A stretch of DNA of 50,040 nt from the IMG/VR virus record IMGVR_UViG_2529293039_000013; one strand, written 5' to 3'. A program made the position numbers and the translations under genes. Origin of the DNA: a virus (lineage: Duplodnaviria > Heunggongvirae > Uroviricota > Caudoviricetes). Shown here piece by piece: positions 1-50,040 of this stretch. The notes beneath the pieces were generated by a model. The model was not told where the DNA came from. It did not search any database and saw only the letters and a list, made by a program, of their open reading frames with translations. Positions within the stretch are counted from its first letter, which is position 1. Each line of letters starts with the position of its first letter.

Positions 1-420
1 ATGACGGATTATCAGCCATACAGGAAAGGAACTGTGCTTGCCCCAACTGGACCATGCAATCATCTTCATGTGATTTGTAATGATCCTGTTTATTACCCCG
101 TTAACGATTGTTATTGTGTTTTAGTTGTTAATATTTCTAGTATCAAGGATGGTGTCCCCCACGATCCGTCTTGCGTCTTGAATTCTGGTGATCATCGCTT
201 TATCAAGCATCCAAGTTATGTTGTTTACGCTGAAGCTATAATTTGGCGAGTGGATAACATGGTTAGAAAGCAGCGATCGGGTGAGATTTCTGTTCATGAT
301 GATATGCCAGAAGCTACATTCAATAGAATTCTGGACGGTTTTGATATCTCTGATGAAGTTACGCCAAAGAACCTTAAATTTAAAAATAAATATTGCGTAT
401 CATCTATTGATGATGAGTAA
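1..420 (+). CDS. hypothetical protein, no recognisable family; may be 5'-partial at window edge
   Basis: 139-codon ORF in track; lower GC than neighbouring phage genes; converges on minus-strand early operon. Confidence 0.35.
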   Translation: MTDYQPYRKGTVLAPTGPCNHLHVICNDPVYYPVNDCYCVLVVNISSIKDGVPHDPSCVLNSGDHRFIKHPSYVVYAEAIIWRVDNMVRKQRSGEISVHDDMPEATFNRILDGFDISDEVTPKNLKFKNKYCVSSIDDE

Positions 421-459
421 ACAACAGGAATTGTTTCGGTATAACTTCTGGAGTTTTCT

Positions 460-633
460 ATGGAAGATCAAAAAGCAACCAAGCCACAGGTTAAGTTCGA
501 CACAATGAAAGCATTCGTAGGTATGGGTGCTGCTGTTGAAGTTCTGATGAAGGCTGCTCCTAATGCGTTCACTCACGCTACTGTCTCTGGTAAAGAGCAG
601 CAGGGTAAGCTTCGTCGTCTCAAAGCAGCATGA
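460..633 (+). CDS. small hypothetical protein (57 aa)
   Basis: ATG preceded by GGAG; ORF ends about 20 nt before a hairpin terminator; below track length cut-off. Confidence 0.3.
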   Translation: MEDQKATKPQVKFDTMKAFVGMGAAVEVLMKAAPNAFTHATVSGKEQQGKLRRLKAA

Positions 634-652
634 TCATAGCTGGTGCTTTTTG

Positions 653-680
653 AAAACCCGCCTTCAGGCGGGTTTTTTCT
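653..680. terminator. bidirectional intrinsic terminator between convergent genes
   Basis: hairpin cccgcc-ttca-ggcggg flanked by an A-run upstream and a T-run downstream. Confidence 0.6.
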
Positions 681-989
681 TTAGTGATTTTCTTTGCCCT
701 TCTGTTTGACTGTTCTGACCTGTTCCCACTCGATACGTCCTTCTTCTCGCCTTTTGTCTATGTATTCCGCAAGATCCTGAATATTGATGCAACGTTTTGC
801 TTTTTGTGATGTGCCGATGCGATATGTTGGAACGGGCAACTTACAAGCGTTTGCTTTTGCTTCTGCCGTGGCTGGACTCATACCAAAGTACTTTTGGCTA
901 ACTGCTGAGAGTTCAATGTTTGGGGTATTGAATTCAGCCATCAGTAAAAACAAGGTGTTCATAATTTTCTCCATCAAAACCGGCTGCAC
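681..989 (-). CDS. excisionase-like DNA-binding protein (PrtN/Xis-like); start codon uncertain
   Basis: small basic protein at distal end of early-left operon; sequence recalls prophage excisionase-like family. Confidence 0.45.
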   Translation of the reverse strand: MQPVLMEKIMNTLFLLMAEFNTPNIELSAVSQKYFGMSPATAEAKANACKLPVPTYRIGTSQKAKRCINIQDLAEYIDKRREEGRIEWEQVRTVKQKGKENH

Positions 990-998
990 CCGGGAAAA

Positions 999-1574
999 TC
1001 ATAATTCTGTGCTGGTGGCAGGAATTAATTTCTGCCAGATAGCGGAAACATATTTTGCCTGATGACGGGCATCAGCCAGGGCGTTGTGCCGTTCGCCATC
1101 GAAAGGCATGTCCATTTTGGGGTCGAATCCGATGGAACGCCCAAGCGTAACGATCGTGCGTACATCGTGGTCATTCCAGTACGCCCACGGGCAGATTTGT
1201 CCTGCTCGCTCGTAAGCTCCACGTAAAATTACGTTGTCGAAGGTGGCCCCGTTACCCCAGACTTTTAAATATTTCGTATTGTCTGCGTGCCGGTTAATGA
1301 AATGGTTTAGTTCTGAGAGAGCATCGCTGATCGACAAAGTATCATCAATACAGATTGCAGCTCGCGCTTCAGGGCTTTGTTTCAACCACCACAGGATGGT
1401 ATCGCCGTCAGGTGTAGCTCCTTGCTTCATAGCACTGTCTAGGCTGACAACCGCATAGAATTCTTGTCCGATGTCTCCGGTTTCTGGAGTGAAGAACACC
1501 GCGCCAATGGAAACGATCGGTGCATCCTTATTTTTCCCCATCGTCTCAAGGTCGATCATTAAGTTGTTCATCAC
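999..1574 (-). CDS. phage 3'-5' exonuclease (DnaQ-like fold)
   Basis: N-terminal IDLETMG motif typical of DEDD exonucleases; ORF from track. Confidence 0.65.
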   Translation of the reverse strand: MMNNLMIDLETMGKNKDAPIVSIGAVFFTPETGDIGQEFYAVVSLDSAMKQGATPDGDTILWWLKQSPEARAAICIDDTLSISDALSELNHFINRHADNTKYLKVWGNGATFDNVILRGAYERAGQICPWAYWNDHDVRTIVTLGRSIGFDPKMDMPFDGERHNALADARHQAKYVSAIWQKLIPATSTEL

Positions 1575-2215
1575 TTCACCTCCTGCGGCGGTTCCGGTAG
1601 CGGCATCCAGTGAGTTGCTTGCTCAATACCATTACCCGGCTTAATCGTTGCATCTCCGCGCCGAAAGGTGCTTCCGGTATAGCGTGCGGAGCATATTAGC
1701 GGTTCAACCAGAGAGCTATCGAAATTCACCGAAATAAGCACGTTCTGGCCCTTTTCAGGCATTCGATCACTACAGCTTATCCAACCATCCGGAGTTACCG
1801 GAGAGTTGCCGGGTTCTTTAATGTGCAAGCGAGGCTCACCATCTTTTGGTTCAGGCCACTGGCGCTTCATGTTGATCTTCAATTTATCTTCCATAGCAGC
1901 GGTAATTTCAGCATCGCTGATGCCAGCACGGCGCTGTGCATCCCACAACAGAAACTGCATATCAGCCCACTCGCCAAGATCGTCTGGTTCGGCTGCGGCT
2001 TCCAGTGCCTCTTTTGAGAGATGTTTCAGCGGACCAATGGGGCCAACGCAGCCAAATGTGGAGTCAGACCATTTGGCATGCTCGTGGCGAATCTGTTCGC
2101 GTTCCAGTGATGCCAGTGCAATTCGTGCCAGTTCCATTTGTTCGCCACGAGTAAGTCCGTTATCAAGCGGATTTTTAATGAATAATTTGATACGTTCTTT
2201 GGTTATAGCGCTCAT
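1571..2215 (-). CDS. MazG-like nucleotide pyrophosphohydrolase domain protein with C-terminal DUF551-like region
   Basis: overlapping stop/start with neighbour; family recalled from prophage early regions. Confidence 0.5.
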   Translation of the reverse strand: MSAITKERIKLFIKNPLDNGLTRGEQMELARIALASLEREQIRHEHAKWSDSTFGCVGPIGPLKHLSKEALEAAAEPDDLGEWADMQFLLWDAQRRAGISDAEITAAMEDKLKINMKRQWPEPKDGEPRLHIKEPGNSPVTPDGWISCSDRMPEKGQNVLISVNFDSSLVEPLICSARYTGSTFRRGDATIKPGNGIEQATHWMPLPEPPQEVK

Positions 2216-2216
2216 A

Positions 2217-2897
2217 TCACTCTCCTTTGATGCGAATGCCAGCGGCGCGGATTGCAGCGATGACTTCAGAAACTTTGTATGCCATTACCGTTTGGTAATC
2301 ATCGTGATAATCTGTTCGATGAAGCATGCTGCTACGTTCCGGGAGCGATATTTCCCGAGCATCCAGTTCCTTAACGCGTTCCTCCAGTTCGTAGACCCTG
2401 CATTGTTCTCTATCATCAATCAGATATAACCCAAGACATTCGCTTTCTACCCAACCGCCAAAATCATGATCGTAACGCTCACATGAAAACTCACCGTCAC
2501 CGTCCTTTGTTGGAATGGTGTAACTATCTAATGGGCCACCATATGTCGGCACATTCCCCAATGTTGGATGCTCAATCCACATGAAAAATGCACGTCCGGT
2601 TATTGGGCAAATATCTGGCCGCCATTGGTTACGAACAGCCTTGGTTTCGGATAATTCTTCAGCGTGTTGTTTTACTTCCTCAAGCTCAACTCTCAGCTTC
2701 CCAACCGTAAGAGCAATATCCTCGTTCTCCTGGTCGCGGCGTTTGATGTATTGCTGGTTTCTTTCCCGTTCATCCAGCAGTTCCAGCACAATCGATGGTG
2801 TTACCAGCTCATGGAAAAGGTCCGCGTCAAATCCCCAGTCGTCATGCATTTCCTGCTCTGCCGCCTCACGCAGTGCCTGGTAATTAATTTCGCTCAC
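2217..2897 (-). CDS. Ea22-like family protein
   Basis: acidic coiled-coil protein in early-left operon; family assignment from memory. Confidence 0.5.
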   Translation of the reverse strand: MSEINYQALREAAEQEMHDDWGFDADLFHELVTPSIVLELLDERERNQQYIKRRDQENEDIALTVGKLRVELEEVKQHAEELSETKAVRNQWRPDICPITGRAFFMWIEHPTLGNVPTYGGPLDSYTIPTKDGDGEFSCERYDHDFGGWVESECLGLYLIDDREQCRVYELEERVKELDAREISLPERSSMLHRTDYHDDYQTVMAYKVSEVIAAIRAAGIRIKGE

Positions 2898-3532
2898 TGG
2901 TTGCCTCCTTTGCGAAGCTCAGCGGCGAAGGCTACTGCGTGATCATGATGTTCAAGCGTGTATGCACACTCCGCAAACATCTCCACGCCCTGCGCCCGGA
3001 CTTCAGCCAGGAAAGCATCGGTGGCTGGCGTTTCCCGTGAACGGTAAGACCAAACAATGTCGTCTGTTTCACTGGGTTCTTCATGAGAGCAATTTGGGCA
3101 GACAGCAGTACAACCAGCATGATCTTCTATGAGCATCTTCAGCCACGAGTTCTCCTCCGCCAGCGTCACGCGACTGGCCTCCAGTTCTGCTACGCGCTGT
3201 TTTGCAGCATCCAGTTCAATCGACAATTTTTCCAACTGCTCTTTATGCTTTTTATATTCCTGATATGCGTGCCAAGACTGACCTTTGCGCACACTATCAG
3301 TGATATCAGCAACCTGCTCTGGTGTTAGCGTGGTCAGTGGCTGTGCTGGGAAAATAAGCACTTTCCCGGAATCCCAATCAAAACCAGCATGAATTGACTG
3401 AACCTCAACTGAAGGTGTTGAACCAATGCTGCCAGGCGAATGAACAACGATCGTTACATCCATATCGCGACGATGGCTGTGGTTGTTGGACAAAATACGA
3501 TTCACCAACTCAGAAAATTTGGAGAATTTCAT
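2894..3532 (-). CDS. Ea22-like family protein (second copy)
   Basis: coiled-coil central region, cysteine pairs, overlapping stop/start with neighbours. Confidence 0.45.
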   Translation of the reverse strand: MKFSKFSELVNRILSNNHSHRRDMDVTIVVHSPGSIGSTPSVEVQSIHAGFDWDSGKVLIFPAQPLTTLTPEQVADITDSVRKGQSWHAYQEYKKHKEQLEKLSIELDAAKQRVAELEASRVTLAEENSWLKMLIEDHAGCTAVCPNCSHEEPSETDDIVWSYRSRETPATDAFLAEVRAQGVEMFAECAYTLEHHDHAVAFAAELRKGGNQ

Positions 3533-3540
3533 GCGGAGCC

Positions 3541-3951
3541 TCAGTATGTAAAATAGACAGTTGCCACGCCGTTATAGTGATCAAACGATACGGCATTTAC
3601 TTCGTAGCTGGCAGGGAGCTTCGATCCGAGAACGTATCCGGGCCACGTTTTCCATGGAATTTCTCTGCGCTCACTATCGCCATATACCGTACATCCCAGA
3701 GAGCCTACAGCTTCATTAGAACGCGTGCCGCACGTTATGAATCCCAGATTTTGCTTACTGCTCTTAATGGTGATTGGGTGAACGCTGGCTGATGCATTAG
3801 CAGCACGCTGTGCCTGTTGGTTTGCGATATTCGCAGAGTTCGCAGCAGCTACAGCAGCCGTAGTCGCGGCGGTAGAGGCTACAATAGCTGCTGAAGCATG
3901 CACTTGTTGGATATTCACCAACAATGCCGCGACAAAAATCATCTTCTTCAC
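3541..3951 (-). CDS. putative secreted protein with N-terminal signal peptide
   Basis: N-terminus MKKMIFVAALLVNIQQVHA resembles a Sec signal peptide; Ala/Asn-rich linker. Confidence 0.5.
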   Translation of the reverse strand: MKKMIFVAALLVNIQQVHASAAIVASTAATTAAVAAANSANIANQQAQRAANASASVHPITIKSSKQNLGFITCGTRSNEAVGSLGCTVYGDSERREIPWKTWPGYVLGSKLPASYEVNAVSFDHYNGVATVYFTY

Positions 3952-4298
3952 TTGTCAGCTCCTTTGCGAATCTGTTCCGCCCATTCTTCAAGGGATTTCT
4001 CCGCATATTCACCGGACAGGCCATCAATCGGGTACGGTTCATTAGCCAACTCTTCTTTCGCTGACAGAATCATGCGTGTAACGTCGAAAACTTCACGCAA
4101 AGACTTATTGATAAATCCGTGATTGAAAGCAGCAGCAAGACGGCTTGCGGTATAGTTAATACCCTCGTTGCGAGCCTCAGCACGTACTTCATCGAATTTA
4201 CGCACCAGATACTCAGCATTTGTTTCATTCACTTTCAGATCTCGCGGTACACATTTCCCGCGAAGAAACCCTTCCATTTCGAAAACATTCATGCGCAT
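3948..4298 (-). CDS. hypothetical protein
   Basis: ORF from track; start overlaps the upstream gene end. Confidence 0.45.
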   Translation of the reverse strand: MRMNVFEMEGFLRGKCVPRDLKVNETNAEYLVRKFDEVRAEARNEGINYTASRLAAAFNHGFINKSLREVFDVTRMILSAKEELANEPYPIDGLSGEYAEKSLEEWAEQIRKGADK

Positions 4299-4852
4299 TT
4301 GCGTAACTCCGATAACTCGTTAAAACGTTCCATAAACATCCCATAGGCATGGCCTGGCGACAGTGGAATAACTTTGAACATCTCTGTTGCCGGGATACCT
4401 TCCAGTACAGGCCAGAAAGAGCCATCATCAAGCCCGAGATCGCGGCGTTCGGTTGCCAGCATAATGAGATCGGCATATTTCACTGGCGTGCTCATAACAG
4501 GAGGTAACCCGTATTTCTCACGGATTACGGCGTCTATTTTTTCTTCCATCTGTTTATAGTCAGGAAGAAGGCGTTTCAGTGGCGCGGGGATGTCCTGACA
4601 ATACGCTTCTGTTGCATCATGCATTAACGCTTCAAAAGCAAACTCCTCCGGAACCAGTTTGCTGCAAAGCACCGCATGTTGGGCGACGCTGTAGAAGTGT
4701 GAAAGATGCCCTGCAAAGCGACAGATATTTGAGAGGGAAACTGCGATATCGTTAATCACGATGTCGTCTTTATTTATCCTGTCATAATAAAAATGCTTCC
4801 CGGAAAAAGTTTTAATAAATGACATTTTGTTCTCCACGTATATGCGCTGCAC
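4289..4852 (-). CDS. HD-domain phosphohydrolase (YfdR-like 5'-deoxynucleotidase family)
   Basis: H...HD metal-binding motif (AQHAVLCSK...MHDATEAY). Confidence 0.65.
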   Translation of the reverse strand: MQRIYVENKMSFIKTFSGKHFYYDRINKDDIVINDIAVSLSNICRFAGHLSHFYSVAQHAVLCSKLVPEEFAFEALMHDATEAYCQDIPAPLKRLLPDYKQMEEKIDAVIREKYGLPPVMSTPVKYADLIMLATERRDLGLDDGSFWPVLEGIPATEMFKVIPLSPGHAYGMFMERFNELSELRKCA

Positions 4853-4952
4853 CGCGCTGAATTCTGGTAAAAGGAAGCCCTCACCATCCGGTGATTATTG
4901 AGTTAATTACGTTTCCATAAATGCCCCCGCAGGGGCATTTGCAGTAATGAAA

Positions 4953-5777
4953 TCAGGCGGTGAAAGTACCAATAAAGGTTTCGACTTTGCTGTCTTTGAA
5001 TTTCTCAACAAGCAGATCACGAAATTCGTTAGCCATTTCTTCCTGCACTGCTTCCAGCTGAATAATGCGCAGAACCAGTACAGGGCGATCACCAGTGATA
5101 ATGCTGAGTCGTAATTTAAATGGACGTTCTTTCAGGCCTTCAAACGGAACGCATTTAAATTCAAATGCCACTGGCATAATGTCTTTGGTCTTCGCTTCGA
5201 CAGACTCCATCAGGGAGCGTTTGCCGCTGAAGTCATTGTCTTCAAAATCAGCAGTCTGGTTCGCTTCAATTGTGATTTTACGGACTGCCGCAGCCGCTTT
5301 TGTTGCCTGAATGGCGTCACCATTAGCATCAAAGCCCACAAGGTAGTCGGCCCAGTCTTCAATCCATTCTGCCAGTGACTTCTGGGAGTTACGCTCGCCG
5401 TTAACAGACAACAGAGCAGAGAACGGTGCTGTCTTTTTCAGTTTGAGGGTGGCGGTGTTATCTGCGTGACCTGGTTCATCAATAGTACCCAGGTTAAGCA
5501 CACTGACGGCTCGCATATTATCGGCATCGATAAAGCAGCGGGTGCCTTCATCTGCAAGATCTTTAGAATAACGGGTAAAGTCATCGATGCTGGCAGTGGA
5601 AAGCGCACCACGGAAACGGAAGCGATTTAAATTAAATTTTTCCAGATCATGAATGCGGAAATTCTCAGGCAATGCCACAGCATCGGCACCAATCTTACTG
5701 ATAATTTCATTAACACCCTGAGCAGAAATAAGGGCATGGATTTGATTAATTGCGGTTGCGTCTAAGTTCTGAGACAT
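4953..5777 (-). CDS. YfdQ-like protein (DUF2303 family)
   Basis: 274-aa ORF matching my recollection of E. coli CPS-53 prophage YfdQ; adjacent to YfdR-like gene. Confidence 0.6.
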
Positions 5778-5842
5778 AATAAGTCCTCACTATATAAAGA
5801 TATTCAGTGATGAGATAAATAATCAGTTAATTAAGAACGATA

Positions 5843-6205
5843 TTAATGACCTGCTGCGCGTAGTTTTCCGTCAGGTTCACCGGCAAGAGTCAGTAATTGT
5901 CCCTGGTCTTCCTGCAGAATAGTCAGGCGACCACCGCGATTGACATACATCGGTGTTTCGGTGGTGTCTTCTTCGGAAATTTTCCCGCGGTTAGTCGGGC
6001 GAACATATGAGAGTTTGTGTTTGATTTTCACACGGTTCTCATCAAATGGTTCGATTTCCAGGTTGAGCGAGACCTTACCTTTGGTTTTCGTGTTCATCAC
6101 ACCGGAAGCGACTTCACTGAGAGCTGCGCCGATTTTGGTTTCAAATACGCCGCCGTCCAGCTCCCCGATAAATGCCTGCACATCAGTACTGCGTTCGCTA
6201 GCCAT
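5843..6205 (-). CDS. hypothetical protein, first gene of early-left operon
   Basis: internal start MASERSTD preceded by GAGGAG; track ORF extends further upstream without RBS support. Confidence 0.5.
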   Translation of the reverse strand: MASERSTDVQAFIGELDGGVFETKIGAALSEVASGVMNTKTKGKVSLNLEIEPFDENRVKIKHKLSYVRPTNRGKISEEDTTETPMYVNRGGRLTILQEDQGQLLTLAGEPDGKLRAAGH

Positions 6206-6547
6206 TTTGCTGCTCCTCATCATATCGACCCTGCAAGGTCGGTTAGTTTCTCCACAAAACAGAGAAGAACACCTGCGGTGGCAGCCGCCCGGATGGATTG
6301 GGTTATGAGCCCGTCGTCCGGTGATGTTCTTCTCTGTTTTGTAAAAAGAGCGGTACCAGCCGGAAGCAAGTGTACAAACTGGTACCGCCAAAGCAGTGGC
6401 TGTTGTGGTGACCGGTGCTGATCTCCGGCTTGCGGTTATTTCAGACTCTCACGGGCGTTTAATTGCCCCGCCGAACAGCTCTTTTCCGCAATAGCTGCAA
6501 TGTCTTTCGCGCATCAGCCTGCGCATTCACCACAACTCTAAAAACAA

Positions 6548-6600
6548 ATGTAGGATATCCAACATGCGAGTGTCAAGAGTTTATGTTGGTTATCCTACAT
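6548..6600 (-). promoter_or_regulatory. leftward early promoter (PL-like) with two 18-bp operator palindromes
   Basis: minus-strand TTGACA, 17-nt spacer, CTACAT; operators atgtaggatatccaacat and atgttggttatcctacat. Confidence 0.5.
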
Positions 6601-6616
6601 AAAAAGATAGGCTCAT

Positions 6617-6642
6617 AAAAAAACCGGGGATACCCCGGTTTT
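6617..6642 (-). terminator. intrinsic terminator downstream of repressor gene
   Basis: hairpin ccgggg-ata-ccccgg with flanking A and T runs, just 3' of cI stop. Confidence 0.5.
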
Positions 6643-6662
6643 GCGATAGTGAGGAAGATGTG

Positions 6663-7316
6663 TCAAAAATCCATTATTACTTGTTTGACAAGACCAACTA
6701 TTCTGCAGTTCTCACCGCATTCAATAGTTTTATAGTTAGGATTTAGTGGGACGAGATACCTGTTCGGCCAGTCCTCAACAAATTTTTTGAGTGTCGCTTC
6801 TTGCCCACCATTGATATGGGCAACAACGATTTTTCCGTTAATACACTCTGTATCAATAATATCTGGCTCTACGATAACGATAGAACCTTCTGGTATCGAT
6901 GGTGAGCCGAGGGGATTGGTCATTGAATCACCACGGACCCGTAGTGCAAATGCCATTTCTGATACAAGGGCGGTAGTATAAACCCACTCTTCAGCATCTT
7001 CTTTCCTGACACCAGGCTCCGTCATTGTCCATGAACCCGCCTGAACCCACGAGATTAGGGGGACTTTTTTAACTGCGAATATTTCAGGTTTTAGATTTAT
7101 CTTTGGTTCAGGCGAGCCTTTTCCGCTAACAAGCCACAGAGGATCGCATTTAAGTGCGTTGGCTAGGGCTTGAAGGTTGGCTCCATTTGGTTGGTAGTCG
7201 TCCTTTTCCCATCCAGTAACCGTGACACGGTTCACACCAGTCAAATCAGCCAGTGCTTGTTGTGTCAGGTTCAGTTCTTTTCGCCTTTGGCGAATACGAT
7301 CACTCATGTTCATCAT
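6663..7316 (-). CDS. cI: CI-type phage repressor (HTH domain plus S24 LexA-like peptidase domain)
   Basis: N-terminal HTH (LTQQALADLTGVNRVTVTGWE), C-terminal Ser/Lys autocleavage domain (GDSM...K). Confidence 0.85.
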   Translation of the reverse strand: MMNMSDRIRQRRKELNLTQQALADLTGVNRVTVTGWEKDDYQPNGANLQALANALKCDPLWLVSGKGSPEPKINLKPEIFAVKKVPLISWVQAGSWTMTEPGVRKEDAEEWVYTTALVSEMAFALRVRGDSMTNPLGSPSIPEGSIVIVEPDIIDTECINGKIVVAHINGGQEATLKKFVEDWPNRYLVPLNPNYKTIECGENCRIVGLVKQVIMDF

Positions 7317-7323
7317 GTAGGCA

Positions 7324-7385
7324 ATCCTACCACATGCCCATGTAGGATTCTTGACATTGGCATGTTGGATATCCTACATTTCTGC
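7324..7385 (+). promoter_or_regulatory. OR/PR-like region: rightward promoter overlapping operators
   Basis: TTGACA, 17-nt spacer, CTACAT on plus strand; operator atgttggatatcctacat; split palindrome atcctac...gtaggat. Confidence 0.55.
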
Positions 7386-7411
7386 TTAACGTAATTTAAC
7401 GGGAGACAGAA

Positions 7412-7609
7412 ATGCGGAAATCCGACGTGATTAATTATTTCGGCGGAGTTTGTAAAACCGCCGAAGCCCTAGGTATTAAGCATCCGTCTGTTTCAGAGTG
7501 GCCTGAGATTATTCCTGAAGGCCGAGCGTACCAGTTAGAAAAAATTACTAACGGGAAACTGAAAGTTGACGTGTCTTTATATCAAAAGACTAACAGTGCT
7601 GCGGCATAA
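7412..7609 (+). CDS. cro: Cro-like DNA-binding regulator
   Basis: 65-aa protein divergent from cI across the operator region. Confidence 0.7.
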   Translation: MRKSDVINYFGGVCKTAEALGIKHPSVSEWPEIIPEGRAYQLEKITNGKLKVDVSLYQKTNSAAA

Positions 7610-7636
7610 AAACACCACAGAAATGAGGAATTAACC

Positions 7637-8221
7637 GTGGGTAAAGAACCTGAATGGAAAGTTGATAAACAACCAGCATGGCTGGTGGCAGCAATACGAA
7701 GAACGATTGCTGATTTACCTCATGGCTATGAGGAAGCAGCAGAAATTCTTGGTTTGTATAAATCTGATGATATCACCCCAGCGAAAGATCAATTGCATAA
7801 CAGACTGCGTAGCGGTGGGGATCAAATTTTTCCACTTGAGTGGGCCATGGTTTTACAGGATGCCAGTGGTACCAGGCATGTAACGGATGCGATAGCGCGT
7901 CGTAGTAATGGGGTGTTTGTGCCGCTGGTGGACATTGATGACATTGACAATGGTGACATTAATCAGCGGCTGATGGAGTCAATAGAATGGATTGGCAAGC
8001 ATTCCCAGTACTTACGCAAGGCAACTGCTGATGGAGTTATTGACCAGGCTGAGCGTGAGCAAATCGAAGAGAACAGCTACCAAGTAATGGCGAAGTGGCA
8101 GGAGCATTTAACACTGTTATTTCGTGTTTTTTGTGCACCGGAAAAGAGTAACGCCCGCGAGTGTGCAGCTCCGGGCGTCGTGGCGTCGATTGCTTCTGGT
8201 TGTGGAGAAACTAACGCATGA
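7637..8221 (+). CDS. putative CII-like regulatory protein (family uncertain)
   Basis: position immediately after cro; GTG start; stop overlaps next gene start (ATGA). Confidence 0.35.
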   Translation: MGKEPEWKVDKQPAWLVAAIRRTIADLPHGYEEAAEILGLYKSDDITPAKDQLHNRLRSGGDQIFPLEWAMVLQDASGTRHVTDAIARRSNGVFVPLVDIDDIDNGDINQRLMESIEWIGKHSQYLRKATADGVIDQAEREQIEENSYQVMAKWQEHLTLLFRVFCAPEKSNARECAAPGVVASIASGCGETNA

Positions 8222-9378
8222 ACAGTTTAACGGCAAATAACCGTTTGTCGCAACAGCTGGTGGTCAGCGTCGCTGAACACCTGTTGTTACGGCATGAATG
8301 CAGATTACCAAATCACCTGGCTGTAAGTAACCACAGAGAACTTTACCTGACTGTGGGGGGCGAGTTGTGCAGGAACTTAACCGCTGGTTTCGTGACGGAA
8401 GAGGGCTTTATGTCCATGTTATTCGTTGGGAGCCAGAAACACAGCGCGTTATCTATCTTCGCAAAGACTACCCGCATGAGTGCTTTAGTCCTTTGTGGAA
8501 ATTCAGGCGTGATTTTGTTGAGTGTGAAGGACCACCAGCATATTGATTCTGCAATTCCGGGACGTTACACTGCTCAGGCACCTTATAAAGCGGGTGCCGG
8601 GATTGGCGTCCTGAAATTGTCAACGGCGATGTATGACGCGCCAGCGTCTTTTTTATCGTCCGCATTTGCTCACATCCAGATTATGGTGGGCTGGGCGGGG
8701 GCACCGAAAGGTGCGCCGGTCTCCGTTGACGCCGGTTACGCCAACCCCGTCCAGTTCACCACCAGTGAAATTGGCGTTTCCGGTGGTGGAAGTTTTTCAC
8801 TGTCAACGGAGGCTGCCATCATGGCTACGATCCCAGCCCTCACTCAACCTGAAATCACCATTGACAACGGCCAGGCCGTTACCACTTCTTTGGCTGTTGC
8901 CAACTTCTTCTCCAAGCGTCACGACGATGTGCTGAAAAAGATCCGCACTCTGGATTGTTCCCCAGAGTTTTGTGCCCGCAATTTTGCGGAGACATCGATT
9001 TCGGTAAATCAACCGAACGGTGGTACACGCAAGCTCCCTTGCTATCAAATCACACGAGACGGTTTTGCGTTTCTTGCTATGGGTTTCACGGGTAAACGTG
9101 CTGCCCGGTTCAAAGAGGCATACATAAATGCCTTTAACCAGATGGAGAAACAGCTTTCAAAGCCCGCTGTACCGAGCGACGTTGCACATAACGCCAGCGT
9201 TCTCTGTTCCTACATTTCATCAATTCATCAGGTCTGGCTGCAGCAGCTTTATCCTATGTTGGCAAAAGCCGAATCTCCGCTGGCTGTTAGCTTATATGAC
9301 TATATTAATGATGCTTCGGCGCTGGCCAGTCTCATAAATTTGTCGCTGAACCCTTCAGAGGTAAGGGGGCGCAAATGA
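8218..9378 (+). CDS. Rha-family phage regulatory protein with about 200-aa N-terminal extension
   Basis: Rha-like motif (TTSLAVANFFSKRHDDVLKKIR) in C-terminal half; internal ATG at 8821 has strong GGAGG RBS. Confidence 0.55.
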   Translation: MNSLTANNRLSQQLVVSVAEHLLLRHECRLPNHLAVSNHRELYLTVGGELCRNLTAGFVTEEGFMSMLFVGSQKHSALSIFAKTTRMSALVLCGNSGVILLSVKDHQHIDSAIPGRYTAQAPYKAGAGIGVLKLSTAMYDAPASFLSSAFAHIQIMVGWAGAPKGAPVSVDAGYANPVQFTTSEIGVSGGGSFSLSTEAAIMATIPALTQPEITIDNGQAVTTSLAVANFFSKRHDDVLKKIRTLDCSPEFCARNFAETSISVNQPNGGTRKLPCYQITRDGFAFLAMGFTGKRAARFKEAYINAFNQMEKQLSKPAVPSDVAHNASVLCSYISSIHQVWLQQLYPMLAKAESPLAVSLYDYINDASALASLINLSLNPSEVRGRK

Positions 9379-17364: not shown

Positions 17365-19218
17365 ATGTCGATTAAACATTATGATGTTGTCAGGGCGGCG
17401 TCGCCGTCAGACCTTGCGGAAAAGCTGACACACAAACTGAAAGAGGGCTGGCAGCCGTTTGGTAGTCCGGTGGCCATAACCCCTTATACCCTGATGCAGG
17501 CGATTACAGCAGAAGGTGATGTGGTGGTCAGTGGTGCAACTGAGCCGGATTGGTACTACGTCATCGTACTGGCCGGGCAGTCCAATGCCATGGCTTACGG
17601 TGAAGGGCTTCCGCTGCCGGATTCATACGATGCTCCGGATCCGCGCATTAAACAGCTGGCGCGCCGCAGTACAGTTACGCCGGGTGGGGCTGCATGCAGA
17701 TATAACGATATTATTCCGGCCGACCACTGCCTGCATGATGTGCAGGATATGAGTACGCTGAATCATCCGAAGGCAGACCTGAGCAAAGGGCAGTACGGCT
17801 GTGTCGGCCAGGGCTTACATATTGCCAAAAAACTGCTCCCGTATATCCCGAATAACGCGGGGATCCTGCTGGTACCATGCTGTCGTGGTGGTTCGGCATT
17901 CACCCAGGGCGCGGAGGGGACATTCAGTGCGGACACGGGGGCCAGCCAGGATTCGGCACGCTGGGGTGTGGGTAAACCGTTATATCAGGACCTGATTGCG
18001 CGCACTAAAGCTGCATTACAGAAGAACCCGAAAAATGTGTTGCTGGCGGTGTGCTGGATGCAGGGAGAGTTTGACATGAGCGCCGCCACCCACGCACAGC
18101 AACCTGCGCTGTTTACAGCCATGCTGACACAGTTTCGTGCTGACCTCTCCGTGTTTAACGCGCAGTGCCATGGTGGCAGTGCTGCAGATGTGCCGTGGAT
18201 TTGTGGTGACACGACGTATTACTGGAAAAATACATACGCTACCCAGTACGACACCGTGTACGGCGGGTATAAAAACAGGGAGAGTGAGGGCGTTTATTTT
18301 GTGCCCTTCATGACAGACGGTAACGGCGTCAATACCGCCACTAACGCACCGGCAGAAGATCCGGATATTCCGGCATCAGGATATTACGGTGCGGCATCGA
18401 GAACGAATGGAAACCAGGTATCATCAAACCGCCCGACACATTTCAGTTCATGGGCGCGCAGGAGCATTATTCCGGATCGTATGGCAACCGCTATTCTGAA
18501 CGCAGCCGGGCGCACCTCAGCTTTCATCAGTGGTAAGGCACCGGAAATCAAACCCTCGCCCGGCGGCAACACGCCATCGGGGCCGTCTGAAGATGCATCC
18601 GTACGCACAATCTCCCTGTTGCCGACAGCCGGAGAGGCTGCTGCGCAGGGCTGGACCATTAAGGACGGCGGAATTCAGTTGTCGGGTGGTGTATTTAAGA
18701 TCGCCAAGCAGAGCAATAAAACCTGGTCCCTGATGCATCCGGTGGATGACGCAGTCTCCCTGCTGACACGGGGTGGCAGACTGAGCTGTAAGTTTCGACT
18801 GTCAGGCGCACTGACCAACAACCAGTTCGGCCTGGGAATTTATCTGTATACCGATGTAGCGTTACCTGACGTCGTGGCGATGACCGGGACTGGTAACCCG
18901 TTCCTGATGTCGTTCTTCACCCAGACCACAGACGGCAAACTGAATCTGATGCATCACAAGAAAGCAGGAAACACAAAGTTGGGCGAGTTCGGGAATTACA
19001 GTAATGACTGGCAGACGCTGGAACTGGTGTTCACCGCCGGCAGTGCCACGGTTACTCCGAAACTGAATGGAGTGGCTGGCCCGGCATTCCAGGTCATAAA
19101 AGACAGTCTGACACTGGGGCTGAATGCGCTGACGCTGACGGATATTACCAAAAATGCAGCGTATGGCGTTGAGATAGAAAGTCTGGTGCTGGAGATAAAT
19201 GCACCGGCATCATCATAA
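17365..19218 (+). CDS. prophage sialate O-acetylesterase (NanS-p-like; DUF1737 N-terminus plus SASA domain)
   Basis: GQSN esterase motif (VLAGQSNAMAYGEG); 617 aa; position between Q/tRNAs and lysis genes. Confidence 0.8.
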   Translation: MSIKHYDVVRAASPSDLAEKLTHKLKEGWQPFGSPVAITPYTLMQAITAEGDVVVSGATEPDWYYVIVLAGQSNAMAYGEGLPLPDSYDAPDPRIKQLARRSTVTPGGAACRYNDIIPADHCLHDVQDMSTLNHPKADLSKGQYGCVGQGLHIAKKLLPYIPNNAGILLVPCCRGGSAFTQGAEGTFSADTGASQDSARWGVGKPLYQDLIARTKAALQKNPKNVLLAVCWMQGEFDMSAATHAQQPALFTAMLTQFRADLSVFNAQCHGGSAADVPWICGDTTYYWKNTYATQYDTVYGGYKNRESEGVYFVPFMTDGNGVNTATNAPAEDPDIPASGYYGAASRTNGNQVSSNRPTHFSSWARRSIIPDRMATAILNAAGRTSAFISGKAPEIKPSPGGNTPSGPSEDASVRTISLLPTAGEAAAQGWTIKDGGIQLSGGVFKIAKQSNKTWSLMHPVDDAVSLLTRGGRLSCKFRLSGALTNNQFGLGIYLYTDVALPDVVAMTGTGNPFLMSFFTQTTDGKLNLMHHKKAGNTKLGEFGNYSNDWQTLELVFTAGSATVTPKLNGVAGPAFQVIKDSLTLGLNALTLTDITKNAAYGVEIESLVLEINAPASS

Positions 19219-19368
19219 AAAGTGAGCCAGCCAAATGGAAGGTATCGTTAAACTCACCGGTAGTGTCAGTGGGTCGTCTGAGATGCCTGCATGAGTTATC
19301 AGAGCCATCAGTACTTAACTGGTGGCTTTTTTTATTGCTGTCAGCTTCCGGATAACGGGAGACGGGGT

Positions 19369-19584
19369 ATGTACCAGATGGAAAAAATCACAACAGGTGT
19401 GTCATACACCACGTCAGCGGTGGGAACGGGCTACTGGTTCCTGCAGTTGCTGGACAGGGTTTCCCCGTCTCAGTGGGCGGCAATAGGCGTGCTGGGGAGT
19501 CTGCTGTTTGGGCTGCTGACATATCTGACTAACCTGTATTTCAAAATCAGAGAGGACCGTCGTAAGGCGGCGCGGGGGGAGTAA
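19369..19584 (+). CDS. class II pinholin (S21-like) with dual-start motif
   Basis: 71 aa [15 protein letters not shown]...[13 protein letters not shown] matching phage 21 S from memory; Met1 and Met4 starts. Confidence 0.8.
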
Positions 19585-19588
19585 AGCG

Positions 19589-19933
19589 ATGAAGAAAAAA
19601 TACGAACTGGGTGTTAAAGGGATAAATAATTACCCGGATAAGATTACTGTTACTGTGGCACTGGAAATTGGTGGGTATCCGTCACTGTTGTTGCCAGATG
19701 TGGCGATTAGTCTTGACCGTACTGAAGGTGCCACGCTGGAGTTTTACGAAGCTGAGGCGAAAAAGCAGGCGAAGCAGTTTTTCATGGATGTTGCTGCCGG
19801 GTTATGTGAAGGGGATGGTCCGTTGCCGGAAAAGCGGCCCATCATTTTAGAGGCGCAGGATGTGTTGATAACCTACAGAGGAAAACTACCGGGAATAATT
19901 ACTGGTTCTCTGAAGACTCCACCGCTGGCCTGA
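19589..19933 (+). CDS. hypothetical protein inserted between holin and endolysin
   Basis: strong GGGGGGAG RBS; 114 aa; no family recognised. Confidence 0.5.
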   Translation: MKKKYELGVKGINNYPDKITVTVALEIGGYPSLLLPDVAISLDRTEGATLEFYEAEAKKQAKQFFMDVAAGLCEGDGPLPEKRPIILEAQDVLITYRGKLPGIITGSLKTPPLA

Positions 19934-19983
19934 AGACTTAATATATCCAGGGATTTGAAATCGATAAACCCTGATAAATATCC

Positions 19984-20517
19984 ATGAACGCAAAAATCAG
20001 ATACGGCCTGTCGGCTGCCGTTCTGGCGCTGATTGGTGCAGGGGCGTCTGCGCCTGAAATCCTCGACCAGTTTCTTGACGAAAAAGAAGGTAACCACACC
20101 ACGGCATACCGTGATGGTGCGGGTATCTGGACCATCTGCCGCGGTGCCATCCTGGTGGATGGTAAACCTGTCGTCCCGGGCATGAAGTTGTCGAAGGAAA
20201 AATGCGACCAGGTTAACGCCATTGAACGTGATAAGGCGCTGGCATGGGTGGAGAAAAACATCAGAGTGCCACTGACCGAACCCCAGAAAGCGGGGATTGC
20301 GTCATTCTGTCCGTACAACATTGGTCCTGGTAAGTGTTTCCCGTCGACGTTTTACAGACGAATTAATGCAGGTGATCGCAGGGGAGCGTGTGAGGCGATT
20401 CGCTGGTGGATTAAGGACGGTGGCAGAGACTGCCGTATTCGTTCAAACAACTGTTACGGTCAGGTATCCCGTCGTGACCAGGAGAGCGCGCTGGCGTGCT
20501 GGGGTATCGACAGATAA
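19984..20517 (+). CDS. SAR endolysin (T4-lysozyme-like glycoside hydrolase with N-terminal signal-anchor-release domain)
   Basis: hydrophobic Gly/Ala-rich N-terminus (LSAAVLALIGAGASA) then lysozyme region; follows pinholin. Confidence 0.85.
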   Translation: MNAKIRYGLSAAVLALIGAGASAPEILDQFLDEKEGNHTTAYRDGAGIWTICRGAILVDGKPVVPGMKLSKEKCDQVNAIERDKALAWVEKNIRVPLTEPQKAGIASFCPYNIGPGKCFPSTFYRRINAGDRRGACEAIRWWIKDGGRDCRIRSNNCYGQVSRRDQESALACWGIDR

Positions 20518-20611
20518 GCAGAATATTTTGCTGAAAAATAAGGCATGGCCACGCGGGCGGATAACACGAAATCCTGCGAACTGGCGAAACGTAAGTGAAT
20601 AAAAGTAAAAA

Positions 20612-20642
20612 CCCCGTTTGTTGGCACCAAGCGGGGTTTTGT
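20612..20642 (+). terminator. hairpin with T-run immediately downstream of endolysin
   Basis: imperfect hairpin ccccg...cgggg followed by T-rich tract. Confidence 0.45.
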
Positions 20643-20673
20643 GTTTCTGACCTTGAGTAAGGCAAGGGAGAAC

Positions 20674-20856
20674 ATGGCGAAGTATAAACGAATTCTGTTG
20701 AGGTTGACTATGAAAAATGGCCTTGAACTGAAAGCGCCTGTAACTGATGACATCAGCAGAGCACTGGCTTTTGCCATTAAGTGGGTGGCGGTCGGTGTTG
20801 CTGTGTCCCCGATGCTGTATGGGCTGGCAAAACTGGTCATTGCGTTGAAATCGTGA
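20674..20856 (+). CDS. hypothetical protein (60 aa) between endolysin and Rz
   Basis: GGGAGA RBS; hydrophobic C-terminal half. Confidence 0.3.
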
Positions 20857-20870
20857 AGGGAGGATTAAGC

Positions 20871-21002
20871 ATGTCAGACAAACTCATAACGCTGGCGAAG
20901 ATCCTCTGTGTAATTGTCGGCATTTCATTTTCACTAATGCTGGTTGCTCTTTTTCTTTCCATGGCCTGGATGATGTTGTCTTCGTCGGGGTTGCTGGGGT
21001 GA
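20871..21002 (+). CDS. small membrane peptide (43 aa) translationally coupled to Rz
   Basis: GGGAGG RBS; single hydrophobic helix; stop overlaps Rz GTG start. Confidence 0.35.
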
Positions 21003-21472
21003 ACATAAACCGAATGCTTTCCGCGTTTATCGTTATTCTGCTGGTGGCCTGTGGTGCGCTGTGGATGGCAACAGACCATTACCGTGATAACGCGATTACC
21101 TACAAAGCGCAGCGCGATAACAAAGCCAGTGAACTGAAGCTGGCGAACGCAACCATTACTGATATGCAGGTGCGCCAGCGCGATGTTGCTGCGCTCGATG
21201 CAAAATACTCGAGGGAATTATCCGATGCGAGAGCTGAAAATGAAACTCTGCGCGCTGATGTTGCCGCTGGTCGTAAGCGCCTGCGGATCAACGCCACCTG
21301 TCCAGGCTCCGTGCGTGAAGCCCCCACCACCTCCGGCGTGGATAATGCAACCGGCCCCCAACTGGCAGACACCGTTACACGGGATTATTTCACCCTCAGA
21401 GAGCGGCTGATGACGATGCACAAGCAACTGGAAGGGGCACAGGACTATATCCGCACTCAGTGCCTGAAATAA
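20999..21472 (+). CDS. inner-membrane spanin Rz
   Basis: strong similarity to lambda Rz from memory ([15 protein letters not shown]...[10 protein letters not shown]). Confidence 0.85.
21225..21410 (+). CDS. outer-membrane lipoprotein spanin Rz1, embedded in +1 frame of Rz
   Basis: lipobox LPLVVSAC; proline-rich [14 protein letters not shown] as in lambda Rz1. Confidence 0.75.
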
Positions 21473-21822
21473 GTTTTGTTGATGCGCCGTATCGTCGCTG
21501 TATTCCCTCATTAACAGAGACCGCAGCCCGACAGGGAGACTCCTCTGCGCGAGTGTGCGGGGATAATCAAAAACGATACACACCGGGGTTTACCGCGTTA
21601 ACGGAGCGCGGCGTTGTCCCCTCATAGTCGCCTGTCCGGTGCGATGGTGGAAGAAGCCGGATGTTTATCACTATTAATTGATGACACAGAAATGGATTCA
21701 TTGAATTTCAGCACGTTTTTGTATTCGTGTTATTGAACATCTGTTTATTTTACTTTTAACATATTGATAATAAAAAGAGCTGTAAATCTTTAGATGAGTC
21801 GATTTTGTCCGGGGAAGTTCAA

Positions 21823-21963
21823 ATGGATTTTATGCTGACGGTTTCTGGTGTGGTTATCCTGTCCATTGCTTATACTGCAGATAAATATGGCTGCCATTTG
21901 TTATCACGTATTGGCGCTTATTGTTCGTTGATGCTGATTTTCTCGTCGCTTTTTTTTGAGTAA
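21823..21963 (+). CDS. small hydrophobic ORF (46 aa), doubtful
   Basis: ATG with GGGGAAG upstream in AT-rich intergenic region. Confidence 0.2.
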   Translation: MDFMLTVSGVVILSIAYTADKYGCHLLSRIGAYCSLMLIFSSLFFE

Positions 21964-22095
21964 GTTATATTAATTATAACAAATAATTTTCTGTGTTATT
22001 TTTTCAGGCTATCCCGTCAGAGGGGAAGCCTGTACTGCCGGGGAGCGAATGGAAAACTGATGTGTCCGGTAACTGCGTGTTCTGTGAACACCATG

Positions 22096-22281
22096 TTACT
22101 TAATTATGTAATTCATACCCGAACTCTCTGTTGACAGCCTTCTTCTGCAGGCTTCAATAACCCACGCTGAAAAGTTTCCTGAACCTTTCAGATCAAGAGC
22201 GATGTTAATTTGTTCAATCATCTGGTTTGGAAATCGGATGTTGCGGGTTGTTGTTCTGCGGGTTCTGTTCTTTGATGACAT
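22096..22281 (-). CDS. small DNA-binding-like protein (YlcI/YnfO-like, DUF3950?)
   Basis: 61-aa ORF between lysis genes and terminase, the position YlcI occupies in DLP12; sequence not verified. Confidence 0.4.
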   Translation of the reverse strand: MSSKNRTRRTTTRNIRFPNQMIEQINIALDLKGSGNFSAWVIEACRRRLSTESSGMNYIIK

Positions 22282-22487
22282 AATGTTTCCCCATATTCAG
22301 TGTTGCTGATTTGTATTATCTGAAGTTGCTTTTACGTTAATTTGACGCAGATCAATTAATACGATACCTGCGTCATAATTGATTATTTCTCGTGGTTTGA
22401 TGGCGTACACACATGTTGTGATAAACCTTATATAGATGATAATCATTATCATTTCGTGGGTCCTTTCCGGCGATCCGACCGGTTACG

Positions 22488-22499
22488 GGGCGGCGACCT
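22488..22499. other. cos cohesive-end site identical to lambda 12-nt overhang
   Basis: GGGCGGCGACCT followed by cgcgggttttcgctatttatgaaaattt as in lambda cos, about 170 nt upstream of Nu1. Confidence 0.65.
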
Positions 22500-22668
22500 C
22501 GCGGGTTTTCGCTATTTATGAAAATTTTTAGGGAAAAATCAGATCCGTTCTTCTTCTTTTTAACTGTTTGATTATCAATAGAATTTTAAAAATATAAAAG
22601 GATCTGACAAAGGCTGTTTTTGTTAGAAAACGCCATTTTCAGATCCTTTCTGGTTCCCGGGGGAGTGT

Positions 22669-23217
22669 ATGAACGTCAATAAGAAAAAACTGGCCGATAT
22701 TTTTGGCGTTGATGTCAGGACCATCACCGCCTGGCAGAGTCAGGGGTTACCACTAGTTTCTGGTGGAGGGAAAGGGACTGAATCAGTTTTTGATACAACT
22801 GCTGCCATTCAGTGGTATGCGCAGAGGGAAGCTGATATTGAAAACGAAAAACTCCGTAAAGAGAGCGAGGATTTGAGGGCTGCCAGCGAATCAGACCTTC
22901 AGCCCGGCACCATTGATTACGAACGTTACCGACTGACGAAGGCACAGGCCGATGCACAGGAGCTGAAAAATGCTCGTGAGGAAGGCCTTGTCCTCGAGAC
23001 GGAGTTATTTACCTACATCTTTCAGCGAGTGGCACAGAATATATCAGGGATCCTTGTCCGTGTCCCTCAGACACTGCAGCGTAAATACCCTGATATATCA
23101 CCCGCACATCTTGATGCTGTGAAAACTGAAATCGCGAAAGCATCCGATGTGGCTTCTGAAGCCGGTGAGAATGTGCGCAGGTGGATTGATGATTTCAGAC
23201 GAACTGAGGGCGGCTAA
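22669..23217 (+). CDS. terminase small subunit (lambda Nu1-like)
   Basis: N-terminus [28 protein letters not shown] matches lambda Nu1 from memory. Confidence 0.85.
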
Positions 23218-25116
23218 TTCTGCAGGAGCGATAGCAACCGGCCTCCTTGCGCTAAAAATTCCTGTCCCTCTGACGACAGTTCAGTGGGCAGATCGACATT
23301 ATTACCTTCCGAAAGAGTCATCTTACACCCCGGGGCGGTGGGAAACACTGCCGTTTCAGGTTGCCATCATGAACAGCATGGGGAATGACCGGATCCGCAC
23401 TGTTAATCTGATTAAATCTGCCCGTGTTGGTTATACAAAGATGTTGCTGGGAGTGGAGGCTTATTTTATTGAGCATAAATCACGCAACAGCCTTCTTTTC
23501 CAGCCCACGGATTCTGCTGCTGAAGATTTTATGAAATCTCATGTGGAACCCACGATCAGGGATGTGCCGGTTTTACTCGATCTTGCACCGTGGTTTGGGC
23601 GTAAACATCGTGATAATACCCTCACGCTGAAACGCTTTTCATCGGGCGTCGGTTTCTGGTGCCTGGGCGGCGCTGCCGCCAAAAACTACCGTGAAAAATC
23701 CGTGGACGTGGTCTGCTATGACGAACTTTCCTCGTTCGAGCCGGATGTCGAAAAAGAGGGCTCGCCAACCCTGCTGGGGGATAAGCGTATTGAGGGGTCG
23801 GTGTGGCCAAAATCCATTCGCGGCTCGACGCCTAAAATCAAAGGCACCTGCCAGATCGAAAAAGCGGCCAACGAGTCGGCGCATTTCATGCGTTTTTATG
23901 TGCCCTGCCCGCACTGTGGGGAGGCGCAGTATCTGAAATTTGGCGATGAGTCCACGCCTTTTGGGCTTAAATGGGAGAAGGACAGTCCCGAAAGCGTTTT
24001 CTACCTCTGTGAACATCATGGCTGCGTGATCCATCAGTCTGAGCTTGACCAGAACAACGGGCGGTGGATCTGTGAAAACACGGGCATGTGGACCCGTGAC
24101 GGTCTGACGTTTTTCAGCGCCCGGGGTGATGAAATTCCGCCGCCGCGCTCCATCACGTTCCATATCTGGACGGCGTACAGTCCGTTCACCACCTGGGTAC
24201 AGATTGTCTATGACTGGCTGGATGCACTGAAAGATCCCAACGGCCTGAAAACCTTTGTGAACACCACGCTGGGCGAGACCTGGGAAGAGGCCGTGGGCGA
24301 AAAACTCGATCACCAGGTACTGATGGATAAGGTGGTGCGTTACACGGCGGCGGTGCCTGCCCGGGTGGTTTATCTGACGGCGGGCATTGACTCGCAGCGA
24401 AACCGTTTTGAGATGTATGTCTGGGGATGGGCTCCGGGAGAGGAAGCTTTTCTGGTGGATAAAATCATCATTATGGGGCGTCCTGATGAGGAAGAGACGC
24501 TGTTACGTGTGGATGCGGCGATCACAAAAAATACCGCCATGCGGATGGCACCGAAATGACTATTTCCCGTGTCTGCTGGGACACCGGGGGGATCGATGGT
24601 GAAATTGTTTATCAGAGATCAAAAAAACACGGTGTTTTCCGGGTGCTGCCGGTAAAAGGCGCATCTGTCTATGGCAAGCCGGTGATCACCATGCCAAAAA
24701 CCCGCAATCAGCGGGGCGTGTATCTGTGTGAAGTGGGAACGGACACCGCAAAAGAAATTCTCTATGCCCGTATGAAAGCCGATCCCTCGCCTGCGGATGA
24801 AGCCACGTCGTATGCCATCCGTTTTCCTGATGATCCGGAGATTTTTTCGCAGACAGAGGCGCAGCAACTGGTGGCGGAAGAGCTGGTGGAGAAGTGGGAA
24901 AAAGGAAAGATGCGTCTGCTGTGGGATAACAAAAAGCGGCGTAACGAAGCGCTGGACTGCCTGGTGTATGCCTACGCGGCATTACGTGTGTCCGTGCAAC
25001 GCTGGCAGCTTGATCTGGCTGTACTGGCAAAATCCCGGGAAGAAGAGACGACCCGGCCAACCCTGAAAGAACTGGCAGCGAAGCTGTCCGGAGGAGTGAA
25101 TGGTTACAGTCGCTGA
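23189..25116 (+). pseudogene. terminase large subunit (lambda A-like), interrupted by a frameshift
   Basis: track ORFs 23147-24559 and 24556-25116 are in different frames; both match lambda gpA; junction in an A-run. Confidence 0.8.
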
Positions 25117-25306
25117 ACTGCAGGCGCTGCGTCAGGCGCGCCTTGATTTATTAACCGGTAAACGGGTGGTGTCTGTCCAGAAAGATGGTCGCAGAATTGA
25201 ATATACGGCGGCTTCTCTGGATGAGCTTAACCGGGCGATCAATGATGCGGAGTCGGTACTGGGGACAACCCGGCGTCGCCGTCGTCCGCTGGGAGTGAGG
25301 TTATGA
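25100..25306 (+). CDS. head-tail joining protein W
   Basis: 68 aa; LTGKRVVSVQKDGRRIEYTAAS matches lambda gpW from memory. Confidence 0.8.
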   Translation: MVTVAELQALRQARLDLLTGKRVVSVQKDGRRIEYTAASLDELNRAINDAESVLGTTRRRRRPLGVRL

Positions 25307-26896
25307 AACGAACGCCTGTCCTGATTGATGTGAACGGCGTTCCGCTTCGTGAGAGTCTCAGCTACAACGGGGGCGGTGCAGGATTTGGCGGGCAAATGGC
25401 GGAGTGGTTGCCACCGGCGCAGAGTGCCGATGCGGCCCTGCTGCCCGCGTTGCGTCTGGGGAATGCCCGGGCAGATGATCTGGTGCGCAATAACGGAATA
25501 GCGGCCAATGCGGTGGCCCTGCATAAGGATCACATTGTCGGGCATATGTTTCTTATCAGCTACCGTCCGAACTGGCGCTGGCTGGGGATGCGGGAGACCG
25601 CAGCAAAAAGCTTTGTCGATGAGGTGGAGGCGGCCTGGTCGGAATACGCCGAAGGGATGTCTGGCGAGATCGACGTGGAAGGAAAACGCACGTTCACGGA
25701 ATTTATCCGTGAAGGTGTGGGCGTTCATGCGTTTAACGGCGAAATCTTTGTGCAGCCGGTCTGGGATACGGAAACCACGCAGTTATTCCGTACGCGTTTT
25801 AAAGCCGTGAGTCCGAAACGGGTGGACACGCCAGGACACGGTATGGGGAACCGTTTTCTGCGGGCCGGGGTGGAGGTCGATCGATATGGCCGTGCCGTTG
25901 CGTACCATATCTGTGAGGATGATTTTCCGTTCTCCGGGAGTGGACGATGGGAACGGATCCCGCGTGAACTTCCCACCGGGCGTCCGGCCATGCTGCATAT
26001 TTTCGAGCCGGTAGAGGACGGGCAGACCCGTGGGGCCAACCAGTTTTACAGCGTCATGGAACGGCTGAAGATGCTCGATTCCCTGCAGGCAACACAGCTT
26101 CAGTCGGCCATTGTGAAAGCCATGTATGCAGCGACGATTGAAAGTGACCTTGATACCGAAAAGGCCTTTGAATATATCGCCGGTGCGCCGCAGGGGCAGA
26201 AGGATAATCCGCTTATTAATATTCTGGAGAAGTTCTCCAGCTGGTATGACACGAATAACGTGACGCTGGGTGGTGTCAAAATTCCGCACCTTTTCCCCGG
26301 GGATGATCTGAAACTACAGACTGCGCAGGATTCAGACAATGGATTTTCGGCGCTTGAACAGGCGCTGCTGCGGTATATCGCCGCCGGTTCTTGGCGTTTC
26401 CTACGAACAGTTGTCCCGTGATTACTCGAAGGTCAGTTATTCAAGTGCCAGGGCCTCTGCCAATGAGTCGTGGCGCTATTTTATGGGGCGGCGAAAATTT
26501 ATTGCGGCCCGGCTGGCCACGCAGATGTTTTCCTGCTGGCTGGAAGAGGCACTTCTTCGGGGGATTATCCGTCCGCCACGGGCGCGTTTTGATTTTTATC
26601 AGGCGCGATCAGCCTGGTCACGGGCAGAGTGGATTGGTGCCGGAAGAATGGCCATTGACGGGCTCAAGGAGGTTCAGGAATCGGTGATGCGCATTGAGGC
26701 CGGACTGAGCACGTATGAGAAAGAGCTGGCGCTGATGGGCGAGGATTATCAGGACATTTTCCGCCAGCAGGTCAGGGAATCTGCAGAGCGGCAAAAAGCC
26801 GGACTCTCACGTCCGGTGTGGATAGCGCAGGCGTATCAGCAGCAGATAGCGGAGAGTCGCAGGCCGGAAGAGGAGACAACACCCCGTGAGACGTAA
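25303..26896 (+). pseudogene. portal protein (lambda B-like), interrupted by a frameshift
   Basis: track ORFs 25303-26421 and 26339-26896 in different frames; junction at LLRYIAAG / LGVSYEQLS. Confidence 0.8.
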
Positions 26897-28393
26897 TCTT
26901 TCACACATTATTGCCGCAGCATTCAATGAACCGCTGCTTCTGGAGCCCGCCTATGCGCGGGTTTTCTTTTGCGCGCTCGGGCGCGAGATGGGGGCAGCAA
27001 GTCTTTCGGTACCACAGCAGCAGGTACAGCTTGATGCTCCCGGAATGCTGGCTGAAACGGACGAGTACATGGCCGGAGGTAAACGACCGGCCCGTGTTTA
27101 CCGGGTGGTGAACGGTATTGCGGTACTGCCGGTGACCGGCACGCTGGTGCACCGGCTGGGGGGGATGCGGCCATTTTCCGGAATGACAGGCTATGACGGC
27201 ATTGTCGCCTGTCTTCAGCAGGCAATGGCGGATAGCCAGGTGCGGGGCGTACTGCTGGGACATTGACAGTCCGGGCGGGCAGGCCGCCGGCGCGTTTGAC
27301 TGCGCTGACATGATTTACCGCCTCCGTCAGCAGAAGCCGGTCTGGGCACTGTAGCAATGACACGGCCTGTTCTGCAGCCATGCTGCTGGCGTCGGCCTGC
27401 TCCCGACGGCTGGTTACCCAGACATCCCGTATCGGCTCCATTGGCGTGATGATGAGCCATGTCAGCTATGCCGGTCATCTGGCGCAGGCCGGTGTGGATA
27501 TCACGCTGATTTACTCAGGGGCGCACAAGGTGGATGGCAATCAGTTTGAAGCCTTACCGGCAGAGGTTCGCCAGGACATGCAGCAGCGCATTGATGCGGC
27601 GCGCCGGATGTTTGCCGAAAAAGTGGCCATGTTTACCGGTCTGTCTGTTGATGCCGTCACGGGAACAGAGGCCGCCGTTTTTGAAGGTCAGTCCGGCATT
27701 GATGCCGGGCTGGCGGATGAATTAGTCAATGCGTCGGATGCCATCAGTGTGATGGCCACGGCGCTGAACAGTAATGTCAGAGGAGGCACTATGCCGCAAT
27801 TAACTGCAACGGAAGCCGCCGCGCAGGAGAACCAGCGAGTGATGGGGATCCTGACATGCCAGGAAGCGAAAGGACGTGAACAGCTTGCCACGATGCTGGC
27901 AGGACAACAGGGCATGAGCGTTGAACAGGCCCGGGCGATTCTGGCCGCGGCGGCACCGCAGCAGCCGGTGGCATCCACGCAGAGTGAAGCCGATCGCATT
28001 ATGGCGTGTGAAGAAGCGAACGGTCGTGAACAACTGGCGGCAACGCTGGCGGCGATGCCGGAGATGACGGTGGAAAAAGCCCGCCCGATCCTGGCTGCTT
28101 CACCGCAGGCGGATGCCGGACCCTCACTCCGTGATCAGATCATGGCACTGGATGAGGCAAAAGGGGCTGAGGCGCAGGCTGAACAGCTGGCTGCCTGCCC
28201 GGGAATGACTGTGGAGAGCGCCCGGGCTGTGCTGGCTGCGGGATCAGGTAAGGCAGAACCGGTCTCTGCATCCACAACCGCCCTGTTTGAACGCATCATG
28301 GCGAACCATTCACCGGCTGCGGTACAGGGTGGCGTGCCACAGACGTCAGCAGACGGTGATGCGGACGTGAAAATGCTCATGGCCATGCCATGA
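26886..28393 (+). pseudogene. head maturation protease/scaffold C (lambda C/Nu3-like), interrupted by two frameshifts
   Basis: N-part ends 27266, C-part starts 27380; conserved middle segment reads in the third frame. Confidence 0.75.
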
Positions 28394-28429
28394 AGCCAGT
28401 GCTGACCATCAACAGGAGGTTTTTACAAT

Positions 28430-28777
28430 ATGGTAACGAAAAACATCACTGAACAGCGTGCGGAAGTACGTATTTTTGCCGGTAATGATCCGGCTCATAC
28501 CGCCACAGGCAGCAGCGGGATTTCCTCGGCAACACCGGCACTGACGCCCCTGATGCTGGATGAAGCCAGCGGGAAACTGGTGGTCTGGGACGGACAGAAA
28601 GCCGGTAGTGCAGTTGGCATACTGGTACTGCCGCTTGAAGGCACAGAGACGGTACTGACCTATTACAAGTCGGGGACCTTTGCGACGGAGGCAATCCGCT
28701 GGCCTGAAAGTGTGGATGAACACAAAAAGGCAAATGCCTTTGCCGGCAGTGCCCTGAGTCACGCGGCGCTGCCGTAA
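28430..28777 (+). CDS. head decoration protein D
   Basis: GNDPAHTATGSSG and YYKSGTFAT motifs match lambda gpD from memory. Confidence 0.8.
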   Translation: MVTKNITEQRAEVRIFAGNDPAHTATGSSGISSATPALTPLMLDEASGKLVVWDGQKAGSAVGILVLPLEGTETVLTYYKSGTFATEAIRWPESVDEHKKANAFAGSALSHAALP

Positions 28778-28834
28778 CACGTTATCAGGCCACCGCGGTG
28801 GCCTGACTGATTTCTGAATGAAAGGAACTGATTT

Positions 28835-29863
28835 ATGGGATTGTTTACGACCCGCCAGTTACTCGGTTATACCGAACAAAAAGTGAAATTTCGTGCGCTG
28901 TTTCTGGAGCTGTTTTTCCGCCGTACGGTGAATTTCCATACCGAAGAGGTGATGCTGGACAAAATTACCGGAAAAACGCCGGTGGCGGCCTATGTCTCCC
29001 CGGTTGTTGAAGGAAAAGTGCTGCGTCATCGCGGTGGTGAAACCCGCGTGTTACGTCCGGGCTACGTCAAGCCGAAACACGAATTTAATTACCAGCAGGC
29101 GGTTGAGCGTCTTCCCGGTGAAGATCCGGCTCAACTGAACGACCCGGCCTACCGTCGTCTGCGTATCATCACCGATAACCTCAAACAGGAAGAGCATGCC
29201 ATTGTCCAGGTGGAAGAAATGCAGGCGGTGAATGCCGTGCTGTATGGCAAATACACCATGGAAGGGGATCAGTTTGATACTGTCGAGGTGGATTTTGGAC
29301 GCTCTGAAGGAAATAACATTGAGCAGGCCGACGGTAAAAAATGGTCTGAGCAGGACCGTGATACGTTTGATCCGACGCATGATATTGACCTCTACTGCGA
29401 TCAGGCCAGCGGTCTTGTGAATATTGCCATTATGGACGGTACTGTCTGGCGTCTGCTGAATGGTTTTAAGCTGTTCCGCGAAAAACTGGATACCCGTCGC
29501 GGCTCAAATTCACAACTCGAAACGGCAGTGAAAGACCTGGGCGCGGTGGTGTCTTTCAAAGGGTATTACGGCGATCTGGCCATTGTGGTGGCGAAAACGT
29601 CTTATGTGGCAGAGGACGGTACCGAAAAACGTTATCTGCCGGAGGGCACGCTGGTCCTGGGAAATACGGCTGCAGATGGGATCCGTTGTTACGGTGCCAT
29701 TCAGGATGCGCAGGCGTTGTCCGAAGGTGTGGTGGCTTCTTCCCGTTACCCGAAACACTGGCTGACCGTGGGCGATCCGGCCCGTGAATTTACCATGACG
29801 CAGTCCGCACCGCTGATGGTGCTGCCGGATCCGGATGAGTTTGTGGTGGTGCAGGTGAAATAA
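28835..29863 (+). CDS. major capsid protein E
   Basis: 342 aa; strong match to lambda gpE from memory (TGDPAREFTMTQSAPLM). Confidence 0.9.
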   Translation: MGLFTTRQLLGYTEQKVKFRALFLELFFRRTVNFHTEEVMLDKITGKTPVAAYVSPVVEGKVLRHRGGETRVLRPGYVKPKHEFNYQQAVERLPGEDPAQLNDPAYRRLRIITDNLKQEEHAIVQVEEMQAVNAVLYGKYTMEGDQFDTVEVDFGRSEGNNIEQADGKKWSEQDRDTFDPTHDIDLYCDQASGLVNIAIMDGTVWRLLNGFKLFREKLDTRRGSNSQLETAVKDLGAVVSFKGYYGDLAIVVAKTSYVAEDGTEKRYLPEGTLVLGNTAADGIRCYGAIQDAQALSEGVVASSRYPKHWLTVGDPAREFTMTQSAPLMVLPDPDEFVVVQVK

Positions 29864-29914
29864 TCCGTGAGCGGGGGCGAAATGCCCCCGTGTCTTTTTT
29901 CACAGGGGGCTGAT

Positions 29915-30298
29915 ATGGCAACAAAAGAAGAAAATCAGAAACGTCTTCGTCAACTGGCTGGCCTGCTGGGGCGCGAGGCGGATATGGCGGGGAGTGCTGC
30001 GGATATTGCGCAACGTGTGTCTGAGTGGGAAGAGGAGCTTGCTGCTTCCCGGGAGGGCATTATGCCTGGTGATGAGAGCGGGCCTGAGCAAAATCACACA
30101 GACGATGGTGAGCAGTTGCACAACACTGATGCTACGGATGATGTTAAAGCGGTCCGTGTGCGGAAATGCCTGCATGTGATGGGGTATTGCCCGGAAACAG
30201 GCCGTCCCGTTGAACTGACGTACCGGGGCATGCGTGTTCTGGTGCCATTACCACTGGCGACAGCCATGATACAGCACGGAACGGCTGAGCATGCGTGA
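29915..30298 (+). CDS. DNA packaging protein FI-like
   Basis: position between E and FII; internal start with AGGGGG RBS; weak similarity. Confidence 0.5.
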   Translation: MATKEENQKRLRQLAGLLGREADMAGSAADIAQRVSEWEEELAASREGIMPGDESGPEQNHTDDGEQLHNTDATDDVKAVRVRKCLHVMGYCPETGRPVELTYRGMRVLVPLPLATAMIQHGTAEHA

Positions 30299-30644
30299 TT
30301 TTCAGAATGCCTTTGATGCTGCCCTCGCCGGGGTGGACAGCACGATTGTTGAAGTGATGGGGCTCTGTGCGCAGTTCACCTCGGGGGCACAGTGTGGCAG
30401 CGAAGTTCAGGGGGTTTTTGACGATCCGGAGTCGCTGGGGTTTGCCGGTAGCGGGGTCCGTATTGAAGGAAGCAGCCCGTCATTATTTGTGCGGACGGAT
30501 ACGGTTCGTGCCGTGCGGCGTGGTGACACGCTGACCATTAATGGTGAGATATTCTGGGTGGATCGTGTTTCTCCGGATGACGGGGGCAGCTGTTATCTCT
30601 GGCTCAACCGTGGTCAACCACCCGCAGTTAACCGGCGACGATAA
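30291..30644 (+). CDS. head-tail connector FII
   Basis: 117 aa; C-terminus WVDRVSPDDGGSCYLWLNRGQPPAVNRRR matches lambda FII. Confidence 0.8.
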   Translation: MRDFQNAFDAALAGVDSTIVEVMGLCAQFTSGAQCGSEVQGVFDDPESLGFAGSGVRIEGSSPSLFVRTDTVRAVRRGDTLTINGEIFWVDRVSPDDGGSCYLWLNRGQPPAVNRRR

Positions 30645-30659
30645 ACGCAGGGTGAAATT

Positions 30660-31193
30660 ATGACGATAAAAGGGCTTGATCAGGCGATTGACAATCTGAG
30701 CCGGGTTCGTAAAAACGCCATTCCGGCGGCTTCAGCAATGGCCATTAACCGCGTGGCCACAACGGCGATTAATCAGTCTTCATCACAGGTTGCCCGGGAG
30801 ACCAAGGTTCGCCGGAAACTGGTTAAGGAACGGTCCAGACTGAAACGGGCGACGGTCAGAAATCCGAATGCCAGAATTATCGTTAACCGCGGTGATCTCC
30901 CTGTGATTAAGCTGGGGATCAGGATGCCGGGGCGTCGCCCGAACAGCATACTTAAAGCCGGTCAGCATCGGTATCAGCGGGCATTTATTCAGCGATTAAA
31001 AAATGGTCGCTGGCATGTCATGCAGCGTGTGGCCGGGAAAAACCGTTACCCCATTGATGTGGTGAAAATCCCGATGGCGGCCCCACTGAAACAGGCATTT
31101 GATGAGAATGTTGACCGTATCCGGCGTGAACGCCTGCCTAAAGAACTGGCATCCGTGCTGAAACAACAACTGAGGATTGCAATAAAACGATGA
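30660..31193 (+). CDS. tail completion protein Z
   Basis: N- and C-terminal thirds match lambda gpZ from memory; central region shorter and divergent. Confidence 0.8.
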   Translation: MTIKGLDQAIDNLSRVRKNAIPAASAMAINRVATTAINQSSSQVARETKVRRKLVKERSRLKRATVRNPNARIIVNRGDLPVIKLGIRMPGRRPNSILKAGQHRYQRAFIQRLKNGRWHVMQRVAGKNRYPIDVVKIPMAAPLKQAFDENVDRIRRERLPKELASVLKQQLRIAIKR

Positions 31194-31585
31194 AACACAC
31201 TGACATTCGTGCCGCAGTGCTGGATGCACTCGAGCAGCATGAACACGGGGCGACGCTGTTTGATGGTCGCCCCGTTGTTTTTGACGAAGAGGATTTTCCT
31301 GCGATCGCGGTTTATCTGACGGATGCAGAGTATACCGGTGAAGAGCTGGATGCAGATACCTGGCGGGCCACGCTGCATATTGAGGTGTTTTTACCGGCAC
31401 AGGTACCGGATTCAGAGCTTGATCAGTGGATGGAAAGCCGGATTTACCCGGCGATGACCGCGATCCCGGCACTGGCAGGACTGATTACCACGATGGTTAC
31501 GCAGGGCTATGAGTATCGTCGTGATGACGATATGGCGTTATGGAGTTCTGCAGATCTGACTTATTCCATTACATACGAGATGTGA
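31190..31585 (+). CDS. tail terminator protein U
   Basis: 131 aa; [18 protein letters not shown] matches lambda gpU. Confidence 0.85.
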
Positions 31586-31592
31586 GGACGAT

Positions 31593-32345
31593 ATGGCAAC
31601 ACCAAATCCCCTTGAGCCGGTAAAAGGTGCCGGTACCACTCTGTGGGTTTACAACGGCAAGGGTGATGCTTATGCAAACCCGTTGTCAGACGATGACTGG
31701 CAGCGACTGGCTAAGGTGAAGGATCTGACGCCGGGCGAGATGACGGCAGAATCCTACGATGATAACTACCTGGATGATGAAGACGCGGACTGGACCGCGA
31801 CCGGGCAGGGGCAGAAATCTGCAGGTGATACCAGTTTTACGCTGGCCTGGAAACCGGGAGAGGAAGGCCAGAAAGGGCTTATAGGCTGGTTTGAAAGCGG
31901 CGATGTCCGGGCCTATAAAATCCGTTTTCCGAATGGCACGGTGGATGTGTTTCGTGGCTGGGTCAGCAGTATCGGTAAGGCCGTGACGGCGAAAGAAGTG
32001 ATCACCCGCACGGTGAAAGTCACTAACGTGGGTAAACCTTCTGTAGCGGAAGAACGCAGCAAAATTACGCCGGTCAGTGCGATTAAGGTGACGCCGACAT
32101 CCGGTACGGTGGCAAAAGGGAAAACAACCACCCTGACGGTTTCTTTTGAGCCGGAAAGTGCAACCGACAAGACGTTCAGAGCGGTTTCCGCCGATCCGTC
32201 GAAAGCCACCATTAGTGTGAAAGATATGACAATTACGGTAAACGGCGTGGCGACAGGTAAGGTGCAGATCCCTGTGGTGAGCGGAAATGGTCAGTTCGCC
32301 GCAGTGGCTGAAGTCACCGTTACTGAAGCGGGCGCTGCAGGGTAA
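31593..32345 (+). CDS. major tail protein V with C-terminal Ig-like domain
   Basis: strong match to lambda gpV ([11 protein letters not shown]...). Confidence 0.9.
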
Positions 32346-32358
32346 ACGGAGGTCATAC

Positions 32359-32790
32359 ATGTTTCTGAAAACAGAACAATTTGAATATAACGGTGTGTCC
32401 GTCACGCTTTCCGAATTGTCTGCGCTGCAGCGTATTGAGCATCTTGCCCTCCTGAAACGGCGTGCAGAACAGGCAGAATCCAGCGGCAACCTGCAGGTAA
32501 GCGTGGAAGATCTCGTCAGAACCGGCGCGTTTCTGGTGGCGATGTCCCTGTGGCATAACCATCCGCAGAAAACGGCATCACCGTCAATGAATGAGGCTGT
32601 GATGCAGATCGAACAGGAGGTGCTCACCACCTGGCCTGCGGATGCCATTGCCCGGGCGGAAGATGTGGTGTTGCGTCTGTCCGGGATGAGCGGGGCTGTT
32701 CATGCGGATACTGACAGCACCGAAGTGGCGAAAAATAACGCGCTGACTGATGATGATTTTTCTGCGGGAAAGTCTTCGACGGCGAGCTGA
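32359..32790 (+). CDS. tail assembly chaperone G
   Basis: MFLKTEQFEYNGVSVTLSELSALQRIEHLAL matches lambda gpG; GGAGG RBS. Confidence 0.8.
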   Translation: MFLKTEQFEYNGVSVTLSELSALQRIEHLALLKRRAEQAESSGNLQVSVEDLVRTGAFLVAMSLWHNHPQKTASPSMNEAVMQIEQEVLTTWPADAIARAEDVVLRLSGMSGAVHADTDSTEVAKNNALTDDDFSAGKSSTAS

Positions 32791-33230
32791 ATTTTGCCCT
32801 CAGACTGGCGCGTGAGATGGGGAGGCCTGACTGGCGCGCCATGCTTGCCGGGATGACATCCACCGAATATGCCGACTGGCGACATTTTTACCGTACGCAT
32901 TATTTTCTCGATACCCAACTGGATATGCATTTTTCCGGGCTGACGTACGCCGTACTCAGCCTGTTTTTTTGCGATCCGGATATGCATCCCTCTGATTTCA
33001 GTCTGCTTGCCCCCCGGCGTGAGGAAGCGCAGACGGAGATGCCGGATGAGGAAAAAATGCTGATGCAGAAAGCGGCAGGACTTGCCGGAGGCGTCCGGTT
33101 TGGTGGGGACGGAGGGCGTGAGATTTTATCGTCTGCGGATGTGGCGGATGTCAGCGAGGATGATGTCGCATTAATGATGGCTTCAGCGGGGATTTCCGGA
33201 GGTGTGAGATATGTCCCAGCCGGTTGGTGA
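32359..33230 (+). CDS. tail assembly chaperone G-T fusion made by programmed -1 frameshift
   Basis: slippery G GGA AAG near end of G; -1 frame continues as T-like sequence (FDGELNFALRLAREMGRPDWRAMLAG) to 33230. Confidence 0.65.
32766..32772 (+). promoter_or_regulatory. programmed -1 ribosomal frameshift slippery heptamer GGGAAAG
   Basis: canonical lambda G-T slippery sequence in the expected frame. Confidence 0.6.
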
Positions 33231-35789
33231 TCTTGTTATTGACCTGAGTCTGGATGCGGTCCGTTTCGATGAGCAGATGAGCCGGGTAAGGCGTCATTTT
33301 TCCGGACTGGAGACTGACGCCAGAAAAACCGCCGGTGTTGTTGAGCAGAACCTGAGTCGTCAGGCGCTGGCTGCACAAAAAGCCGGGATTTCCGTCGGGC
33401 AGTATAAAGCGGCCATGCGAACCCTGCCCGCACAGTTTACGGATATCGCCACGCAGCTTGCCGGTGGTCAGAATCCCTGGCTGATCCTGCTGCAACAGGG
33501 CGGTCAGGTGAAGGACTCCTTCGGCGGGATGATCCCCATGCTCAGGGGACTTGCCGGTGCGATCACCCTGCCGATGGTCGGGGTCACCTCGCTGGCGGTG
33601 GCGACAGGTGCGCTGGCGTACGCCTGGTACCAGGGGGATTCCACGCTTTCAGCGTTTAATAAAACCCTGGTTCTTTCCGGTAATCAGTCCGGACTGACTG
33701 CCGATCGCATGCTGACGCTCTCCAGAGCCGGACAGGCCGCAGGGCTGACGTTTAACCAGGCGAGTGAGTCACTGGCAGCCCTGGTGAATGCCGGTGTGCG
33801 TGGTGGTGAACAGTTTGATGCCATCAACCAGAGTGTCGCGCGTTTTGCTTCTGCATCCGGTGTGGAGGTGGACAAGGTTGCAGAGGCTTTCGGAAAACTG
33901 ACTACCGACCCGACGTCGGGACTGATGGCGATGGCGCGCCAGTTCCGTAACGTGACGGCAGAGCAGATTGCGTATGTTGCACAGCTGCAGCGTTCCGGAG
34001 ACGAGGCCGGGGCATTGCAGGCGGCGAACGATATCGCCACGAAAGGCTTTGATGAGCAGACCCGTCGCCTGAAAGAAAACATGGGAACACTGGAGACCTG
34101 GGCGGATAAAACAGGGAAGGCATTCAAATCGATGTGGGATGCCATTCTGGATATCGGTCGTCCTGAGTCCTCAGCGGATATGCTCGCCAGTGCACAGAAG
34201 GCATTTGATGAGGCGGATAAAAAATGGCAGTGGTACCAGAGCCGGAGCCAGCGCCGGGGAAAACCGCCTCTTTCCGGGCCAACCTTCAGGGCGCATGGAA
34301 TGACCGGGAAAATGCCCGTCTGGGGCTGGCAGCGGCCACGCTGCAGTCGGATATGGAAAAAGCCGGTGAACTGGCCGCCAGGGACCGGGCCGAACGGGAC
34401 GCATCACAGCTGAAGTATACCGGAGAGGCGCAGAAGGCGTATGAGCGTCTGCTGACGCCGCTGGAGAAATATACCGCCCGTCAGGAAGAACTGAATAAGG
34501 CCCTGAAAGACGGGAAAATCCTGCAGGCGGATTACAACACGCTGATGGCGGCGGCGAAAAAGGATTATGAATCGACGCTGAAAAAGCCGAAGTCGTCAGG
34601 AGTCAAAGTGTCAGCCGGTGAGCGTCAGGAAGACCAGGCGCATGCTGCCCTGCTGGCGCTTGAAACCGAGCTCCGGACGCTGGAAAAACACAGCGGTGCG
34701 AATGAGAAAATCAGCCAGCAGCGTCGCGATTTATGGAAAGCGGAAAATCAGTATGCGGTCCTGAAAGAGGCAGCCACGAAACGGCAGTTATCTGAGCAGG
34801 AAAAATCCCTGCTGACCCATGAGAAAGAGACGCTGGAGTACAAACGCCAGCTGGCTGAGCTGGGAGACAAAGTTGAACACCAGAAACGGCTGAATGAGCT
34901 GGCACAGCAGGCTGCGCGGTTTGAACAGCAGCAGAGTGCGAAGCAGGCGGCAATCAGTGCCCAGGCGCGGGGCCTCACCGACCGTCAGGTGCAGCGGGAG
35001 TCGGAAGAGCAGCGCCTTCGTGACGTGTACGGTGATAATCCGGATGCGCTGGCGAAGGCCACATCTGCACTGAAGAACACCTGGTCTGCGGAGGAGCAGC
35101 TTCGTGGAAGCTGGATGGCCGGTCTGAAGTCCGGCTGGGGCGAGTGGGCAGAAAGTGCGACGGACAGTTTTTCGCAGGTTAAAAGCGTGGCCACGCAGAC
35201 CTTTGACGGTATTGCACAGAATATGGCAGCGATGCTGACCGGCAGCGAACAGAGCTGGCGTGGTTTCACCCGTTCTGTGCTCTCCATGCTGACAGAGATT
35301 TTTCTGAAGCAGGCCATGGTGGGGATTGTCGGGAGTATTGGCAGCGCCATGGGTGGTGCTTTCGGTGGTGGGGCGTCTGCCTCCACGGGGACGGCCATTC
35401 AGGCTGCGGCGGCGAACTTCCATTTCGCGACCGGAGGATTTACGGGAACCGGTGGCAAATACGAACCTGCCGGTATTGTCCACCGCGGGGAGTTTGTCTT
35501 CACGAAGGAGGCAACCAGCCGGATTGGCGTCGGCAACCTGTATCGTCTGATGCGCGGGTATGCGGAAGGTGGTTATGTGGGCGGTGCCGGAAGTCCGGCG
35601 CAGATGCGGCGGGCGGAAGGCATTAGTTTTAATCAGAACAATCACGTGGTGATTCAGAACGACGGCACCAACGGACAGGCGGGGCCGCAGCTGATGAAGG
35701 CGGTGTATGACATGGCCCGCAAGGGGGCGCAGGATGAGATTCAGGCGCAGATGCGTGATGGCGGCGTCTTTTCCGGAGGCAGGCGATGA
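33211..35789 (+). pseudogene. tail tape measure protein H, interrupted by a frameshift
   Basis: track ORFs 33211-34413 and 34224-35789 in different frames; both match lambda gpH; junction at an A-run. Confidence 0.8.
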
Positions 35790-36115
35790 AAACATTTCGC
35801 TGGAAAGTGAAGCCGGATATGGAGGTGAACTCGCAGCCATCGGTGCGTGAAGTGCGTTTTGGTGACGGGTATTCGCAGCGTATGGCGGCGGGGCTGAATG
35901 CTGACCTGAAAACATACCGTGTGACGCTTTCCGTGACCCGGGAGGAGGCCCGACATCTGGAGGCATTCCTGGCAGAGCACGGTGGCTGGAAGGCGTTTCT
36001 GTGGACACCGCCTTATGCCTGGCGGCAGATAAAGGTGACCTGTGCCGCCTGGTCATCACGGGTTCGCATGCTGCGGGTTGAATTCAGCGCGGAGTTTAAG
36101 CAGGTGGTGAACTGA
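35786..36115 (+). CDS. tail tip protein M
   Basis: 109 aa; MKTFRWKVKP matches lambda gpM. Confidence 0.85.
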   Translation: MKTFRWKVKPDMEVNSQPSVREVRFGDGYSQRMAAGLNADLKTYRVTLSVTREEARHLEAFLAEHGGWKAFLWTPPYAWRQIKVTCAAWSSRVRMLRVEFSAEFKQVVN

Positions 36116-36813
36116 TGCAGGATATTCACGAAGAAAGTCTGAACGAGTCGGTTAAATCAGAGCAGTCACCGCGGGTGGTACTCTGGGAAATCGACCTGAC
36201 GGTACAGGGTGGTGAGCGGTATTTTTTCTGCAATGAGCTGAATGAAAAAGGGGAGGCGGTTACCTGGCAGGGGCGGCAATATCAGGCATACCCGATTGAC
36301 GGCAGTGGCTTTGAGATGAACGGGAAGGGCAGCAGTGCCCGCCCGTCGCTGACGGTGTCGAATCTGTTCGGTCTGGTCACCGGAATGGCGGAGGACCTGC
36401 AGAGCCTGGTGGGGGCCACGGTGGTCCGCCGCCGGGTGTATGCCCGTTTTCTGGATGCGGTGAATTTTGTGGCGGGCAATCCGGAAGCGGACCCGGAGCA
36501 GGAGCTGAGCGACCGCTGGGTGGTGGAGCAGATGTCAGAGCTGACGGCCATGACAGCCTCGTTTGTGCTGGCAACACCGACGGAGACGGACGGAGCGCTG
36601 TTTCCCGGTCGCATCATGCTGGCGAACACCTGTATGTGGGATTACCGGGGAGATGAATGCGGGTATAACGGTCCTGCGGTGGCGGATGAGTTCGATAAAC
36701 CCACCACCGATATCCGTAAGGACAGATGCAGCAAGTGCATGCGCGGGTGTGAGATGCGCGGCATGGTGGCTAATTTTGGCGGTTTCCTTTCCATTAACAA
36801 ACTTTCGCAGTAA
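36115..36813 (+). CDS. tail tip protein L
   Basis: 232 aa; matches lambda gpL incl. C-terminal FGGFLSINKLSQ. Confidence 0.85.
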   Translation: MQDIHEESLNESVKSEQSPRVVLWEIDLTVQGGERYFFCNELNEKGEAVTWQGRQYQAYPIDGSGFEMNGKGSSARPSLTVSNLFGLVTGMAEDLQSLVGATVVRRRVYARFLDAVNFVAGNPEADPEQELSDRWVVEQMSELTAMTASFVLATPTETDGALFPGRIMLANTCMWDYRGDECGYNGPAVADEFDKPTTDIRKDRCSKCMRGCEMRGMVANFGGFLSINKLSQ

Positions 36814-36818
36814 ATCCA

Positions 36819-37562
36819 ATGACACAGACAGAATCAGCGATTCTGGCGCATGCCCGGCGGTGTGTGCCTGCGGAGTCGTGCGGCTTCGTGGTGAGAACGC
36901 CGGAGGGGGAGCGGTATATCCCTTGTGTGAATATCTCTGCAGAGCCTGAGGCATATTTTCGTATTGCCCCGGAAGACTGGCTGCGGGCAGAGATGCAGGG
37001 GGAGATTGTGGCGCTGGTTCACAGTCGTCCCGGTGGTCTGCCCTGGCTGAGCGAGGCTGACCGGCGGCTGCAGATAAAAAGCGCACTGCCCTGGTGGCTG
37101 GTCAGCCGGGGTGACATTCACAAATTCCGCTGCGTTCCGCACCTGACCGGACGGCGCTTTGAACACGGGGTGACGGACTGTTACACCCTGTTCCGGGATG
37201 CATACCATCTGGCGGGGATTGAGATGCCGGATTTTCACCGTGAGGATGAGTGGTGGCGCAACGGTCAGAACCTGTACCTGGACAATATGGAGGCAACGGG
37301 CTTTTACCGGGTGCCCCTGTCCTCTGCACAGGCGGGCGATATCCTGCTGTGCTGCTTTGGCGCATCGGTGGCCAATCATGCCGCCATTTACTGCGGCAAC
37401 GGTGAACTGCTTCACCATCTGCCTGAACAACTGAGTAAACGGGAGAGGTATTCCGAAAAATGGCAACGACGAACGCATTCTGTCTGGCGTCACCGCCACT
37501 GGCACGCATCTGCCTTCACGGGGATTTGCAACGATTTGGCCGCCGCCTCAGCCTGTATGTGA
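36819..37562 (+). CDS. tail tip assembly protein K; 3' extent uncertain, overlaps I
   Basis: N-terminus TESAILAHARRC...ESCGFVV matches lambda gpK. Confidence 0.75.
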   Translation: MTQTESAILAHARRCVPAESCGFVVRTPEGERYIPCVNISAEPEAYFRIAPEDWLRAEMQGEIVALVHSRPGGLPWLSEADRRLQIKSALPWWLVSRGDIHKFRCVPHLTGRRFEHGVTDCYTLFRDAYHLAGIEMPDFHREDEWWRNGQNLYLDNMEATGFYRVPLSSAQAGDILLCCFGASVANHAAIYCGNGELLHHLPEQLSKRERYSEKWQRRTHSVWRHRHWHASAFTGICNDLAAASACM

Positions 37563-38140
37563 ACACGGCAGCGGAAGCCATCCGGGCGCTGTCGTTACAG
37601 GTGCCGGGATTCCGCCGTCAGATGAACGAAGGCTGGTACCAGATACGTATTGCCGGTGAAGACACGGCACCGGAGGTGGTGTACGCCCGCCTTCACGAAC
37701 AGCTGGGTGAGGGAACGGTCATCCACATTGTGCCGCGACTGGCCGGGGCCGGAAAGGGTGGACTGCAGATTGTGTTGGGGGCGGCAGCCATCGTGGGCTC
37801 TTTCTTCACTGCCGGGGCATCAATGGCGTTATGGGGTTCAGCCCTGGCAGCCGGTGGTTTTTCTGCCACCACGATGCTGTTTTCTCTGGGGGCCAGCATG
37901 ATTCTGGGTGGTGTGGCTCAGATGCTGGCCCCGAAGGCTAAAGTACCGGAGTACAAAAGCACGGATAACGGCAGACAGAACACGTATTTTTCGTCACTGG
38001 ACAACATGATTGCCCAGGGGAACCCGATGCCGGTGCCTTACGGGGAAATGCTGGTTGGCTCCCGCCGTATATCCCAGGACATCAGTACCCGTGATGAAGG
38101 CGGGGGCGGAAAGGTCGTGGTTATCGGGCGGCAGGCATAA
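37460..38140 (+). CDS. tail tip assembly protein I
   Basis: ICLHGDLQRFGRR and C-terminal hydrophobic region match lambda gpI. Confidence 0.8.
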   Translation: MATTNAFCLASPPLARICLHGDLQRFGRRLSLYVNTAAEAIRALSLQVPGFRRQMNEGWYQIRIAGEDTAPEVVYARLHEQLGEGTVIHIVPRLAGAGKGGLQIVLGAAAIVGSFFTAGASMALWGSALAAGGFSATTMLFSLGASMILGGVAQMLAPKAKVPEYKSTDNGRQNTYFSSLDNMIAQGNPMPVPYGEMLVGSRRISQDISTRDEGGGGKVVVIGRQA

Positions 38141-38330
38141 AAGCGAAAAAATCCCGCAGTGCTCACGGACAGGAACTGCGGGAGCGTTACGAAGATTGAG
38201 TGTAAGGAATTATTCTTATGTCACGACAAAAACATTAACTCAGAGAGGGAGGATGTGCCGTTCTTTTCAGGGAGAAAGGATTTATCGTCCTGAGGAATAA
38301 AGGTAAGGGGCCCGCCCCTTACCTGACTGA

Positions 38331-50040: not shown

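Follow-up and report, generated by a model that had tools for sequence, protein, structure and literature searches.

The left edge of the virus record IMGVR_UViG_2529293039_000013 (IMG/VR; Caudoviricetes) raises the question of what stands beside an excisionase gene where an integrase would be expected. The DNA analysed, here called the window, is the whole stretch of 50,040 nucleotides. According to the original prediction, its leftward early operon ends with an excisionase-like gene that is faced by two plus-strand ORFs of 139 and 57 aa instead of by an integrase, and the prophage end might lie beyond the window.

Convergent genes at the left edge

The left edge holds two convergent transcription units, whose plus-strand cassette begins with panA just outside the window:

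1 to 420, plus strand: candidate toxin gene panT (139 aa; ATG at 1 to 3 overlapping the panA stop codon within ATGA)
460 to 633, plus strand: orf57, the last gene of the plus-strand cassette (57 aa; ATG start, GGAG 6 nt upstream)
652 to 677, no strand assigned: intrinsic terminator hairpin between the convergent units (GAAAACCCGCC-TTCA-GGCGGGTTTTT, then TCTTT)
681 to 962, minus strand: excisionase-like gene of the PrtN family, which closes the leftward early operon (93 aa; the longest ORF extends to 989)

Both plus-strand ORFs are real genes, as predicted, since they have conserved homologues in other genera and the 139-aa protein is widely recorded; 18,004 blocks of the assembly collection contain its exact sequence. 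The gene on which they converge was rightly recognized as excisionase-like, given its matches to PF11112 (PrtN; 4e-23) and phrog_1300 ("excisionase"; 8e-40), although it probably begins at the ATG at 962, the start used by PGAP and other annotations, rather than at 989. It is annotated as an excisionase in phage mEp460 and as a "pyocin activator PrtN family protein" by PGAP.

The hairpin at 652 to 677 has an 11-bp G+C-rich stem followed on the plus strand by UUUUUUCUUU. The proposal that it is a shared bidirectional terminator holds with respect to folding, which is stable on both strands (plus strand, -19.3 kcal/mol, z -3.6; minus strand, -18.1 kcal/mol, z -4.4), but less so with respect to the U-tract, which is good for plus-strand transcripts only, the minus-strand stem being followed just by UUUU. 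An Rfam scan of positions 1 to 1100 returned only sub-threshold, terminator-like matches that overlap the hairpin, and a promoter scan gave one weak match upstream of panA that was no better than chance.

A Panacea-domain gene just outside the window

The source of the window is contig AIFC01000020.1 (GCA_000249215.2), which is 100% identical to it at both ends checked, i.e., 100.000% over window positions 1 to 13,532 and, at exactly the predicted colinear position of the same contig, 100.000% over positions 35,183 to 50,040. Among complete E. coli genomes, in contrast, the best match covers 66% of the left 25 kb. On this contig, the start codon at window position 1 belongs to the second gene of an operon that opens with panA. 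The panA gene encodes 190 aa and ends with the TGA inside the ATGA at window position 1, so that the two genes overlap by 4 nt. The protein matches PF13274 (SocA_Panacea/DUF4065) at 2e-19 and is named "Panacea domain-containing protein" by PGAP; a tblastn search found no panA copy inside the window.

The association of the two genes is not confined to this prophage. panA precedes panT with the 4-nt overlap in all eight E. coli places inspected and on the source contig, and the homologues in Shewanella, Vibrio, Proteus, and Pantoea likewise have a Panacea gene directly upstream, in genomic contexts that are unrelated to one another. Across these five genera, E. coli included, the pair resides at a prophage end, in a genomic island, beside the repressor of a prophage with a P2 gpA-type replication gene, after a tail fiber gene, and between the repressor and N genes of Pantoea phages. 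In a scan of one genome per species, a Panacea ORF was directly upstream at every one of the 30 tested loci of other gamma-, alpha-, and betaproteobacterial species, and the spacing in the 31 upstream ORFs scanned (these 30 plus the E. coli reference) varied, by estimate, between an overlap of 5 nt and a separation of a few tens of nucleotides. A PF13274 gene beside a candidate toxin gene, the hallmark of PanA-PanT pairs, is hence what the source contig displays.

This linkage to a Panacea gene, recurring in unrelated contexts, helps to identify the 139-aa ORF as the probable gene for a PanA-neutralized PanT toxin, the toxin half of a PanA-PanT pair, and we assign this reading a probability of roughly 0.7. 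The original prediction had described the two ORFs as being of unknown function and possibly a moron; moron-type cargo is an apt description, but the 139-aa ORF is better regarded as a candidate toxin gene whose partner was cut off by the window boundary. The label "hypothetical protein" of a very common E. coli prophage gene can accordingly give way to candidate toxin partner of the adjacent "Panacea domain-containing protein."

The location of that boundary is not an isolated case. In IMG/VR, many provirus records begin exactly at the start of panA, and the present one begins exactly at the start of panT; where provirus boundaries are called at gene edges, the panA-panT cassette is routinely clipped or divided. 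Windows delimited by gene edges can thus part a toxin gene from its antitoxin gene and give ordinary prophage ends an anomalous look.

In related phages, the integrase lies across the attachment site

Five different tyrosine integrases used as tblastn queries gave no match in the window, in agreement with the earlier observation that none is visible, and neither of the two attachment sites lies within it. The end of the prophage is indeed located beyond the window: on the source contig, the phage DNA ends about 254 nt upstream of the panA start, where a displaced 5' fragment of dusA takes over, which places the prophage/host junction, a dusA-type attL, at a distance of about 822 nt from the left edge of the window. 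Leading away from the window, the order of the left flank is panA, dusA 5' fragment, zur, yjbJ, dinF, lexA, dgkA, and plsB. Extending the window leftward, as had been suggested, therefore revealed the attL-type junction, but no integrase is present in the left flank of the contig.

The reason is found in related phages. Phage Lys8385Vzw and many E. coli chromosomes match the first kilobase of the window at 100% identity, and positions 1 to 700 are covered to at least 80% in 205 of 5,426 complete E. coli genomes. Lys8385Vzw, SKA5, and mEp460, whose genomes are circular or linear, share the gene order dinI (minus strand), int (minus), attP, cargo (plus), and xis (minus), with attP corresponding to a phage-borne dusA 5' end between int and the cargo. 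Because int lies across attP from the cargo, integration leaves cargo and xis at one end of the prophage and int at the other, by dusA. An integrase located next to dusA, in the same arrangement, has been described for dusA-specific integrases (Farrugia et al. 2015, NAR 43:4547, PMC4482086). The premise that an integrase should be expected beside xis thus does not apply to this family, in which int belongs to the opposite prophage end, and its absence here is ordinary. The dusA-type left junction is present on the source contig and in the relatives, and the integrase end is missing from the contig, where the right end abuts potB.

A separate observation concerns the annotation of Lys8385Vzw: its gene 33 (Lys8385Vzw_33; L001:7571-8137), a DUF551-type early-left gene, is called "valyl-tRNA synthetase" in the phage record, which is almost certainly a mis-annotation.

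Sequence and predicted fold of PanT

The sole match of the 139-aa protein in family libraries is a PHROG of unknown function. It has no Pfam match at an E value of ≤1, and scans against NCBIfam and PADLOC gave no meaningful match; sub-threshold matches to ICMT and DapC in the scans of the 139-aa and 57-aa proteins were dismissed as noise. Its homologues, all labelled "hypothetical," have about 126 to 150 aa and occur in Enterobacterales, Vibrio, Shewanella, methanotrophs, and alpha- and betaproteobacteria. In their alignment, conservation sets in at position 6 (P6, K9, G10, and T11), which argues that the true start is the ATG at position 1 and not the GTG at position 34 chosen by PGAP (128 aa; WP_014640052.1). 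The latter start costs 11 residues, these conserved ones among them, and hides the ATGA overlap with panA, and the annotation of panT should therefore begin at the ATG that overlaps the panA stop codon. Near-invariant residues of the family are H21, H23, C26, D28, D55, C58, and H65, and the conserved motifs are HLH(V/I)(I/V)C(N/S)DP and G(D/E)HxF.

The homology and structure search that had been proposed for this protein gave a divided answer. The predicted structure shows the SH3-like barrel of the MazF/Kid/CcdB toxins, so that PanT is predicted to have a toxin-type fold, but this relationship is invisible to sequence methods: in addition to the blank Pfam result, the protein does not match the MazF/PemK family profile (PF02452), a sequence-profile search of the PDB yielded nothing relevant and no MazF match at an E value of ≤10, and hhalign of the PanT family profile against E. 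coli MazF returned a probability of 0.2. In view of this missing sequence-level signal, the fold assignment rests on the predicted structure. Moreover, the conserved His, Cys, and Asp residues are not obviously the Arg/Thr pair of MazF, and the chemistry of PanT may therefore differ.

Panacea-neutralized toxins (PanT) were defined and clustered by Kurata et al. 2022 (PNAS 119:e2102212119, PMC8832971). Among the members of their cluster T6 are Pantoea septica LMG 5345, "Yersiniaceae bacterium 2016Iso4," and Proteus vulgaris FDAARGOS_556, for which the overlaps are -4, -1, and -4 nt, respectively; the cluster further comprises Pluralibacter, Photorhabdus, Halomonas, methanotrophs, Beggiatoa, and alphaproteobacteria. 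Homologues of the window protein are located beside panA in Pantoea septica LMG 5345, strain 2016-Iso4, and Proteus, with overlaps of -4, -1, and -4 nt, and their taxon range is the same as that of T6. The window protein hence very likely belongs to T6, an assignment that is based on matching strains and gene spacing within a broad jackhmmer cluster; as the strains were matched and the accessions were not, membership is very likely rather than proven. WP_000458584, WP_014640052, and WP_000390073 are not among the accessions listed in the consulted parts of the supplements of the Panacea and NetFlax papers.

The same paper (PMC8832971) describes a T6 pair of P. moraviensis (PanT, WP_083201923.1; PanA, WP_083354365.1) in which PanT is toxic, is neutralized by PanA, and co-purifies with it; this PanT specifically inhibits protein synthesis and was related by HHpred to the EndoA/PemK/MazF RNases. 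In our protein search with the wider profile, the P. moraviensis toxin was absent among the 120 matches listed.

Proposed mode of action and alternative explanations

The most coherent scenario is that panA and panT are translationally coupled, probably via the ATGA overlap, and that free PanT would most likely stop growth by cleaving RNA and thereby blocking translation, while PanA would most likely neutralize it by direct binding as in type II systems. For an RNase mechanism of PanT on its own, we see slightly better than even odds. The pair is mobile cargo that in E. coli occupies a variable slot between attP or attL and xis of dusA-integrating lambdoid phages; it would be expressed from the prophage, and this location makes a function as an addiction or anti-phage (abortive infection) device plausible. 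The small gene orf57 is unrelated to the pair and, as the last gene of the cassette, would be transcribed together with it. PADLOC contains no model for PanA or PanT, and no defense role is documented.

The SH3-like barrel is also the fold of CcdB, and PanT might poison gyrase in the manner of CcdB, or use this scaffold for some other non-RNase activity, and still be neutralized by PanA; we consider this unlikely. A more elaborate idea, somewhat speculative but conceivable, is that T6 PanT proteins operate by a non-MazF chemistry through H21, H23, C26, D28, D55, C58, and H65, possibly as metal-binding residues, and that, in E. coli, prophage-borne PanAT mediates abortive infection triggered by an incoming phage. 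A further alternative dispenses with toxicity altogether and regards the 139-aa protein as a harmless phage accessory, for instance a regulator or a protein that binds nucleic acids, which just happens to accompany a Panacea-domain protein. Several PanA-linked candidates were non-toxic in the study of Kurata et al., among them an E. coli prophage pair of cluster T1 (PMC8832971), and PADLOC gave no match for the candidate pair discussed here. However, throughout three proteobacterial classes the protein is invariably linked to PanA, the two genes overlapping or abutting each other; a fold typical of classical toxins is predicted; the pair occupies typical moron or defense slots, including the one between the repressor and N genes of Pantoea phages; and the same cluster contains a validated toxin, that of P. 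moraviensis (PMC8832971). Taken together, these points make a harmless accessory improbable.

The neighborhood of the two plus-strand ORFs, which are separated by 39 nt and read toward a common terminator, might suggest that they form one unit in which orf57 is the partner or antitoxin of the 139-aa protein. This explanation is very unlikely, since orf57 does not follow panAT in Shewanella, Vibrio, Proteus, and Pantoea, and occurs without panAT in mEp460, Salmonella, and Hafnia, always after a gene of 177 to 179 aa. Based on this distribution, orf57 is best regarded as a separate small conserved phage gene and not as a component of PanAT, and the preferred reading remains a panA-panT pair to which orf57 is merely adjacent. 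The homology of mEp460 to the window begins at position 447, just upstream of the orf57 ribosome-binding site; panAT thus appears to have replaced the 177-aa gene, with orf57 staying in place.

orf57 and the variable cargo slot

The orf57 protein matches phrog_2741 at 1e-34 and no Pfam or NCBIfam model, and PADLOC likewise gave no meaningful match. Its homologues form 48 clusters, the named ones belonging to Enterobacteriaceae and Hafnia, and most have exactly 57 aa, with a conserved core FDT..AF.GMGAAVEVLMKAAP.AF and a basic tail. The AF2 model is poor (pLDDT 64) and contains one short helical stretch at residues 15 to 37.

The 177- to 179-aa gene that precedes orf57 is found in mEp460, Salmonella dusA prophages, and Hafnia phages and is conserved (64% identity between E. 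coli and Hafnia). It has no Pfam match, and its interpretation as a divergent PanA or PanT was rejected due to hhalign probabilities of <0.3. Together with orf57 it forms a two-gene module that is found in different phage slots:

mEp460, gp23-gp24: L068:2784-3687
Salmonella: L131:2774-3674
Hafnia: L138:1551-3674

The Hafnia module lies in the interval from the Q antiterminator gene to the holin gene, with a RelA_SpoT-domain (toxSAS-like) gene just upstream of it. The module could be another small toxin-antitoxin or defense module.

The slot between attP and xis accordingly carries panAT plus orf57 in phages of the type represented by this window and the 177-aa gene plus orf57 in mEp460 and Salmonella prophages. 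In phiSTEC1575-Stx2k, the slot next to xis (L069:308-1352) is filled by a Panacea gene of 157 aa that differs from panA and, after it, an unrelated gene of 182 aa, presumably another PanAT with a different toxin. One E. coli locus, beside Mu-like baseplate genes, harbors panA, panT, orf57, and a gene for a 344-aa CoiA-like nuclease before xis (L006:6772-7806). The attL-xis slot of dusA-integrating phages is thus a swap site for toxin-antitoxin and other cargo, which makes it useful for the hunt for defense systems.

An apparent hybrid of two prophages

The two ends of the window point to different chromosomal sites. Its left-end prophage abuts the dusA/zur locus, and its right end abuts potB, potA, pepT, roxA, and phoQ in ten of ten places and on the source contig as well. 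In the near-identical strain GCA_900448265.1, which is represented by a 5.1-Mb contig, the two ends belong to two separate prophages that are 3.2 Mb apart in the same orientation, with identities to the window of 98.2% over positions 1 to 9,605 (left) and 99.97% (right). The 50-kb element is therefore a hybrid that unites the integrase-less end of a dusA-type prophage with the end of a potB-side prophage, and the join is located somewhere between about 13.5 and 35 kb of the window. In the gene order of K-12, the dusA/zur and potB loci presumably also face the same way. Recombination between the two by one crossover would then remove about 1.5 Mb. The hybrid is probably, as the simplest explanation, a draft-assembly chimera across sequence common to the two lambdoid prophages; a real, more complex rearrangement is possible.

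Several other features of the right part of the window deserve mention. An IS21-family element (istA, 340 aa; istB, 259 to 260 aa) is inserted at 43183 to 45137 between lom-like and tail-fiber genes, and an identical copy resides in a Dam-like gene of the dusA prophage of GCA_900448265.1. The gene for host-specificity protein J (38992 to 42467) is split into ORFs of 917 and 256 aa, whereas close relatives have a single 1158-aa gene, which suggests a frameshift and a defective tail, either in the prophage or in the assembly. The right end, positions 46871 to 50040, is occupied by a cluster of type III secretion effector genes:

NleG-like gene, plus strand
EspW, minus strand (352 aa; named after the RefSeq annotation of a relative)
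NleG, minus strand (216 aa)
IpaB_EvcA/WxxxE-family gene (annotated "bfpT-regulated chaperone-like"; the window ends exactly on its stop codon)

Comparison with known systems

With respect to integration, the window does not contain a lambda-type int-xis module, in which int is adjacent to and co-oriented with xis, by attP. Here, xis is of the PrtN type, and in the related phages int lies beyond the cargo and attP and is transcribed away from them. Features in common with the dusA-specific elements of Farrugia et al. 2015 are as follows: at the left junction of the source contig, phage DNA begins after a displaced dusA 5' fragment, and the integrase of the related phages lies across attP, adjoining the replacement dusA 5' end. 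Unlike such elements, the right end of the window represents a prophage next to potB.

Compared with the MazF and Kid (PemK) toxins, PanT shows only 9 to 17% sequence identity and gives neither a PF02452 nor an hhalign signal, and it possesses two extra C-terminal helices (residues 104 to 131) and conserved motifs of its own. The antitoxin also differs from those of MazEF and Kis-Kid, as a Panacea-domain protein takes the place of MazE or Kis. The Panacea domain (PF13274) is shared with the antitoxin of the type VI system SocA-SocB of Caulobacter, but PanA scores far under the NCBIfam SocA equivalog cutoff (14 versus 190 bits), and SocB is an inhibitor of the replication clamp that is unrelated to PanT. 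SocA works as a protease adaptor, a mechanism that is neither indicated nor excluded for PanA.

The closest counterparts are the PanA-PanT pairs of cluster T6. The E. coli pair is absent among the dataset accessions listed in the consulted parts of the source, it is followed by an extra small gene, and, unlike the P. moraviensis pair, which is labelled "NotPhage," it occupies the attL-proximal cargo slot of a dusA-integrating lambdoid prophage. Shared with T6 are a PF13274 antitoxin gene upstream of the toxin gene and abutting or overlapping it, a toxin of about 130 to 140 aa with no CDD or Pfam match and a MazF/PemK-like structure, and the occurrence of window-protein homologues beside panA in strains named under this cluster. 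The PanA-PanT type has thus already been published, and the E. coli prophage pair is a further, candidate member of it.

Follow-up and report, generated by a model that had tools for sequence, protein, structure and literature searches.

A putative P22 C2-family immunity switch in a lambdoid Escherichia coli prophage and its predicted operator specificity

The DNA analysed here, referred to below as the window, is a stretch of 50,040 nt from a tailed phage of the Caudoviricetes (IMG/VR record IMGVR_UViG_2529293039_000013). It carries a cI-type repressor gene and a small cro gene, which diverge from an intergenic region of 95 bp and are surrounded by a compact set of promoters and repeated 18-bp sites (Table 1). 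A repressor with a helix-turn-helix (HTH) and an S24 domain, divergent from a small cro, is the gene arrangement of a lambdoid cI/Cro switch, and we assign the pair to this type on the basis of sequence. The N-terminal HTH of CI is homologous to the N-terminal domain of P22 C2: in phmmer comparisons with the PDB chains 1adr, 2r1j and 3jxb, residues 4-66, 63 aa in all, aligned with no gaps at E values of 2.6e-15 to 3.6e-15. At its C-terminal end the protein shows homology to lambda cI (E 7e-25), and the Ala-Gly, Ser and Lys of autocleavage are aligned: VQAG, GDSMT and TLKK in this repressor correspond to VQAG, GNSMT and TFKK in lambda cI. Across 17 aligned relatives these residues are kept, apart from GSSMT or GTSMT in three and TFKQ in one (L020), and the recognition helix GVNRVTVTGWE shows no variation in relatives. 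The intrinsic terminator of cI recurs in the relatives as a hairpin and T-run at the same position, with differing stem sequences. On the other flank of the left promoter PL, a leader of ~335 nt is followed by yfdP, yfdQ and yfdR, and an N homologue is not among the genes annotated there; an N-type antiterminator at the head of the PL operon is a mark of lambda in the strict sense and is not universal. An Rfam scan of positions 5800-8000 at a permissive threshold returned two sub-threshold chance matches only, and thus no known RNA element in or beside the switch.

Table 1. Coordinates of the genes, predicted operators and predicted promoter elements of the immunity region in the window.
Feature	Position	Strand	Description	Score or support
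Immunity cassette	6537..7613		PL/OL, cI terminator, cI, OR/PR and cro; putative single exchange unit	1077 bp
PL -10	6547..6552	minus	TACATT; last 5 nt of OL1 + T	TACATT retained in relatives
OL1	6548..6565	minus	Exact 18-mer copy; spans PL spacer and -10	PWM 30.3; kept in all relatives
PL -35	6571..6576	minus	TTGACA; between OL1 and OL2
OL2	6583..6600	plus	18-mer with 1 mismatch, at central position 8; immediately upstream of PL -35	PWM 27.6
cI terminator	6617..6642	minus	Intrinsic; stem CCGGGG/CCCCGG + A-U pairs, then U run	-17 kcal/mol, z -3.4
cI	6663-7316	minus	cI-type repressor, 217 aa	HTH_3 1.1e-15; Peptidase_S24 3.7e-25
OR3	7315..7332	plus	ATGTAGGCAATCCTACCA; 2-nt overlap with cI ATG	PWM 20.0, above 19.9, the top of 200 shuffles
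Candidate PRM	7324..7332	minus	Extended -10 TGGTAGGAT; ends 7 nt before cI AUG	Sequence reading
OR2	7340..7357	plus	ATGTAGGATTCTTGACAT; degenerate; right half contains PR -35	PWM 12.7; alone not significant in 50 kb
PR -35	7351..7356	plus	TTGACA	TCTTGACAT unchanged in relatives
OR1	7362..7379	plus	Exact 18-mer copy; spans PR spacer and -10	PWM 30.3
PR -10	7375..7380	plus	TACATT	TACTAT at same position in mEp390 and YeP1
cro	7412..7609	plus	65 aa, P22_Cro family; GGGAGA ahead of gene	PF14549, E 7.6e-22
cII-like regulator	7637..8221	plus	YmfL / Phage_CP76; outside cassette, opens the shared right arm as its first gene

The 18-mer ATGTTGGATATCCTACAT is present in two exact copies, OL1 and OR1, and in one copy with a single mismatch, OL2. 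These three are its sole matches at up to three mismatches in the 50,040 bases; shuffled sequences gave an expectation of 0.03 matches and none of 100 shuffles attained the observed count. An earlier sequence-only reading had proposed that mirrored PL and PR modules flank the repressor gene, and the proposal holds: the promoter-plus-operator module forms a 40-nt inverted repeat (6539-6578 and 7349-7388, 88% complementary), the gene between its arms is a real cI, and PR and PL, each TTGACA-18-TACATT with 10/12 matches, rank highest among the sigma-70-like sites of 6100-7700. Other parts of that reading needed adjustment. The 18-bp palindrome does occur twice on the left (once with the mismatch) and once on the right, but it is imperfect, with a self-complementarity of 16/18 and with positions 5 and 14 both A or both T. 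The promoter string TTGACA-17-CTACAT(T) covers the same DNA, but the -10 is better read one base later, as TACATT with an 18-nt spacer, since mEp390 and YeP1 carry TACTAT at PR there. TGTCAA, the PL -35, is unchanged in relatives, and the 5-nt spacers that flank it vary.

To score the operators we used a position weight matrix (PWM) built from relatives alone, with the window excluded. OR1, OL1, OL2 and OR3 are the four best 18-mers of the 50-kb window, and OR2 ranks sixth; in 200 shuffled 50-kb sequences the maximum score was 10.1±2.8 and the single highest 19.9. Information is concentrated in positions 2-4, 6-7, 12-13 and 15-17 (1.25-1.8 bits), with 0.85 bits at the A/T-degenerate positions 5 and 14 and 0.67-0.89 bits at positions 8-11, giving the consensus ATGTWGG-N4-CCWACAT, the four central base pairs of which vary. 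A match at 3904-3921 (12.9 bits), in coding sequence of the left operon, is within the chance range and was not accepted as an operator, and the scan of 6601-6662 for a third OL site was empty. On the strength of the comparison with relatives we propose a five-site model, in which the distance is 25 bp from OR3 to OR2 and 22 bp from OR2 to OR1, and OL1 and OL2 lie 35 bp apart with the PL -35 between them, so that several predicted operator copies overlap the early promoters on both flanks of cI. The inventory of the right side had previously consisted of OR1 and a split variant at the cI start. Both locations stand, but the cI-proximal site is a contiguous, degenerate OR3; the split reading, CCTAC-C-ACAT, was dropped, the bases after CCTACCA being unconserved in relatives. 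The weaker, fifth site OR2, which makes OR tripartite, had been missed.

The earlier reading had suggested searching for the operator in other prophages, and this search proved productive. The exact 18-mer was found at 99 IMG/VR loci, 97 of which have cI and/or cro homologues adjoining it, with CI 49-100% identical to that of the window. The shared site family extends over prophages of Escherichia, Enterobacter, Erwinia, Pantoea and Morganella, and takes in coliphage mEp390 and Yersinia phage YeP1. A degenerate operator pattern gave 41 matches in 596 Gb of genomes, where ~35 are expected by chance according to our estimate; only 4, all in Enterobacterales, adjoin cI/cro, and the other 37, in unrelated phyla with no cI/cro nearby, were dismissed as chance. 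The first set of relatives was picked by exact 18-mer match, which makes one site per locus identical by construction. Loci ascertained via the protein carry the same sites, mitigating but not removing this operator-based ascertainment bias. In the resulting phylogenetic footprint the positions of the sites, the 25/22- and 35-bp spacings and the outer bases are kept, and the spacers, flanks and central 4 bp vary. The centre-to-centre distance between OL1 and OL2 is retained in 16/17 relatives, the centres of OL2 differ freely, and OR3 is near-invariant among relatives with CI 49-100% identical. The left half of OR2, GTAGG or GTAAG, and its spacing to OR1 are retained in every relative. At a finer scale, we compared 64 loci with a CI identity of 99% or more. 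None of the nine common SNP columns falls within an 18-mer (9/73 columns outside versus 0/88 inside, Fisher p 6e-4, counts and test that overstate independence because the loci are phylogenetically related), and polymorphism peaks in the spacers 7336-7339 and 7359-7361. In 3/64 of these near-identical loci an A at 6590 turns OL2 into an exact copy of the 18-mer.

Could the 40-nt modules be duplicated promoters and nothing else, with the symmetry of the 18-mer incidental, or serving Cro or a host factor rather than CI? Each exact copy overlaps promoter elements, and selection on the promoters could by itself keep some of its bases. However, OL2 and OR3 are conserved although they lie outside the PL and PR hexamers, the conservation is two-fold symmetric around a variable centre, as at P22 repressor sites, a change of half-site goes with a change in the neighbouring repressor's recognition helix, and nearly all loci with the 18-mer have switch genes alongside. 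We therefore regard this reading as very improbable indeed. A narrower objection concerns OR3, which might be kept for the cI -10, a Shine-Dalgarno-like AGGA and the start codon rather than for a repressor, leaving OR with two operators. The near-invariance of 7315-7332 extends to CAAT in the centre and CA at the end, beyond the operator consensus, which suggests additional or other constraints; moreover, TGGTAGGAT-N7-ATG is readable as an extended -10, and AGGA stands 8 nt before the ATG. Yet the site outscores everything in the 200 shuffled sequences, and the identical position, abutting the repressor ATG, is occupied by a P22-type operator in P22-type relatives. The position therefore tracks repressor specificity, unlike a pure promoter or ribosome-binding element, and a two-operator OR appears improbable.

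The case for OR2 is more delicate. If 7340-7357 were a chance half-site beside the PR -35, OR1 alone would control PR, mirroring PL, and several observations speak for this: the score of OR2 is in the range of the best chance match in 50 kb and drops to 0.6-5 bits in some relatives, its right half is dictated by TTGACAT, and the left-side mirror position, 6569-6586, which we rejected as a PL -35 counterpart of OR2, holds one half-site without a matching second half. But every relative retains (A/T)(T/G)GTA(G/A)G as the left half, with an unchanged spacing of 22 bp to OR1 and between highly polymorphic spacers; the right half continues to provide ..ACAT, which makes up the four outer bases of a half-site, and the OR2 position holds a complete operator in P22-type relatives. 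A chance origin of OR2 is thus unlikely, albeit a reading to be taken seriously, and we retain the five-site model in what follows.

The helix NRVTVTG pairs with ATGTAGG sites, and the P22-type helix SNVAISQ pairs with ATTTAAG at the same positions; helix and half-site covary in the sequences compared. The homologous layout makes this pair a natural case for studying how the specificity of P22-type repressors changes. The predicted operator specificity is common to repressors down to 49% identity in several genera of Enterobacterales, and is not that of one phage. Together, conservation and covariation provide comparative backing for the earlier proposal that the shared operator defines the immunity specificity. 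A full-text search, in literature of limited coverage, found no publication with the operator strings TGTAGGATATCC and GGATATCCTACAT, which is weak evidence of novelty, and in the searchable literature we found no published description of the DNA-recognition specificity, nor data on binding, footprints or mapped transcripts for this repressor.

In comparison with phages of other immunities, homology to the window ends at ~6536 on the left and restarts at ~7614 on the right, and these edges fall at the start of PL and the end of cro, consistent with the immunity region acting as an exchangeable module. The 1077-bp cassette is present at an identity of at least 99% in 140 of 5426 complete E. coli genomes (~2.6%), and the wider 2.2 kb around it, compared at the same threshold, in 135. 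The Stx1 phage Lys8385Vzw has the cassette too, as do Stx2c phages. The window prophage itself was considered as a toxin phage and rejected as such, since the stx1 segment of Lys8385Vzw has zero matches in the 50,040-nt window. The published account of this near-identical Stx1 phage gives CI, Cro and CII, as well as N, as absent (PMC7946995); our analysis shows that CI, Cro and CII of Lys8385Vzw are present after all, together with the full operator set. The cassette would govern the induction of prophages in ~2.6% of complete E. coli genomes, Stx1- and Stx2c-converting phages included, and its operator set would decide mutual exclusion among phages and the ease with which toxin phages are induced.

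Very probably, then, the region is a lambdoid E. coli prophage immunity switch of the P22 C2 repressor family that works as follows; repressor binding, the order of affinities, transcription starts and the position of PRM are what we infer from sequence. Dimers of the 217-aa CI would recognise ATGTWGG-N4-CCWACAT via the helix-turn-helix containing GVNRVTVTGWE. Since OL1 and OR1 lie across the spacer and the TACATT -10, repressor bound there would exclude RNA polymerase from both early promoters, shutting off PL and PR. Further occupancy would come from OR2, half operator and half PR -35, and from OL2, upstream of the PL -35. The start codon of cI and TGGTAGGAT are both overlapped by OR3, and repressor or Cro on this site would turn off cI maintenance transcription. 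The latter probably begins at or next to the AUG, giving a leaderless transcript with a start inferred at about 7316; the string TGG+TA[AG]G[AC]T+7 nt+ATG is found at 120/123 loci with this type of cI. Cro, made from PR and belonging to the P22_Cro family, is expected on the same sites, and the Ala-Gly, Ser and Lys autocleavage residues would render the prophage SOS-inducible.

The geometry bears on how such a switch might be regulated. In lambda, OR2 is centred at ~-42 relative to the PRM start. Here, if PRM starts at the AUG, the centre of OR2 falls at ~-32.5, a poor fit to the lambda-style arrangement, and therefore lambda-style activation of PRM cannot be assumed. The 35 bp between OL1 and OL2 amount to ~3.3 helical turns, and side-by-side cooperativity is not obviously favoured. 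OR3 outscores OR2 both in the window and in the 13 loci scored in register, although PWM scores are not affinities. It is conceivable, though we consider it doubtful, that the switch is wired unlike those of lambda and P22, with low repressor and easy induction, and at the same time defines a single cross-genus immunity group. The argument for different wiring is that OR3, a conserved site of fair strength, is fused with the extended -10 of a leaderless PRM, that OR2 is weak, is half PR -35 and, centred near -32 of PRM, would be non-activating, and that OL holds two sites only, 35 bp apart. If true, positive autoregulation would be slight or absent, cI synthesis would stop early, repressor would be low and induction easy, which matters for Shiga-toxin phages, and prophages of Escherichia, Enterobacter, Erwinia, Pantoea, Morganella and perhaps Yersinia would constitute one immunity group.

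Among known systems, the closest in design is that of P22, the layout of which we read in the P22-like phage SE10 and the P22-type loci L165, L166 and L175 and set beside that of the window and of 16 relatives. The full-length identity between P22 C2-type repressors and CI is ~44-45%. P22 operators are 18 bp long and two-fold symmetric, with 7-bp outer halves around an unconserved 4-bp centre, and the information profile obtained here is shaped alike; the P22 repressor contacts positions 2-7 and 12-17 of its 18-bp sites and not 8-11 (PMC4267663). An 18-bp symmetric operator with an unspecified central 4 bp points to the P22 C2 and phage 21 family. The immunity of coliphage 21 is reportedly closely related to immC of P22. 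As here, the P22 system has three OR sites with OR3 abutting the repressor ATG, at spacings of 23/25 bp in a P22-like phage against 22/25 bp in this switch, and on the left OL1 gives the PL spacer and -10, followed by the -35 and by OL2 35 bp off; P22 and this switch also have in common a P22_Cro-family cro and an S24 autocleavage domain. The half-site and the helix are different, ATGTAGG or ATGTTGG and NRVTVTG here, ATTTAAG and SNVAISQ in P22, and therefore we predict a family member with an immunity specificity other than that of P22, outside its immunity group. Three further differences from P22 are that the PWM scan found no third OL site here, that the candidate extended -10 for PRM is seen in this type only and is absent from the P22 type, and that PR here has its -35 inside OR2 and its -10 at the end of OR1, whereas the best P22-type hexamers, TTGACT-16-GATAAT, appear to lie about one operator further upstream.

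With lambda the switch has its logic in common: a repressor gene between PL and PR, a divergent cro, a tripartite OR and one site over the repressor promoter. The lambda PRM transcript is leaderless, as is the maintenance transcript predicted here. Differences lie in the operators, which are 17 bp in lambda and 18 bp here with unrelated sequences, in the N-terminal domain of CI, which is of the P22/434 type, unlike that of lambda, in OR3, which in lambda ends 10 nt upstream of the ATG and here overlaps it, in the number of OL sites (three in lambda, two here), and in what follows PL, N in lambda and here yfdP/yfdQ/yfdR with no N homologue annotated. The Stx phage 933W also lacks an OL3 site (PMC5977221), as this switch seemingly does by PWM scan. 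The repressor of Stx phage BAA2326 has similar affinities for OR2 and OR3, and alternative binding strategies have been tied to low repressor and easy induction; the higher score of OR3 relative to OR2 recalls this pattern, within the limits of PWM scores as a stand-in for affinities. CI proteins of Stx phages are only distantly related to the CI studied here (~34-36% identity), and the operators of 933W are unrelated. Beyond the identical group, the closest sequenced isolates are mEp390 and the Yersinia phages YeP1-3, with CI 60-66% identical. They are alike in the helix GV(N/S)RVTVTGWE, in ATGTAGGCAATCCTACCA at the cI ATG, in the sites over TTGAC and the -10 and in the OL1/-35/OL2 order, and they differ at the outer bases of single sites (e.g. 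...CCTACTA and ...TCTGACAT) and in having TACTAT as the -10; we came across no experiments on the operators of these phages. All in all, the switch is of the ordinary P22/lambda kind, textbook in type apart from the pairing of helix and half-site.

The window is a lambdoid E. coli prophage whose early region is 95-99% identical to Stx1 phage Lys8385Vzw and several Stx2c phages, and whose late region is lambda-like. The stretch 6548-7385 brackets a cI-like gene, with cro to its right across a 95-bp gap. Rightward of cro lie a cII-like YmfL/Phage_CP76 gene and then a Rha/Ash gene, and leftward of cI come a terminator hairpin, a promoter region, a leader of ~335 nt and the minus-strand genes yfdP/yfdQ/yfdR. 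The PR operon also holds a second, small 'LexA family transcriptional regulator' gene (108 aa, ~11540-11866) between an adenine methyltransferase gene and rusA (position transferred from 9441-9767 of L001, the Lys8385Vzw locus). The stx1 segment of Lys8385Vzw has no match anywhere in the window: the place that stx1AB occupies downstream of Q in Lys8385Vzw is taken in the window by tRNA-Met, tRNA-Arg(tcg) and tRNA-Arg(tct) (15439-15688; region 15285-17372), followed by unrelated DNA with a 167-aa ORF (16383-16886). The prophage appears to be related to Stx phages but to lack stx.

Features of the predicted immunity region, with the arrangement seen in relatives
Feature	Position	Strand	Description
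cI-like repressor	6663-7316	minus	217 aa; N-terminal HTH_3 (E 1.1e-15), C-terminal Peptidase_S24 (E 3.7e-25)
cro	7412-7609	plus	65 aa; P22_Cro family (E 7.6e-22)
PL hexamers	6576-6547	minus	TTGACA-18-TACATT; one of the region's two best sigma-70-like sites
PR hexamers	7351-7380	plus	TTGACA-18-TACATT; one of the region's two best sigma-70-like sites
OL1	6548-6565	minus	exact ATGTTGGATATCCTACAT
OL2	6583-6600	plus	ATGTTGGATATCCTACAT with 1 mismatch
Left side in relatives			beyond cI terminator: OL2, 5 variable nt, TGTCAA (PL -35), 5 variable nt, OL1
OR3	7315-7332	plus	relatives: at cI start, 2-nt overlap with cI ATG; ATGTAGGCAATCCTACCA, then variable spacer
OR2	7340-7357	plus	relatives: right of OR3, contains PR -35; (A/T)(T/G)GTA(G/A)G-N2-TCTTGACAT, then variable 4-nt spacer
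OR1	7362-7379	plus	exact ATGTTGGATATCCTACAT; relatives: right of OR2, complete 18-mer + T gives -10 TACATT
PL leader	6205-6540	minus	predicted PL start to yfdP
Leader hairpins	6254-6342, 6350-6389	minus	one with 25-nt arms ending just upstream of yfdP start; second with 10-bp GC-rich arms

The sequence-only reading had proposed that mirrored early promoters sharing an 18-bp operator palindrome flank the repressor gene. This arrangement was confirmed by the exact copies of the 18-mer, by a 40-nt inverted repeat that encloses them (6539-6578 / 7349-7388, 88% complementary) and by the two promoters being the top two sigma-70-like sites. Allowing up to three mismatches, no further ATGTTGGATATCCTACAT site was found in the 50 kb, the chance expectation for matches being 0.03. 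Several details required revision. The listed copies are real, but the palindrome is imperfect (16/18 self-complementary positions) and OR2 had been overlooked; the supposed 'split variant' by the cI start is a contiguous 18-mer, OR3; and TACATT, instead of CTACAT, is taken as the -10. Searching other prophages for the operator, a check that the reading had suggested, showed that 97 of the 99 IMG/VR contigs with an exact 18-mer carry a cI and/or cro homologue directly beside it (cI 49-100% and Cro 67-100% identical). With these corrections, its interpretation is supported by the sequence comparisons. Across 596 Gb of sequence, at one genome per species, the degenerate pattern ATGTWGGATATCCWACAT gave 41 matches versus ~35 estimated by chance; only four adjoin cI/cro, all in Enterobacterales (Enterobacter soli, Erwinia tracheiphila, Pantoea brenneri and Morganella morganii).

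Among 17 non-redundant relatives, oriented as the window, centre-to-centre spacings are 25-26 bp (OR3-OR2) and 22 bp (OR2-OR1), OL1-OL2 spacing is 35 bp in 16, and the central four bases of OL2 vary freely. A symmetric PWM trained on the relatives' sites only has 1.25-1.8 bits at positions 2-4, 6-7, 12-13 and 15-17, 0.85 bits at positions 5 and 14 (consensus W) and 0.67-0.89 bits at positions 8-11. Among all 18-mers of the window, the five sites take ranks 1, 2, 3, 4 and 6 (30.3, 30.3, 27.6, 20.0 and 12.7), versus a shuffle maximum of 10.1±2.8 (largest value 19.9); OR2, at 12.7, is therefore supported through its location and its conservation rather than by score alone. The fifth-ranked TTGTTGGATATTCACCAA (3904-3921, 12.9 bits) was rejected: its score is within the chance range, and it sits in coding sequence of the left operon, close to the junction of two minus-strand ORFs. 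In 64 loci with cI at least 99% identical, common polymorphisms (minor allele in at least 5/64) occupy nine columns (6567-6569, 7338-7339, 7360-7361, 7381 and 7406), all in spacers or downstream of the -10; that is 0/88 columns inside the 18-mers versus 9/73 outside (Fisher p 6e-4, indicative only since the loci are related). At 6567, in the OL1 to -35 spacer, the window has the minor allele C (11 loci) versus T (53), and an A at 6590 (OL2 position 8) in 3/64 loci makes OL2 a third exact copy.

Since the first locus set had been found via the operator, a second was gathered via the protein. L151, L152 and L163, which are related to L020, the most divergent cI, lack any exact 18-mer, yet have the same five sites, as do coliphage mEp390 (cI 60% identical) and Yersinia phage YeP1 (64%). 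In the next homologue shell (62% to L020) the recognition helix is that of P22, GVSNVAISQWER, and the loci carry P22-type sites, ATTTAAG...CTTAAAT, at matching positions (by the repressor ATG, around the -35, and as OL1/-35/OL2); P22-like phage SE10 has the same layout of sites. All window-type repressors have GVNRVTVTGWE. The two helices go with different half-sites at the same positions, so that helix and half-site covary in a conserved layout; no stronger in silico argument could be obtained for the 18-mers being the repressor's operators.

We propose that repressor dimers on OL1 and OR1 would mask PL and PR at their spacers and -10 hexamers, with the predicted OR2 overlapping the PR -35 and OL2 abutting the PL -35. 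Read on the cI strand, OR3 is TGGTAGGAT-TGCCTAC-ATG, a putative extended -10 (TGn + TAnnnT) and candidate PRM. As it ends 7 nt before the AUG, it suggests a leaderless maintenance transcript, resembling that of lambda, which is leaderless. OR3 departs from the palindrome (terminal CA, not AT; conserved), and precisely this supplies the TG of the motif, which is kept in 120/123 loci of this type. An AGGA in the same stretch, 8 nt before the AUG, could serve transcripts arriving from further upstream. Repressor occupancy of OR3 would stop cI synthesis; since a PRM start at the AUG would centre OR2 near -32.5, we do not claim PRM activation by repressor. A hairpin and U run directly after the cI stop codon would end cI transcripts before OL, and relatives have a hairpin at the same place with different stem sequences.

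The predicted leader folds far more stably than its shuffles (-140 kcal/mol, z -5.3). Phages with other immunity cassettes (mEp460, cdtI and Stx2a phages) carry it at 96-99% identity, and no Rfam family matches it. It could act in the PL operon as a processing, termination or antitermination element. The first ORF past the predicted PL start (6449-6526, minus; 25 aa, MRRLMRERHCSYCGKELFGGAIKRP) has a CxxC motif, lacks annotation in the related records examined and is near-identical or else unrelated in relatives.

Homology with other-immunity phages ends at ~6536, the predicted PL start, and resumes at ~7614, immediately beyond the cro stop. A copy of the 1077-bp cassette (6537-7613) with at least 99% identity is present in 140 of 5426 complete E. 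coli genomes. Of its 142 occurrences, two lie on plasmid records, and one genome or more has two copies; phage-plasmids, or double lysogens with one immunity, may account for these. An identical cI is found in six deposited phages (Lys8385Vzw, three Stx2c phages, vB_EcoM-720R4 and SKA5). CI, Cro, CII, CIII and N were listed as absent from Lys8385Vzw (PMC7946995). Its record MT225100.1 carries the same cI, cro and cII-like genes at 32687-34245 (window 6663-8221), labelled 'LexA family transcriptional repressor', 'hypothetical protein' and 'DNA-binding protein'; the reported absence of CI, Cro and a CII-like protein is an annotation gap.

No description of this operator specificity was found in the searchable literature. 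Over its N-terminal 66 residues, cI aligns gap-free with the N-terminal domain of P22 C2 (E 2.6e-15); its C-terminal domain can be aligned with lambda cI (E 7e-25), and there the Ala-Gly site, Ser and Lys line up. The P22 repressor dimer binds 18-bp sites, contacting positions 2-7 and 12-17, not the central four bp, with Asn46 at the minor groove (PMC4267663); the PNG motif of that region is conserved here. Because of this N-terminal homology, the shared 18-bp site pattern and the PNG motif, we place the predicted switch in the P22 C2-type family, with a specificity that differs from that of P22; it does not belong to the P22 immunity group itself, as both half-site and helix differ. Studies of 933W and BAA2326 connect low repressor levels and ease of induction with alternative modes of repressor binding; they report that OR2 and OR3 affinities are similar in BAA2326 and that 933W has no OL3 (PMC5977221). 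A PWM scan of the window found no third OL site, and OR3 is far closer to consensus than OR2 in the 13 loci scored in register; since PWM scores are not affinities, the likeness to these Stx-phage switches is suggestive only. As an immunity switch, the element is typical of the lambdoid, P22 type.

What the first reader, a model, noticed from the sequence alone, without database searches (positions are those of the whole stretch)
8218..9378. Rha-like regulator with 200-aa unexplained N-terminal extension and internal start signal
The Rha-type region occupies only the C-terminal half. Upstream in the same frame are about 200 codons with no recognisable domain, yet an internal ATG at 8821 has a textbook GGAGG RBS 7 nt upstream, so a 185-aa Rha protein could be made on its own. 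The extension may be a separate gene fused by stop-codon loss, a genuine second domain, or produced alongside the short form.
Basis: partly seen in the sequence, partly recalled or inferred. Interest (0 to 1): 0.45.

Follow-up and report, generated by a model that had tools for sequence, protein, structure and literature searches.

The report
RNA immunity switch inside Rha gene
The "unexplained" first 200 codons of this prophage Rha gene are not a protein domain: they read across a small overlapping gene and a P4/P1-type antisense-RNA switch whose target is the ribosome-binding site of the internal start, an arrangement already known from satellite phage P4 (nested eta/kil genes).

Summary
ORF 8218-9378 (386 aa) is open, its Rha domain lies in the C-terminal half, and an in-frame ATG at 8821 follows GGAGG (8808-8812).

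The extension can be explained. It overlaps a DUF4222 gene in another frame (8367-8546). It also contains an isrK/seqA-like RNA with an intrinsic terminator (8578-8654) and a C4/CI-type antisense RNA (8679-8766). The C4 loop (8721-8730) is perfectly complementary to 8802-8811, which includes the Shine-Dalgarno sequence of ATG 8821. Loop and targets co-vary three ways in at least 15 specificity types. The internal start is therefore a regulated start, not a coincidence.

The long frame shows no amino-acid-level constraint and no confident fold. It is nevertheless kept open:
- No stops occur in 52 relatives.
- All four indels are multiples of 3.
- The ATGA junction with the upstream gene is conserved.
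- The frame is open across the RNA cassette in 65 of 73 independently sampled loci.

This matches phage P4 eta/kil, where ribosome transit through the immunity RNAs prevents termination. P4 Eta aligns with this ORF, and Pfam "Ash" is the translation of this RNA cassette.

Verdict: a new member of a known kind, of modest interest. Translation and antitermination are inferred, not shown.

The parts
7637..8221 (+). Upstream ymfL/CII-like gene of the early rightward operon. Its TGA stop overlaps the ATG of the long ORF (ATGA).
   Evidence: Pfam Phage_CP76 E 4.8e-7. PGAP names it YmfL in relatives. The ATGA junction is invariant in 52 relatives.
8218..9378 (+). Long 'eta-like' ORF (386 aa). It reads through the DUF4222 overlap, isrK, C4 and the nested start into the Rha domain.
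   Evidence: No stops in this frame in 52 relatives, against 6-16 in the other two frames. All four indels in 8218-8820 are multiples of 3. BLASTP to P4 Eta gives E 2e-9 across C4 and the nested start.
8367..8546 (+). DUF4222 gene (59 aa, GTG start) in a different frame, nested out of frame inside the long ORF.
   Evidence: Pfam DUF4222 E 9.4e-14. PGAP annotates it in relatives. Twenty of 30 variable sites fall on its third codon position. Against ST64B, dN/dS is 0.10 in its own frame and 2.1 in the long frame.
8543..8571 (+). Putative internal promoter (the PLE/PisrK analogue): TTGATT, 17 nt, TACACT, placing the start site near 8578. This is an inference.
   Evidence: Coordinates. Both hexamers are kept in all 13 sequence variants of this stretch among the 52 relatives, apart from TTGACT in one variant. 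The match is 8 of 12, so the consensus scan did not report it. Gifsy-1 has TTGACA-17-TATATT at the same place.
8578..8654 (+). isrK / P4 seqA-like RNA. It holds target sites a1 (8602-8609) and b1 (8619-8626) and an intrinsic terminator (stem 8635-8648 plus a T-run).
   Evidence: Rfam RF01394, 62.2 bits against a gathering score of 50. Terminator scan. Site coordinates. The terminator stem differs between relatives, reading as compensatory changes.
8679..8766 (+). C4 / P4 CI-type antisense RNA. Loop b' is at 8721-8730 and single-stranded a' at 8738-8744.
   Evidence: Rfam RF01695, 81.4 bits against a gathering score of 45. In an alifold of 30 homologues, 16 of 27 pairs show compensatory changes. 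Site coordinates.
8683..8685 (+). Conserved in-frame ATG at the 5' end of C4, positionally equivalent to the start of Gifsy-1 orf45. It would give a possible 231-aa isoform.
   Evidence: Translation of orf45 was shown in Gifsy-1 (PMC4825925).
8770..8812 (+). Downstream target region (P4 seqC analogue): a2 at 8770-8777, b2 at 8802-8811, overlapping the Shine-Dalgarno GGAGG at 8808-8812.
   Evidence: Exact complementarity to a' and b'. Three-way covariation in 7 b-types and 3 a-types among close relatives and in at least 15 b-types across genera, P4 included. The MFE fold pairs the C4 loop with b2/SD in cis.
8821..9378 (+). Nested gene (the 'kil position'): a 185-aa Rha-family protein. The Rha domain spans about 8881-9150. 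Its stop overlaps the ATG of the next gene (ATGA at 9375).
   Evidence: Pfam Phage_pRha E 2.3e-28. Variable sites per codon position are 55/42/128, and dN/dS is 0.12-0.27. The start context GAGGCTGCCATCATGGCTAC is shared with P4 kil.

Best explanation
The region is a P4/P1-type RNA immunity cassette embedded in a pair of nested genes, sitting in the early rightward operon of a lambdoid E. coli prophage.

Shown:
- An isrK/seqA-like RNA with an intrinsic terminator lies in the extension.
- A C4/CI-type antisense RNA follows it.
- The C4 loops a' and b' are complementary to a1/b1 inside isrK. They are also complementary to a2/b2 just downstream.
- b2 covers the Shine-Dalgarno sequence of ATG 8821.
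- The 185-aa Rha gene that starts at 8821 is under purifying selection.
- The ~200 codons upstream are under RNA-level constraint, and over 8367-8546 under DUF4222-frame constraint. They are not under protein-level constraint in the long frame.
- That frame is nevertheless kept stop-free, kept in register, and joined by ATGA to the upstream gene.

Inferred, by homology with P4 eta/kil, P1 c4-icd-ant and Gifsy-1 isrK-orf45-anrP:
1. In the lysogen, the early promoter PR is repressed and a weak internal promoter near 8543-8571 makes isrK.
2. Read-through of the isrK terminator yields C4 RNA.
3. C4 pairs with a2/b2. This blocks initiation at 8821, or triggers termination, so the Rha-type regulator or antirepressor and the downstream replication genes stay off.
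4. When PR fires, ribosomes coupled from ymfL enter the long ORF at 8218 and translate straight through isrK, its terminator and C4.
5. That transit keeps the RNA unfolded, prevents antisense pairing and termination, and delivers an N-terminally extended Rha protein together with downstream gene expression.

On this reading the extension matters because it is translated, not because of the peptide it encodes.
For: RNA elements:
- Rfam places isrK at 62 bits and C4 at 81 bits, both above gathering.
- The pair occurs together in 28 loci from other genera and in P4 and Gifsy-1.
- C4 stems show compensatory changes in 16 of 27 pairs.

Antisense target:
- b' (8721-8730) is the exact complement of b2 (8802-8811), which includes the SD; a' matches a1 and a2.
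- Three-way covariation appears in 7 b-types among close relatives and in at least 15 across genera.
- b2 ends 9-11 nt before the nested ATG in nearly all of the 25 loci.

No protein-level constraint on the extension:
- Variable sites per codon phase are 11/17/16, 14/13/8, 14/15/19 and 12/15/12 in the extension, against 55/42/128 in Rha.
- In the DUF4222 overlap the count is 5/20/5, that is, on the third position of the other frame.
- dN/dS is given.
- pLDDT is below 50 for residues 1-213 and 70-86 for Rha.
- The parts N-terminal of 'Ash' in 10 diverse long ORFs have no Pfam domain.

The frame is nevertheless selected:
- There are no stops in 52 unique relatives, against 6-16 in the other frames.
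- Realised stops are zero where about 11.6 stop-creating alleles were expected; the other two frames match expectation.
- Four of four indels are multiples of 3.
- The ATGA junction is invariant.
- In a sample chosen only by the nested-start motif, 65 of 73 loci have the in-frame ORF open at least 243 nt upstream, against 0 of 73 and 18 of 73 for the other frames.
- In tandem modules each long ORF starts at ATGA on the preceding gene's stop.

Homology to P4:
- The P4 eta ORF reads through seqA and CI and ends in kil. It has the same ATGA coupling to alpA and the same GGAGGCTGCCATCATGGCTAC start context.
- BLASTP gives E 2e-9.
- PF10554 hits the P4 eta/old-cI ORF.

Literature:
- Eta translation prevents termination and Kil is nested (Forti 1999, as summarised in PMC10111431).
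- The Gifsy-1 isrK locus controls translation of the downstream antirepressor-like gene, and orf45 over the C4-like RNA is translated (PMC4825925).
Against: - There is no direct evidence here that either start is used. No ribosome profiling, proteomics or transcript mapping was available.
- The internal promoter matches the consensus at only 8 of 12 positions and was not reported by the scan.
- About 11% of sampled loci (8 of 73) lack the through-frame. In Gifsy-1 and L093 the nested ATG is out of frame with the upstream ORF. In-frame continuity is therefore not obligatory.
- In P4 the terminator overcome by eta translation is Rho-dependent and lies downstream. Here an intrinsic terminator lies inside the ORF, so the mechanism may differ in detail.
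- The stop-avoidance probability treats alleles as independent.
- For region 8218-8366, one comparison (against ST64B) gives dN/dS 0.27 in the long frame, so weak peptide constraint there is not excluded.
- The AlphaFold2 alignment was shallow: 18 sequences, 71-95% identical to the window protein.
Confidence: 0.7

Rival explanations
1. Only the 185-aa Rha protein is made. The 8218 start is an annotation artefact, and the upstream frame is open merely because conserved RNA and an overlapping gene happen to lack stops in that frame.
For: The extension shows no codon periodicity or amino-acid constraint. It has a low-confidence fold. Much of the sequence is constrained by the RNAs and by DUF4222. 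Eight of 73 sampled loci lack the through-frame.
Against: Openness extends through parts that are neither RNA nor DUF4222, and through non-homologous upstream sequences of 300 to 1700 nt in other loci. The other two frames carry 6-16 stops. All indels keep the frame. The ATGA junction with whatever gene lies upstream recurs, including in tandem modules. About 11.6 stop-creating alleles were expected and none was realised. Translation of P4 eta has been shown to matter.
Confidence: 0.15
2. A genuine two-domain protein: the 'Ash' region or the whole N-terminal half is a folded functional domain attached to Rha, and the RNA hits are secondary.
For: Pfam has a family (PF10554) matching residues 117-212. 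Thousands of database proteins carry Ash+Rha at full length. The frame is conserved.
Against: The Ash match coincides exactly with isrK plus C4 plus the nested start. Its conservation follows RNA pairing, through compensatory stem changes and three-way loop/target covariation, not codon position. dN/dS is 0.5-0.9 there, against 0.12-0.27 in Rha. pLDDT is 19-36. Residues 50-110 are the off-frame reading of a DUF4222 gene under purifying selection.
Confidence: 0.07
3. A recent fusion: an upstream small ORF (such as Gifsy-1 orf45, or a gene after ymfL) lost its stop and became joined to Rha in this lineage.
For: In Gifsy-1 the ORF over the C4-like RNA ends at an AUGA on the anrP start, so it is separate. 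L093 has a 1-nt difference that puts the nested ATG out of frame.
Against: The in-frame arrangement is the majority state in E. coli, Salmonella, Edwardsiella, Pantoea, Klebsiella and other genera, and in P4. It is therefore ancient and maintained, not a recent accident.
Confidence: 0.05

Closest known systems
Satellite phage P4 immunity region: nested eta/kil genes over seqA, CI RNA and seqC (Ghisotti 1992; Sabbattini 1995; Forti 1999, as summarised in PMC10111431)
   Same: The order is the same: upstream gene, ATGA, long ORF, internal promoter position, seqA/isrK with terminator, CI/C4, seqC/b2 on the SD, in-frame nested ATG. The start context GGAGGCTGCCATCATGGCTAC is nearly identical. Protein-level alignment and PF10554 link the two ORFs.
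   Different: The cargo after the nested start is a 185-aa Rha-family protein instead of the 65-aa Kil. The upstream gene is ymfL/CII-like rather than alpA. An extra 360 nt, holding an out-of-frame DUF4222 gene, lies between the ORF start and isrK. The host element is a lambdoid prophage with a LexA-type protein repressor, not a satellite. Antitermination by translation was not tested here.
Gifsy-1 isrK-orf45-anrP locus (Hershko-Shalev et al. 2016, PMC4825925)
   Same: The isrK and C4 (STnc1160) pair sits directly upstream of a phage antirepressor-like gene. The ATG at the 5' end of C4, which starts orf45, is conserved. Translation through the C4 region is coupled to the downstream gene.
   Different: In Gifsy-1 orf45 ends at AUGA on the anrP start, so it is out of frame and forms a separate peptide; here the frame is continuous. 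AnrP is not homologous to this Rha protein. The Gifsy-1 locus sits after antQ, not in the PR operon. There IsrK acts in trans as an activator, which was not examined here.
Phage P1/P7 immI operon c4-icd-ant (from established knowledge; Rfam RF01695 and RF03163)
   Same: A C4 antisense RNA is processed from the same transcript as its target. Sites a1/b1 lie upstream and a2/b2 downstream, with b2 over an RBS, and the system controls an antirepressor.
   Different: To my knowledge P1 has no long ORF reading through c4, and it uses icd as a coupling ORF. The c4-a1b1 model scores below its gathering threshold here (22.5 against 46.7 bits), whereas isrK fits.
Rha family phage regulatory proteins (Pfam PF09669)
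   Same: The C-terminal half is a full-length Rha domain under purifying selection.
   Different: Rha proteins as such do not require the RNA cassette. Here the cassette is the 5' control region of the Rha gene.

Membership tests
C4/CI antisense RNA (Rfam RF01695) | Sequence and structure match above the curated threshold | tested here: met
   81.4 bits against a gathering score of 45, full model 1-87. In 30 homologues, 16 of 27 pairs show compensatory changes.
C4/CI antisense RNA (Rfam RF01695) | Loop sequences complementary to target sites upstream and downstream on the same transcript, with the downstream site over an RBS | tested here: met
   b' 8721-8730 against b2 8802-8811 (10 of 10, includes the SD) and against b1 8619-8626. 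a' 8738-8744 against a1 and a2. Covariation.
C4/CI antisense RNA (Rfam RF01695) | A stable processed ~80-nt RNA that represses the target in vivo | not testable with these tools
   This needs a Northern blot, RNA-seq and genetics.
isrK / P4 seqA RNA (Rfam RF01394) | Match above the curated threshold, ending in an intrinsic terminator | tested here: met
   62.2 bits against a gathering score of 50. Terminator stem 8635-8648 followed by TTTTTT.
P4-type nested eta/kil arrangement | A long ORF spans seqA, CI and seqC and continues in frame into the nested gene | tested here: met
   The same holds in P4.
P4-type nested eta/kil arrangement | [quoted passage not shown] | tested here: met
   ATGA at 8218-8221, invariant in 52 relatives. 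P4 has GCATGATGATG at alpA/eta.
P4-type nested eta/kil arrangement | Sequence homology of the long ORF to P4 Eta | tested here: met
   BLASTP gives 41% identity over 71 aa, E 2e-9. PF10554 hits both ORFs. The similarity is probably carried by the RNA genes.
P4-type nested eta/kil arrangement | A constitutive promoter inside the long ORF, upstream of seqA (PLE) | tested here: inconclusive
   TTGATT-17-TACACT at 8543-8571 is conserved. It matches only 8 of 12 positions and was not reported by the scan.
P4-type nested eta/kil arrangement | Translation of the long ORF prevents transcription termination, and nonsense mutations are polar | not testable with these tools
   Only indirect support is available: the frame is kept open without amino-acid constraint.
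Rha family (Pfam PF09669) | Full-length domain match above the gathering score | tested here: met
   97-99 bits against a cutoff of 29.9, model positions 1-91 of 91.
'Ash' as a protein domain (Pfam PF10554) | HMM match above the gathering score | tested here: met
   76 bits against a cutoff of 26, residues 117-212.
'Ash' as a protein domain (Pfam PF10554) | Evolves and folds as a protein domain (purifying selection on amino acids, confident structure) | tested here: not met
   No third-position excess. dN/dS 0.5-0.9. pLDDT 19-36. The match coincides with two RNA genes.
DUF4222 (Pfam PF13973), the out-of-frame gene at 8367-8546 | HMM match above the gathering score, and purifying selection in its own frame | tested here: met
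   51 bits against a cutoff of 27. Twenty of 30 variable sites fall on its third codon position. dN/dS is 0.10.

The most novel reading that the evidence does not exclude
The ~200-codon extension is maintained purely as a 'ribosome track'. Selection would keep it open and coupled to the upstream gene so that transcripts from the early promoter are translated straight across an intrinsic terminator, two regulatory RNA genes and an out-of-frame DUF4222 gene. Those transcripts would then be blind to the RNA immunity, whereas transcripts from the internal promoter would be subject to it. This would give lambdoid prophages a second, RNA-based and rapidly diversifying immunity layer (at least 15 loop/target specificities), gating an antirepressor and the replication genes. 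It would also make DUF4222 and the long ORF a truly dual-translated overlap.
Probability: 0.45. Interest if true: 0.5.

Novelty: new member of a known kind. Interest (0 to 1): 0.3.

Why it matters
It changes how a very common prophage gene should be read. Similar sequence occurs in 2497 of 5426 complete E. coli genomes. Databases annotate this ORF as a 382-386-aa 'Rha family regulator', 'peptidase' or 'antirepressor'. One paper describes an 'Ash domain' with no assigned function (PMC8951638). On the present evidence that 'domain' is a translated riboregulator, and the functional protein module starts at 8821.

The result also places a P4/P1-type antisense-RNA switch in the PR operon of lambdoid (including Stx-converting) prophages, upstream of their replication genes. 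There it could influence induction and cross-immunity with satellites.

The concept itself is already established for P4 and Gifsy-1. The gain is correct annotation and a testable extension, not a new principle.

Tried and rejected
- PGAP annotates a shorter 891-nt Rha ORF plus a separate DUF4222 gene in two relatives. I first took this as evidence of frame disruption. The frame turned out to be intact there too, so the difference lies only in the start chosen by the annotation.
- I considered that Pfam 'Ash' might be the P4 epsilon antirepressor, as one paper states (PMC8628076). This is rejected: P4 epsilon matches PF25738, and PF10554 matches the obsolete P4 'cI protein'/eta ORF that lies over CI RNA.
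- I tested whether the Rha cargo is a homologue of Gifsy-1 AnrP. No similarity was found.
- The consensus promoter scan did not report the putative internal promoter. That promoter rests on conservation and position only.
- The full text of Forti et al. 1999 (PMC94026) is not held. Its content is cited through PMC10111431 and from memory.
- The structure prediction used a shallow alignment (18 sequences). The low N-terminal confidence is supportive only, and I ran no fold search on it.
- The sub-threshold hits c4-a1b1 (22.5 bits) and STnc70 (18.6 bits, minus strand) were not used.
- Single-pair dN/dS values for region 8218-8366 were too sparse to decide. Only ST64B was informative.
Full report
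**1. The observation**

The window holds an ORF at 8218..9378 on the + strand (386 aa). Its ATG overlaps the TGA of the preceding ymfL/CII-like gene, forming ATGA. Pfam finds a complete Phage_pRha domain only at residues 222-311. An in-frame ATG lies at 8821 and GGAGG lies at 8808-8812, eight bases upstream.

The claim that the first ~200 codons have no recognisable feature is not correct:
- PF10554 (Phage_ASH) matches residues 117-212.
- A different frame holds a DUF4222 ORF at 8367-8546.
- Rfam places two RNA families inside the extension, both above their gathering scores. isrK lies at 8578-8654 (62 bits) and C4 antisense RNA at 8679-8766 (81 bits).

**2. The RNA cassette and the internal start**

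The element coordinates come:
- a1 at 8602-8609 and b1 at 8619-8626, both inside isrK
- an intrinsic terminator, stem 8635-8648 plus T6
- within C4, loop b' at 8721-8730 (CTCCGTTGAC) and single-stranded a' at 8738-8744 (ACGCCAA)
- downstream, a2 at 8770-8777 and b2 at 8802-8811 (GTCAACGGAG)

b2 is the exact complement of b' and includes the first four bases of the Shine-Dalgarno sequence.

The complementarity is not peculiar to this window.
- Among 52 unique close relatives, b1, b' and b2 change together in seven combinations, and a1, a' and a2 in three.
- Across 25 loci from other genera, P4 included, at least 15 different b' loops each have a matching b2. All but three also show the matching b1.
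- In nearly all of those 25 loci, b2 ends 9-11 nt before the nested ATG.
- The C4 fold is supported by compensatory changes in 16 of 27 pairs in 30 homologues.
- Folded as one RNA, 8578-8840 is unusually stable (z = -5.0), and the C4 loop pairs with b2/SD in cis.

The internal ribosome-binding site is therefore the regulated target of an antisense RNA, not a coincidence.

**3. Is the extension protein-coding?**

I aligned 52 unique relatives (78-100% identical; phages mEp460, ST64B, Stx phages, E. coli prophages, IMG/VR contigs).

Variable sites by codon position of the long frame:

| Segment | Position 1 | Position 2 | Position 3 |
|---|---|---|---|
| Rha part | 55 | 42 | 128 |
| 8218-8366 | 11 | 17 | 16 |
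| isrK | 14 | 13 | 8 |
| C4 | 14 | 15 | 19 |
| Post-C4 stretch | 12 | 15 | 12 |
| DUF4222 overlap | 5 | 20 | 5 |

- The Rha part shows the classic coding signature. The extension segments show none.
- In the DUF4222 overlap the variable sites fall on the third codon position of the DUF4222 frame.
- Against ST64B, dN/dS is 0.10 in the DUF4222 frame and 2.1 in the long frame.
- Over isrK to 8820 the long frame gives dN/dS 0.5-0.9, against 0.12-0.27 for Rha.
- An AlphaFold2 model built from a shallow alignment gives pLDDT below 50 for residues 1-213 and 70-86 for the Rha domain.
- In ten diverse long ORFs from other genera, the parts N-terminal of 'Ash' (up to 281 aa) have no Pfam domain.

The amino-acid sequence of the extension is not what selection preserves.

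**4. The frame is nevertheless preserved**

- All 52 relatives have no stops in the long frame between 8218 and 8820, against 6-16 in each other frame. The distance is always 600, 603 or 606 nt, and the ATGA junction is invariant.
- All four indels in this stretch are multiples of three.
- From the observed alleles, about 11.6 stop-creating changes were expected in the long frame and none is realised. The other two frames show 12-13 against about 14 expected.
- In 28 loci from Edwardsiella, Pantoea, Klebsiella, Citrobacter and other genera, isrK and C4 occur together in every one. In most of them one frame runs from upstream of isrK into the downstream gene.
- To remove selection bias I sampled IMG/VR only by the nested-start motif GAGGCTGCCATYATGGCTAC. 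Of 73 unique upstream regions, 65 have the in-frame ORF open for at least 243 nt, which spans C4 and isrK. The figures for the other two frames are 0 of 73 and 18 of 73. Median open lengths are 456 nt against 30 and 90 nt. Thirty-five of 68 first start codons are [A/G]TGA overlaps with the preceding gene.
- In tandem modules each long ORF begins at ATGA on the stop of the preceding Rha gene.

The through-frame is not universal. Eight of 73 loci lack it, and in Gifsy-1 and L093 the nested ATG is out of frame.

**5. What it corresponds to**

In phage P4 (NC_001609) the minus-strand ORF known as eta has the following features:
- It starts at ATGATGATG, overlapping the alpA (ORF88) stop.
- It reads through an isrK hit (seqA) and a C4 hit (CI RNA).
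- It ends with the 65-aa nested Kil, whose start context is caGGAGGCTGCCATCATGGCTAC.

The window ORF aligns with P4 Eta over C4 and the nested start (41% identity over 71 aa, E 2e-9). PF10554 matches the old P4 'cI gene product' ORF, that is, the C-terminal part of eta. It does not match epsilon, which is PF25738.

The literature states the following:
- CI RNA is encoded within eta.
- Kil is a truncated form translated from the internal-promoter transcript.
- Full-length Eta is translated only from the upstream promoter, coupled to alpA.
- Eta translation prevents termination (Forti 1999, as summarised in PMC10111431).
- isrK and C4 are the Rfam names for seqA and CI, and some lambdoid Salmonella prophages carry them (PMC3632133).
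- In Gifsy-1 the same RNA pair precedes an antirepressor-like gene, the ORF over the C4-like RNA is translated, and translation is coupled to the downstream gene (PMC4825925).

I confirmed the RNA pair in the Gifsy-1 genome. AnrP itself is unrelated to this Rha protein.

**6. Proposed mechanism**

Shown here: the RNA elements, their complementarity and covariation, purifying selection on Rha and DUF4222, the lack of peptide constraint on the extension, and conservation of the open frame and of the coupling junction.

Inferred by homology:
1. In the lysogen, PR (promoter-like site 7351-7380) is repressed by the LexA-type repressor at 6663-7316.
2. A weak internal promoter (TTGATT-17-TACACT, 8543-8571; conserved, but only an 8-of-12 match) makes isrK.
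3. Read-through of the isrK terminator makes C4.
4. C4 pairs with a2/b2. This blocks initiation at 8821 or promotes termination, keeping the Rha regulator and the downstream, translationally chained replication genes silent.
5. When PR fires, ribosomes coupled from ymfL translate the long ORF across the terminator and both RNAs. This prevents their folding and the antisense pairing, and so gives immunity-insensitive expression.
6. Up to three isoforms are possible: 386 aa, 231 aa from the conserved ATG at 8683, and 185 aa.

**7. Rivals**

- Pure annotation artefact (confidence about 0.15). This fits the lack of peptide constraint but not the stop avoidance, the in-frame indels and the recurrent ATGA coupling.
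- True second protein domain (about 0.07). This is contradicted by the substitution pattern, the overlap with RNA genes and DUF4222, and the model confidence.
- Recent stop-loss fusion (about 0.05). This is contradicted by the wide phylogenetic spread, P4 included.

**8. Novelty and verdict**

The kind is known from P4 eta/kil with CI RNA, Gifsy-1 isrK and P1 c4. The presence of isrK/C4 in lambdoid prophages and inside 'Bro network' genes has also been noted in print.

What is added here:
- the specific reading of this very common E. coli prophage gene
- quantitative evidence that its frame is selected without peptide constraint
- the out-of-frame DUF4222 overlap
- the identification of the Pfam 'Ash domain' with a translated riboregulator

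The finding is a new member of a known kind. Interest is about 0.3.

Noticed in passing
L118 (P4 NC_001609) 1389-2085, minus strand: Pfam PF10554 'Ash' matches the obsolete P4 'cI gene product (AA 1-137)' ORF that lies over CI RNA (E 4e-16). P4 epsilon matches PF25738 instead. A published P4-satellite survey (PMC8628076) used PF10554 as its epsilon marker, so it was probably detecting the immunity-RNA region rather than epsilon.
   Followed up: partly
L037 (nested ATGs at 1635 and 2501), L094 (2768 and 3721), also L019, L036, L038-L040, L080, L085; proteins P0001 (598 aa) and P0053 (592 aa): Some prophage contigs carry two or three isrK-C4-Rha modules in tandem. In L037 and L094 the second long ORF starts at ATGA on the stop of the previous Rha gene. 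Two database proteins of about 595 aa, both with Ash and Rha Pfam domains, may span more than one module.
   Followed up: partly
window 8578-8820 compared with its flanks: The isrK-C4-target stretch is the most variable part of the locus among close relatives (50-88% of sites variable, against 8-33% per codon position in the adjacent DUF4222 gene). It falls into discrete loop/target specificity types, as expected for diversifying immunity specificities exchanged as a cassette.
   Followed up: partly
window 9375-9599, 9596-9895, 9892-10887: The genes after Rha are chained by overlapping stop and start codons (ATGA at 9375, GTGA at 9596, and an overlap at 9892). The whole early operon from ymfL to the replication gene looks translationally coupled. 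The 74-aa product of 9375-9599 has no Pfam match.
   Followed up: no
window 10440-10483: A 12-nt unit (TACAGAGATTAC) is repeated 3.7 times inside the replication-protein-like gene 9892-10887, encoding TEITTEITTEIT. It resembles the origin iterons found inside lambdoid O genes.
   Followed up: no
L093 about 2760-2780 (Pseudocitrobacter faecalis): The spacer between SD and nested ATG is one base shorter (GGAGGCTGCCACATG). The nested ATG is therefore out of frame with the through-ORF, which continues for 513 codons and picks up a partial phage-integrase match. This is possibly a decayed or rearranged copy.
   Followed up: no
L115 3950-4079 and L117 3851-3980: There are strong Rfam EFASI RNA hits (119 bits) about 1.4-2.3 kb downstream of the isrK-C4 cassette in two P4-like loci. 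L117 also has an sRNA-Xcc1 hit at 1245-1329.
   Followed up: no
(E. coli RefSeq records): PGAP annotates the same open frame inconsistently. In some genomes it calls a 386-aa 'Rha family phage regulatory protein' with no DUF4222 gene. In others it calls a 296-aa version starting inside DUF4222, plus a separate DUF4222 CDS. Other sources name the protein 'peptidase'.
   Followed up: yes

Follow-up and report, generated by a model that had tools for sequence, protein, structure and literature searches.

We found that the open reading frame lying between the holin and lysozyme genes of the window (the whole 50,040-nt stretch of viral DNA analysed here; Table 1) is a genuine coding gene of the YdfR (DUF1327) family, and that phages with the same type of holin can do without it. 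Our preferred reading, to which we give a probability of roughly 0.45, is that ydfR is an optional, moron-like late accessory gene that probably acts on host RNA metabolism through RNase E or RNA. The first-pass annotation had treated the frame as an extra gene and so implied that it was novel, which it is not. The family is named and catalogued, the gene occupies the same position in the Qin prophage of Escherichia coli K-12 and in the phages H-19B and BP-4795, and YdfR-like DNA is found in thousands of genomes. The gene is very common and lies within a classic lysis cassette, one of the best studied in phage biology.

Table 1. Positions of the lysis cassette and of other features in the window
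Feature	Position	Strand	Remarks
isrK	8578-8654		Rfam, 62 bits
C4 antisense RNA	8679-8766		Rfam, 81 bits
Q	14142-14936
tRNA-Met/Arg/Arg	15439-15688
TerB-family ORF	16383-16886		where stxAB would sit
STnc100 sRNA match	17058-17227		Rfam, 102 bits
nanS-p-type SASA esterase	17365-19218
Holin/antiholin S, phage-21-type class II	19369..19584	+	71 codons; dual start, Met1 19369/Met4 19378
Shine-Dalgarno GGGGGGAG for ydfR	19574..19581	+	within final S codons, 7 nt ahead of ATG
Holin S stop TAA	19582-19584		ydfR ATG at 19589
ydfR-family gene (DUF1327)	19589..19933	+	114 aa; PF07041, 151 bits
Conserved core of YdfR, aa 1-73	19589..19807	+	three beta strands and one long helix (AlphaFold2)
C-terminal tail of YdfR, aa 74-114	19808..19930	+	no stable structure predicted; linker module of longer isoforms
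AT-rich spacer, SD-less leader of R	19934..19983	+	32% GC
Lysozyme R, rrrQ/933W type	19984..20517	+	177 aa; PF00959 (Phage_lysozyme), E 3.3e-24
Rz i-spanin	20999..21472	+	PF03245, E 7e-47
Rz1 o-spanin frame inside Rz	about 21240-21410		lipobox LVVSAC; embedded +1 ORF 21183..21410

The YdfR-family gene and its junction with the holin

The homology and structure searches proposed in the first-pass annotation gave a clear family assignment, the fold searches returning weak and generic matches only, with nothing significant in BFVD; any resemblance of the core to a dsRNA-binding domain or an RNase H-like fold is tentative. The product matched Pfam PF07041 (DUF1327) over residues 1-112 at 151.2 bits, above the gathering score of 25 (E 9.3e-45), and phrog_406, a family of unknown function (E 1e-63). 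The DNA is 100% identical to that of WP_000731190.1, a RefSeq 'YdfR family protein' in E. coli CFSAN004176; RefSeq labels the trio of genes 'class II holin family protein', 'YdfR family protein' and 'lysozyme'. The core is 46% identical over 72 residues to the K-12 YdfR that gave the family its name, and the conserved motifs of the two align (Y5, L7, V9-K10-G11, R44, E46-G47 and L50-A55, LEFYEA). The gene is thus a conserved and named occupant of the cassette, as the annotation had allowed it might prove to be, with no lysis role known for it.

Pairwise Nei-Gojobori comparison of alleles from E. ruysiae, E. coli, E. albertii and several phages gave dN/dS values of 0.19-0.40 for codons 1-73, in pairs spanning synonymous divergence from 0.2 up to saturation, and of 0.45-0.71 for codons 74-114. 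Since dN/dS lies below 1 in both core and tail codons, the alternative that the frame has no coding signature is excluded. These results demonstrate that ydfR is a genuine coding gene under purifying selection; dN/dS gave no gene-level sign of positive selection. A search for non-coding RNA across 19589-19983 returned no Rfam family match.

As the annotation had described, a 114-aa frame sits between the holin and a SAR-type lysozyme, starts at the fifth base after the holin stop (4 nt lie between) and has a very strong ribosome-binding site. Its Shine-Dalgarno, GGGGGGAG, forms with the 3' end of 16S rRNA a predicted duplex of -9.4 kcal/mol, the strongest among the six starts tested (S71 -7.4, S68 -6.4, Rz -5.7, nanS-p -7.4 and R +0.6 kcal/mol). 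The junction is nearly invariant: among the best 80 IMG/VR loci, 79 include upstream sequence, and of these 78 have exactly 4 nt between the holin stop and ydfR and one has 3 nt. Consensus scanning, which is not conclusive, found promoter sites between S and R only at chance level and no terminator above chance, with weak hairpins of 5-6 bp inside the ydfR frame. Because neither signal rises above chance between them, S, ydfR and R should be co-transcribed from the Q-dependent late promoter, which agrees with the co-expression with lysis genes that had been proposed. A terminator-like hairpin (19301-19329; 12 pairs and a T-run) lies between nanS-p and S, just 5' of the S start; Q-modified polymerase would need to pass it.

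The holin matched Pfam PF04971, 'Bacteriophage P21 holin S' (E 7.8e-33), as well as a PHROG holin family. R begins with a Gly/Ala-rich, SAR-like segment and shares 90% identity with K-12 RrrQ, 94% with 933W R and 31% with R21 (89-98% with the 933W/Qin type overall). Calling the cassette phage-21-type is therefore right for the holin, which is 79% identical to S21, and wrong for the lysozyme, which is of the 933W/Qin rrrQ type; the R of phage 21 is a different SAR lysozyme. R shows no anti-Shine-Dalgarno pairing (+0.6 kcal/mol), and its leader ends in 22 nt (CGATAAA[C/T]CCTGATAAATATCC) that 75 of 75 related IMG/VR loci share in full and K-12 shares in part.

The cassette carries a second insertion, between R and Rz (20518-20998), with a GC content of 47%, like that of ydfR; 933W has 'ant' there. 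It holds a 13-bp hairpin (20608-20640), a 71-codon ORF (20641-20856) that matched phrog_1115, of unknown function, and no Pfam family, and an overlapping ORF (20781-21002) whose C-terminal 43 residues resemble a single membrane helix.

Occurrence and architecture of YdfR

Comparison of S-R spacing in relatives, another of the checks that had been suggested, revealed that ydfR comes and goes at a fixed 4-nt junction. Phage 21 does have S and R side by side (they overlap by 1 nt) and lacks ydfR. The same holds for 933W, in which a holin 99% identical to the window S is followed by a 4-nt gap and then by R, again with no ydfR. The 933W R uses the S-embedded Shine-Dalgarno that serves ydfR in the window; alignment of the junctions places ydfR at the site of the 933W R start, on the same Shine-Dalgarno, and the window R start 395 nt further downstream. 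Phage vB_EcoS-689R5 has a holin 100% identical to S21, yet carries a 116-aa YdfR between S and R. Because ydfR is absent from phage 21 and 933W while a phage with an identical S21 carries it, these comparisons show that the gene is optional and that cassettes with the same holin work without it.

The cryptic prophage Qin of K-12 has the order essQ-ydfR-rrrQ-rzpQ, and its ydfR (b1555, P76160) belongs to the same DUF1327 family. Like the window gene, it lies 4 nt after a P21-type holin and directly 5' of an rrrQ-type lysozyme. The K-12 gene ends in an overlap with the start of R (ATGA), which makes translational coupling possible, whereas 50 nt separate ydfR and R in the window. A cassette laid out identically to that of the window, with a protein 95-99% identical, is carried by H-19B, BP-4795, YYZ-2008, Stx2 phage 86 and many Stx1a- and Stx2c-converting phages, in which the ORF is annotated as hypothetical or left unannotated (H-19B is a case of the latter). 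Those phages have stx upstream, whereas the window has a TerB-family ORF at that position. Phage phiSTEC1575-Stx2k (locus 2281-4299) keeps the S-ydfR pair within a composite lysis region that counts three holin-like genes: its lysozyme is replaced by two further holin-family genes and an M15 metallopeptidase, and two small opposite-strand genes follow ydfR.

The protein divides into a conserved core and a variable tail. An AlphaFold2 model of residues 1-76, built from an alignment of 21 sequences that included the Yersinia members, reached a pLDDT of 89.3 and a pTM of 0.78, with strands at 5-14, 18-27 and 37-43 and a helix at 50-71. The first ~72 residues are the only part common to the family, K-12 YdfR and the Yersinia homologues included. 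Residues 73-114 of the full-length model fell below a pLDDT of 50. Loci with the same tail type are 74-100% identical in the tail, and the window tail ('GLCEGD...PEKRPIILEAQDVLITYRGKLPGIITGSLKTPP') recurs alongside divergent cores; the 31-aa tail of K-12 YdfR ('KLSEKVESYLQHQ...') is unrelated to the 41-aa tail of the window protein. With a mass of 12.4 kDa, a mildly acidic pI of 5.5, a GRAVY of -0.06 and a top 19-residue hydropathy of 1.18, the protein is predicted to be soluble. Neither hydropathy nor sequence revealed a membrane segment, signal peptide or lipobox, and DUF1327 is its sole Pfam domain, with no muralytic domain present.

The tail runs on into a coiled coil and a further domain of ~130 residues in isoforms of 176, 183, 211, 268 and 329 aa. 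Over 335 nt the window gene runs collinear with the 329-aa form; ~650 nt of that form are then missing from it, and the match resumes 22 nt ahead of R. The 114-aa form is therefore a truncated derivative of the 176-329 aa isoforms. It is also the commonest form among close relatives (60 of the best 80 IMG/VR loci), with other lengths of 89, 110, 148, 176, 211, 221, 268 and 329 aa. A Pfam scan of the C-terminal domain of the 268-329 aa forms ('EWECNRPSFVV...GLTYLKGRI'; long-isoform loci L042 1161-2150, L090 2001-2807 and P0126) gave no match. One further protein, P0040, is a YdfR core fused to an ANT-like (PF03374) fragment.

Composition and divergence set ydfR apart from its flanks. Its GC content is 47.5% (45% in the core) against 54.6% for S and 54.5% for R, and at the same loci the core is 45-56% identical while S is 75-100% and R 89-92% identical; the E. 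albertii locus combines an S of 100% and an R of 92% identity with a core of 56%. Distant core-only homologues of 72-99 aa (P0229, P0206, P0177) sit at differing positions among tail-tip genes, next to homologues of lambda M, L, K, I and J and with no holin near, and each is followed by a small opposite-strand gene. Because these distant copies lie in tail-tip clusters of Yersinia-type prophages, the family as a whole is not tied to lysis. Phage Evi (locus 2501-3040) has two genes between S and R, first a core-only YdfR of 72 aa and then, on the opposite strand, a gene of 98 aa; the latter shares 61% identity with its counterpart next to the tail-cluster copy of Y. enterocolitica (locus 3001-3548). 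The shared pair indicates that a two-gene unit, the core-only DUF1327 gene with the opposite-strand gene of ~98 aa, has moved between the lysis cassette and the tail operon. No Pfam family matched the opposite-strand partners, nor did PADLOC match the ~98-aa gene. Other DUF1327 copies (L007, L008, L021) are followed by unrelated opposite-strand genes.

Lambdoid morons are extra genes between conserved late genes, such as bor and lom of lambda and the morons of HK97 and HK022. Like them, ydfR is polymorphic for presence and absence between homologous flanks, is atypical in GC and has family members at varied sites of the late operon. Unlike them, it shows no promoter or terminator of its own in the consensus scan and is apparently translated within the late polycistron.

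Candidate functions of YdfR

Searches by sequence assigned no function to YdfR. Against the PADLOC defence models, the window protein, K-12 YdfR, the 176-aa isoform and a Yersinia homologue gave no match at E <=0.1, and identity with a defence system was rejected on that account. NCBIfam and PDB sequences likewise gave no match. A known lysis function was also rejected, the Pfam and PHROG matches being to families of unknown function, NCBIfam matching none and the protein having no membrane segment; YdfR also does not occur obligately with a holin and endolysin, as a canonical lysis protein would.

The phage proteins T4 Srd, directed at the N-terminal half, and T7 gp0.7 target RNase E. K-12 YdfR resembles them in that its core binds the N-terminal catalytic half of RNase E (PMC13232886), the same region as is reported for T4 Srd. 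Another phage protein that targets the enzyme is Dip of phiKZ (PMC4980113). Searches of the literature on DUF1327, ydfR and b1555 turned up one functional paper, one listing in a multicopy screen and otherwise incidental mentions. In the functional paper, a two-hybrid screen baited with RNase G yielded residues 1-72 of K-12 YdfR, and this fragment preferred the N-terminal catalytic half of RNase E, residues 1-597 (PMC13232886, RNA Biol 2026). Strep-tagged K-12 YdfR co-purified RNase E 1-598, and the eluate was rich in DNase-resistant nucleic acid (PMC13232886). Overproduction of the K-12 protein was not toxic, caused no growth defect and barely changed the transcriptome, and ydfR had almost no reads under standard growth (PMC13232886). 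The same paper cites a screen linking ydfR to envelope integrity (PMC13232886), and the multicopy screen lists ydfR with a 3-fold rise in streptomycin MIC (PMC12924614).

The core of the window protein (aa 1-73) corresponds in sequence to the RNase E-binding fragment 1-72 of K-12 YdfR. We therefore infer the RNase E or RNA mechanism for the window protein by homology, from cores that are 46% identical and from a single K-12 study that reported no clear phenotype. The gene would have been inserted at the phage-21-type holin/lysozyme junction of Escherichia lambdoid prophages and sits in their Q-dependent late operon. Its product would stand outside the holin-endolysin-spanin machinery; most likely the core binds the catalytic N-terminal half of RNase E, RNA or both, and so may adjust RNA decay late in the lytic cycle. 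The insertion also has a side effect in cis. R no longer has access to the strong ribosome-binding site coupled to S and is preceded instead by a conserved leader lacking a Shine-Dalgarno; this loss is real at the sequence level, and it may lower or delay endolysin synthesis.

Of the two roles put forward in the first-pass annotation, a modulator of lysis timing or an unrelated moron, the second fits better, given a gene that is optional, has a GC content of 47.5%, has homologues in tail clusters and has a K-12 homologue that is non-toxic and binds RNase E (PMC13232886). A factor that times lysis in trans is nevertheless the main rival, one we consider unlikely while taking it seriously. Such a protein would act on the pinholin/antiholin or on the SAR endolysin to hasten or delay lysis, for instance by binding to the cytoplasmic C-terminal tail of S, which is basic, or by retarding SAR release. 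Position argues for it: the Escherichia copies examined follow a P21-type holin by 4 nt at 78 of 79 loci, the S-ydfR pair is kept in phiSTEC1575-Stx2k despite replacement of the lysozyme, and ydfR is translated from the strongest predicted ribosome-binding site of the cassette. An acidic YdfR could also suit a basic S tail, and extra regulators of SAR endolysins exist (PMC9239132, on phage Mu). Yet phage 21 and 933W dispense with ydfR, which elsewhere stands beside an S identical to S21, and the distant homologues in tail clusters have no holin near them. Membrane segment and signal peptide are both lacking from the protein, overexpression of K-12 ydfR brought no growth defect (PMC13232886), and the core (45-56%) has diverged far more than the S (75-100%) and R (89-92%) that it would have to match. 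This divergence, a hypervariable core between conserved flanks as in E. albertii, is what one would expect of a gene of host benefit or conflict, serving lysogenic conversion, superinfection exclusion or anti-defence, with low expression in the prophage or early after induction and with alleles that reflect an arms race. Moron-like behaviour, lower GC, matches at up to 8 places per genome and the diverse small opposite-strand genes that accompany ydfR in other phages are consistent with such a role, as are the streptomycin result (PMC12924614) and the envelope-integrity screen (cited in PMC13232886). We regard it as distinctly improbable, however: no PADLOC defence model matched, no promoter of its own was predicted by the consensus scan, K-12 ydfR had almost no reads under standard growth (PMC13232886), and dN/dS gave no gene-level sign of positive selection.

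The truncation raises a different alternative, namely that the protein has little or no function. The 114-aa product would then be a decaying relic of the 329-aa protein, and the insertion would persist as a spacer in cis, uncoupling R from the S-linked ribosome-binding site and lowering the R:S ratio. This would account for a gene that equals the long isoform for 335 nt and then lacks ~650 nt, for a tail that is predicted to be disordered and is weakly constrained (dN/dS 0.45-0.71), for the many YdfR lengths between 89 and 329 aa, and for an R that has no Shine-Dalgarno behind a leader conserved in 75 of 75 loci. We nonetheless find it very doubtful, as the core is under purifying selection (dN/dS 0.19-0.40 at saturating synonymous divergence), the frame is intact across alleles 45-99% identical, a stand-alone protein of 72-76 aa exists in other genera, and no form is commoner among close relatives than the 114-aa one (60 of 80 loci). 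A bolder proposal would join the trans and cis effects. YdfR may be an RNase E-directed, or RNA-binding, late regulator long tied to pinholin cassettes, which tunes the decay of late or host transcripts while its insertion strips R of a Shine-Dalgarno, the two jointly setting lysis timing and burst size and the core alleles co-evolving with the host target. We hold this to be a long shot. If true, both would be set in this way in over half of all E. coli strains, Stx phages included, whose lysis governs toxin release. To return to the reading we prefer, of a moron-like accessory gene directed at host RNA metabolism, either its RNase E lead or the leader of R could account for contrasts in lysis timing and toxin release between Stx phages that carry ydfR and those that lack it.

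Distribution of YdfR and other features of the window

YdfR-like DNA was present in 3159 of 5426 complete E. coli genomes (58%), at no more than 8 places per genome, and the entire S-ydfR-R block was covered to at least 80% in 2600 genomes. By tblastn, 436 phage records contain a P21-type holin and 101 contain YdfR. Outside this range the family is very small and narrow: among 1.84 billion representative proteins (50% identity), a profile search matched 91, and among GTDB species representatives the matches were only to Escherichia and Shigella, plus two contigs of metagenome-assembled genomes (MAGs); the more distant named members are all from Yersinia. A wide taxonomic spread was rejected on these 91 representatives, whose named matches all belong to Escherichia/Shigella or Yersinia. 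The two contigs, one assigned to a Veillonella parvula MAG and the other to a Bacillota MAG, each have a ydfR of the Qin type. Its product shares 46-47% identity with the window protein, as much as the E. coli and Shigella Qin-type loci do, and these copies are most likely mis-binned Escherichia DNA.

Upstream of the cassette, the stretch 15439-17227 has the layout of a Stx phage without the toxin genes, and a related prophage has been described in which a tellurite-resistance gene replaces stx2d (PMC9413875). Further upstream, isrK and C4 form a P1/P7-type pair of immunity RNAs, as found in the early region of some lambdoid prophages.

Follow-up and report, generated by a model that had tools for sequence, protein, structure and literature searches.

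Organization of the R-Rz interval

The window, by which we mean the whole 50,040-nucleotide stretch of viral DNA that was analyzed (IMGVR_UViG_2529293039_000013), contains the lysis cassette of a lambdoid E. coli prophage, located in a Q-dependent late operon (Table 1). Every gene from Q to the terminase is on the + strand, and the annotation of E. coli O104:H4 2011C-3493 has the identical gene order, followed by the terminase genes. In this cassette, 481 bp separate the end of the endolysin gene R (position 20517) from the GTG start of Rz (position 20999). In contrast, R and Rz overlap by 4 nt in lambda, and rrrQ and rzpQ overlap in the K-12 Qin prophage too; K-12 was searched for named small proteins in this interval, but in Qin there is no gap between rrrQ and rzpQ.

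A preliminary description of the locus had reported a gap of about 480 bp unlike lambda, with a T-run hairpin, a 60-codon open reading frame (ORF60), and a 43-codon one (ORF43) whose stop overlaps the Rz start. The gap, both reading frames, and the overlap (ORF43 TGA within GGGGTGA) are as described, the two reading frames have coding signals, and good Shine-Dalgarno sequences precede ORF60 (AGGGAG, 4 nt before the ATG, with an alternative in-frame ATG at 20710) and ORF43 (AGGGAGGA, 6 nt before the ATG). The 43-amino-acid product is indeed a single hydrophobic helix (highest 17-residue hydropathy, 2.84). The hairpin and its T-run are also present, although not right after R, as had been stated: the hairpin starts 91 nt past the R stop codon.

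Table 1. Genes and sequence features of the late operon from Q to Rz1, in window coordinates
Feature	Position	Strand	Basis or remark
Q antiterminator gene	14142-14936	+	PF03589
Three tRNA genes	15439-15688	+	Upstream of lysis cassette
TerB-domain gene	16383-16886	+	Upstream of lysis cassette
Sialate-esterase gene	17365-19218	+	Upstream of lysis cassette
Holin, phage 21 S type; opens lysis cassette	19369-19584	+	PF04971, E = 9e-33; phrog_9876/phrog_20 holin
YdfR/DUF1327 gene, holin-endolysin interval	19589-19933	+	PF07041, E = 9e-45; YdfR family in relatives' annotation
Endolysin R (lysozyme), hydrophobic N-terminal stretch	19984-20517	+	PF00959, E = 3e-24; phrog_7 endolysin; lysozyme in O104:H4 annotation
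Conserved box CGGATAACACGAAATCC, left landmark of variable R-Rz slot	20558-20574	+	Same in all E. coli architectures
Hypothetical antisense RNA, about 77 nt, over ORF60 ribosome-binding site, 3′ end at hairpin	20598-20674	-	Predicted
GC-rich hairpin, 13 bp, A-run before, T-run after (to about 20650)	20608-20640	+	Intrinsic-terminator-like on both strands, + stronger
ORF60, basic N-terminal helix and C-terminal membrane helix (predicted)	20674-20856	+	phrog_1115
Promoter-like site in ORF60 codons 3-13, TAGTCA-18-TATACT; hypothetical antisense promoter	20681-20710	-	Consensus scan
ORF43, predicted single-helix membrane peptide, directly before Rz	20871-21002	+	phrog_4906, E = 2e-23
Rz, inner-membrane spanin subunit, GTG start	20999-21472	+	PF03245, E = 7e-47; phrog_13
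Rz1, outer-membrane lipoprotein spanin subunit, inside Rz	21240-21410	+	PF06085, E = 3e-20

Between Q and Rz, the + strand carries five terminator-like hairpins (at 15702, 16298, 17252, 19301, and 20608). The last of these lies in the R-Rz gap, 33 nt ahead of the ORF60 start, and all head and tail genes are located downstream of it and depend on the same transcript. A consensus scan, which weak or atypical promoters can escape, detected no + strand promoter-like site in positions 19000-22400.

Content of the interval across related prophages

To survey the interval, loci were collected by the 17-nt box after R (CGGATAACACNAARTCC), regardless of what follows the box. The 96 R-Rz gaps that could be resolved fall into at least 12 architectures, as defined by length and content. 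The most common is a single 45-amino-acid peptide gene (22 loci). Twenty loci have the ORF60 and ORF43 pair of the window, 16 have an array of four peptides, and 13 have ant together with an ORF43 homologue, the arrangement of 933W and Sakai Sp10. Less frequent architectures contain a 231-amino-acid antirepressor-like protein or either of two DNA methyltransferases. The architectures draw, in different combinations, on six families of very small single-helix peptides; every gene lies on the + strand, and in each architecture the final cargo gene stops 0-10 nt from the Rz start. Hybrid and truncated forms of the reading frames are common (a fusion, P0093, and the 329, 1168, and 1420 classes); the short slot peptide MSAELIRAMAFAIRIVAIAVLVWAIRWW is a truncated relative of the ORF60 family, and the 636 and 696 architectures contain the ORF60 core without its N-terminal block.

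The flanks of the cargo vary around it. Across the 80 loci with an identical ORF43, the adjacent R genes are 88-100% identical and the Rz genes 57-99% identical, and the module is therefore a mosaic unit. The 511-nt stretch of the module is found at ≥80% coverage in 990 of 5,426 complete E. coli genomes. Comparison with related prophages thus bears out the features of the locus but not its standing as an oddity of one phage, since the gap is a widely shared cargo slot. The peptides of the slot are left unannotated in phages TL-2011c and 933W, and a BMC Genomics survey of the lysis cassettes of Stx phages makes no mention of these reading frames.

Conservation of the hairpin and of the box after R

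The hairpin has 13 pairs (6 of them G-C) and a 7-nt loop, is followed by TTTTGTGTTTCTG, and its stem is longer than that of any other terminator-like site in positions 19000-22500. Its fold has an energy of −18.9 kcal/mol (z = −2.7), and 4 of 200 shuffled sequences fold equally well. A GC-rich stem-loop directly before a U-rich run is what is expected of an intrinsic terminator, and the hairpin copies in Klebsiella and Enterobacter prophages have T6 runs. When 14 variants of the window-type hairpin are aligned, pairing holds in 95.6% of cells, and 2 pairs have changed on both sides; the observed pairing is reached by only 3-4 of 500 shuffles. Compensatory changes are also present in the Salmonella version of the stem. 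As would be expected of a terminator, the structure is kept while the sequence changes. Moreover, a left-edge hairpin with TTTGTnnTTTCTG is present in every architecture, with at least three unrelated stem sequences occupying the same site.

A C.A mismatch interrupts the GC core in a common variant, present at 23 loci, so that selection on the hairpin is not absolute. Two other variants (L092 and L158), which precede a peptide other than ORF60, contain G.U pairs that are valid in the + strand RNA only.

The 17-nt box is invariant across the E. coli architectures and persists in Salmonella, even though R has only 34% identity there. The box has only a weak 4-bp stem and no convincing covariation. 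For the box region, RNAalifold returned a weak 10-pair structure with almost no covariation, and we therefore claim no structured RNA at this site. A search of positions 18500-23000 against Rfam (E ≤ 1) gave only a sub-threshold rimP-leader match (to the hairpin on the minus strand) and a spurious lncRNA match.

ORF43 and the start of Rz

ORF43 has a significant full-length match to phrog_4906 (E = 2.1e-23). It is intact in 141 of 141 loci, which represent 22 distinct nucleotide sequences. The constraint on its amino acids is weak (pooled pN/pS of 0.61), and changes are distributed nearly evenly over the three codon positions (28/18/26), with SDKLI and VGISFS as conserved motifs. In the Ant-type phages, the ATG of ORF43 has become ATA, and an in-frame upstream ATG that overlaps the ant stop codon serves instead. 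Among 5,426 complete E. coli genomes, 1,750 have ORF43 homologues, which occupy 4,658 places in all and number up to 11 in a single genome. The source names attached to ORF43 homologues are exclusively those of E. coli. In every context examined, ORF43 is directly before Rz.

Ribosome footprints have been published for one homologue. In a RIBOseq data set from LB cultures of E. coli O157:H7 Sakai, the Ant-type homologue XECs191 (ECs_1966 in the current RefSeq record) has an RNA RPKM of 30.0, a footprint RPKM of 12.6, an RCV of 0.43, and a coverage of 0.55, values just above the cut-offs of that study (PMC5597208, S2 Table). The footprint signal could stem from spontaneously induced cells.

In the window, PGAP places the Rz start at an ATG 15 nt downstream of the GTG at 20999. 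Because related Rz alleles read ATT at this internal position (GTGAGCATAAACCGAATTATT), we consider the GTG to be the usable start, common to all alleles. The Rz leader, GGTGGTGAnATG, is entered by different cargo genes in different frames, and several slot peptides end in RWW because their genes read into this leader. We considered the RWW C terminus as a functional motif and dropped it, as unrelated cargo genes enter the leader in other frames.

ORF60 as a member of a portable gene family

ORF60 matches phrog_1115 significantly over its full length (E = 2.6e-42), and phrog_4493 and phrog_3246 as well. PGAP annotates the products of the two reading frames as hypothetical proteins (WP_001151822.1 and WP_001280932.1), an annotation that recurs across thousands of genomes, and the PHROG label for phrog_1115 and phrog_4906 is unknown function. 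Searches with both proteins found no match in Pfam or NCBIfam at E ≤ 0.1 and none among the holin and antiholin profiles of Pfam and PHROGs, to which only the S gene at 19369-19584 matches. PADLOC defence models (E ≤ 1) returned nothing for ORF60, ORF43, and five other slot peptides.

The ORF60 core is open in 131 of 132 loci, with a pooled pN/pS of 0.29. Nearly the whole C-terminal helix is conserved, and the core is kept across four genera. A C-terminal membrane helix is predicted, and an AlphaFold2 model has a short helix at residues 3-15 and a long one at 22-59 (mean pLDDT of 75). Of the 5,426 complete E. coli genomes, 1,598 have a homologue, and the family extends to Salmonella, E. marmotae, Klebsiella, and Enterobacter. 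The family is small, with 17 clusters among 1.84 billion representative proteins, and the profile search of those proteins did not tie it to a known family. A profile search of genome contigs with the ORF60 alignment confirmed no locus.

Members of the family are found in several genomic contexts. In a Salmonella R-Rz slot, the gene lies beside a different holin family and a lysozyme 34% identical to R. It is located between the tail tube and tail chaperone genes in a P2-like Enterobacter prophage, within the baseplate genes in a Klebsiella prophage, and after the tail-fibre genes in a Salmonella prophage, where it has a downstream terminator. In each context, a GC-rich hairpin with an A-run before it and a T-run after it lies 30-110 nt upstream of the reading frame, and the same hairpin arms as in the window (AAAACCCCG...CGGGGTTTT) are present in four of the five contexts. 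Because the hairpin precedes genes of the ORF60 family in non-lysis contexts too, it is part of the ORF60 unit rather than of the lysis cassette as such. In the P2-like phage, for which no antitermination is known, the similar hairpin precedes essential tail genes, which is a poor fit with a strong + strand terminator.

Possible antisense control of ORF60

The ORF60 unit might encode a toxic peptide under antisense control, in the manner of a type I toxin-antitoxin locus or of sar/ant of P22, an explanation that we hold to be possible but doubtful. A minus-strand promoter in the first 12 codons of ORF60 would give rise to an RNA of 75-115 nt complementary to the ribosome-binding site, and the hairpin would be mainly the terminator of this RNA. 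Leaky expression of ORF60 would be silenced by the antisense RNA as long as the prophage is lysogenic, and strong late transcription would outrun this RNA after induction. In P22, the short antisense RNA sar starts just inside the late-acting ant gene, spans the ant ribosome-binding site, and stops at a terminator close by. The RNA predicted at 20598-20674 would have the same geometry, with no similarity in sequence.

In each of five divergent loci, a consensus scan detected a promoter-like site on the minus strand at the homologous position: TAGTCA-18-TATACT in the window and in the Salmonella locus, TAGTCA-18-TATAAT in the Klebsiella locus, TGGTCA-18-TATAAT in the Enterobacter locus, and TTGGCC-16-TATACT in the Salmonella tail-fibre locus, where the encoded amino acids differ. 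The site is the only one, or one of two, in each region of about 450 nt. These hits are not independent, however, because the five loci are homologous. Furthermore, a TAT to TGT change (Y to C) that is frequent in E. coli (20 of 110 loci) weakens the −10 element, and the 636 and 696 architectures lack the block that bears the promoter-like site. Synonymous change is lower in the 14-codon block with this site (0.29) than in the rest of ORF60 (0.71), but this could also be explained by recent recombination, with L006 and L217 differing at 0 of 9 synonymous sites in the block and at 25 of 33 in the rest, or by an internal GAGG-ATG start site.

All of the hairpins are flanked on the 5′ side by an A-run that reads as a U-run in the opposite, minus orientation; the predicted antisense RNAs (77-113 nt) fold as a 5′ part plus a terminator. 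The one from the window has a 3′ hairpin with a U-run and a z of −2.6; those from the four other loci have z values of −2.0 to −4.7. On the other hand, the G.U pairs of some hairpin variants favor a + strand RNA, in variants that stand before a different peptide. Membership in a described type I toxin or antisense RNA family was not found: the predicted antisense RNA matches no Rfam family (E ≤ 1), and ORF60 matches neither the Hok, Ldr, TisB, Ibs, and other toxin models of Pfam nor NCBIfam (E ≤ 0.1).

A precedent for a type I system of a prophage that aids phage release is hokW-sokW of the Stx2 prophage Sp5, in which a small inner-membrane peptide is made after induction and raises phage release, with a short antisense RNA over its translation start (PMC8621323). 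Judged by its sequence, the ORF60 unit looks as one would expect if it were arranged in this way. Unlike hokW, ORF60 has no recognizable sense promoter of its own and is located inside a late operon, and its product has no sequence relation to Hok.

As a tentative proposal, the ORF60 family could represent an undescribed portable mini-cassette that combines a bidirectional terminator, a short leader, a tail-anchored membrane peptide of 45-66 amino acids, and a hidden antisense promoter, with ORF43 being a separate, spanin-linked peptide. If so, late operons of lambdoid, P2-like, and other tailed prophages of the Enterobacteriaceae would contain a new module resembling type I toxin-antitoxin systems, and some copies of the mini-cassette would also pass ribosomes to the next gene via their TGGTGGTGAnATG end.

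A model for the R-Rz interval

We propose that the R-Rz gap is probably a recombinational cargo slot in a Q-dependent late operon, which in the window holds two genuine genes for small inner-membrane proteins that are expressed late. The slot would be bounded by the conserved box and the intrinsic-terminator hairpin on the left and by the Rz ribosome-binding region on the right. ORF60 would belong to a family of portable mini-genes that move with their upstream hairpin among several late-operon positions in different phage types, and ORF43 would be an E. coli-restricted peptide gene that is always the last before Rz. Given that no + strand promoter-like site was detected and that only 33 nt separate the hairpin from ORF60, we infer that both peptides are made late, together with Rz and Rz1, from a Q-antiterminated transcript that passes the hairpin. 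Ribosomes that end at the ORF43 stop codon would then restart at the overlapping GTG of Rz. The coupling of ORF43 to Rz, put forward in the preliminary description, is a reasonable inference, as the last cargo gene ends close to the Rz start throughout the architectures.

The Q protein of lambda modifies RNA polymerase, which then passes intrinsic terminators, and by analogy Q-modified polymerase would read through the hairpin. A block of spanin expression in lytic growth is therefore not expected. Nor is a terminator unusual in this lysis operon, as had been thought: the operon is driven by Q, has five such hairpins before Rz, and has one in the slot in all of the at least 12 architectures, so that reading through such sites would be its normal state. 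In the lysogen, the hairpin would stop stray transcription from upstream that is not antiterminated.

Could the hairpin nevertheless terminate or attenuate transcription within the lysis operon, and so lower the level of the spanins or set their timing, the coupled peptide being a part of the control? It is kept at the same spot in all architectures, partial termination could lower the dose of the downstream genes, and Rz translation probably depends on upstream sequence because of the overlap with the ORF43 stop. We nonetheless consider such control unlikely: antitermination by Q drives the operon, the downstream head and tail genes need the same transcript, and the hairpin moves with the ORF60 family into non-lysis operons. 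Moreover, the hairpin at 20608 is not special, because four similar ones lie upstream of it in the same operon. It is also distinctly unlikely that the box and hairpin (about 20528-20650, + strand) form a small RNA that is cut from the 3′ end of the R message and that has A-R-N repeats and a U-tail as Hfq sites. Five A-R-N triplets (AAU AAA AGU AAA AAC, at 20598-20612) do lie beside the hairpin, the box is conserved even where R has diverged to 34% identity, and many prophage small RNAs come from this late region (PMC4104026; bioRxiv 10.64898/2026.05.13.724894). Yet the region has no Rfam match, no convincing covariation in the box, and no upstream promoter-like site; for Sakai Sp10, the portion of the Hfq crosslinking table that was examined has peaks at 1941783 and 1946819 and none at the R 3′ end; and the described Pas small RNAs lie before the holin gene, not after R. 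Known prophage small RNAs were considered as matches to the hairpin region and rejected: Pas RNAs sit between the esterase and holin genes, AgvB and AsxR sit near the stx position, and EcOnc11, which in Sakai follows Rz, lacks a conserved counterpart in the window.

The remaining explanation is that ORF60 and ORF43 are non-functional recombination debris, open by chance or only for the delivery of ribosomes to the Rz start. The high pN/pS of ORF43, its nearly even change over codon positions, and the frequent hybrid and truncated forms would agree with such an origin. We regard it as very improbable, since ORF43 is intact at every locus, has replaced a lost ATG with an upstream in-frame one, and retains its two motifs; since the ORF60 core is under constraint and is conserved across four genera; and since the Sakai homologue of ORF43 has ribosome footprints.

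With the cargo slot as the preferred explanation, our best guess for the two products is that they are small membrane helices that act on other membrane proteins late in infection. Since ORF43 never leaves Rz, the function that we favor for it, as a guess, is one linked to the spanins or to lysis. For ORF60, the guess that we favor is a more general role, possibly membrane damage late in infection, that is independent of the lysis proteins, because the family also appears in tail operons. A lysis-specific role for ORF60 was accordingly given less weight, in view of the family members in tail and baseplate operons.

Relationship to known systems and significance

Classic morons have their own promoter in front and a terminator behind. 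Examples in lambdoid phages are bor and lom of lambda and gp15 of HK97 (Juhala et al. 2000). Like morons, the genes of the slot are extra genes between conserved late genes, absent in close relatives, and morons too are often genes for small membrane proteins that are bounded by terminators and swapped by recombination. The extra character of the slot genes is evident from the overlap of R and Rz in lambda and K-12 Qin and from the variable content among relatives. The slot differs from a classic moron in two respects: no sigma-70 promoter of its own was detected on the + strand in 19000-22400, by a scan that weak or atypical promoters can escape, and its hairpin is upstream of the cargo, with ORF43 running into Rz instead of ending before a terminator. 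The module is thus widespread and already annotated, and is a variant of the moron theme with a terminator in front and no sense promoter seen. In the Stx phages 933W, BP-4795, and Sakai Sp10, the same slot, with the same left box, holds ant, an ORF43 homologue, and Rz; the window has ORF60 in place of ant, and its hairpin stem differs in sequence.

Small membrane proteins that are accessory to lysis are known from other phages, among them LysA of P2. Further examples encoded in lysis cassettes are the releasin of Mu (PMC9239132) and LydB, LydC, and LydD of P1 (PMC9025707). Similar to these, ORF60 and ORF43 encode small membrane proteins beside, and probably co-expressed with, the genes for a signal-anchored endolysin, a holin, and spanins. 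They differ in that no homology to these proteins is detectable and in that the ORF60 family is also found outside lysis cassettes.

These genes are present in roughly one in three complete E. coli genomes, among other places in the lysis cassettes of Shiga-toxin phages, in which the timing of lysis sets the release of both toxin and phage. For annotation, the lesson is that the gap after R in these phages is coding: the slot peptides of TL-2011c and 933W have been passed over, and PGAP misses the GTG start of Rz in the allele of the window. ORF43, welded to the start of a spanin gene, and the ORF60 family, a portable unit that brings along a hairpin and perhaps an antisense RNA, offer testable handles on this part of the late operon.

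Gene content and coupling in the R-Rz slot

The gap between the endolysin gene (R) and the inner-membrane spanin gene (Rz) holds cargo that ranges from small membrane-peptide genes to larger genes. We found that in some R-Rz slots the small peptides are followed by a DNA methyltransferase-like gene of 311 aa or 255 aa, with the gap reaching ~1420 nt in loci L137 and L149 and ~1892 nt in loci L132 and L143. In all four loci, the methyltransferase-like gene ends exactly at the Rz start codon. A recurring joint follows genes of the family of ORF60, the first of the two small membrane-protein genes in the window's slot. There, CGCTGGTGGTGAnATG comprises the peptide end RWW, the stop, and the next start (Klebsiella locus L215, 3150-3176; Salmonella locus L217, 3128-3143). 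CGCTGGTGGTGAnATG precedes Rz and, in the Klebsiella prophage, a baseplate gene, as if the ORF60 unit brought along its own coupling joint for whichever gene comes next. The 83-aa protein P0093, from a Logan assembly, is a fusion with ORF43, the second small gene of the window, as its first part and the ORF60 core as its last part. This fusion shows that hybrids arise within the peptide arrays by frame changes or recombination.

Small ORFs in and around the slot

Several short frames lie in or near the slot (see table). The pre-Rz membrane-peptide ORFs of phages TL-2011c and 933W are without annotation in the reference records, and the hydrophobic Salmonella ORF was left uncalled by the gene finder. 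The minus-strand 80-codon ORF of the window probably owes its existence to how the plus-strand genes are composed.

The final 15 residues of the 24-codon frame after R are nearly invariant across architectures (the different gene contents of the slot), while its initial portion is variable. This near-invariance may reflect coding or, alternatively, conservation of the underlying 17-nt box at the nucleotide level. The box is retained in Salmonella despite an adjacent lysozyme of only 34% identity.

Features of the lysis region and its surroundings
Feature	Locus	Coordinates	Strand	Remark
Met-Arg-Arg tRNA cluster	Window	15439-15688	+	Upstream of TerB-domain gene
TerB-domain gene	Window	16383-16886	+	Downstream of Q and of tRNA cluster
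Hairpin, 12 bp, T7 run	Window	19301-19329	+	Separates sialate-esterase gene from holin start
24-codon frame LLKNKAWPRGRITRNPANWRNVSE, TTG start	Window	20528-20602	+	Spans conserved box 3′ of R
80-codon ORF	Window	20837-21079	-	Overlaps ORF43 and Rz start
Hydrophobic 33-codon ORF MAAMICFVAAFMLACDGRSGWGWFLLVGLIVM	L006 (Salmonella)	2716-2811		Begins within lysozyme gene end, extends into gap
45-aa peptide ending IRWW	L010 (TL-2011c)	2160-2297		Conserved small membrane-peptide ORF directly 5′ of Rz
48-aa ORF43 homologue	L004 (933W)	2501-2632		Conserved small membrane-peptide ORF directly 5′ of Rz

Variation upstream of R

The TerB-domain gene, downstream of Q and the tRNA cluster, occupies the position at which Stx phages carry stx. 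Strong terminator-like hairpins are located on either side of it, at 16298 and 17252. Farther downstream, the esterase-holin hairpin region had no match in Rfam. A 2026 preprint assigns this position to PasA, PasC, and PasD1, small RNAs of prophages, in the order esterase-Pas-holin-lysozyme.

The holin-endolysin (S-R) junction is a second variable spot, because its YdfR/DUF1327 gene is intact in the window (19589-19933), whereas the annotation of O104:H4 2011C-3493 (L001, 1226-1561) lists it as a truncated pseudogene, with a minus-strand hypothetical gene after it.

Follow-up and report, generated by a model that had tools for sequence, protein, structure and literature searches.

The stretch of DNA analysed here (the window, 50,040 nucleotides) is a lambdoid prophage that carries type III effector genes and lies beside potB. 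Its positions 14556-35116 are 100% identical to AIFC01000020.1 (GCA_000249215.2), a draft contig of E. coli DEC2D. The early, regulatory and lysis genes are all intact. Downstream of the Q antiterminator gene the prophage has a tRNA cluster of its own; it is read by ARAGORN as tRNA-Met (CAT), then tRNA-Arg (TCG) and tRNA-Arg (TCT), and its first member is annotated as tRNA-Ile in a relative (L016). The right end of the prophage is occupied by effector cargo, in which the espW ORF is intact with a T5 run; in the related L013 sequence the run is T4 and the gene is annotated as frameshifted. The coordinates of these features are collected in the table.

The head genes keep the order terS-terL-W-portal-protease-D-E, and the large terminase subunit belongs to the gpA type. 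Nucleotide identity of the terminase region with the terminase genes of phage 21 reaches 92.8%. Like phage 21 gp2 and lambda gpA, the terL product has both expected Pfam domains and its gene stands in the arrangement Nu1-A-W-B-C-D-E; unlike them, the gene in the window is interrupted at residue ~446, midway through the nuclease domain. By tblastn, the neighbouring small subunit and the intact protein of L013 share 99.5% identity across 182 aa.

Table. Features of the window, with positions counted from its first nucleotide
Feature	Position	Strand	Detail or basis
tRNA cluster	15439-15688
terS, small terminase of Nu1 / phage-21 gp1 type, intact, 182 aa	22669..23217	+	tblastn and Pfam Phage_Nu1
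Stretch identical to both L018 and L019; 3.3-kb exact two-copy repeat in GCA_900448265.1	22691..26012
terL N-part: GpA_ATPase and first half of GpA_nuclease, frameshifted tail TKNTAMRMAPK before the stop	23189..24559	+
Sole interval with both terL frames open	24490..24559	+
terL C-part: second half of GpA_nuclease and C-terminus	about 24523..25116	+
terL lesion: 'AC' for 'AAC' (Asn codon) of all relatives, one A lost	24524..24525	+	Pairwise and multiple alignments
A6 tract, wild-type length	24526..24531	+	Intact A6 allele exact in 552 complete-genome records
Portal split, +T (GGTCTT to GGTTCTT)	26388	+	ORFs 25303-26421 and 26339-26896 (372 aa, 185 aa)
gpC (S49 protease/scaffold) insertion, +G	27257	+	tblastn, DNA alignments
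gpC insertion, +A, non-homopolymer context	27353	+	tblastn, DNA alignments
Extra A between FII and Z	30655
G_GGA_AAG motif	32766-32772
Tape measure (gpH) -1 frameshift, -C	34257	+	ORFs 33211-34413 and 34224-35789
Cu/Zn superoxide dismutase sodC (Sod_Cu), prophage cargo between tail genes I and J	38331-38858	-
J gene frameshift, A6 to A5	41672..41676	+	ORFs 38992-41745 (917 aa) and 41697-42467 (256 aa)
IS21-family element (istA 340 aa, istB ~260 aa), between lom-like and tail-fibre genes	43269-45070
Type III effector cargo, prophage right end	46871-50040
Partial nleG-like ORF	46871-47350
espW	47480-48538	-
nleG/DUF1076	48617-49267	-
bfpT-regulated chaperone-like gene	49450-50040

The start of terL at 23189 is the one annotated in intact relatives. 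From there the frame runs to ...RVDAAITKNTAMRMAPK and meets a TGA stop at 24557-24559, while the -1 frame, open from 24490 to 25116, reads ...KKYRHADGTEMTISRVCWDTGGID; both readings agree with what the initial annotation had described for the ends of the two frames. Taken as an ORF of its own, the C-part begins with an ATG at 24556, encodes 186 aa and overlaps the stop of the N-part in the sequence ATGA. Since the two frames are open together only between 24490 and 24559, the change of frame must fall in that interval. With 99.1% and 99.5% identity to an intact TerL, the two pieces do not reflect a chance pattern of ORFs.

At the protein level, the ATPase domain (GpA_ATPase, PF05876) is contained in the N piece (Pfam; residues 46-293, E = 2e-56). 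The nuclease domain (GpA_nuclease, PF20454) is divided in the deposited sequence, where the N piece covers profile positions 3-131 and the C piece 141-287, and no single polypeptide holds it complete; it becomes contiguous (profile positions 3-286, residues 323-601) only when one A is restored. Aligned with lambda gpA, the repaired protein shows 67% identity over 625 aa and no gap at the junction, where the Asn-Lys pair is conserved, so that the resemblance to gpA claimed earlier does run unbroken across the two frames. A search of the TerL sequence against solved structures gave no match. The initial annotation was thus right that a single-base frameshift near 24526-24531 divides a lambda-gpA-type TerL.

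The exact place of the lesion follows from comparison with intact genes, namely those of E2348/69 (L001), Z1323HEC0423 (L002), L013, L014 and the two prophages L018 and L019 of GCA_900448265.1. In the alignments the intact relatives read GCG GCG ATC AAC AAA AAA TAC and the window reads GCG GCG ATC AC AAA AAA TAC, at about position 78197 of AIFC01000020.1. Around the lesion the window has GATC-ACAAAAAATACC, as against GATCAACAAAAAATACC in L001, L002, L014, L018, L019 and 552 complete-genome records, and the deposited state at the lesion itself is GATCACAAAAAATACC. Lambda has AAT (Asn) at the lost codon, followed by AAA (Lys). The split of terL is therefore real in the deposited sequence, and the lesion adjoins the A6 tract but lies outside it. 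The tract occupies exactly the six positions assigned to it by the initial annotation, which had, however, set the lesion within the run and taken A7 as the intact state; the intact relatives also have A6, preceded by AAC, and the missing A belongs to that codon.

The earlier suggestion that one more A restores the gene is correct only as regards the reading frame. Lengthening the tract to A7 yields one ORF, yet with Thr-Lys-Lys instead of the ancestral Asn-Lys-Lys, and the ancestral protein is recovered only with the A placed in the AAC codon. With that base put back, TerL has 642 aa and differs by 1 residue from the protein of E2348/69 and by 2 from the Z1323HEC proteins. Its match to P0001 (CTT18989.1 and others), an intact E. 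coli TerL found on 32 contigs, is exact.

Allele searches used queries of 84-85 nt, for which a single difference lowers the identity below 99%; as a check, the query for the J allele returned its true exact carriers first, at 100%. Among 5,426 complete E. coli genomes, the terL allele of the window has no full-length exact match, and neither has an A5 variant of the tract, as against the 552 complete-genome records with an exact match to the intact allele. A collection of about 15 billion proteins contains no record of the 456-aa N-product. The broken products that are on record are listed as 'Escherichia coli DEC2D' (NCBI, UniRef), each from AIFC01000020.1 (121,877 bp) alone; they are EHU45756.1 (TerL piece), EHU45850.1 (portal piece) and EHU45790.1 (gpC piece).

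The terL lesion has company. Breaks of frame, located by tblastn with intact L013 proteins and by DNA alignments, reveal four single-base indels private to DEC2D (one in terL, one in the portal gene and two in gpC), all within a 5.6-kb stretch. They are absent from every comparator (12-13), the near-clonal L018 included. The records give a single contig for the 372-aa portal piece and likewise for a 126-aa piece of gpC, a gene that its two insertions spread over three frames. The four indels are of mixed sign (-A, +T, +G, +A) and stand in contexts of 0-2 nt, which is unlike replication slippage in long runs. Over positions 23600-29085, set against 12-13 comparators, the window has 1 private substitution and 4 private single-base indels. 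In E. coli mutation-accumulation data, the indel fraction of mutations is about 0.1. If indels make up ~10% of mutations, a ratio of four indels to one substitution has P ~5e-4.

Pairwise comparisons give the same picture. Between 22691 and 35119 (12.4 kb), the window differs from the near-clonal L018 by 4 substitutions and by exactly the four private indels. Between 13261 and 26012 (12.7 kb), it differs from L019 by 1 substitution, the terL indel and the length of one G-run, the last being in the same state in the window and in L016. L018 and L019 are the two prophages of GCA_900448265.1, the closest relative, and their TerL proteins are identical. Beyond the 3.3-kb stretch in which they match each other and the window exactly, they remain ~99.3% alike on to ~28318 and then diverge sharply. 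All four private indels fall inside this two-copy zone of the relative, from 22691 to ~28318, and none in the ~17 kb of single-copy flanks; under uniform placement, such confinement has P ~0.0035. The draft contigs of relatives break at the boundary of the zone (L029 starts at 28596, L030 starts at 28996 and L025 ends at ~28857), as a multi-copy repeat would produce. Within it, sibling drafts of adjacent accession have private single-base indels of their own, with -A and +G at the start of the portal gene in L025 (AIEZ01) and three breaks in terL in L006 (AIFD01).

An assembly of poor quality throughout can be rejected. There are no indels between 1 and 6536 relative to L015, except for one gap at a mosaic boundary, none between 10967 and 17191 relative to L016, and none between 28596 and 36312 relative to L029 and L030. 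The extra A at 30655 that separates the window from L002 and L014 is shared with L018, L029 and L030; judged by this distribution, it is a polymorphism of the lineage, not an indel private to the window.

The same relatives also bear on the origin of the contig as a whole. The early region of the window corresponds to L019 and the late region to L018, which lie at ~4.19 Mb and 0.57 Mb, respectively, on the relative's contig and in opposite orientation. The zur/dusA locus is where the left-arm genes are found in other E. coli, and the right arm abuts potB. With its two halves at different loci elsewhere, the contig is either a real inter-prophage recombinant (by inversion) or a chimera joined across the 3.3-kb exact repeat.

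Two further genes are broken in the window. L018 has the tape-measure gene split in the same way, leaving a 400-aa piece, and an exact copy of that piece is present in both AIFD01 (L029) and GCA_024495785.1 (L030); aligned with the window over 7.1-7.7 kb, these two show 2-4 substitutions and 0 indels. A frameshift common to four independent assemblies is a genuine lesion of the lineage, and the prophage is therefore truly defective. In the J gene, the 917-aa piece is known from DEC2D only; of 610 matching complete genomes, 2 (AUSMDU00002545 and ATCC 43889) have the 84-nt A5 allele exactly, which makes that allele a recurrent homopolymer variant, and the break in the window may be either real or an error.

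The A-run, which drew attention to the locus, invites two explanations of its own. An ancestral A7 could have slipped to A6, and this is what the initial annotation had in mind. A7 would indeed restore the frame, and the tract varies elsewhere, being A5 in L006 (5924, a sibling draft) and in the Logan read assemblies L008 and L010, and A7 in L004 and L005; L007 has an extra T upstream of it. Slippage in the run thus fits these other records but not the window. The A7 records are themselves frameshifted (+1) in this gene and have many other homopolymer indels, all intact relatives (L018, L019 and the 552 records among them) have A6 with the extra base in the AAC codon, and in lambda the codon missing from the window still encodes Asn. 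An A7 ancestor is accordingly rejected as highly improbable. On the sequences compared, the tract is indel-prone in databases but is not what changed in the window, and the cluster of four indels speaks for an artefact of sequencing or assembly and not for biological slippage in the A-run. The alternative explanation is that the split is functional, the two ORFs being joined into a near-full-length TerL by a programmed or tolerated -1 frameshift on A_AAA_AAU or by transcriptional slippage on the A6 tract. The codons ACA AAA AAU of the N frame do form an X_XXY_YYZ heptamer (24526-24532), the shift needed is -1 and a 5-bp hairpin lies 4 nt downstream. In these formal respects the locus resembles known programmed -1 sites, such as G_GGA_AAG of lambda G/GT or A_AAA_AAG of dnaX and IS elements; it differs from them in a two-ORF layout that is not conserved, in a weak AAU codon and in the apparent want of a significant stimulatory structure. 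The heptamer is owed solely to the deletion, since the relatives have a single ORF in which the tract is read AAC AAA AAA UAC. The 89-nt downstream fold has z = -1.73 and is equalled by 13 of 200 shuffles. Transcriptional slippage is not efficient on a run as short as A6. The canonical G_GGA_AAG of such phages stands elsewhere in the window, in frame and 18 nt before the stop of gpG (gpG 32359-32790, gpT 32817-33230), where it appears to be an intact lambda G/GT programmed -1 site. The -1 heptamers that work efficiently in E. coli end in A_AAG, and those of the A_AAA_AAC type are termed inefficient; in constructs lacking a stimulator, background frameshifting is ~0.055% and shift-prone motifs reach 2-10 times that level (PMC4066793). 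A functional programmed frameshift, named by the initial annotation as a finding that would count against a simple lesion, is thus supported neither by conservation nor by the heptamer nor by the fold, and it is rejected; recoding of any kind at the tract is very improbable. It is hardly to be expected, either, that a real deletion should by chance have framed A_AAA_AAU and allowed low-level -1 frameshifting or rare transcriptional slippage to make traces of TerL (…AAITKN-YRHADG…). If it had, the result would be a 'leaky' terminase in a domesticated effector prophage.

A weightier possibility, though still an unlikely one, is that the deletion is real and private to the strain, terL being a pseudogene in a decaying prophage. 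With a broken tape measure no tails would be made, the loss of terminase, portal and protease would be neutral, and the effector cargo (espW, nleG, trcA-like) would be retained. The defect of the lineage in the reproducible tape-measure frameshift indeed makes further inactivating mutations neutral and plausible. The IS21-family element in the tail-fibre region and the A6-to-A5 break in J are in keeping with decay, and the product with its nuclease domain cut in half is predicted to be non-functional. Defective prophages that carry effectors are common in EPEC, as exemplified by E2348/69, in which the head/tail region is deleted; the window resembles the cryptic lambdoid prophages of EPEC and EHEC in its T3SS effector cargo, its genuine frameshift in the tape measure and its IS21-family insertion. 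It departs from their pseudogenes in a terL break that no other assembly reproduces and that is free of substitution drift. No other record has the lesion, the repaired protein equals the known P0001 and 1 private substitution is found in 5.5 kb. The excess of private indels over substitutions is the inverse of the natural spectrum, the indels are limited to the two-copy zone, and the sibling drafts are broken at different places of that zone. A lesion inherited in the lineage is rejected, as the near-clonal L018 and L019 are intact. If the mutation were real, the product would be without half of its nuclease domain and the prophage would be unable to cut or package cos DNA.

On these comparisons, the terL break is probably an artefact of the consensus or of the assembly. 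This reading draws on an allele private to one record when 552 records carry the intact one, on the absence of other damage to the repaired protein, on private indels that far exceed substitutions, in reverse of the natural mutation spectrum, on the co-location of the four indels with the repeat and not with the single-copy flanks, and on the contig breaks and differing indels of related drafts. AIFC01000020.1 would have been assembled from reads of two near-identical prophage copies taken together, the second DEC2D copy being presumed, and an error of consensus or base calling would there have dropped one A of ATC-AAC, ahead of a normal A6 tract. The real genome would then encode an intact TerL of 642 aa, with its ATPase motor and cos-cleaving nuclease. 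As L018 and L019 are identical at 24524, a mixture of copies alone does not explain a miscall at that position. Known indel errors and repeat collapse in draft assemblies are matched by the preponderance of private single-base indels over substitutions, by the stretch that is multi-copy in the relative and by the differing sibling drafts. They are matched less well by a terL lesion that falls in a 2-nt run (AA to A) and not in the adjoining 6-nt run, and by one gpC insertion in a non-homopolymer context. Given where the lesion lies, its confinement to one record, the clustering and the identity of the repaired protein with a known one, a technical cause is most likely, and EHU45756.1, EHU45850.1 and EHU45790.1 are probably artefactual fragments.

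The terL feature is most probably ordinary, an error in the record. For the biology of the prophage it has little weight, since at best it would be another broken gene in an already defective element. It serves rather as a caution: unless reads or near-clonal references are at hand, frameshifts in multi-copy structural modules of prophages in draft genomes should not be taken for pseudogenes, recoding sites or slippage hot spots, and the base which mends a frame by eye, here in the A-run, may not be the one that went missing.

Follow-up and report, generated by a model that had tools for sequence, protein, structure and literature searches.

The portal gene described here lies in a lambdoid prophage of Escherichia coli DEC2D. 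The window, that is, the whole 50,040-nt stretch of DNA that was analysed, is an exact substring of contig AIFC01000020.1 (121,877 bp) in the draft whole-genome assembly GCA_000249215.2, and the contig position equals the window position plus 53673. The full portal gene is of the lambda/phage-21 type, spans 25303-26896 and is split in two by one extra T, located at window position 26388 and contig position 80061. The gene keeps its conserved position in the gene calls and in annotated relatives, with gpW upstream and the S49 protease/scaffold gene downstream, and belongs to a head-gene module of ~6 kb. The features of the module and of the portal gene are as follows.

22600-28600, strand not specified: head-gene module with Nu1, terminase, gpW, portal, protease and gpD, of which the lineage has at least two near-identical copies
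23189-25116, plus strand: terminase large subunit, with a private one-base deletion at 24523/24524 that changes ATCAACAAAAAA to ATCACAAAAAA (AA to A)
25303-26421, plus strand: N-terminal frame of the portal gene in the ORF list, 372 aa, ending in ...LLRYIAAGSWRFLRTVVP and a stop
26339-26896, plus strand: C-terminal part of the portal gene in the shifted frame in the ORF list, reading ...LGVSYEQLSRDYS...
26388-26389, plus strand: one-base insertion, TT against a single T in relatives, which causes the portal frameshift
26886-28393, plus strand: head protease/scaffold gene, gpC-like, S49 peptidase, with private one-base insertions at 27257 (+G) and 27353 (+A)

As deposited, the portal gene does not form a single uninterrupted ORF of ~530 codons, the frame being split at 26388. 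Positions 26380-26399 read gccgccGGTTCTTggcgttt, and the GGTTCTT at 26386-26392 stands against GGTCTT in every intact relative, the extra base being 26388 or 26389. The final 10 residues of the 372-aa frame, SWRFLRTVVP, are out of frame. Within ORF 26339-26896 the true portal sequence starts at 26390, and the gene caller of the assembly placed this C-terminal part at 26483-26896 with a 137-aa product. Base-level alignments with over 30 relatives, phage 21 and E2348/69 among them, give GG-TCTT in all the other sequences, and intact relatives match the 1594-nt portal query over 1593 nt. Removal of one T yields an uninterrupted portal ORF of 1593 nt and 530 aa, the product of which is 100% identical to a protein found on 953 public contigs. 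The initial annotation had described a portal gene resembling lambda gpB with a +1 frameshift due to one extra T in GGTTCTT. The sequence and the ORF list bear out both the position and the two reading frames, while the extra T itself is borne out by the base-level alignments and by the 530-aa ORF that its deletion restores. The alignment with intact portal genes that was proposed at the same time shows a single T and one reading frame in all intact relatives. The portal frameshift in the deposited sequence is confirmed, and a chance resemblance is excluded.

The two portal fragments match the lambda-family portal profile, Pfam PF05136, over profile positions 2-319 (E=4e-81) and 320-354 (E=2e-11), respectively. 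The repaired protein covers positions 2-354 in one stretch with a score of 337.9 bits, the cut-off being 32.9 bits. It also aligns with Portal protein B, whose structure has been solved (PDB 8k38; E=1.4e-213), over query residues 5-523, with LLRYIAAGLGVSYEQLSR identical in both. The likeness to lambda gpB noted in the initial annotation is upheld by the profile as well as by this alignment. The portal gene of the window is an ordinary lambda/phage-21-type portal gene, and no new biology is involved.

The exact 372-aa product is recorded on one contig only, the DEC2D contig from which the window comes. A set of 1,854 complete E. coli genomes with 3,010 portal copies was searched with a 61-nt probe for the TT allele, and no copy matches the probe over its full length; two records reach 99% or more, and these are the two partial matches. 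A 26-mer carrying TT had no match among 185,579 species-representative genomes, in IMG/VR or in the JGI metagenomes. The sister-strain contigs that cover the site, from DEC2C and DEC2E, both have a single T. The TT allele is private to one assembly and absent from its close relatives; it is not a lesion common to related genomes or to independent assemblies. A different lesion of the portal gene does recur. A one-base deletion near 26271, which leaves products of 335 and 137 aa, was found in the NCTC genome LR134238.1 and in the Logan assemblies of the public sequencing runs ERR12757263 and SRR17282522, and looks like a real inherited portal pseudogene of another lineage (L036, L038 and L043).

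Three further single-base indels of the module are private to the DEC2D assembly. Together with the portal insertion at 26388 they comprise the terminase deletion at 24523/4 and the protease insertions at 27257 and 27353, all four inside the head module and within 2.9 kb, and each is a singleton in an alignment of 35 sequences. As deposited, the terminase gene is read as a 470-aa ORF and a second one of 186 aa; once repaired, it encodes 642 aa, 100% identical to a protein on 32 contigs. In the protease gene the insertion at 27353 creates a TAG and lies outside any homopolymer run, and the doubly repaired product of 501 aa is 100% identical to a protein on 994 contigs. A fourth gene of the prophage is broken outside the module:

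38992-42467, plus strand: tail-tip gene J, split into 917 and 256 aa by a one-base deletion in the A-run at 41672-41676

Repair of J yields a protein of 1158 aa, and an identical one is found on 11 contigs. The 917-aa J fragment, a 126-aa protease fragment and a 223-aa terminase fragment are recorded on the DEC2D contig only. The 256-aa C-terminal fragment of J is among the gene calls of DEC2C and DEC10B too, and J may be broken similarly in these two strains. With the indels removed, the terminase, portal, protease and J proteins carry no amino-acid substitutions relative to intact proteins in public data. There is no accompanying decay; in particular, neutral decay alongside the broken gene is not seen in the repaired portal, protease or terminase, which are the same as widespread intact proteins.

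Two of the fragments were considered as signs of inherited lesions and rejected. The 186-aa terminase ORF occurs on other contigs, but these arrive at it by a different one-base deletion (A6 to A5) located 2-7 nt away, which is common to independent assemblies (L010, L012 and L014). The matches to a 337-aa protease fragment sit at the very start of contigs of 1.3-1.7 kb.

The 35-sequence alignment covers window positions 23600-28600, and singleton indels were counted in it for each assembly. They occur in all four assemblies of the DEC project, with four in DEC2D and two each in DEC2C, DEC2E and AIEZ, and each of them is different. The DEC2C contig (AIFB01000034.1) lacks all four indels of the window and has private deletions of its own at 24906 in the terminase gene and at 26289 in the portal gene, as well as one at 22684 in Nu1, outside the aligned span. 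The DEC2E contig has two private deletions in the terminase gene, and AIEZ01000011.1 carries a -1/+1 pair at the start of the portal gene. No singleton indels were found in 22 assemblies from other projects, which include finished genomes, Logan assemblies and phage 21. They are present in four further assemblies rich in errors, which are either long-contig assemblies or older drafts (L008, L009, L011 and L037). The only other singleton columns come from the three sequences with the recurrent portal lesion, in which the deletions at 26270-26272 are one common lesion whose placement by the aligner varies; two of these sequences (L036 and L038) have one further private indel each. Singleton indels of the same kind are found in other assemblies of the same project, namely DEC2C, DEC2E and AIEZ.

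Unique prophage DNA, in place of host genes, was used as the control for the indel rate of the assemblies. In the DEC assemblies, private indels amount to 11 per 22.7 kb in the module and 2 per 41.65 kb in the adjacent unique DNA (P=3.8e-4), and the corresponding comparison within the window alone gives P=0.0076. The three DEC2 strains are closely related: 7 kb of their unique DNA holds 1-4 substitutions. To the right of the module, window positions 28596-36312 were compared with contigs AIFD01000025.1 of DEC2E (L021) and JANHLX010000078.1 of GCA_024495785.1 (L022); the identity is 99.95-99.97%, with zero gaps. The two sister contigs break at 28596 and 28996, at the right edge of the module. 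To the left, a G-run at 16255 is the sole indel difference from L025 (prophage B, described below) over 9.3 kb of unique left-arm DNA. It is noted that this run has six G in the window and five in L025, so that a small hypothetical ORF ends differently (69 against 76 aa). The four private indels lie in a multi-copy repeat that is hard to assemble and has clean unique flanks.

The two copies of the module can be seen in GCA_900448265.1, a long-contig genome of the NCTC type, which holds two prophages, A (L024) and B (L025), with the same intact terminase. From 13261 to ~26000 the window equals prophage B, apart from the G-run indel, substitutions at 21609 and 26013, and the deletion at 24523. 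From ~22600 to 35119 it equals prophage A, its closest relative, apart from 5 substitutions over 12.5 kb and the indels at 24523, 26388, 27257 and 27353. A three-way allele table places the change from B to A between 22690 and 26258, where A and B have no informative sites; one stray B allele follows at 27122. In DEC2C, the same left arm runs on into B-type head genes. The join of a B-type left side to an A-type right side in DEC2D may be a real recombinant or, more simply, a misjoin induced by the repeat. Alternating A and B alleles had been considered as a proof of a collapsed consensus; the single B-to-A switch that was seen fits a misjoin and a real recombinant alike.

The prophage also carries a lesion of another kind, and an IS element appears in its gene calls:

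33211-35789, plus strand: tape-measure gene, with an inherited, non-private one-base deletion at 34260 (A5 to A4)
43269-45070: IS21-family element, with a 340-aa transposase and a 259-aa IstB-like ATPase in the gene calls

The deletion at 34260 is common to the DEC2E contig L021, the GCA_024495785.1 contig L022 and prophage A, and an exact 61-mer of the allele is present in 6 complete genomes. The repaired 859-aa tape-measure sequence was not found in the protein collection. A second indel, at 30655 (+A), is likewise present in the sister contigs, and both are taken as real because they are common to these contigs. By comparative evidence, and leaving the IS element aside, the tape-measure frameshift appears to be the sole inherited one. 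The IS21-family element lies between lom (42512-43159) and a tail-fibre gene (45183-46496) and is absent from that place in the relative L004. Other contents of the window include a prophage-borne tRNA cluster at 15439-15688 (Met-CAT, Arg-TCG and Arg-TCT), downstream of the antiterminator region, and a sodC-like Cu/Zn superoxide dismutase gene on the minus strand at 38331-38858, within the tail module. The right end, 47480-50040, encodes an EspW-like effector (352 aa), an NleG-family protein (216 aa) and an IpaB/EvcA-family chaperone (196 aa); these cargo genes, like that of the dismutase, were named with the help of the gene calls and of the annotation of L004.

Considering these observations, we propose that the extra T is very probably a base-calling, consensus or assembly error in the DEC2D draft and no mutation of the bacterium. 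This reading is favoured because the TT allele is private and stands among other private indels within a multi-copy repeat, because the unique flanks are clean (zero gaps to the right and a single G-run difference over 13261-22600), and because other assemblies of the project carry different private indels in the same module. It is also favoured because the lesions that do recur, at 34260 and 30655, are common to L021, L022 and L024, unlike TT. We infer from the comparisons that the cause would lie in the assembly process. The head module is present in at least two near-identical copies on different lambdoid prophages of the lineage; the assembler would have threaded one contig through this repeat, entering it as prophage B and leaving it as prophage A; and the consensus built across the repeat would have picked up several single-base indels on the way. 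Some observations count against an error. The runs that hold three of the indels are very short (T to TT, GG to GGG and AA to A) and the indel at 27353 is in none, so that they fit poorly with the textbook error in long homopolymers. The B-to-A switch is a single clean crossover, as a real recombinant prophage would show.

The inherited tape-measure frameshift in the same prophage counts against an error as well, and it leads to the main alternative, in which the extra T is a real and very recent inactivating mutation private to DEC2D, the head genes being unselected and in ongoing decay. Selection would not oppose such a mutation, because the prophage already has that lesion; the gene calls add an IS21-family element beside the tail-fibre genes, and real portal lesions do exist in the family, the deletion near 26271 being an example. 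However, the mutation would have to be one of four independent frameshifts in 2.9 kb against 5 substitutions in 12.5 kb, for which P is ~0.008 if the share of indels is taken as 0.1. All four would have fallen in the multi-copy module and none in ~23 kb of flanking unique DNA, save the one G-run. The three DEC2 strains and AIEZ would each need 2 to 4 different private frameshifts in the same few kilobases, with none in the neighbouring DNA and no amino-acid changes alongside them, and the TT allele has been seen nowhere else in the collections searched. We consider a real mutation at this site unlikely. It is far less likely still that all the private frameshifts of DEC2D (terminase, portal, protease and J) and those of DEC2C, DEC2E and AIEZ are real, a proposition to which we attach very little weight. 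A programmed +1 ribosomal frameshift that still gives a full-length portal protein could be imagined from the overlap of the two frames, as a ribosome that slipped by +1 after GGU would regain the portal sequence. Recoding sites of that kind are conserved among homologues, yet the extra base is present in none of the 3,010 homologous copies, and the proposal was rejected for want of conservation. Intact relatives all encode the portal in one frame, no known +1 shift motif, for instance a slippery codon followed by a hungry or stop codon, was found by inspection at GCC-GGU-UCU-UGG, and three genes nearby have private breaks of the same kind. Recoding is the least credible of these explanations, and we give it practically no chance.

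If the extra T is an error of the draft, as we favour, then the DEC2D record alone would score this prophage as being without terminase, portal, protease and tail-tip genes. Pseudogene counts and calls of intact or defective prophages that are derived from this project's drafts are probably too high where multi-copy prophage modules are concerned. Were the portal frameshift real, the result would be a private pseudogene of an ordinary sort, and the prophage has an inherited lesion in any case. Were all the private frameshifts real, they would imply an unusually high and locally targeted indel rate in the head/packaging module of multi-copy lambdoid prophages, arising for instance from error-prone gene conversion or repair between prophage copies, and disabling virion production strain by strain.

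The gene itself is readily compared with known portal genes. Once repaired, the protein of 530 aa aligns with lambda gpB (PDB 8k38) from end to end, and the portal gene of phage 21 (OL657228.1, CPT_21_04) has 97.5% DNA identity and the same synteny, with gpW on one side and the S49 protease/scaffold gene on the other. The window's gene differs from both in carrying the extra T and in being read as two ORFs. The real portal pseudogene allele near 26271 resembles the TT allele in affecting the same gene by the same type of lesion, ~117 bp upstream, but it recurs in independent assemblies whereas TT has been seen once. Genuinely defective lambdoid prophages are known, as in the defective-prophage pool of O157 Sakai. 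The prophage of the window is like the defective lambdoid prophages of EPEC and EHEC, for example that of E2348/69, whose copy of the module has a truncated protease by annotation, in its inherited tape-measure lesion and in the IS21-family element among its gene calls. Real lesions of that type are common to related genomes, unlike the portal TT allele. Draft assemblies, early next-generation ones as well as uncorrected long-read ones, are known to contain indel errors that create false frameshifts, above all where prophage repeats are collapsed or multi-copy. The case described here differs from these in that most of its indels are outside long homopolymers. It resembles them in the clustering of private single-base changes in a repeat, in repairs that yield the common intact alleles, and in the presence of other private indels in the same module, both in assemblies of the same project and in L008, L009, L037 and L011.

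Follow-up and report, generated by a model that had tools for sequence, protein, structure and literature searches.

The head protease/scaffold gene C of a lambdoid prophage in Escherichia coli DEC2D is split over three reading frames by two single-nucleotide insertions; the split is real in the deposited record but, judging from comparisons with related copies, most probably absent from the bacterium. We consider it likely that both insertions are base-calling or consensus errors in the DEC2D draft rather than mutations of the organism. The window analyzed here, a 50,040-nt stretch of prophage DNA, is an exact substring of contig AIFC01000020.1 of that 2012 draft (GCA_000249215.2).

The C gene occupies positions 26886-28393 of the window, in a prophage whose head module is closest to that of phage 21. 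A sequence-only reading of the window had taken it for a lambda C-type gene, and this identity was borne out: the gene is a homologue of lambda C and phage 21 gene 5, with 98.4% nucleotide identity to phage 21 genes 5/6 over its whole length and up to 99.7% identity to many E. coli prophage genes annotated as S49 family peptidases. With both extra bases deleted, C encodes a 501-aa S49 protease/scaffold protein in which the peptidase domain PF01343 can be found at residues 146-293 (E = 7e-35); the third-frame fragment alone still matches this domain (E = 2e-30). A tblastn map, together with annotated homologous loci, gives the gene order terL - W - portal - C - D - E. The GTG start of C coincides with the start annotated for the homologue L001 and for phage 21. 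As in phage 21 genes 5/6 and lambda C/Nu3, the gene is located between the portal and decoration genes, its start codon overlaps the portal stop, and an S49 domain is followed by a scaffold domain.

We found sister prophages by exact sequence look-up of the neighbouring FI protein. Three copies, L011 (in a 5.1-Mb contig of GCA_900448265.1), L018 (AIEZ01000021.1) and L019 (AFJB01000009.1), share 99.7-99.8% identity with the window over 15-18 kb, and the L011 copy extended to the right end of the window (L031) is 99.96% identical. C is a continuous 501-aa reading frame in all three sisters. The repaired C protein of the window is 100% identical to that of L011, L019 and the annotated homologue L005, and thus to WP_001253987.1, the S49 family peptidase annotated in L005 and found in E. 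coli lambdoid prophages such as those of strains 14EC001 and 14EC017, from which the deposited gene differs by the two inserted bases only. Relative to phage 21 gp5, the repaired protein has 9 differing residues out of 501.

Exactly two single-nucleotide insertions distinguish the window C gene from its intact homologues L001, L003 and phage 21 (L004) in a MAFFT alignment, and the same two were recovered in a four-way alignment with the three sister copies (Table 1). They lie 96 nt apart and, because each shifts the frame by +1, the original frame is never restored. The insertion at 27257 is missing from L001-L005, L011, L018 and L019, while the insertion at 27353 is located outside any homopolymer and creates a TAG stop codon. 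The resulting split into three frames is a deterministic fact of the deposited record, in which chance is not at issue; C is continuous in every sister copy, and in the window once the two bases are removed. The sequence-only reading had described this layout correctly in most respects: the first frame ends in VRGVLLGH-TGA at a GGG run (27257-27259), the conserved segment DIDSPGGQAAGAFDCADMIYRLRQQKPVWAL follows in a second-frame ORF (27193..27354), and NDTACSAAMLLASACSRRLVTQT is read in a third frame, which extends to 28393. Its placing of the whole LLDIDSPGG motif in the second frame needs correction, since the 'LL' belongs to the first frame and the second reads CWDIDSPGG. The further claim that the gene is truly broken probably does not hold for the organism: the sister assemblies give one continuous 501-aa C ORF, an outcome that the reading itself had named as counting against it.

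Table 1. Positions in the window of the C gene segments, the single-nucleotide changes private to the DEC2D copy, and the genes of the IS21-family element.
Feature	Position	Strand	Details
C, N-terminal fragment	26886..27266	+	126 aa; GTG start, TGA 27264-27266; 100% identical to residues 1-124 of intact C
C, middle segment (residues about 124-155)	27256..27354	+	second frame; ends at TAG 27352-27354; tblastn q124-155, frame 1 of the window
C, C-terminal part (residues 157-501)	27356..28393	+	third frame; 100% identity; bulk of the S49 domain followed by the scaffold domain
C, Ser162 codon (TCT), predicted S49 nucleophile	27371-27373	+	aligned to the 'MAASGG' Ser of Bacillus subtilis SppA (3rst)
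Nested Nu3/phage-21-gene-6-type scaffold ORF	27780..28393	+	RBS GAGGAGG 27780-27786; ATG 27791; intact; 200 aa
C, 1-nt insertion (G)	27257	+	CTGG to CTGGG (GG to GGG); codon 124, inside LLDIDSPGG motif; private
C, 1-nt insertion (A)	27353	+	TGTGC to TGTAGC; CTGTGCAAT to CTGTAGCAAT; codon 156; private
terL, 1-nt deletion	24523	+	AA to A; private; splits terL (23147-24559 and 24556-25116)
Portal gene, 1-nt insertion	26388	+	T to TT; private; splits portal (25303-26421 and 26339-26896)
Tail-tip gene J, 1-nt deletion	41671	+	A6 to A5; private; splits J (38992-42467)
istA	43269-44291		340 aa
istB	44288-45070		260 aa

If the deposited sequence is taken literally, the damage is limited to the protease. 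In the third-frame ORF the first ATG (27380) encodes Met165, and the predicted nucleophile Ser162 lies upstream of it and downstream of both frameshifts, so that with breaks at codons 124 and 156 no product could combine the N-terminal region with the catalytic serine. The nested in-frame scaffold ORF in the 3' part of C, with its own ribosome-binding site and start codon, is downstream of both insertions and intact; phage 21 has a ribosome-binding site and gene 6 scaffolding CDS annotated at the equivalent position (L004 4894-4898 and 4904-5506). The sequence-only statement that the protease/scaffold gene is disabled was therefore right about the protease and wrong about the scaffold, and even if the breaks were real it would overstate their effect. 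Within the scaffold domain, three tandem repeats of roughly 35-40 aa each can be seen at 27830-28260 (EAKGREQLATMLAGQQGMSVEQARAILAAA, EANGREQLAATLAAMPEMTVEKARPILAAS and EAKGAEAQAEQLAACPGMTVESARAVLAAG), probably the counterparts of the features that the phage 21 record M81255 labels 'Tri box'. In the relative L020, C is 404 aa long and apparently lacks part of this repeat region.

The assignment of Ser162 comes from an alignment of C residues 77-290 with SppA, the structural archetype of the S49 family (PDB 3rst, 4kwb and 3bf0; E = 5e-16), in which it falls on the serine of the 'MAASGG' motif, the SppA nucleophile. Unlike SppA, the phage protein is extended at its N terminus and carries a scaffold domain at its C terminus. 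It also has a tyrosine where SppA has the lysine of 'IKSG', the general base, and the alignment therefore gives no second catalytic residue.

Single-nucleotide changes private to the window are not limited to C. Between positions 22690 and 50040 (about 27 kb), the window differs from the GCA_900448265.1 sister by nine substitutions and five single-base indels, and all five private indels break large morphogenesis genes. The other genes affected are intact in sister copies: terL (642 aa) in L011, the portal gene (530 aa) in L011 and L018, and J (1158 aa) in L011/L031, L018 and L019. In the four-way alignment the private substitutions of the window are at 26013, 27122, 33541, 39111 and 39114, and five of the eight private changes in this region fall within 1.34 kb (26013-27353), a clustering that suggests a locally poor consensus. 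Assuming a neutral indel-to-substitution ratio of about 1:10, the excess of indels in the four-way overlap region has a Poisson probability of 0.014. Six frameshifts were found in the late genes (about 23 kb) and none in the early, lysis and cargo genes (about 11.7 kb). No private change occurs at positions 1-6536, but with only about 1.2 expected there at the observed rate, this contrast is statistically uninformative.

Two of the sisters are drafts whose assembly accessions neighbour that of DEC2D, and they carry private indels of their own that differ between drafts. The AFJB01 draft (L019) has five within 520 bp (P = 2e-6), with its portal gene in four ORFs, and the AIEZ01 draft (L018) has two in the same module, while the four-way alignment revealed no private indels in the 5.1-Mb contig. 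Across the three drafts, 10 of the 12 private indels are changes of one base in the length of short mononucleotide runs, mostly runs of 1-3 nt. The AIEZ01 copy also has short patches of clustered substitutions at window-equivalent positions 25356-25695 and 33708-33738, which resemble the outcome of recombination or of paralogous prophage copies having been mixed.

The insertions in C were not recovered from any other assembly. A scan of 5,426 complete E. coli genomes, which gave 1,876 matching records, recovered neither of them; the best match around the insertions is 219 of 221 bases (99.1%). Nor did 30-mers across either insertion have exact matches in IMG/VR, JGI metagenomes or the GTDB species representatives. 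Only one contig, AIFC01000020.1, is on record with the exact sequence of the 126-aa truncated product, which is deposited as EHU45790.1, 'head-tail preconnector protein GP5 [Escherichia coli DEC2D]'. Two further contigs (L009 and L010) carry an exact match to the 337-aa third-frame ORF and are uninformative because they begin at window-equivalent positions 27371 and 27376, downstream of both insertions. Since the insertions are absent from L011, L018, L019 and all scanned collections, the reproducibility that would mark a real pseudogene was not observed. The deposited gene likewise departs from phage 21 in that its frame is broken at codons 124 and 156 by insertions absent from every homologue.

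Several lines of evidence favour sequencing artefact as the origin of the two insertions. The ratio of five indels to nine substitutions between near-identical sisters is far above the neutral ratio, and C, though nominally dead, carries no other amino acid change, its repaired product being 100% identical to that of the sister; this is not the spectrum of neutral decay. Neighbouring-accession drafts have their own, different indels while the 5.1-Mb contig has none, and changes of one base in short runs are the signature of run-length miscalls, whereas replication slippage favours long runs. The pattern resembles the spurious frameshifts of pyrosequencing-era drafts, which are isolated single-base indels, mostly in mononucleotide runs, that occur in one assembly alone, vary among sister drafts and interrupt ORFs otherwise conserved without change. 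The insertion at 27353 departs from this pattern: it is not beside an identical base and is not a run-length change, which makes it less typical of such miscalls. The 454 chemistry tends to miscount run lengths, giving spurious indels. Other E. coli drafts from the same laboratory, centre and year were sequenced with 454 Titanium only and assembled with Celera 6.0 (PMC3491183), and we infer that the DEC2D draft was produced with the same chemistry. The cause of the insertions would presumably lie either in this chemistry or in the assembly, and the same error explanation would apply to the private indels in terL, portal and J. The real gene would then be an ordinary intact gene of the lambda C/phage 21 gene 5 type, whose product joins an S49 serine protease at the N terminus to a scaffold domain at the C terminus, with a scaffold protein (Nu3/gp6 type) also made from the internal in-frame start.

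A different reading is that the frameshifts are real, very recent and strain-specific pseudogenising mutations in an already defective prophage, which we regard as unlikely. EHEC and EPEC commonly carry defective lambdoid prophages that have scattered frameshifts, and the present prophage appears defective for real-looking reasons that would make extra frameshifts tolerable. A frameshift at 34259 in the tape-measure gene H is common to four independent assemblies (the window, L011, L018 and L019); being shared, it looks real and marks the lineage as defective. The sister in the 5.1-Mb contig also shares with the window an IS21 insertion, located between lom and the tail-fibre gene. Together these lesions suggest that the prophage is probably non-inducible as a complete phage, so that further lesions would be neutral. 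The character of the 27353 insertion also fits real decay, as do the O157 prophage copies in two complete genomes (L002 and L003), whose annotations mark frameshifts in terL, portal or C. Against this stand the indel excess over a 99.96%-identical sister, the lack of any amino acid change in the rest of C, the position of most indels outside the long runs that slippage favours, the separate sets of private indels in three neighbouring-accession drafts beside none in the 5.1-Mb contig, and a truncated product on record from no other assembly. If the decay were nevertheless real, DEC2D would make no head protease, with the catalytic serine missing from the 126-aa N-terminal fragment and the third-frame ORF opening only at Met165, while the nested scaffold protein could still be made; the prophage would be one more defective lambdoid prophage among the many known in EPEC and EHEC. 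Less probable again, and in our view improbable, is that five real private frameshifts record targeted domestication, with very rapid, indel-biased loss of terL, portal, protease and J in one clone and retention of the nested scaffold gene and the NleG-family/EspW effector cargo. We give almost no credence to the idea that the ribosome bypasses both breaks by programmed +1 frameshifting near CAT-TGA and CTG-TAG and so makes a near-native gpC. An in-frame stop does follow each insertion within 0-2 codons, and shifting by +1 at that point would bring back the downstream frame at the cost of one or two changed residues, but chance alone is expected to place a stop shortly after a frameshift. Thousands of homologues, including the 99.96%-identical sisters, are single-frame, and two independent recoding sites arising in one strain would be implausible. 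Neither site has a CUU-UGA-C motif or a Shine-Dalgarno sequence 3 nt upstream, and the P-site codons CAU and CUG are predicted to be unable to re-pair in the +1 frame. The arrangement thus differs from that of prfB, as the split frame is not conserved and the shift motif is absent at both sites. Programmed frameshifting and phase variation were both rejected, there being no conserved split, slippery or stimulatory motif or long repeat tract.

With artefact as the favoured origin, the broken genes in AIFC01000020.1 should not be used as evidence of pseudogenes or prophage decay without read-level confirmation, and they serve as a quality flag for the draft. On the evidence presented here, the same caution applies to the AIEZ01 and AFJB01 drafts. 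The question of real versus artefactual frameshifts also extends to other copies of this module. In the O157 copies L002 (NZ_CP044145) and L003 (NZ_AP018488), the positions of the frameshifts in terL, portal or C differ between strains. Six assemblies have a 1507-base match to C, one base longer than the intact gene; L002, which we examined among these, has an extra G in a G-run at window-equivalent position 27157.

Elsewhere in the prophage, the frameshift in tape-measure gene H (33211-35789) is the one reproducible defect; the gene is split by a 1-nt deletion (GGGGAAAACC), and intact relatives have one base more. The IS21-family element (about 43183-45170) is also present in L031, and its first 982 bases recur, 100% identical, in the same genome, where they truncate a different prophage (L022). 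The early region (1-9605) matches a prophage of GCA_900448265.1 located by zur/dinF/lexA/plsB at about 3.82 Mb (98.2%, with a different immunity region), and the late region (22268-50040) matches a prophage of the same assembly located by potB/phoQ at about 0.57-0.61 Mb (99.96%). This makes the contig of the draft a true mosaic prophage or else a chimera joined via lambdoid sequence common to both. The gene sodC (38334-38858), lying between tail genes I and J, encodes a Cu/Zn superoxide dismutase. The right end of the window (46871-50040) carries two NleG-family (DUF1076) ORFs, one of which is N-terminally truncated relative to L005, together with EspW and a gene annotated by RefSeq in L005 as 'bfpT-regulated chaperone' (Pfam IpaB_EvcA). 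The virulence cargo genes of the prophage are all intact.

Follow-up and report, generated by a model that had tools for sequence, protein, structure and literature searches.

A one-base deletion in a G4A5 tract probably makes tape measure gene H of a decaying lambdoid prophage a pseudogene

The tape measure protein of phage lambda (gpH) has 853 amino acids, and its homologues in lambdoid prophages of E. coli have 857–859. In E. coli O157 Sakai, only 3 of the 10 lambda-like prophages have all morphogenesis genes (PMC2669165), and co-resident prophages can help to mobilize the defective ones (Asadulghani et al, 2009; PMC2669165). The sapB Stx2a prophages of STEC CC119 (O165:H25/O172:H25; LC727840–LC727872), which were sequenced by long PCR and Illumina, were gained by the ancestor common to this lineage and have been stably kept since (PMC10132054). 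The stretch of DNA analyzed here (the window; 50,040 nt, IMG/VR record IMGVR_UViG_2529293039_000013) is prophage from end to end. It shares with lambda the gene order V-G-T-H-M-L-K-I-J, of which G, T, H, M, L, K, I, and J were located across 32359–42464 by tblastn with the proteins of an intact prophage, and it also shares both Pfam domains of H. Like the defective lambdoid prophages of EHEC/EPEC that carry T3SS effectors, it combines a lambda-like late region, in which several morphogenesis genes are inactivated, with an inserted IS element and effector cargo, although the “defective prophage pool” of Sakai concerns a different strain and a different prophage. Whereas intact H genes are single ORFs, that of the window is interrupted at codon ∼350 by a one-base deletion; when repaired, its product is 99.5% identical to H of the WP_406874337 type and 79% identical to lambda H. 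No description of this lesion, the shortening of an A5 run to A4, was found in the literature on related prophages.

According to the ORF list and the translations, H consists of two overlapping frames on the plus strand, 33211–34413 and 34224–35789, which comprise 400 and 521 codons, respectively, compared with the single frame of ∼853–859 codons of the functional gene. The upstream frame encodes TMP_2 (PF06791; 2.8e-69, 233 bits, residues 54–256), and the downstream frame, which is −1 relative to it, encodes Tape_meas_lam_C (PF09718; 2.3e-21, 76 bits). When an intact H of 859 amino acids was used as the tblastn query, its residues 1–358 were found in the upstream frame and its residues 350–859, with 99.2% identity, in the downstream frame. 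One half corresponds to the N-terminal and the other to the C-terminal part of a tape measure protein of the lambda type, and the addition of one base restores H as a single open frame of 859 codons. In the upstream frame, ∼350 native N-terminal codons (to ∼34263) are followed by ∼50 out-of-frame codons and a TGA at 34411–34413. In the downstream frame, homology with intact H extends from ∼34257 through the stop, and its initial 12 codons (MAVVPEPEPAPG) are non-H sequence. H of the window is, thus, a pseudogene, i.e., a non-functional member of the gpH family. The ATG at 34224, with which the downstream ORF starts, has the sequence GAGG 10 nt 5′ of it (window 34210–34226); an independent start at this ATG, leading to a predicted C-terminal H fragment of 521 amino acids, is conceivable.

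The two frames overlap around an A6 run at 34219–34224 (plus strand), which is contained in gatAAAAAAtgg and encodes Lys-Lys in the upstream frame; the window reads gaggcggatAAAAAAtggcag around it. The first-pass annotation had described this overlap, and both the frames and the run are indeed present, but it had also placed the missing base within the run. The probability that intact genes have A7 there is practically nil. The run is the longest homopolymer of the 190-nt zone in which an insertion reopens the frame; however, every intact homologue examined has A6 at this position, too. Of the 57 homologous loci fetched, 55 have A6, among them all intact H genes compared, and the run is identical in the intact H of PhiR12_1, phage 2B8, Z1323HEC0423, ML35, and 2013C-4991. 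In phages PhiR12_1 and 2B8, which are viable and have an H of 857 and 859 amino acids, respectively, and in E. coli chromosomes, intact H is translated through the run as ...ADKKWQWYQSRSQRRGKT... or ...AFDEADKKWQWYQSRSQRRGKT.... Alignment to intact H genes, thus, identifies A6 as the wild-type state and rules out a repair from A6 to A7; the gap falls at 34260–34263 instead. Runs of this length are commonplace, with 27 of at least six A and 29 of at least six T in the window.

The position of the lesion cannot be derived from the sequence of the window alone because 176 of the 192 possible single-base insertion points in the zone (34221–34410; the downstream frame opens at 34221, and the upstream one extends to 34410) result in an open frame of 859 codons. 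The zone contains six homopolymer runs of at least four. Three chromosomal alleles, 99.5–99.7% identical to that of the window, have an H span of 2,580 bp each, compared with 2,579 bp in the window, and relative to each of them there is a single indel (CGCCGGGGAAAAACCGCC in the alleles, CGCCGGGGAAAACCGCC in the window). Where the intact alleles with 99.7% identity read CGCCGGGGAAAAACC, the window reads CGCCGGGGAAAACC. In alignments of the window with two comparators of 40 kb, H had no uncompensated indel other than this gap. Because it is the single gap relative to near-identical intact alleles, the lesion is A5→A4 at 34260–34263 (plus strand), directly following a G4 run (34256–34259) and 36–40 nt downstream of the A6 run. 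Among the loci fetched, 49 have A5 at this site and 8 have A4.

Repair at 34260–34263 yields ...DKKWQWYQSRSQRRGKTASF..., in which 12 of 12 residues are as in two close intact relatives and 11 of 12 as in H of phage 2B8 (82% identical); the conserved W of the repaired protein aligns with the W of lambda ADDIWNLRKDD. In contrast, of the 12 residues that separate the two runs in the protein previously predicted from repair at 34219–34224, ...DKKMAVVPEPEPAPGKTASF..., a single one agrees with the intact homologues. What holds of the original proposal is the kind of lesion, i.e., the loss of one A, the repair of which restores a full-length lambda-like gpH; its place and the predicted product do not. 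Looking for A7 in sequencing reads, which had been suggested as the refuting result, targets the wrong run, and the informative contrast is A4 versus A5 at 34260–34263. The best match to H of the window in complete RefSeq E. coli genomes is 99.7% identical, and no IMG/VR contig is identical. Compared with the nearest intact allele, there are six codon changes, two synonymous and four non-synonymous, which are too few for dN/dS.

The A4 allele is rare. Its exact 49-mer was present in 8 complete E. coli records, compared with 456 for the A5 50-mer, and A4 was found in 2 IMG/VR contigs, compared with 44 for A5. RefSeq annotates the gene as a “frameshifted” pseudogene in all three A4 carriers inspected. 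There are at least three local haplotypes with A4, and A5 sister alleles exist for every one of them; of the occurrences of the 300-nt flank of the window, for example, 15 have A5 and two have A4. Spread by recombination after a single origin of A4 is therefore unsupported. Being rare and yet present on at least three haplotypes, the sequences indicate that the G4A5 tract of H is a hot spot of recurrent deletion, presumably by slippage. Some of the A4 entries in the databases need not be real: the allele occurs sporadically in single long-read assemblies of O157:H7 and O145, one of which is rich in indels; the A4 carrier FWSEC0002 has more than 20 of them within H alone.

A4 is fixed in the CC119 Stx2a prophages: all 33 records (LC727840–LC727872) contain the exact A4 49-mer, with the identical A4 at the homologous position of H; the frameshift is unmentioned in the main text of the paper describing them (PMC10132054). 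Their H is 95% identical overall to that of the window and has a different downstream haplotype, and the deletion has therefore probably occurred independently. They also differ from the prophage of the window in that their head module is unlike that of the latter and that they carry stx2a. In LC727854 and LC727872, V, the major tail protein, matches only the C-terminal 56 residues of V of the comparator, and the V-equivalent gene of 2013C-4830 is, according to RefSeq, “incomplete; missing N-terminus.” The CC119 toxin prophages may be tail-defective beyond H. H is annotated as two CDS also in phage PhiR12_2_star (PV340551.1, 301–2873; host given as E. coli C), one of 811 amino acids and a short C-terminal piece, but the break is near the 3′ end, at a site unlike that of the window; possibly, the phage is viable and the C-terminus of its H is altered.

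H is not the only damaged gene in the window. Further frame breaks were detected by tblastn in terL, the portal gene, the gene for head protease C (two), and J, the adjacent protein being mostly ∼97–100% identical to that of relatives. In terL (terminase large subunit), the frame changes at ∼24524 (GATC-ACAAAAAA compared with GATCAACAAAAAA in relatives); a 41-mer spanning this break is absent from all other IMG/VR contigs, and the break is therefore either a mutation private to the window or an error in its consensus. The portal gene has one extra base at 26389, and the gene for the S49 head protease C has extra bases at ∼27257–27259 and 27353. For these three breaks, as for that in terL, recent mutation or an error in the consensus may be the cause. 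J (tail tip) has lost one A from an A6 run (A6→A5, GTTCAAAAACGA) at 41672–41677, and this break is common to four other IMG/VR contigs (L015–L018), which have a diverged J interrupted at the same residue (∼895–910). Between lom and the tail fiber gene, an IS21-family element of ∼2 kb is inserted (43182–45137), which encodes an IstA-like (rve) and an IstB_IS21 (7.7e-112) protein and is absent from both comparator prophages. Relatives have genes for T3SS effectors (espW, NleG family) downstream of the tail fiber genes, and an NleG-family protein and espW are annotated in the comparator over the matching stretch; in strain 14EC017, the prophage adjoins yecD. The H lesion is, thus, one of several in a decaying, effector-carrying lambdoid prophage, which is a known kind. 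Three phage tRNA genes, for tRNA-Met(cat), tRNA-Arg(tcg), and tRNA-Arg(tct), are clustered at 15439–15688 of the window; relatives annotate tRNA-Ile and tRNA-Arg in the matching region, and the tRNA with the CAT anticodon may be of the Ile2 type.

Four private one-base indels (∼24524, 26389, 27259, and 27353) in conserved genes (terL, portal, protease C), flanked by protein that is 98–100% identical to intact relatives, mean that the consensus of the window may be error-prone. The strain could, accordingly, truly have A5 and an intact H, with A4 being a homopolymer under-call in the record, as might be the case for the sporadic A4 entries from single O157:H7 and O145 long-read assemblies. To address this, IMG/VR was scanned for each frame break with exact 37–41-mers spanning it. 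For H, an exact 40-mer across A4 on the haplotype of the window was found in one contig, IMGVR_UViG_2529292920_000019 (L014), which is 99.79% identical to window positions 24994–39049. The additional bases of the window at 26389, 27259, and 27353 are missing from L014, which contains an extra T of its own opposite position 25180, in the small head-tail joining gene W, which is intact in the window; each of the two, thus, carries private indels. With 24 mismatches, 5 indels, and different breaks, L014 is an assembly separate from that of the window, and the deletion in H is not confined to one assembly, as L014 has A4 on the same haplotype. To judge from this contig and from the 33 Illumina-sequenced CC119 prophages, A4 is a genuine allele. 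A private sequencing error at H is disfavored, the breaks in both H and J being found in independent contigs, too, and appears unlikely as the source of A4 in the window. A systematic homopolymer error that affected both the window and L014 is, strictly speaking, still conceivable, but overall it is rather improbable that the strain has an intact H hidden behind a faulty consensus.

Another possibility is that the deletion is real but is corrected during translation. The A4 allele reads cgG GGA AAA ccg, so that, within the overlap of the two frames, a heptamer of the X XXY YYZ type (G GGA AAA, 34257–34263, plus strand) lies in the phase of the upstream frame, and ribosomes that slip by −1 on it would produce H with precisely the wild-type sequence. 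The heptamer differs by one base from the slip site of lambda G-T (G GGA AAG), which would act by the same −1 shift in the same phase. The genuine G-T site is present in the window as well, 1.5 kb upstream of the lesion: the canonical GGGAAAG is located at 32766–32772, close to where gene G ends, T is in the −1 frame, and both are 100% identical to their counterparts in an intact relative. Since each tail requires only a few H copies, even modest slippage might provide enough full-length protein for A4 to be tolerated or maintained, and the allele has been kept throughout the CC119 lineage. However, the deletion of one A from GGGGAAAAA automatically produces the heptamer, and there is no indication of selection for it. 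The G-T site of lambda is conserved and required, whereas that in H belongs to a mutant allele that is rare, its A-site codon, AAA, being less slippery, and the two-frame arrangement is not conserved, given the predominance of A5 over A4 in complete records and IMG/VR contigs alike. No stimulatory RNA structure beyond random expectation was predicted downstream of the heptamer (minimum free energy −32.9 kcal/mol, compared with −32.4 on average for shuffled sequences; z = −0.14). This absence weighs lightly, as some bacterial frameshift sites, e.g., that of lambda G-T, need no structure. Slippage at unstimulated heptamers in E. coli amounts to 2–10 times a background of 0.055% (∼0.1–0.5%), and the G_GG.A_AA.A motif is cited as inefficient in this organism (PMC4066793). 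Trace −1 read-through at G GGA AAA could, thus, occur. Functional recoding is nevertheless very improbable, also because other essential genes of the prophage are broken and because V of the CC119 prophages is apparently incomplete. Marginally less so, but improbable all the same, is a weaker version, in which A4 alleles are “self-correcting” and partly functional via low-level slippage, which could explain both their recurrence and their persistence in CC119.

We therefore favor, with considerable confidence, the reading that the G4A5 tract at 34256–34263 of a decaying prophage has lost one base (A5→A4), and that this deletion is real and inherited and makes H a pseudogene. The deletion would most likely have originated from replication slippage at this tract. 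Translation from the H start would then proceed out of frame after codon ∼350 to the TGA at 34411–34413, and the predicted product of 400 amino acids would lack the C-terminal 60% of the tape measure protein. A prophage with such a truncated H would have no tape measure protein of its own and could therefore not assemble tails unaided. The loss may be tolerated because the prophage is retained for its T3SS effector cargo and because H can be supplied by co-resident lambdoid prophages. H homologues were found in 3,719 of 5,426 genomes, with a median of two and a maximum of eight copies per genome, and supply in trans is therefore plausible.

The main value of this analysis is a correction: H is broken, but at another site than assumed, and the repaired protein proposed earlier was wrong over 12 residues. 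Overlapping ORFs alone cannot place a frameshift; for this, the gene has to be compared with intact alleles. The window adds one more multiply inactivated lambdoid prophage with effector genes to a kind that is already known. That the G4A5 hot spot has also been hit in the Stx2a prophages of O165:H25/O172:H25 bears on whether these toxin phages can spread autonomously.
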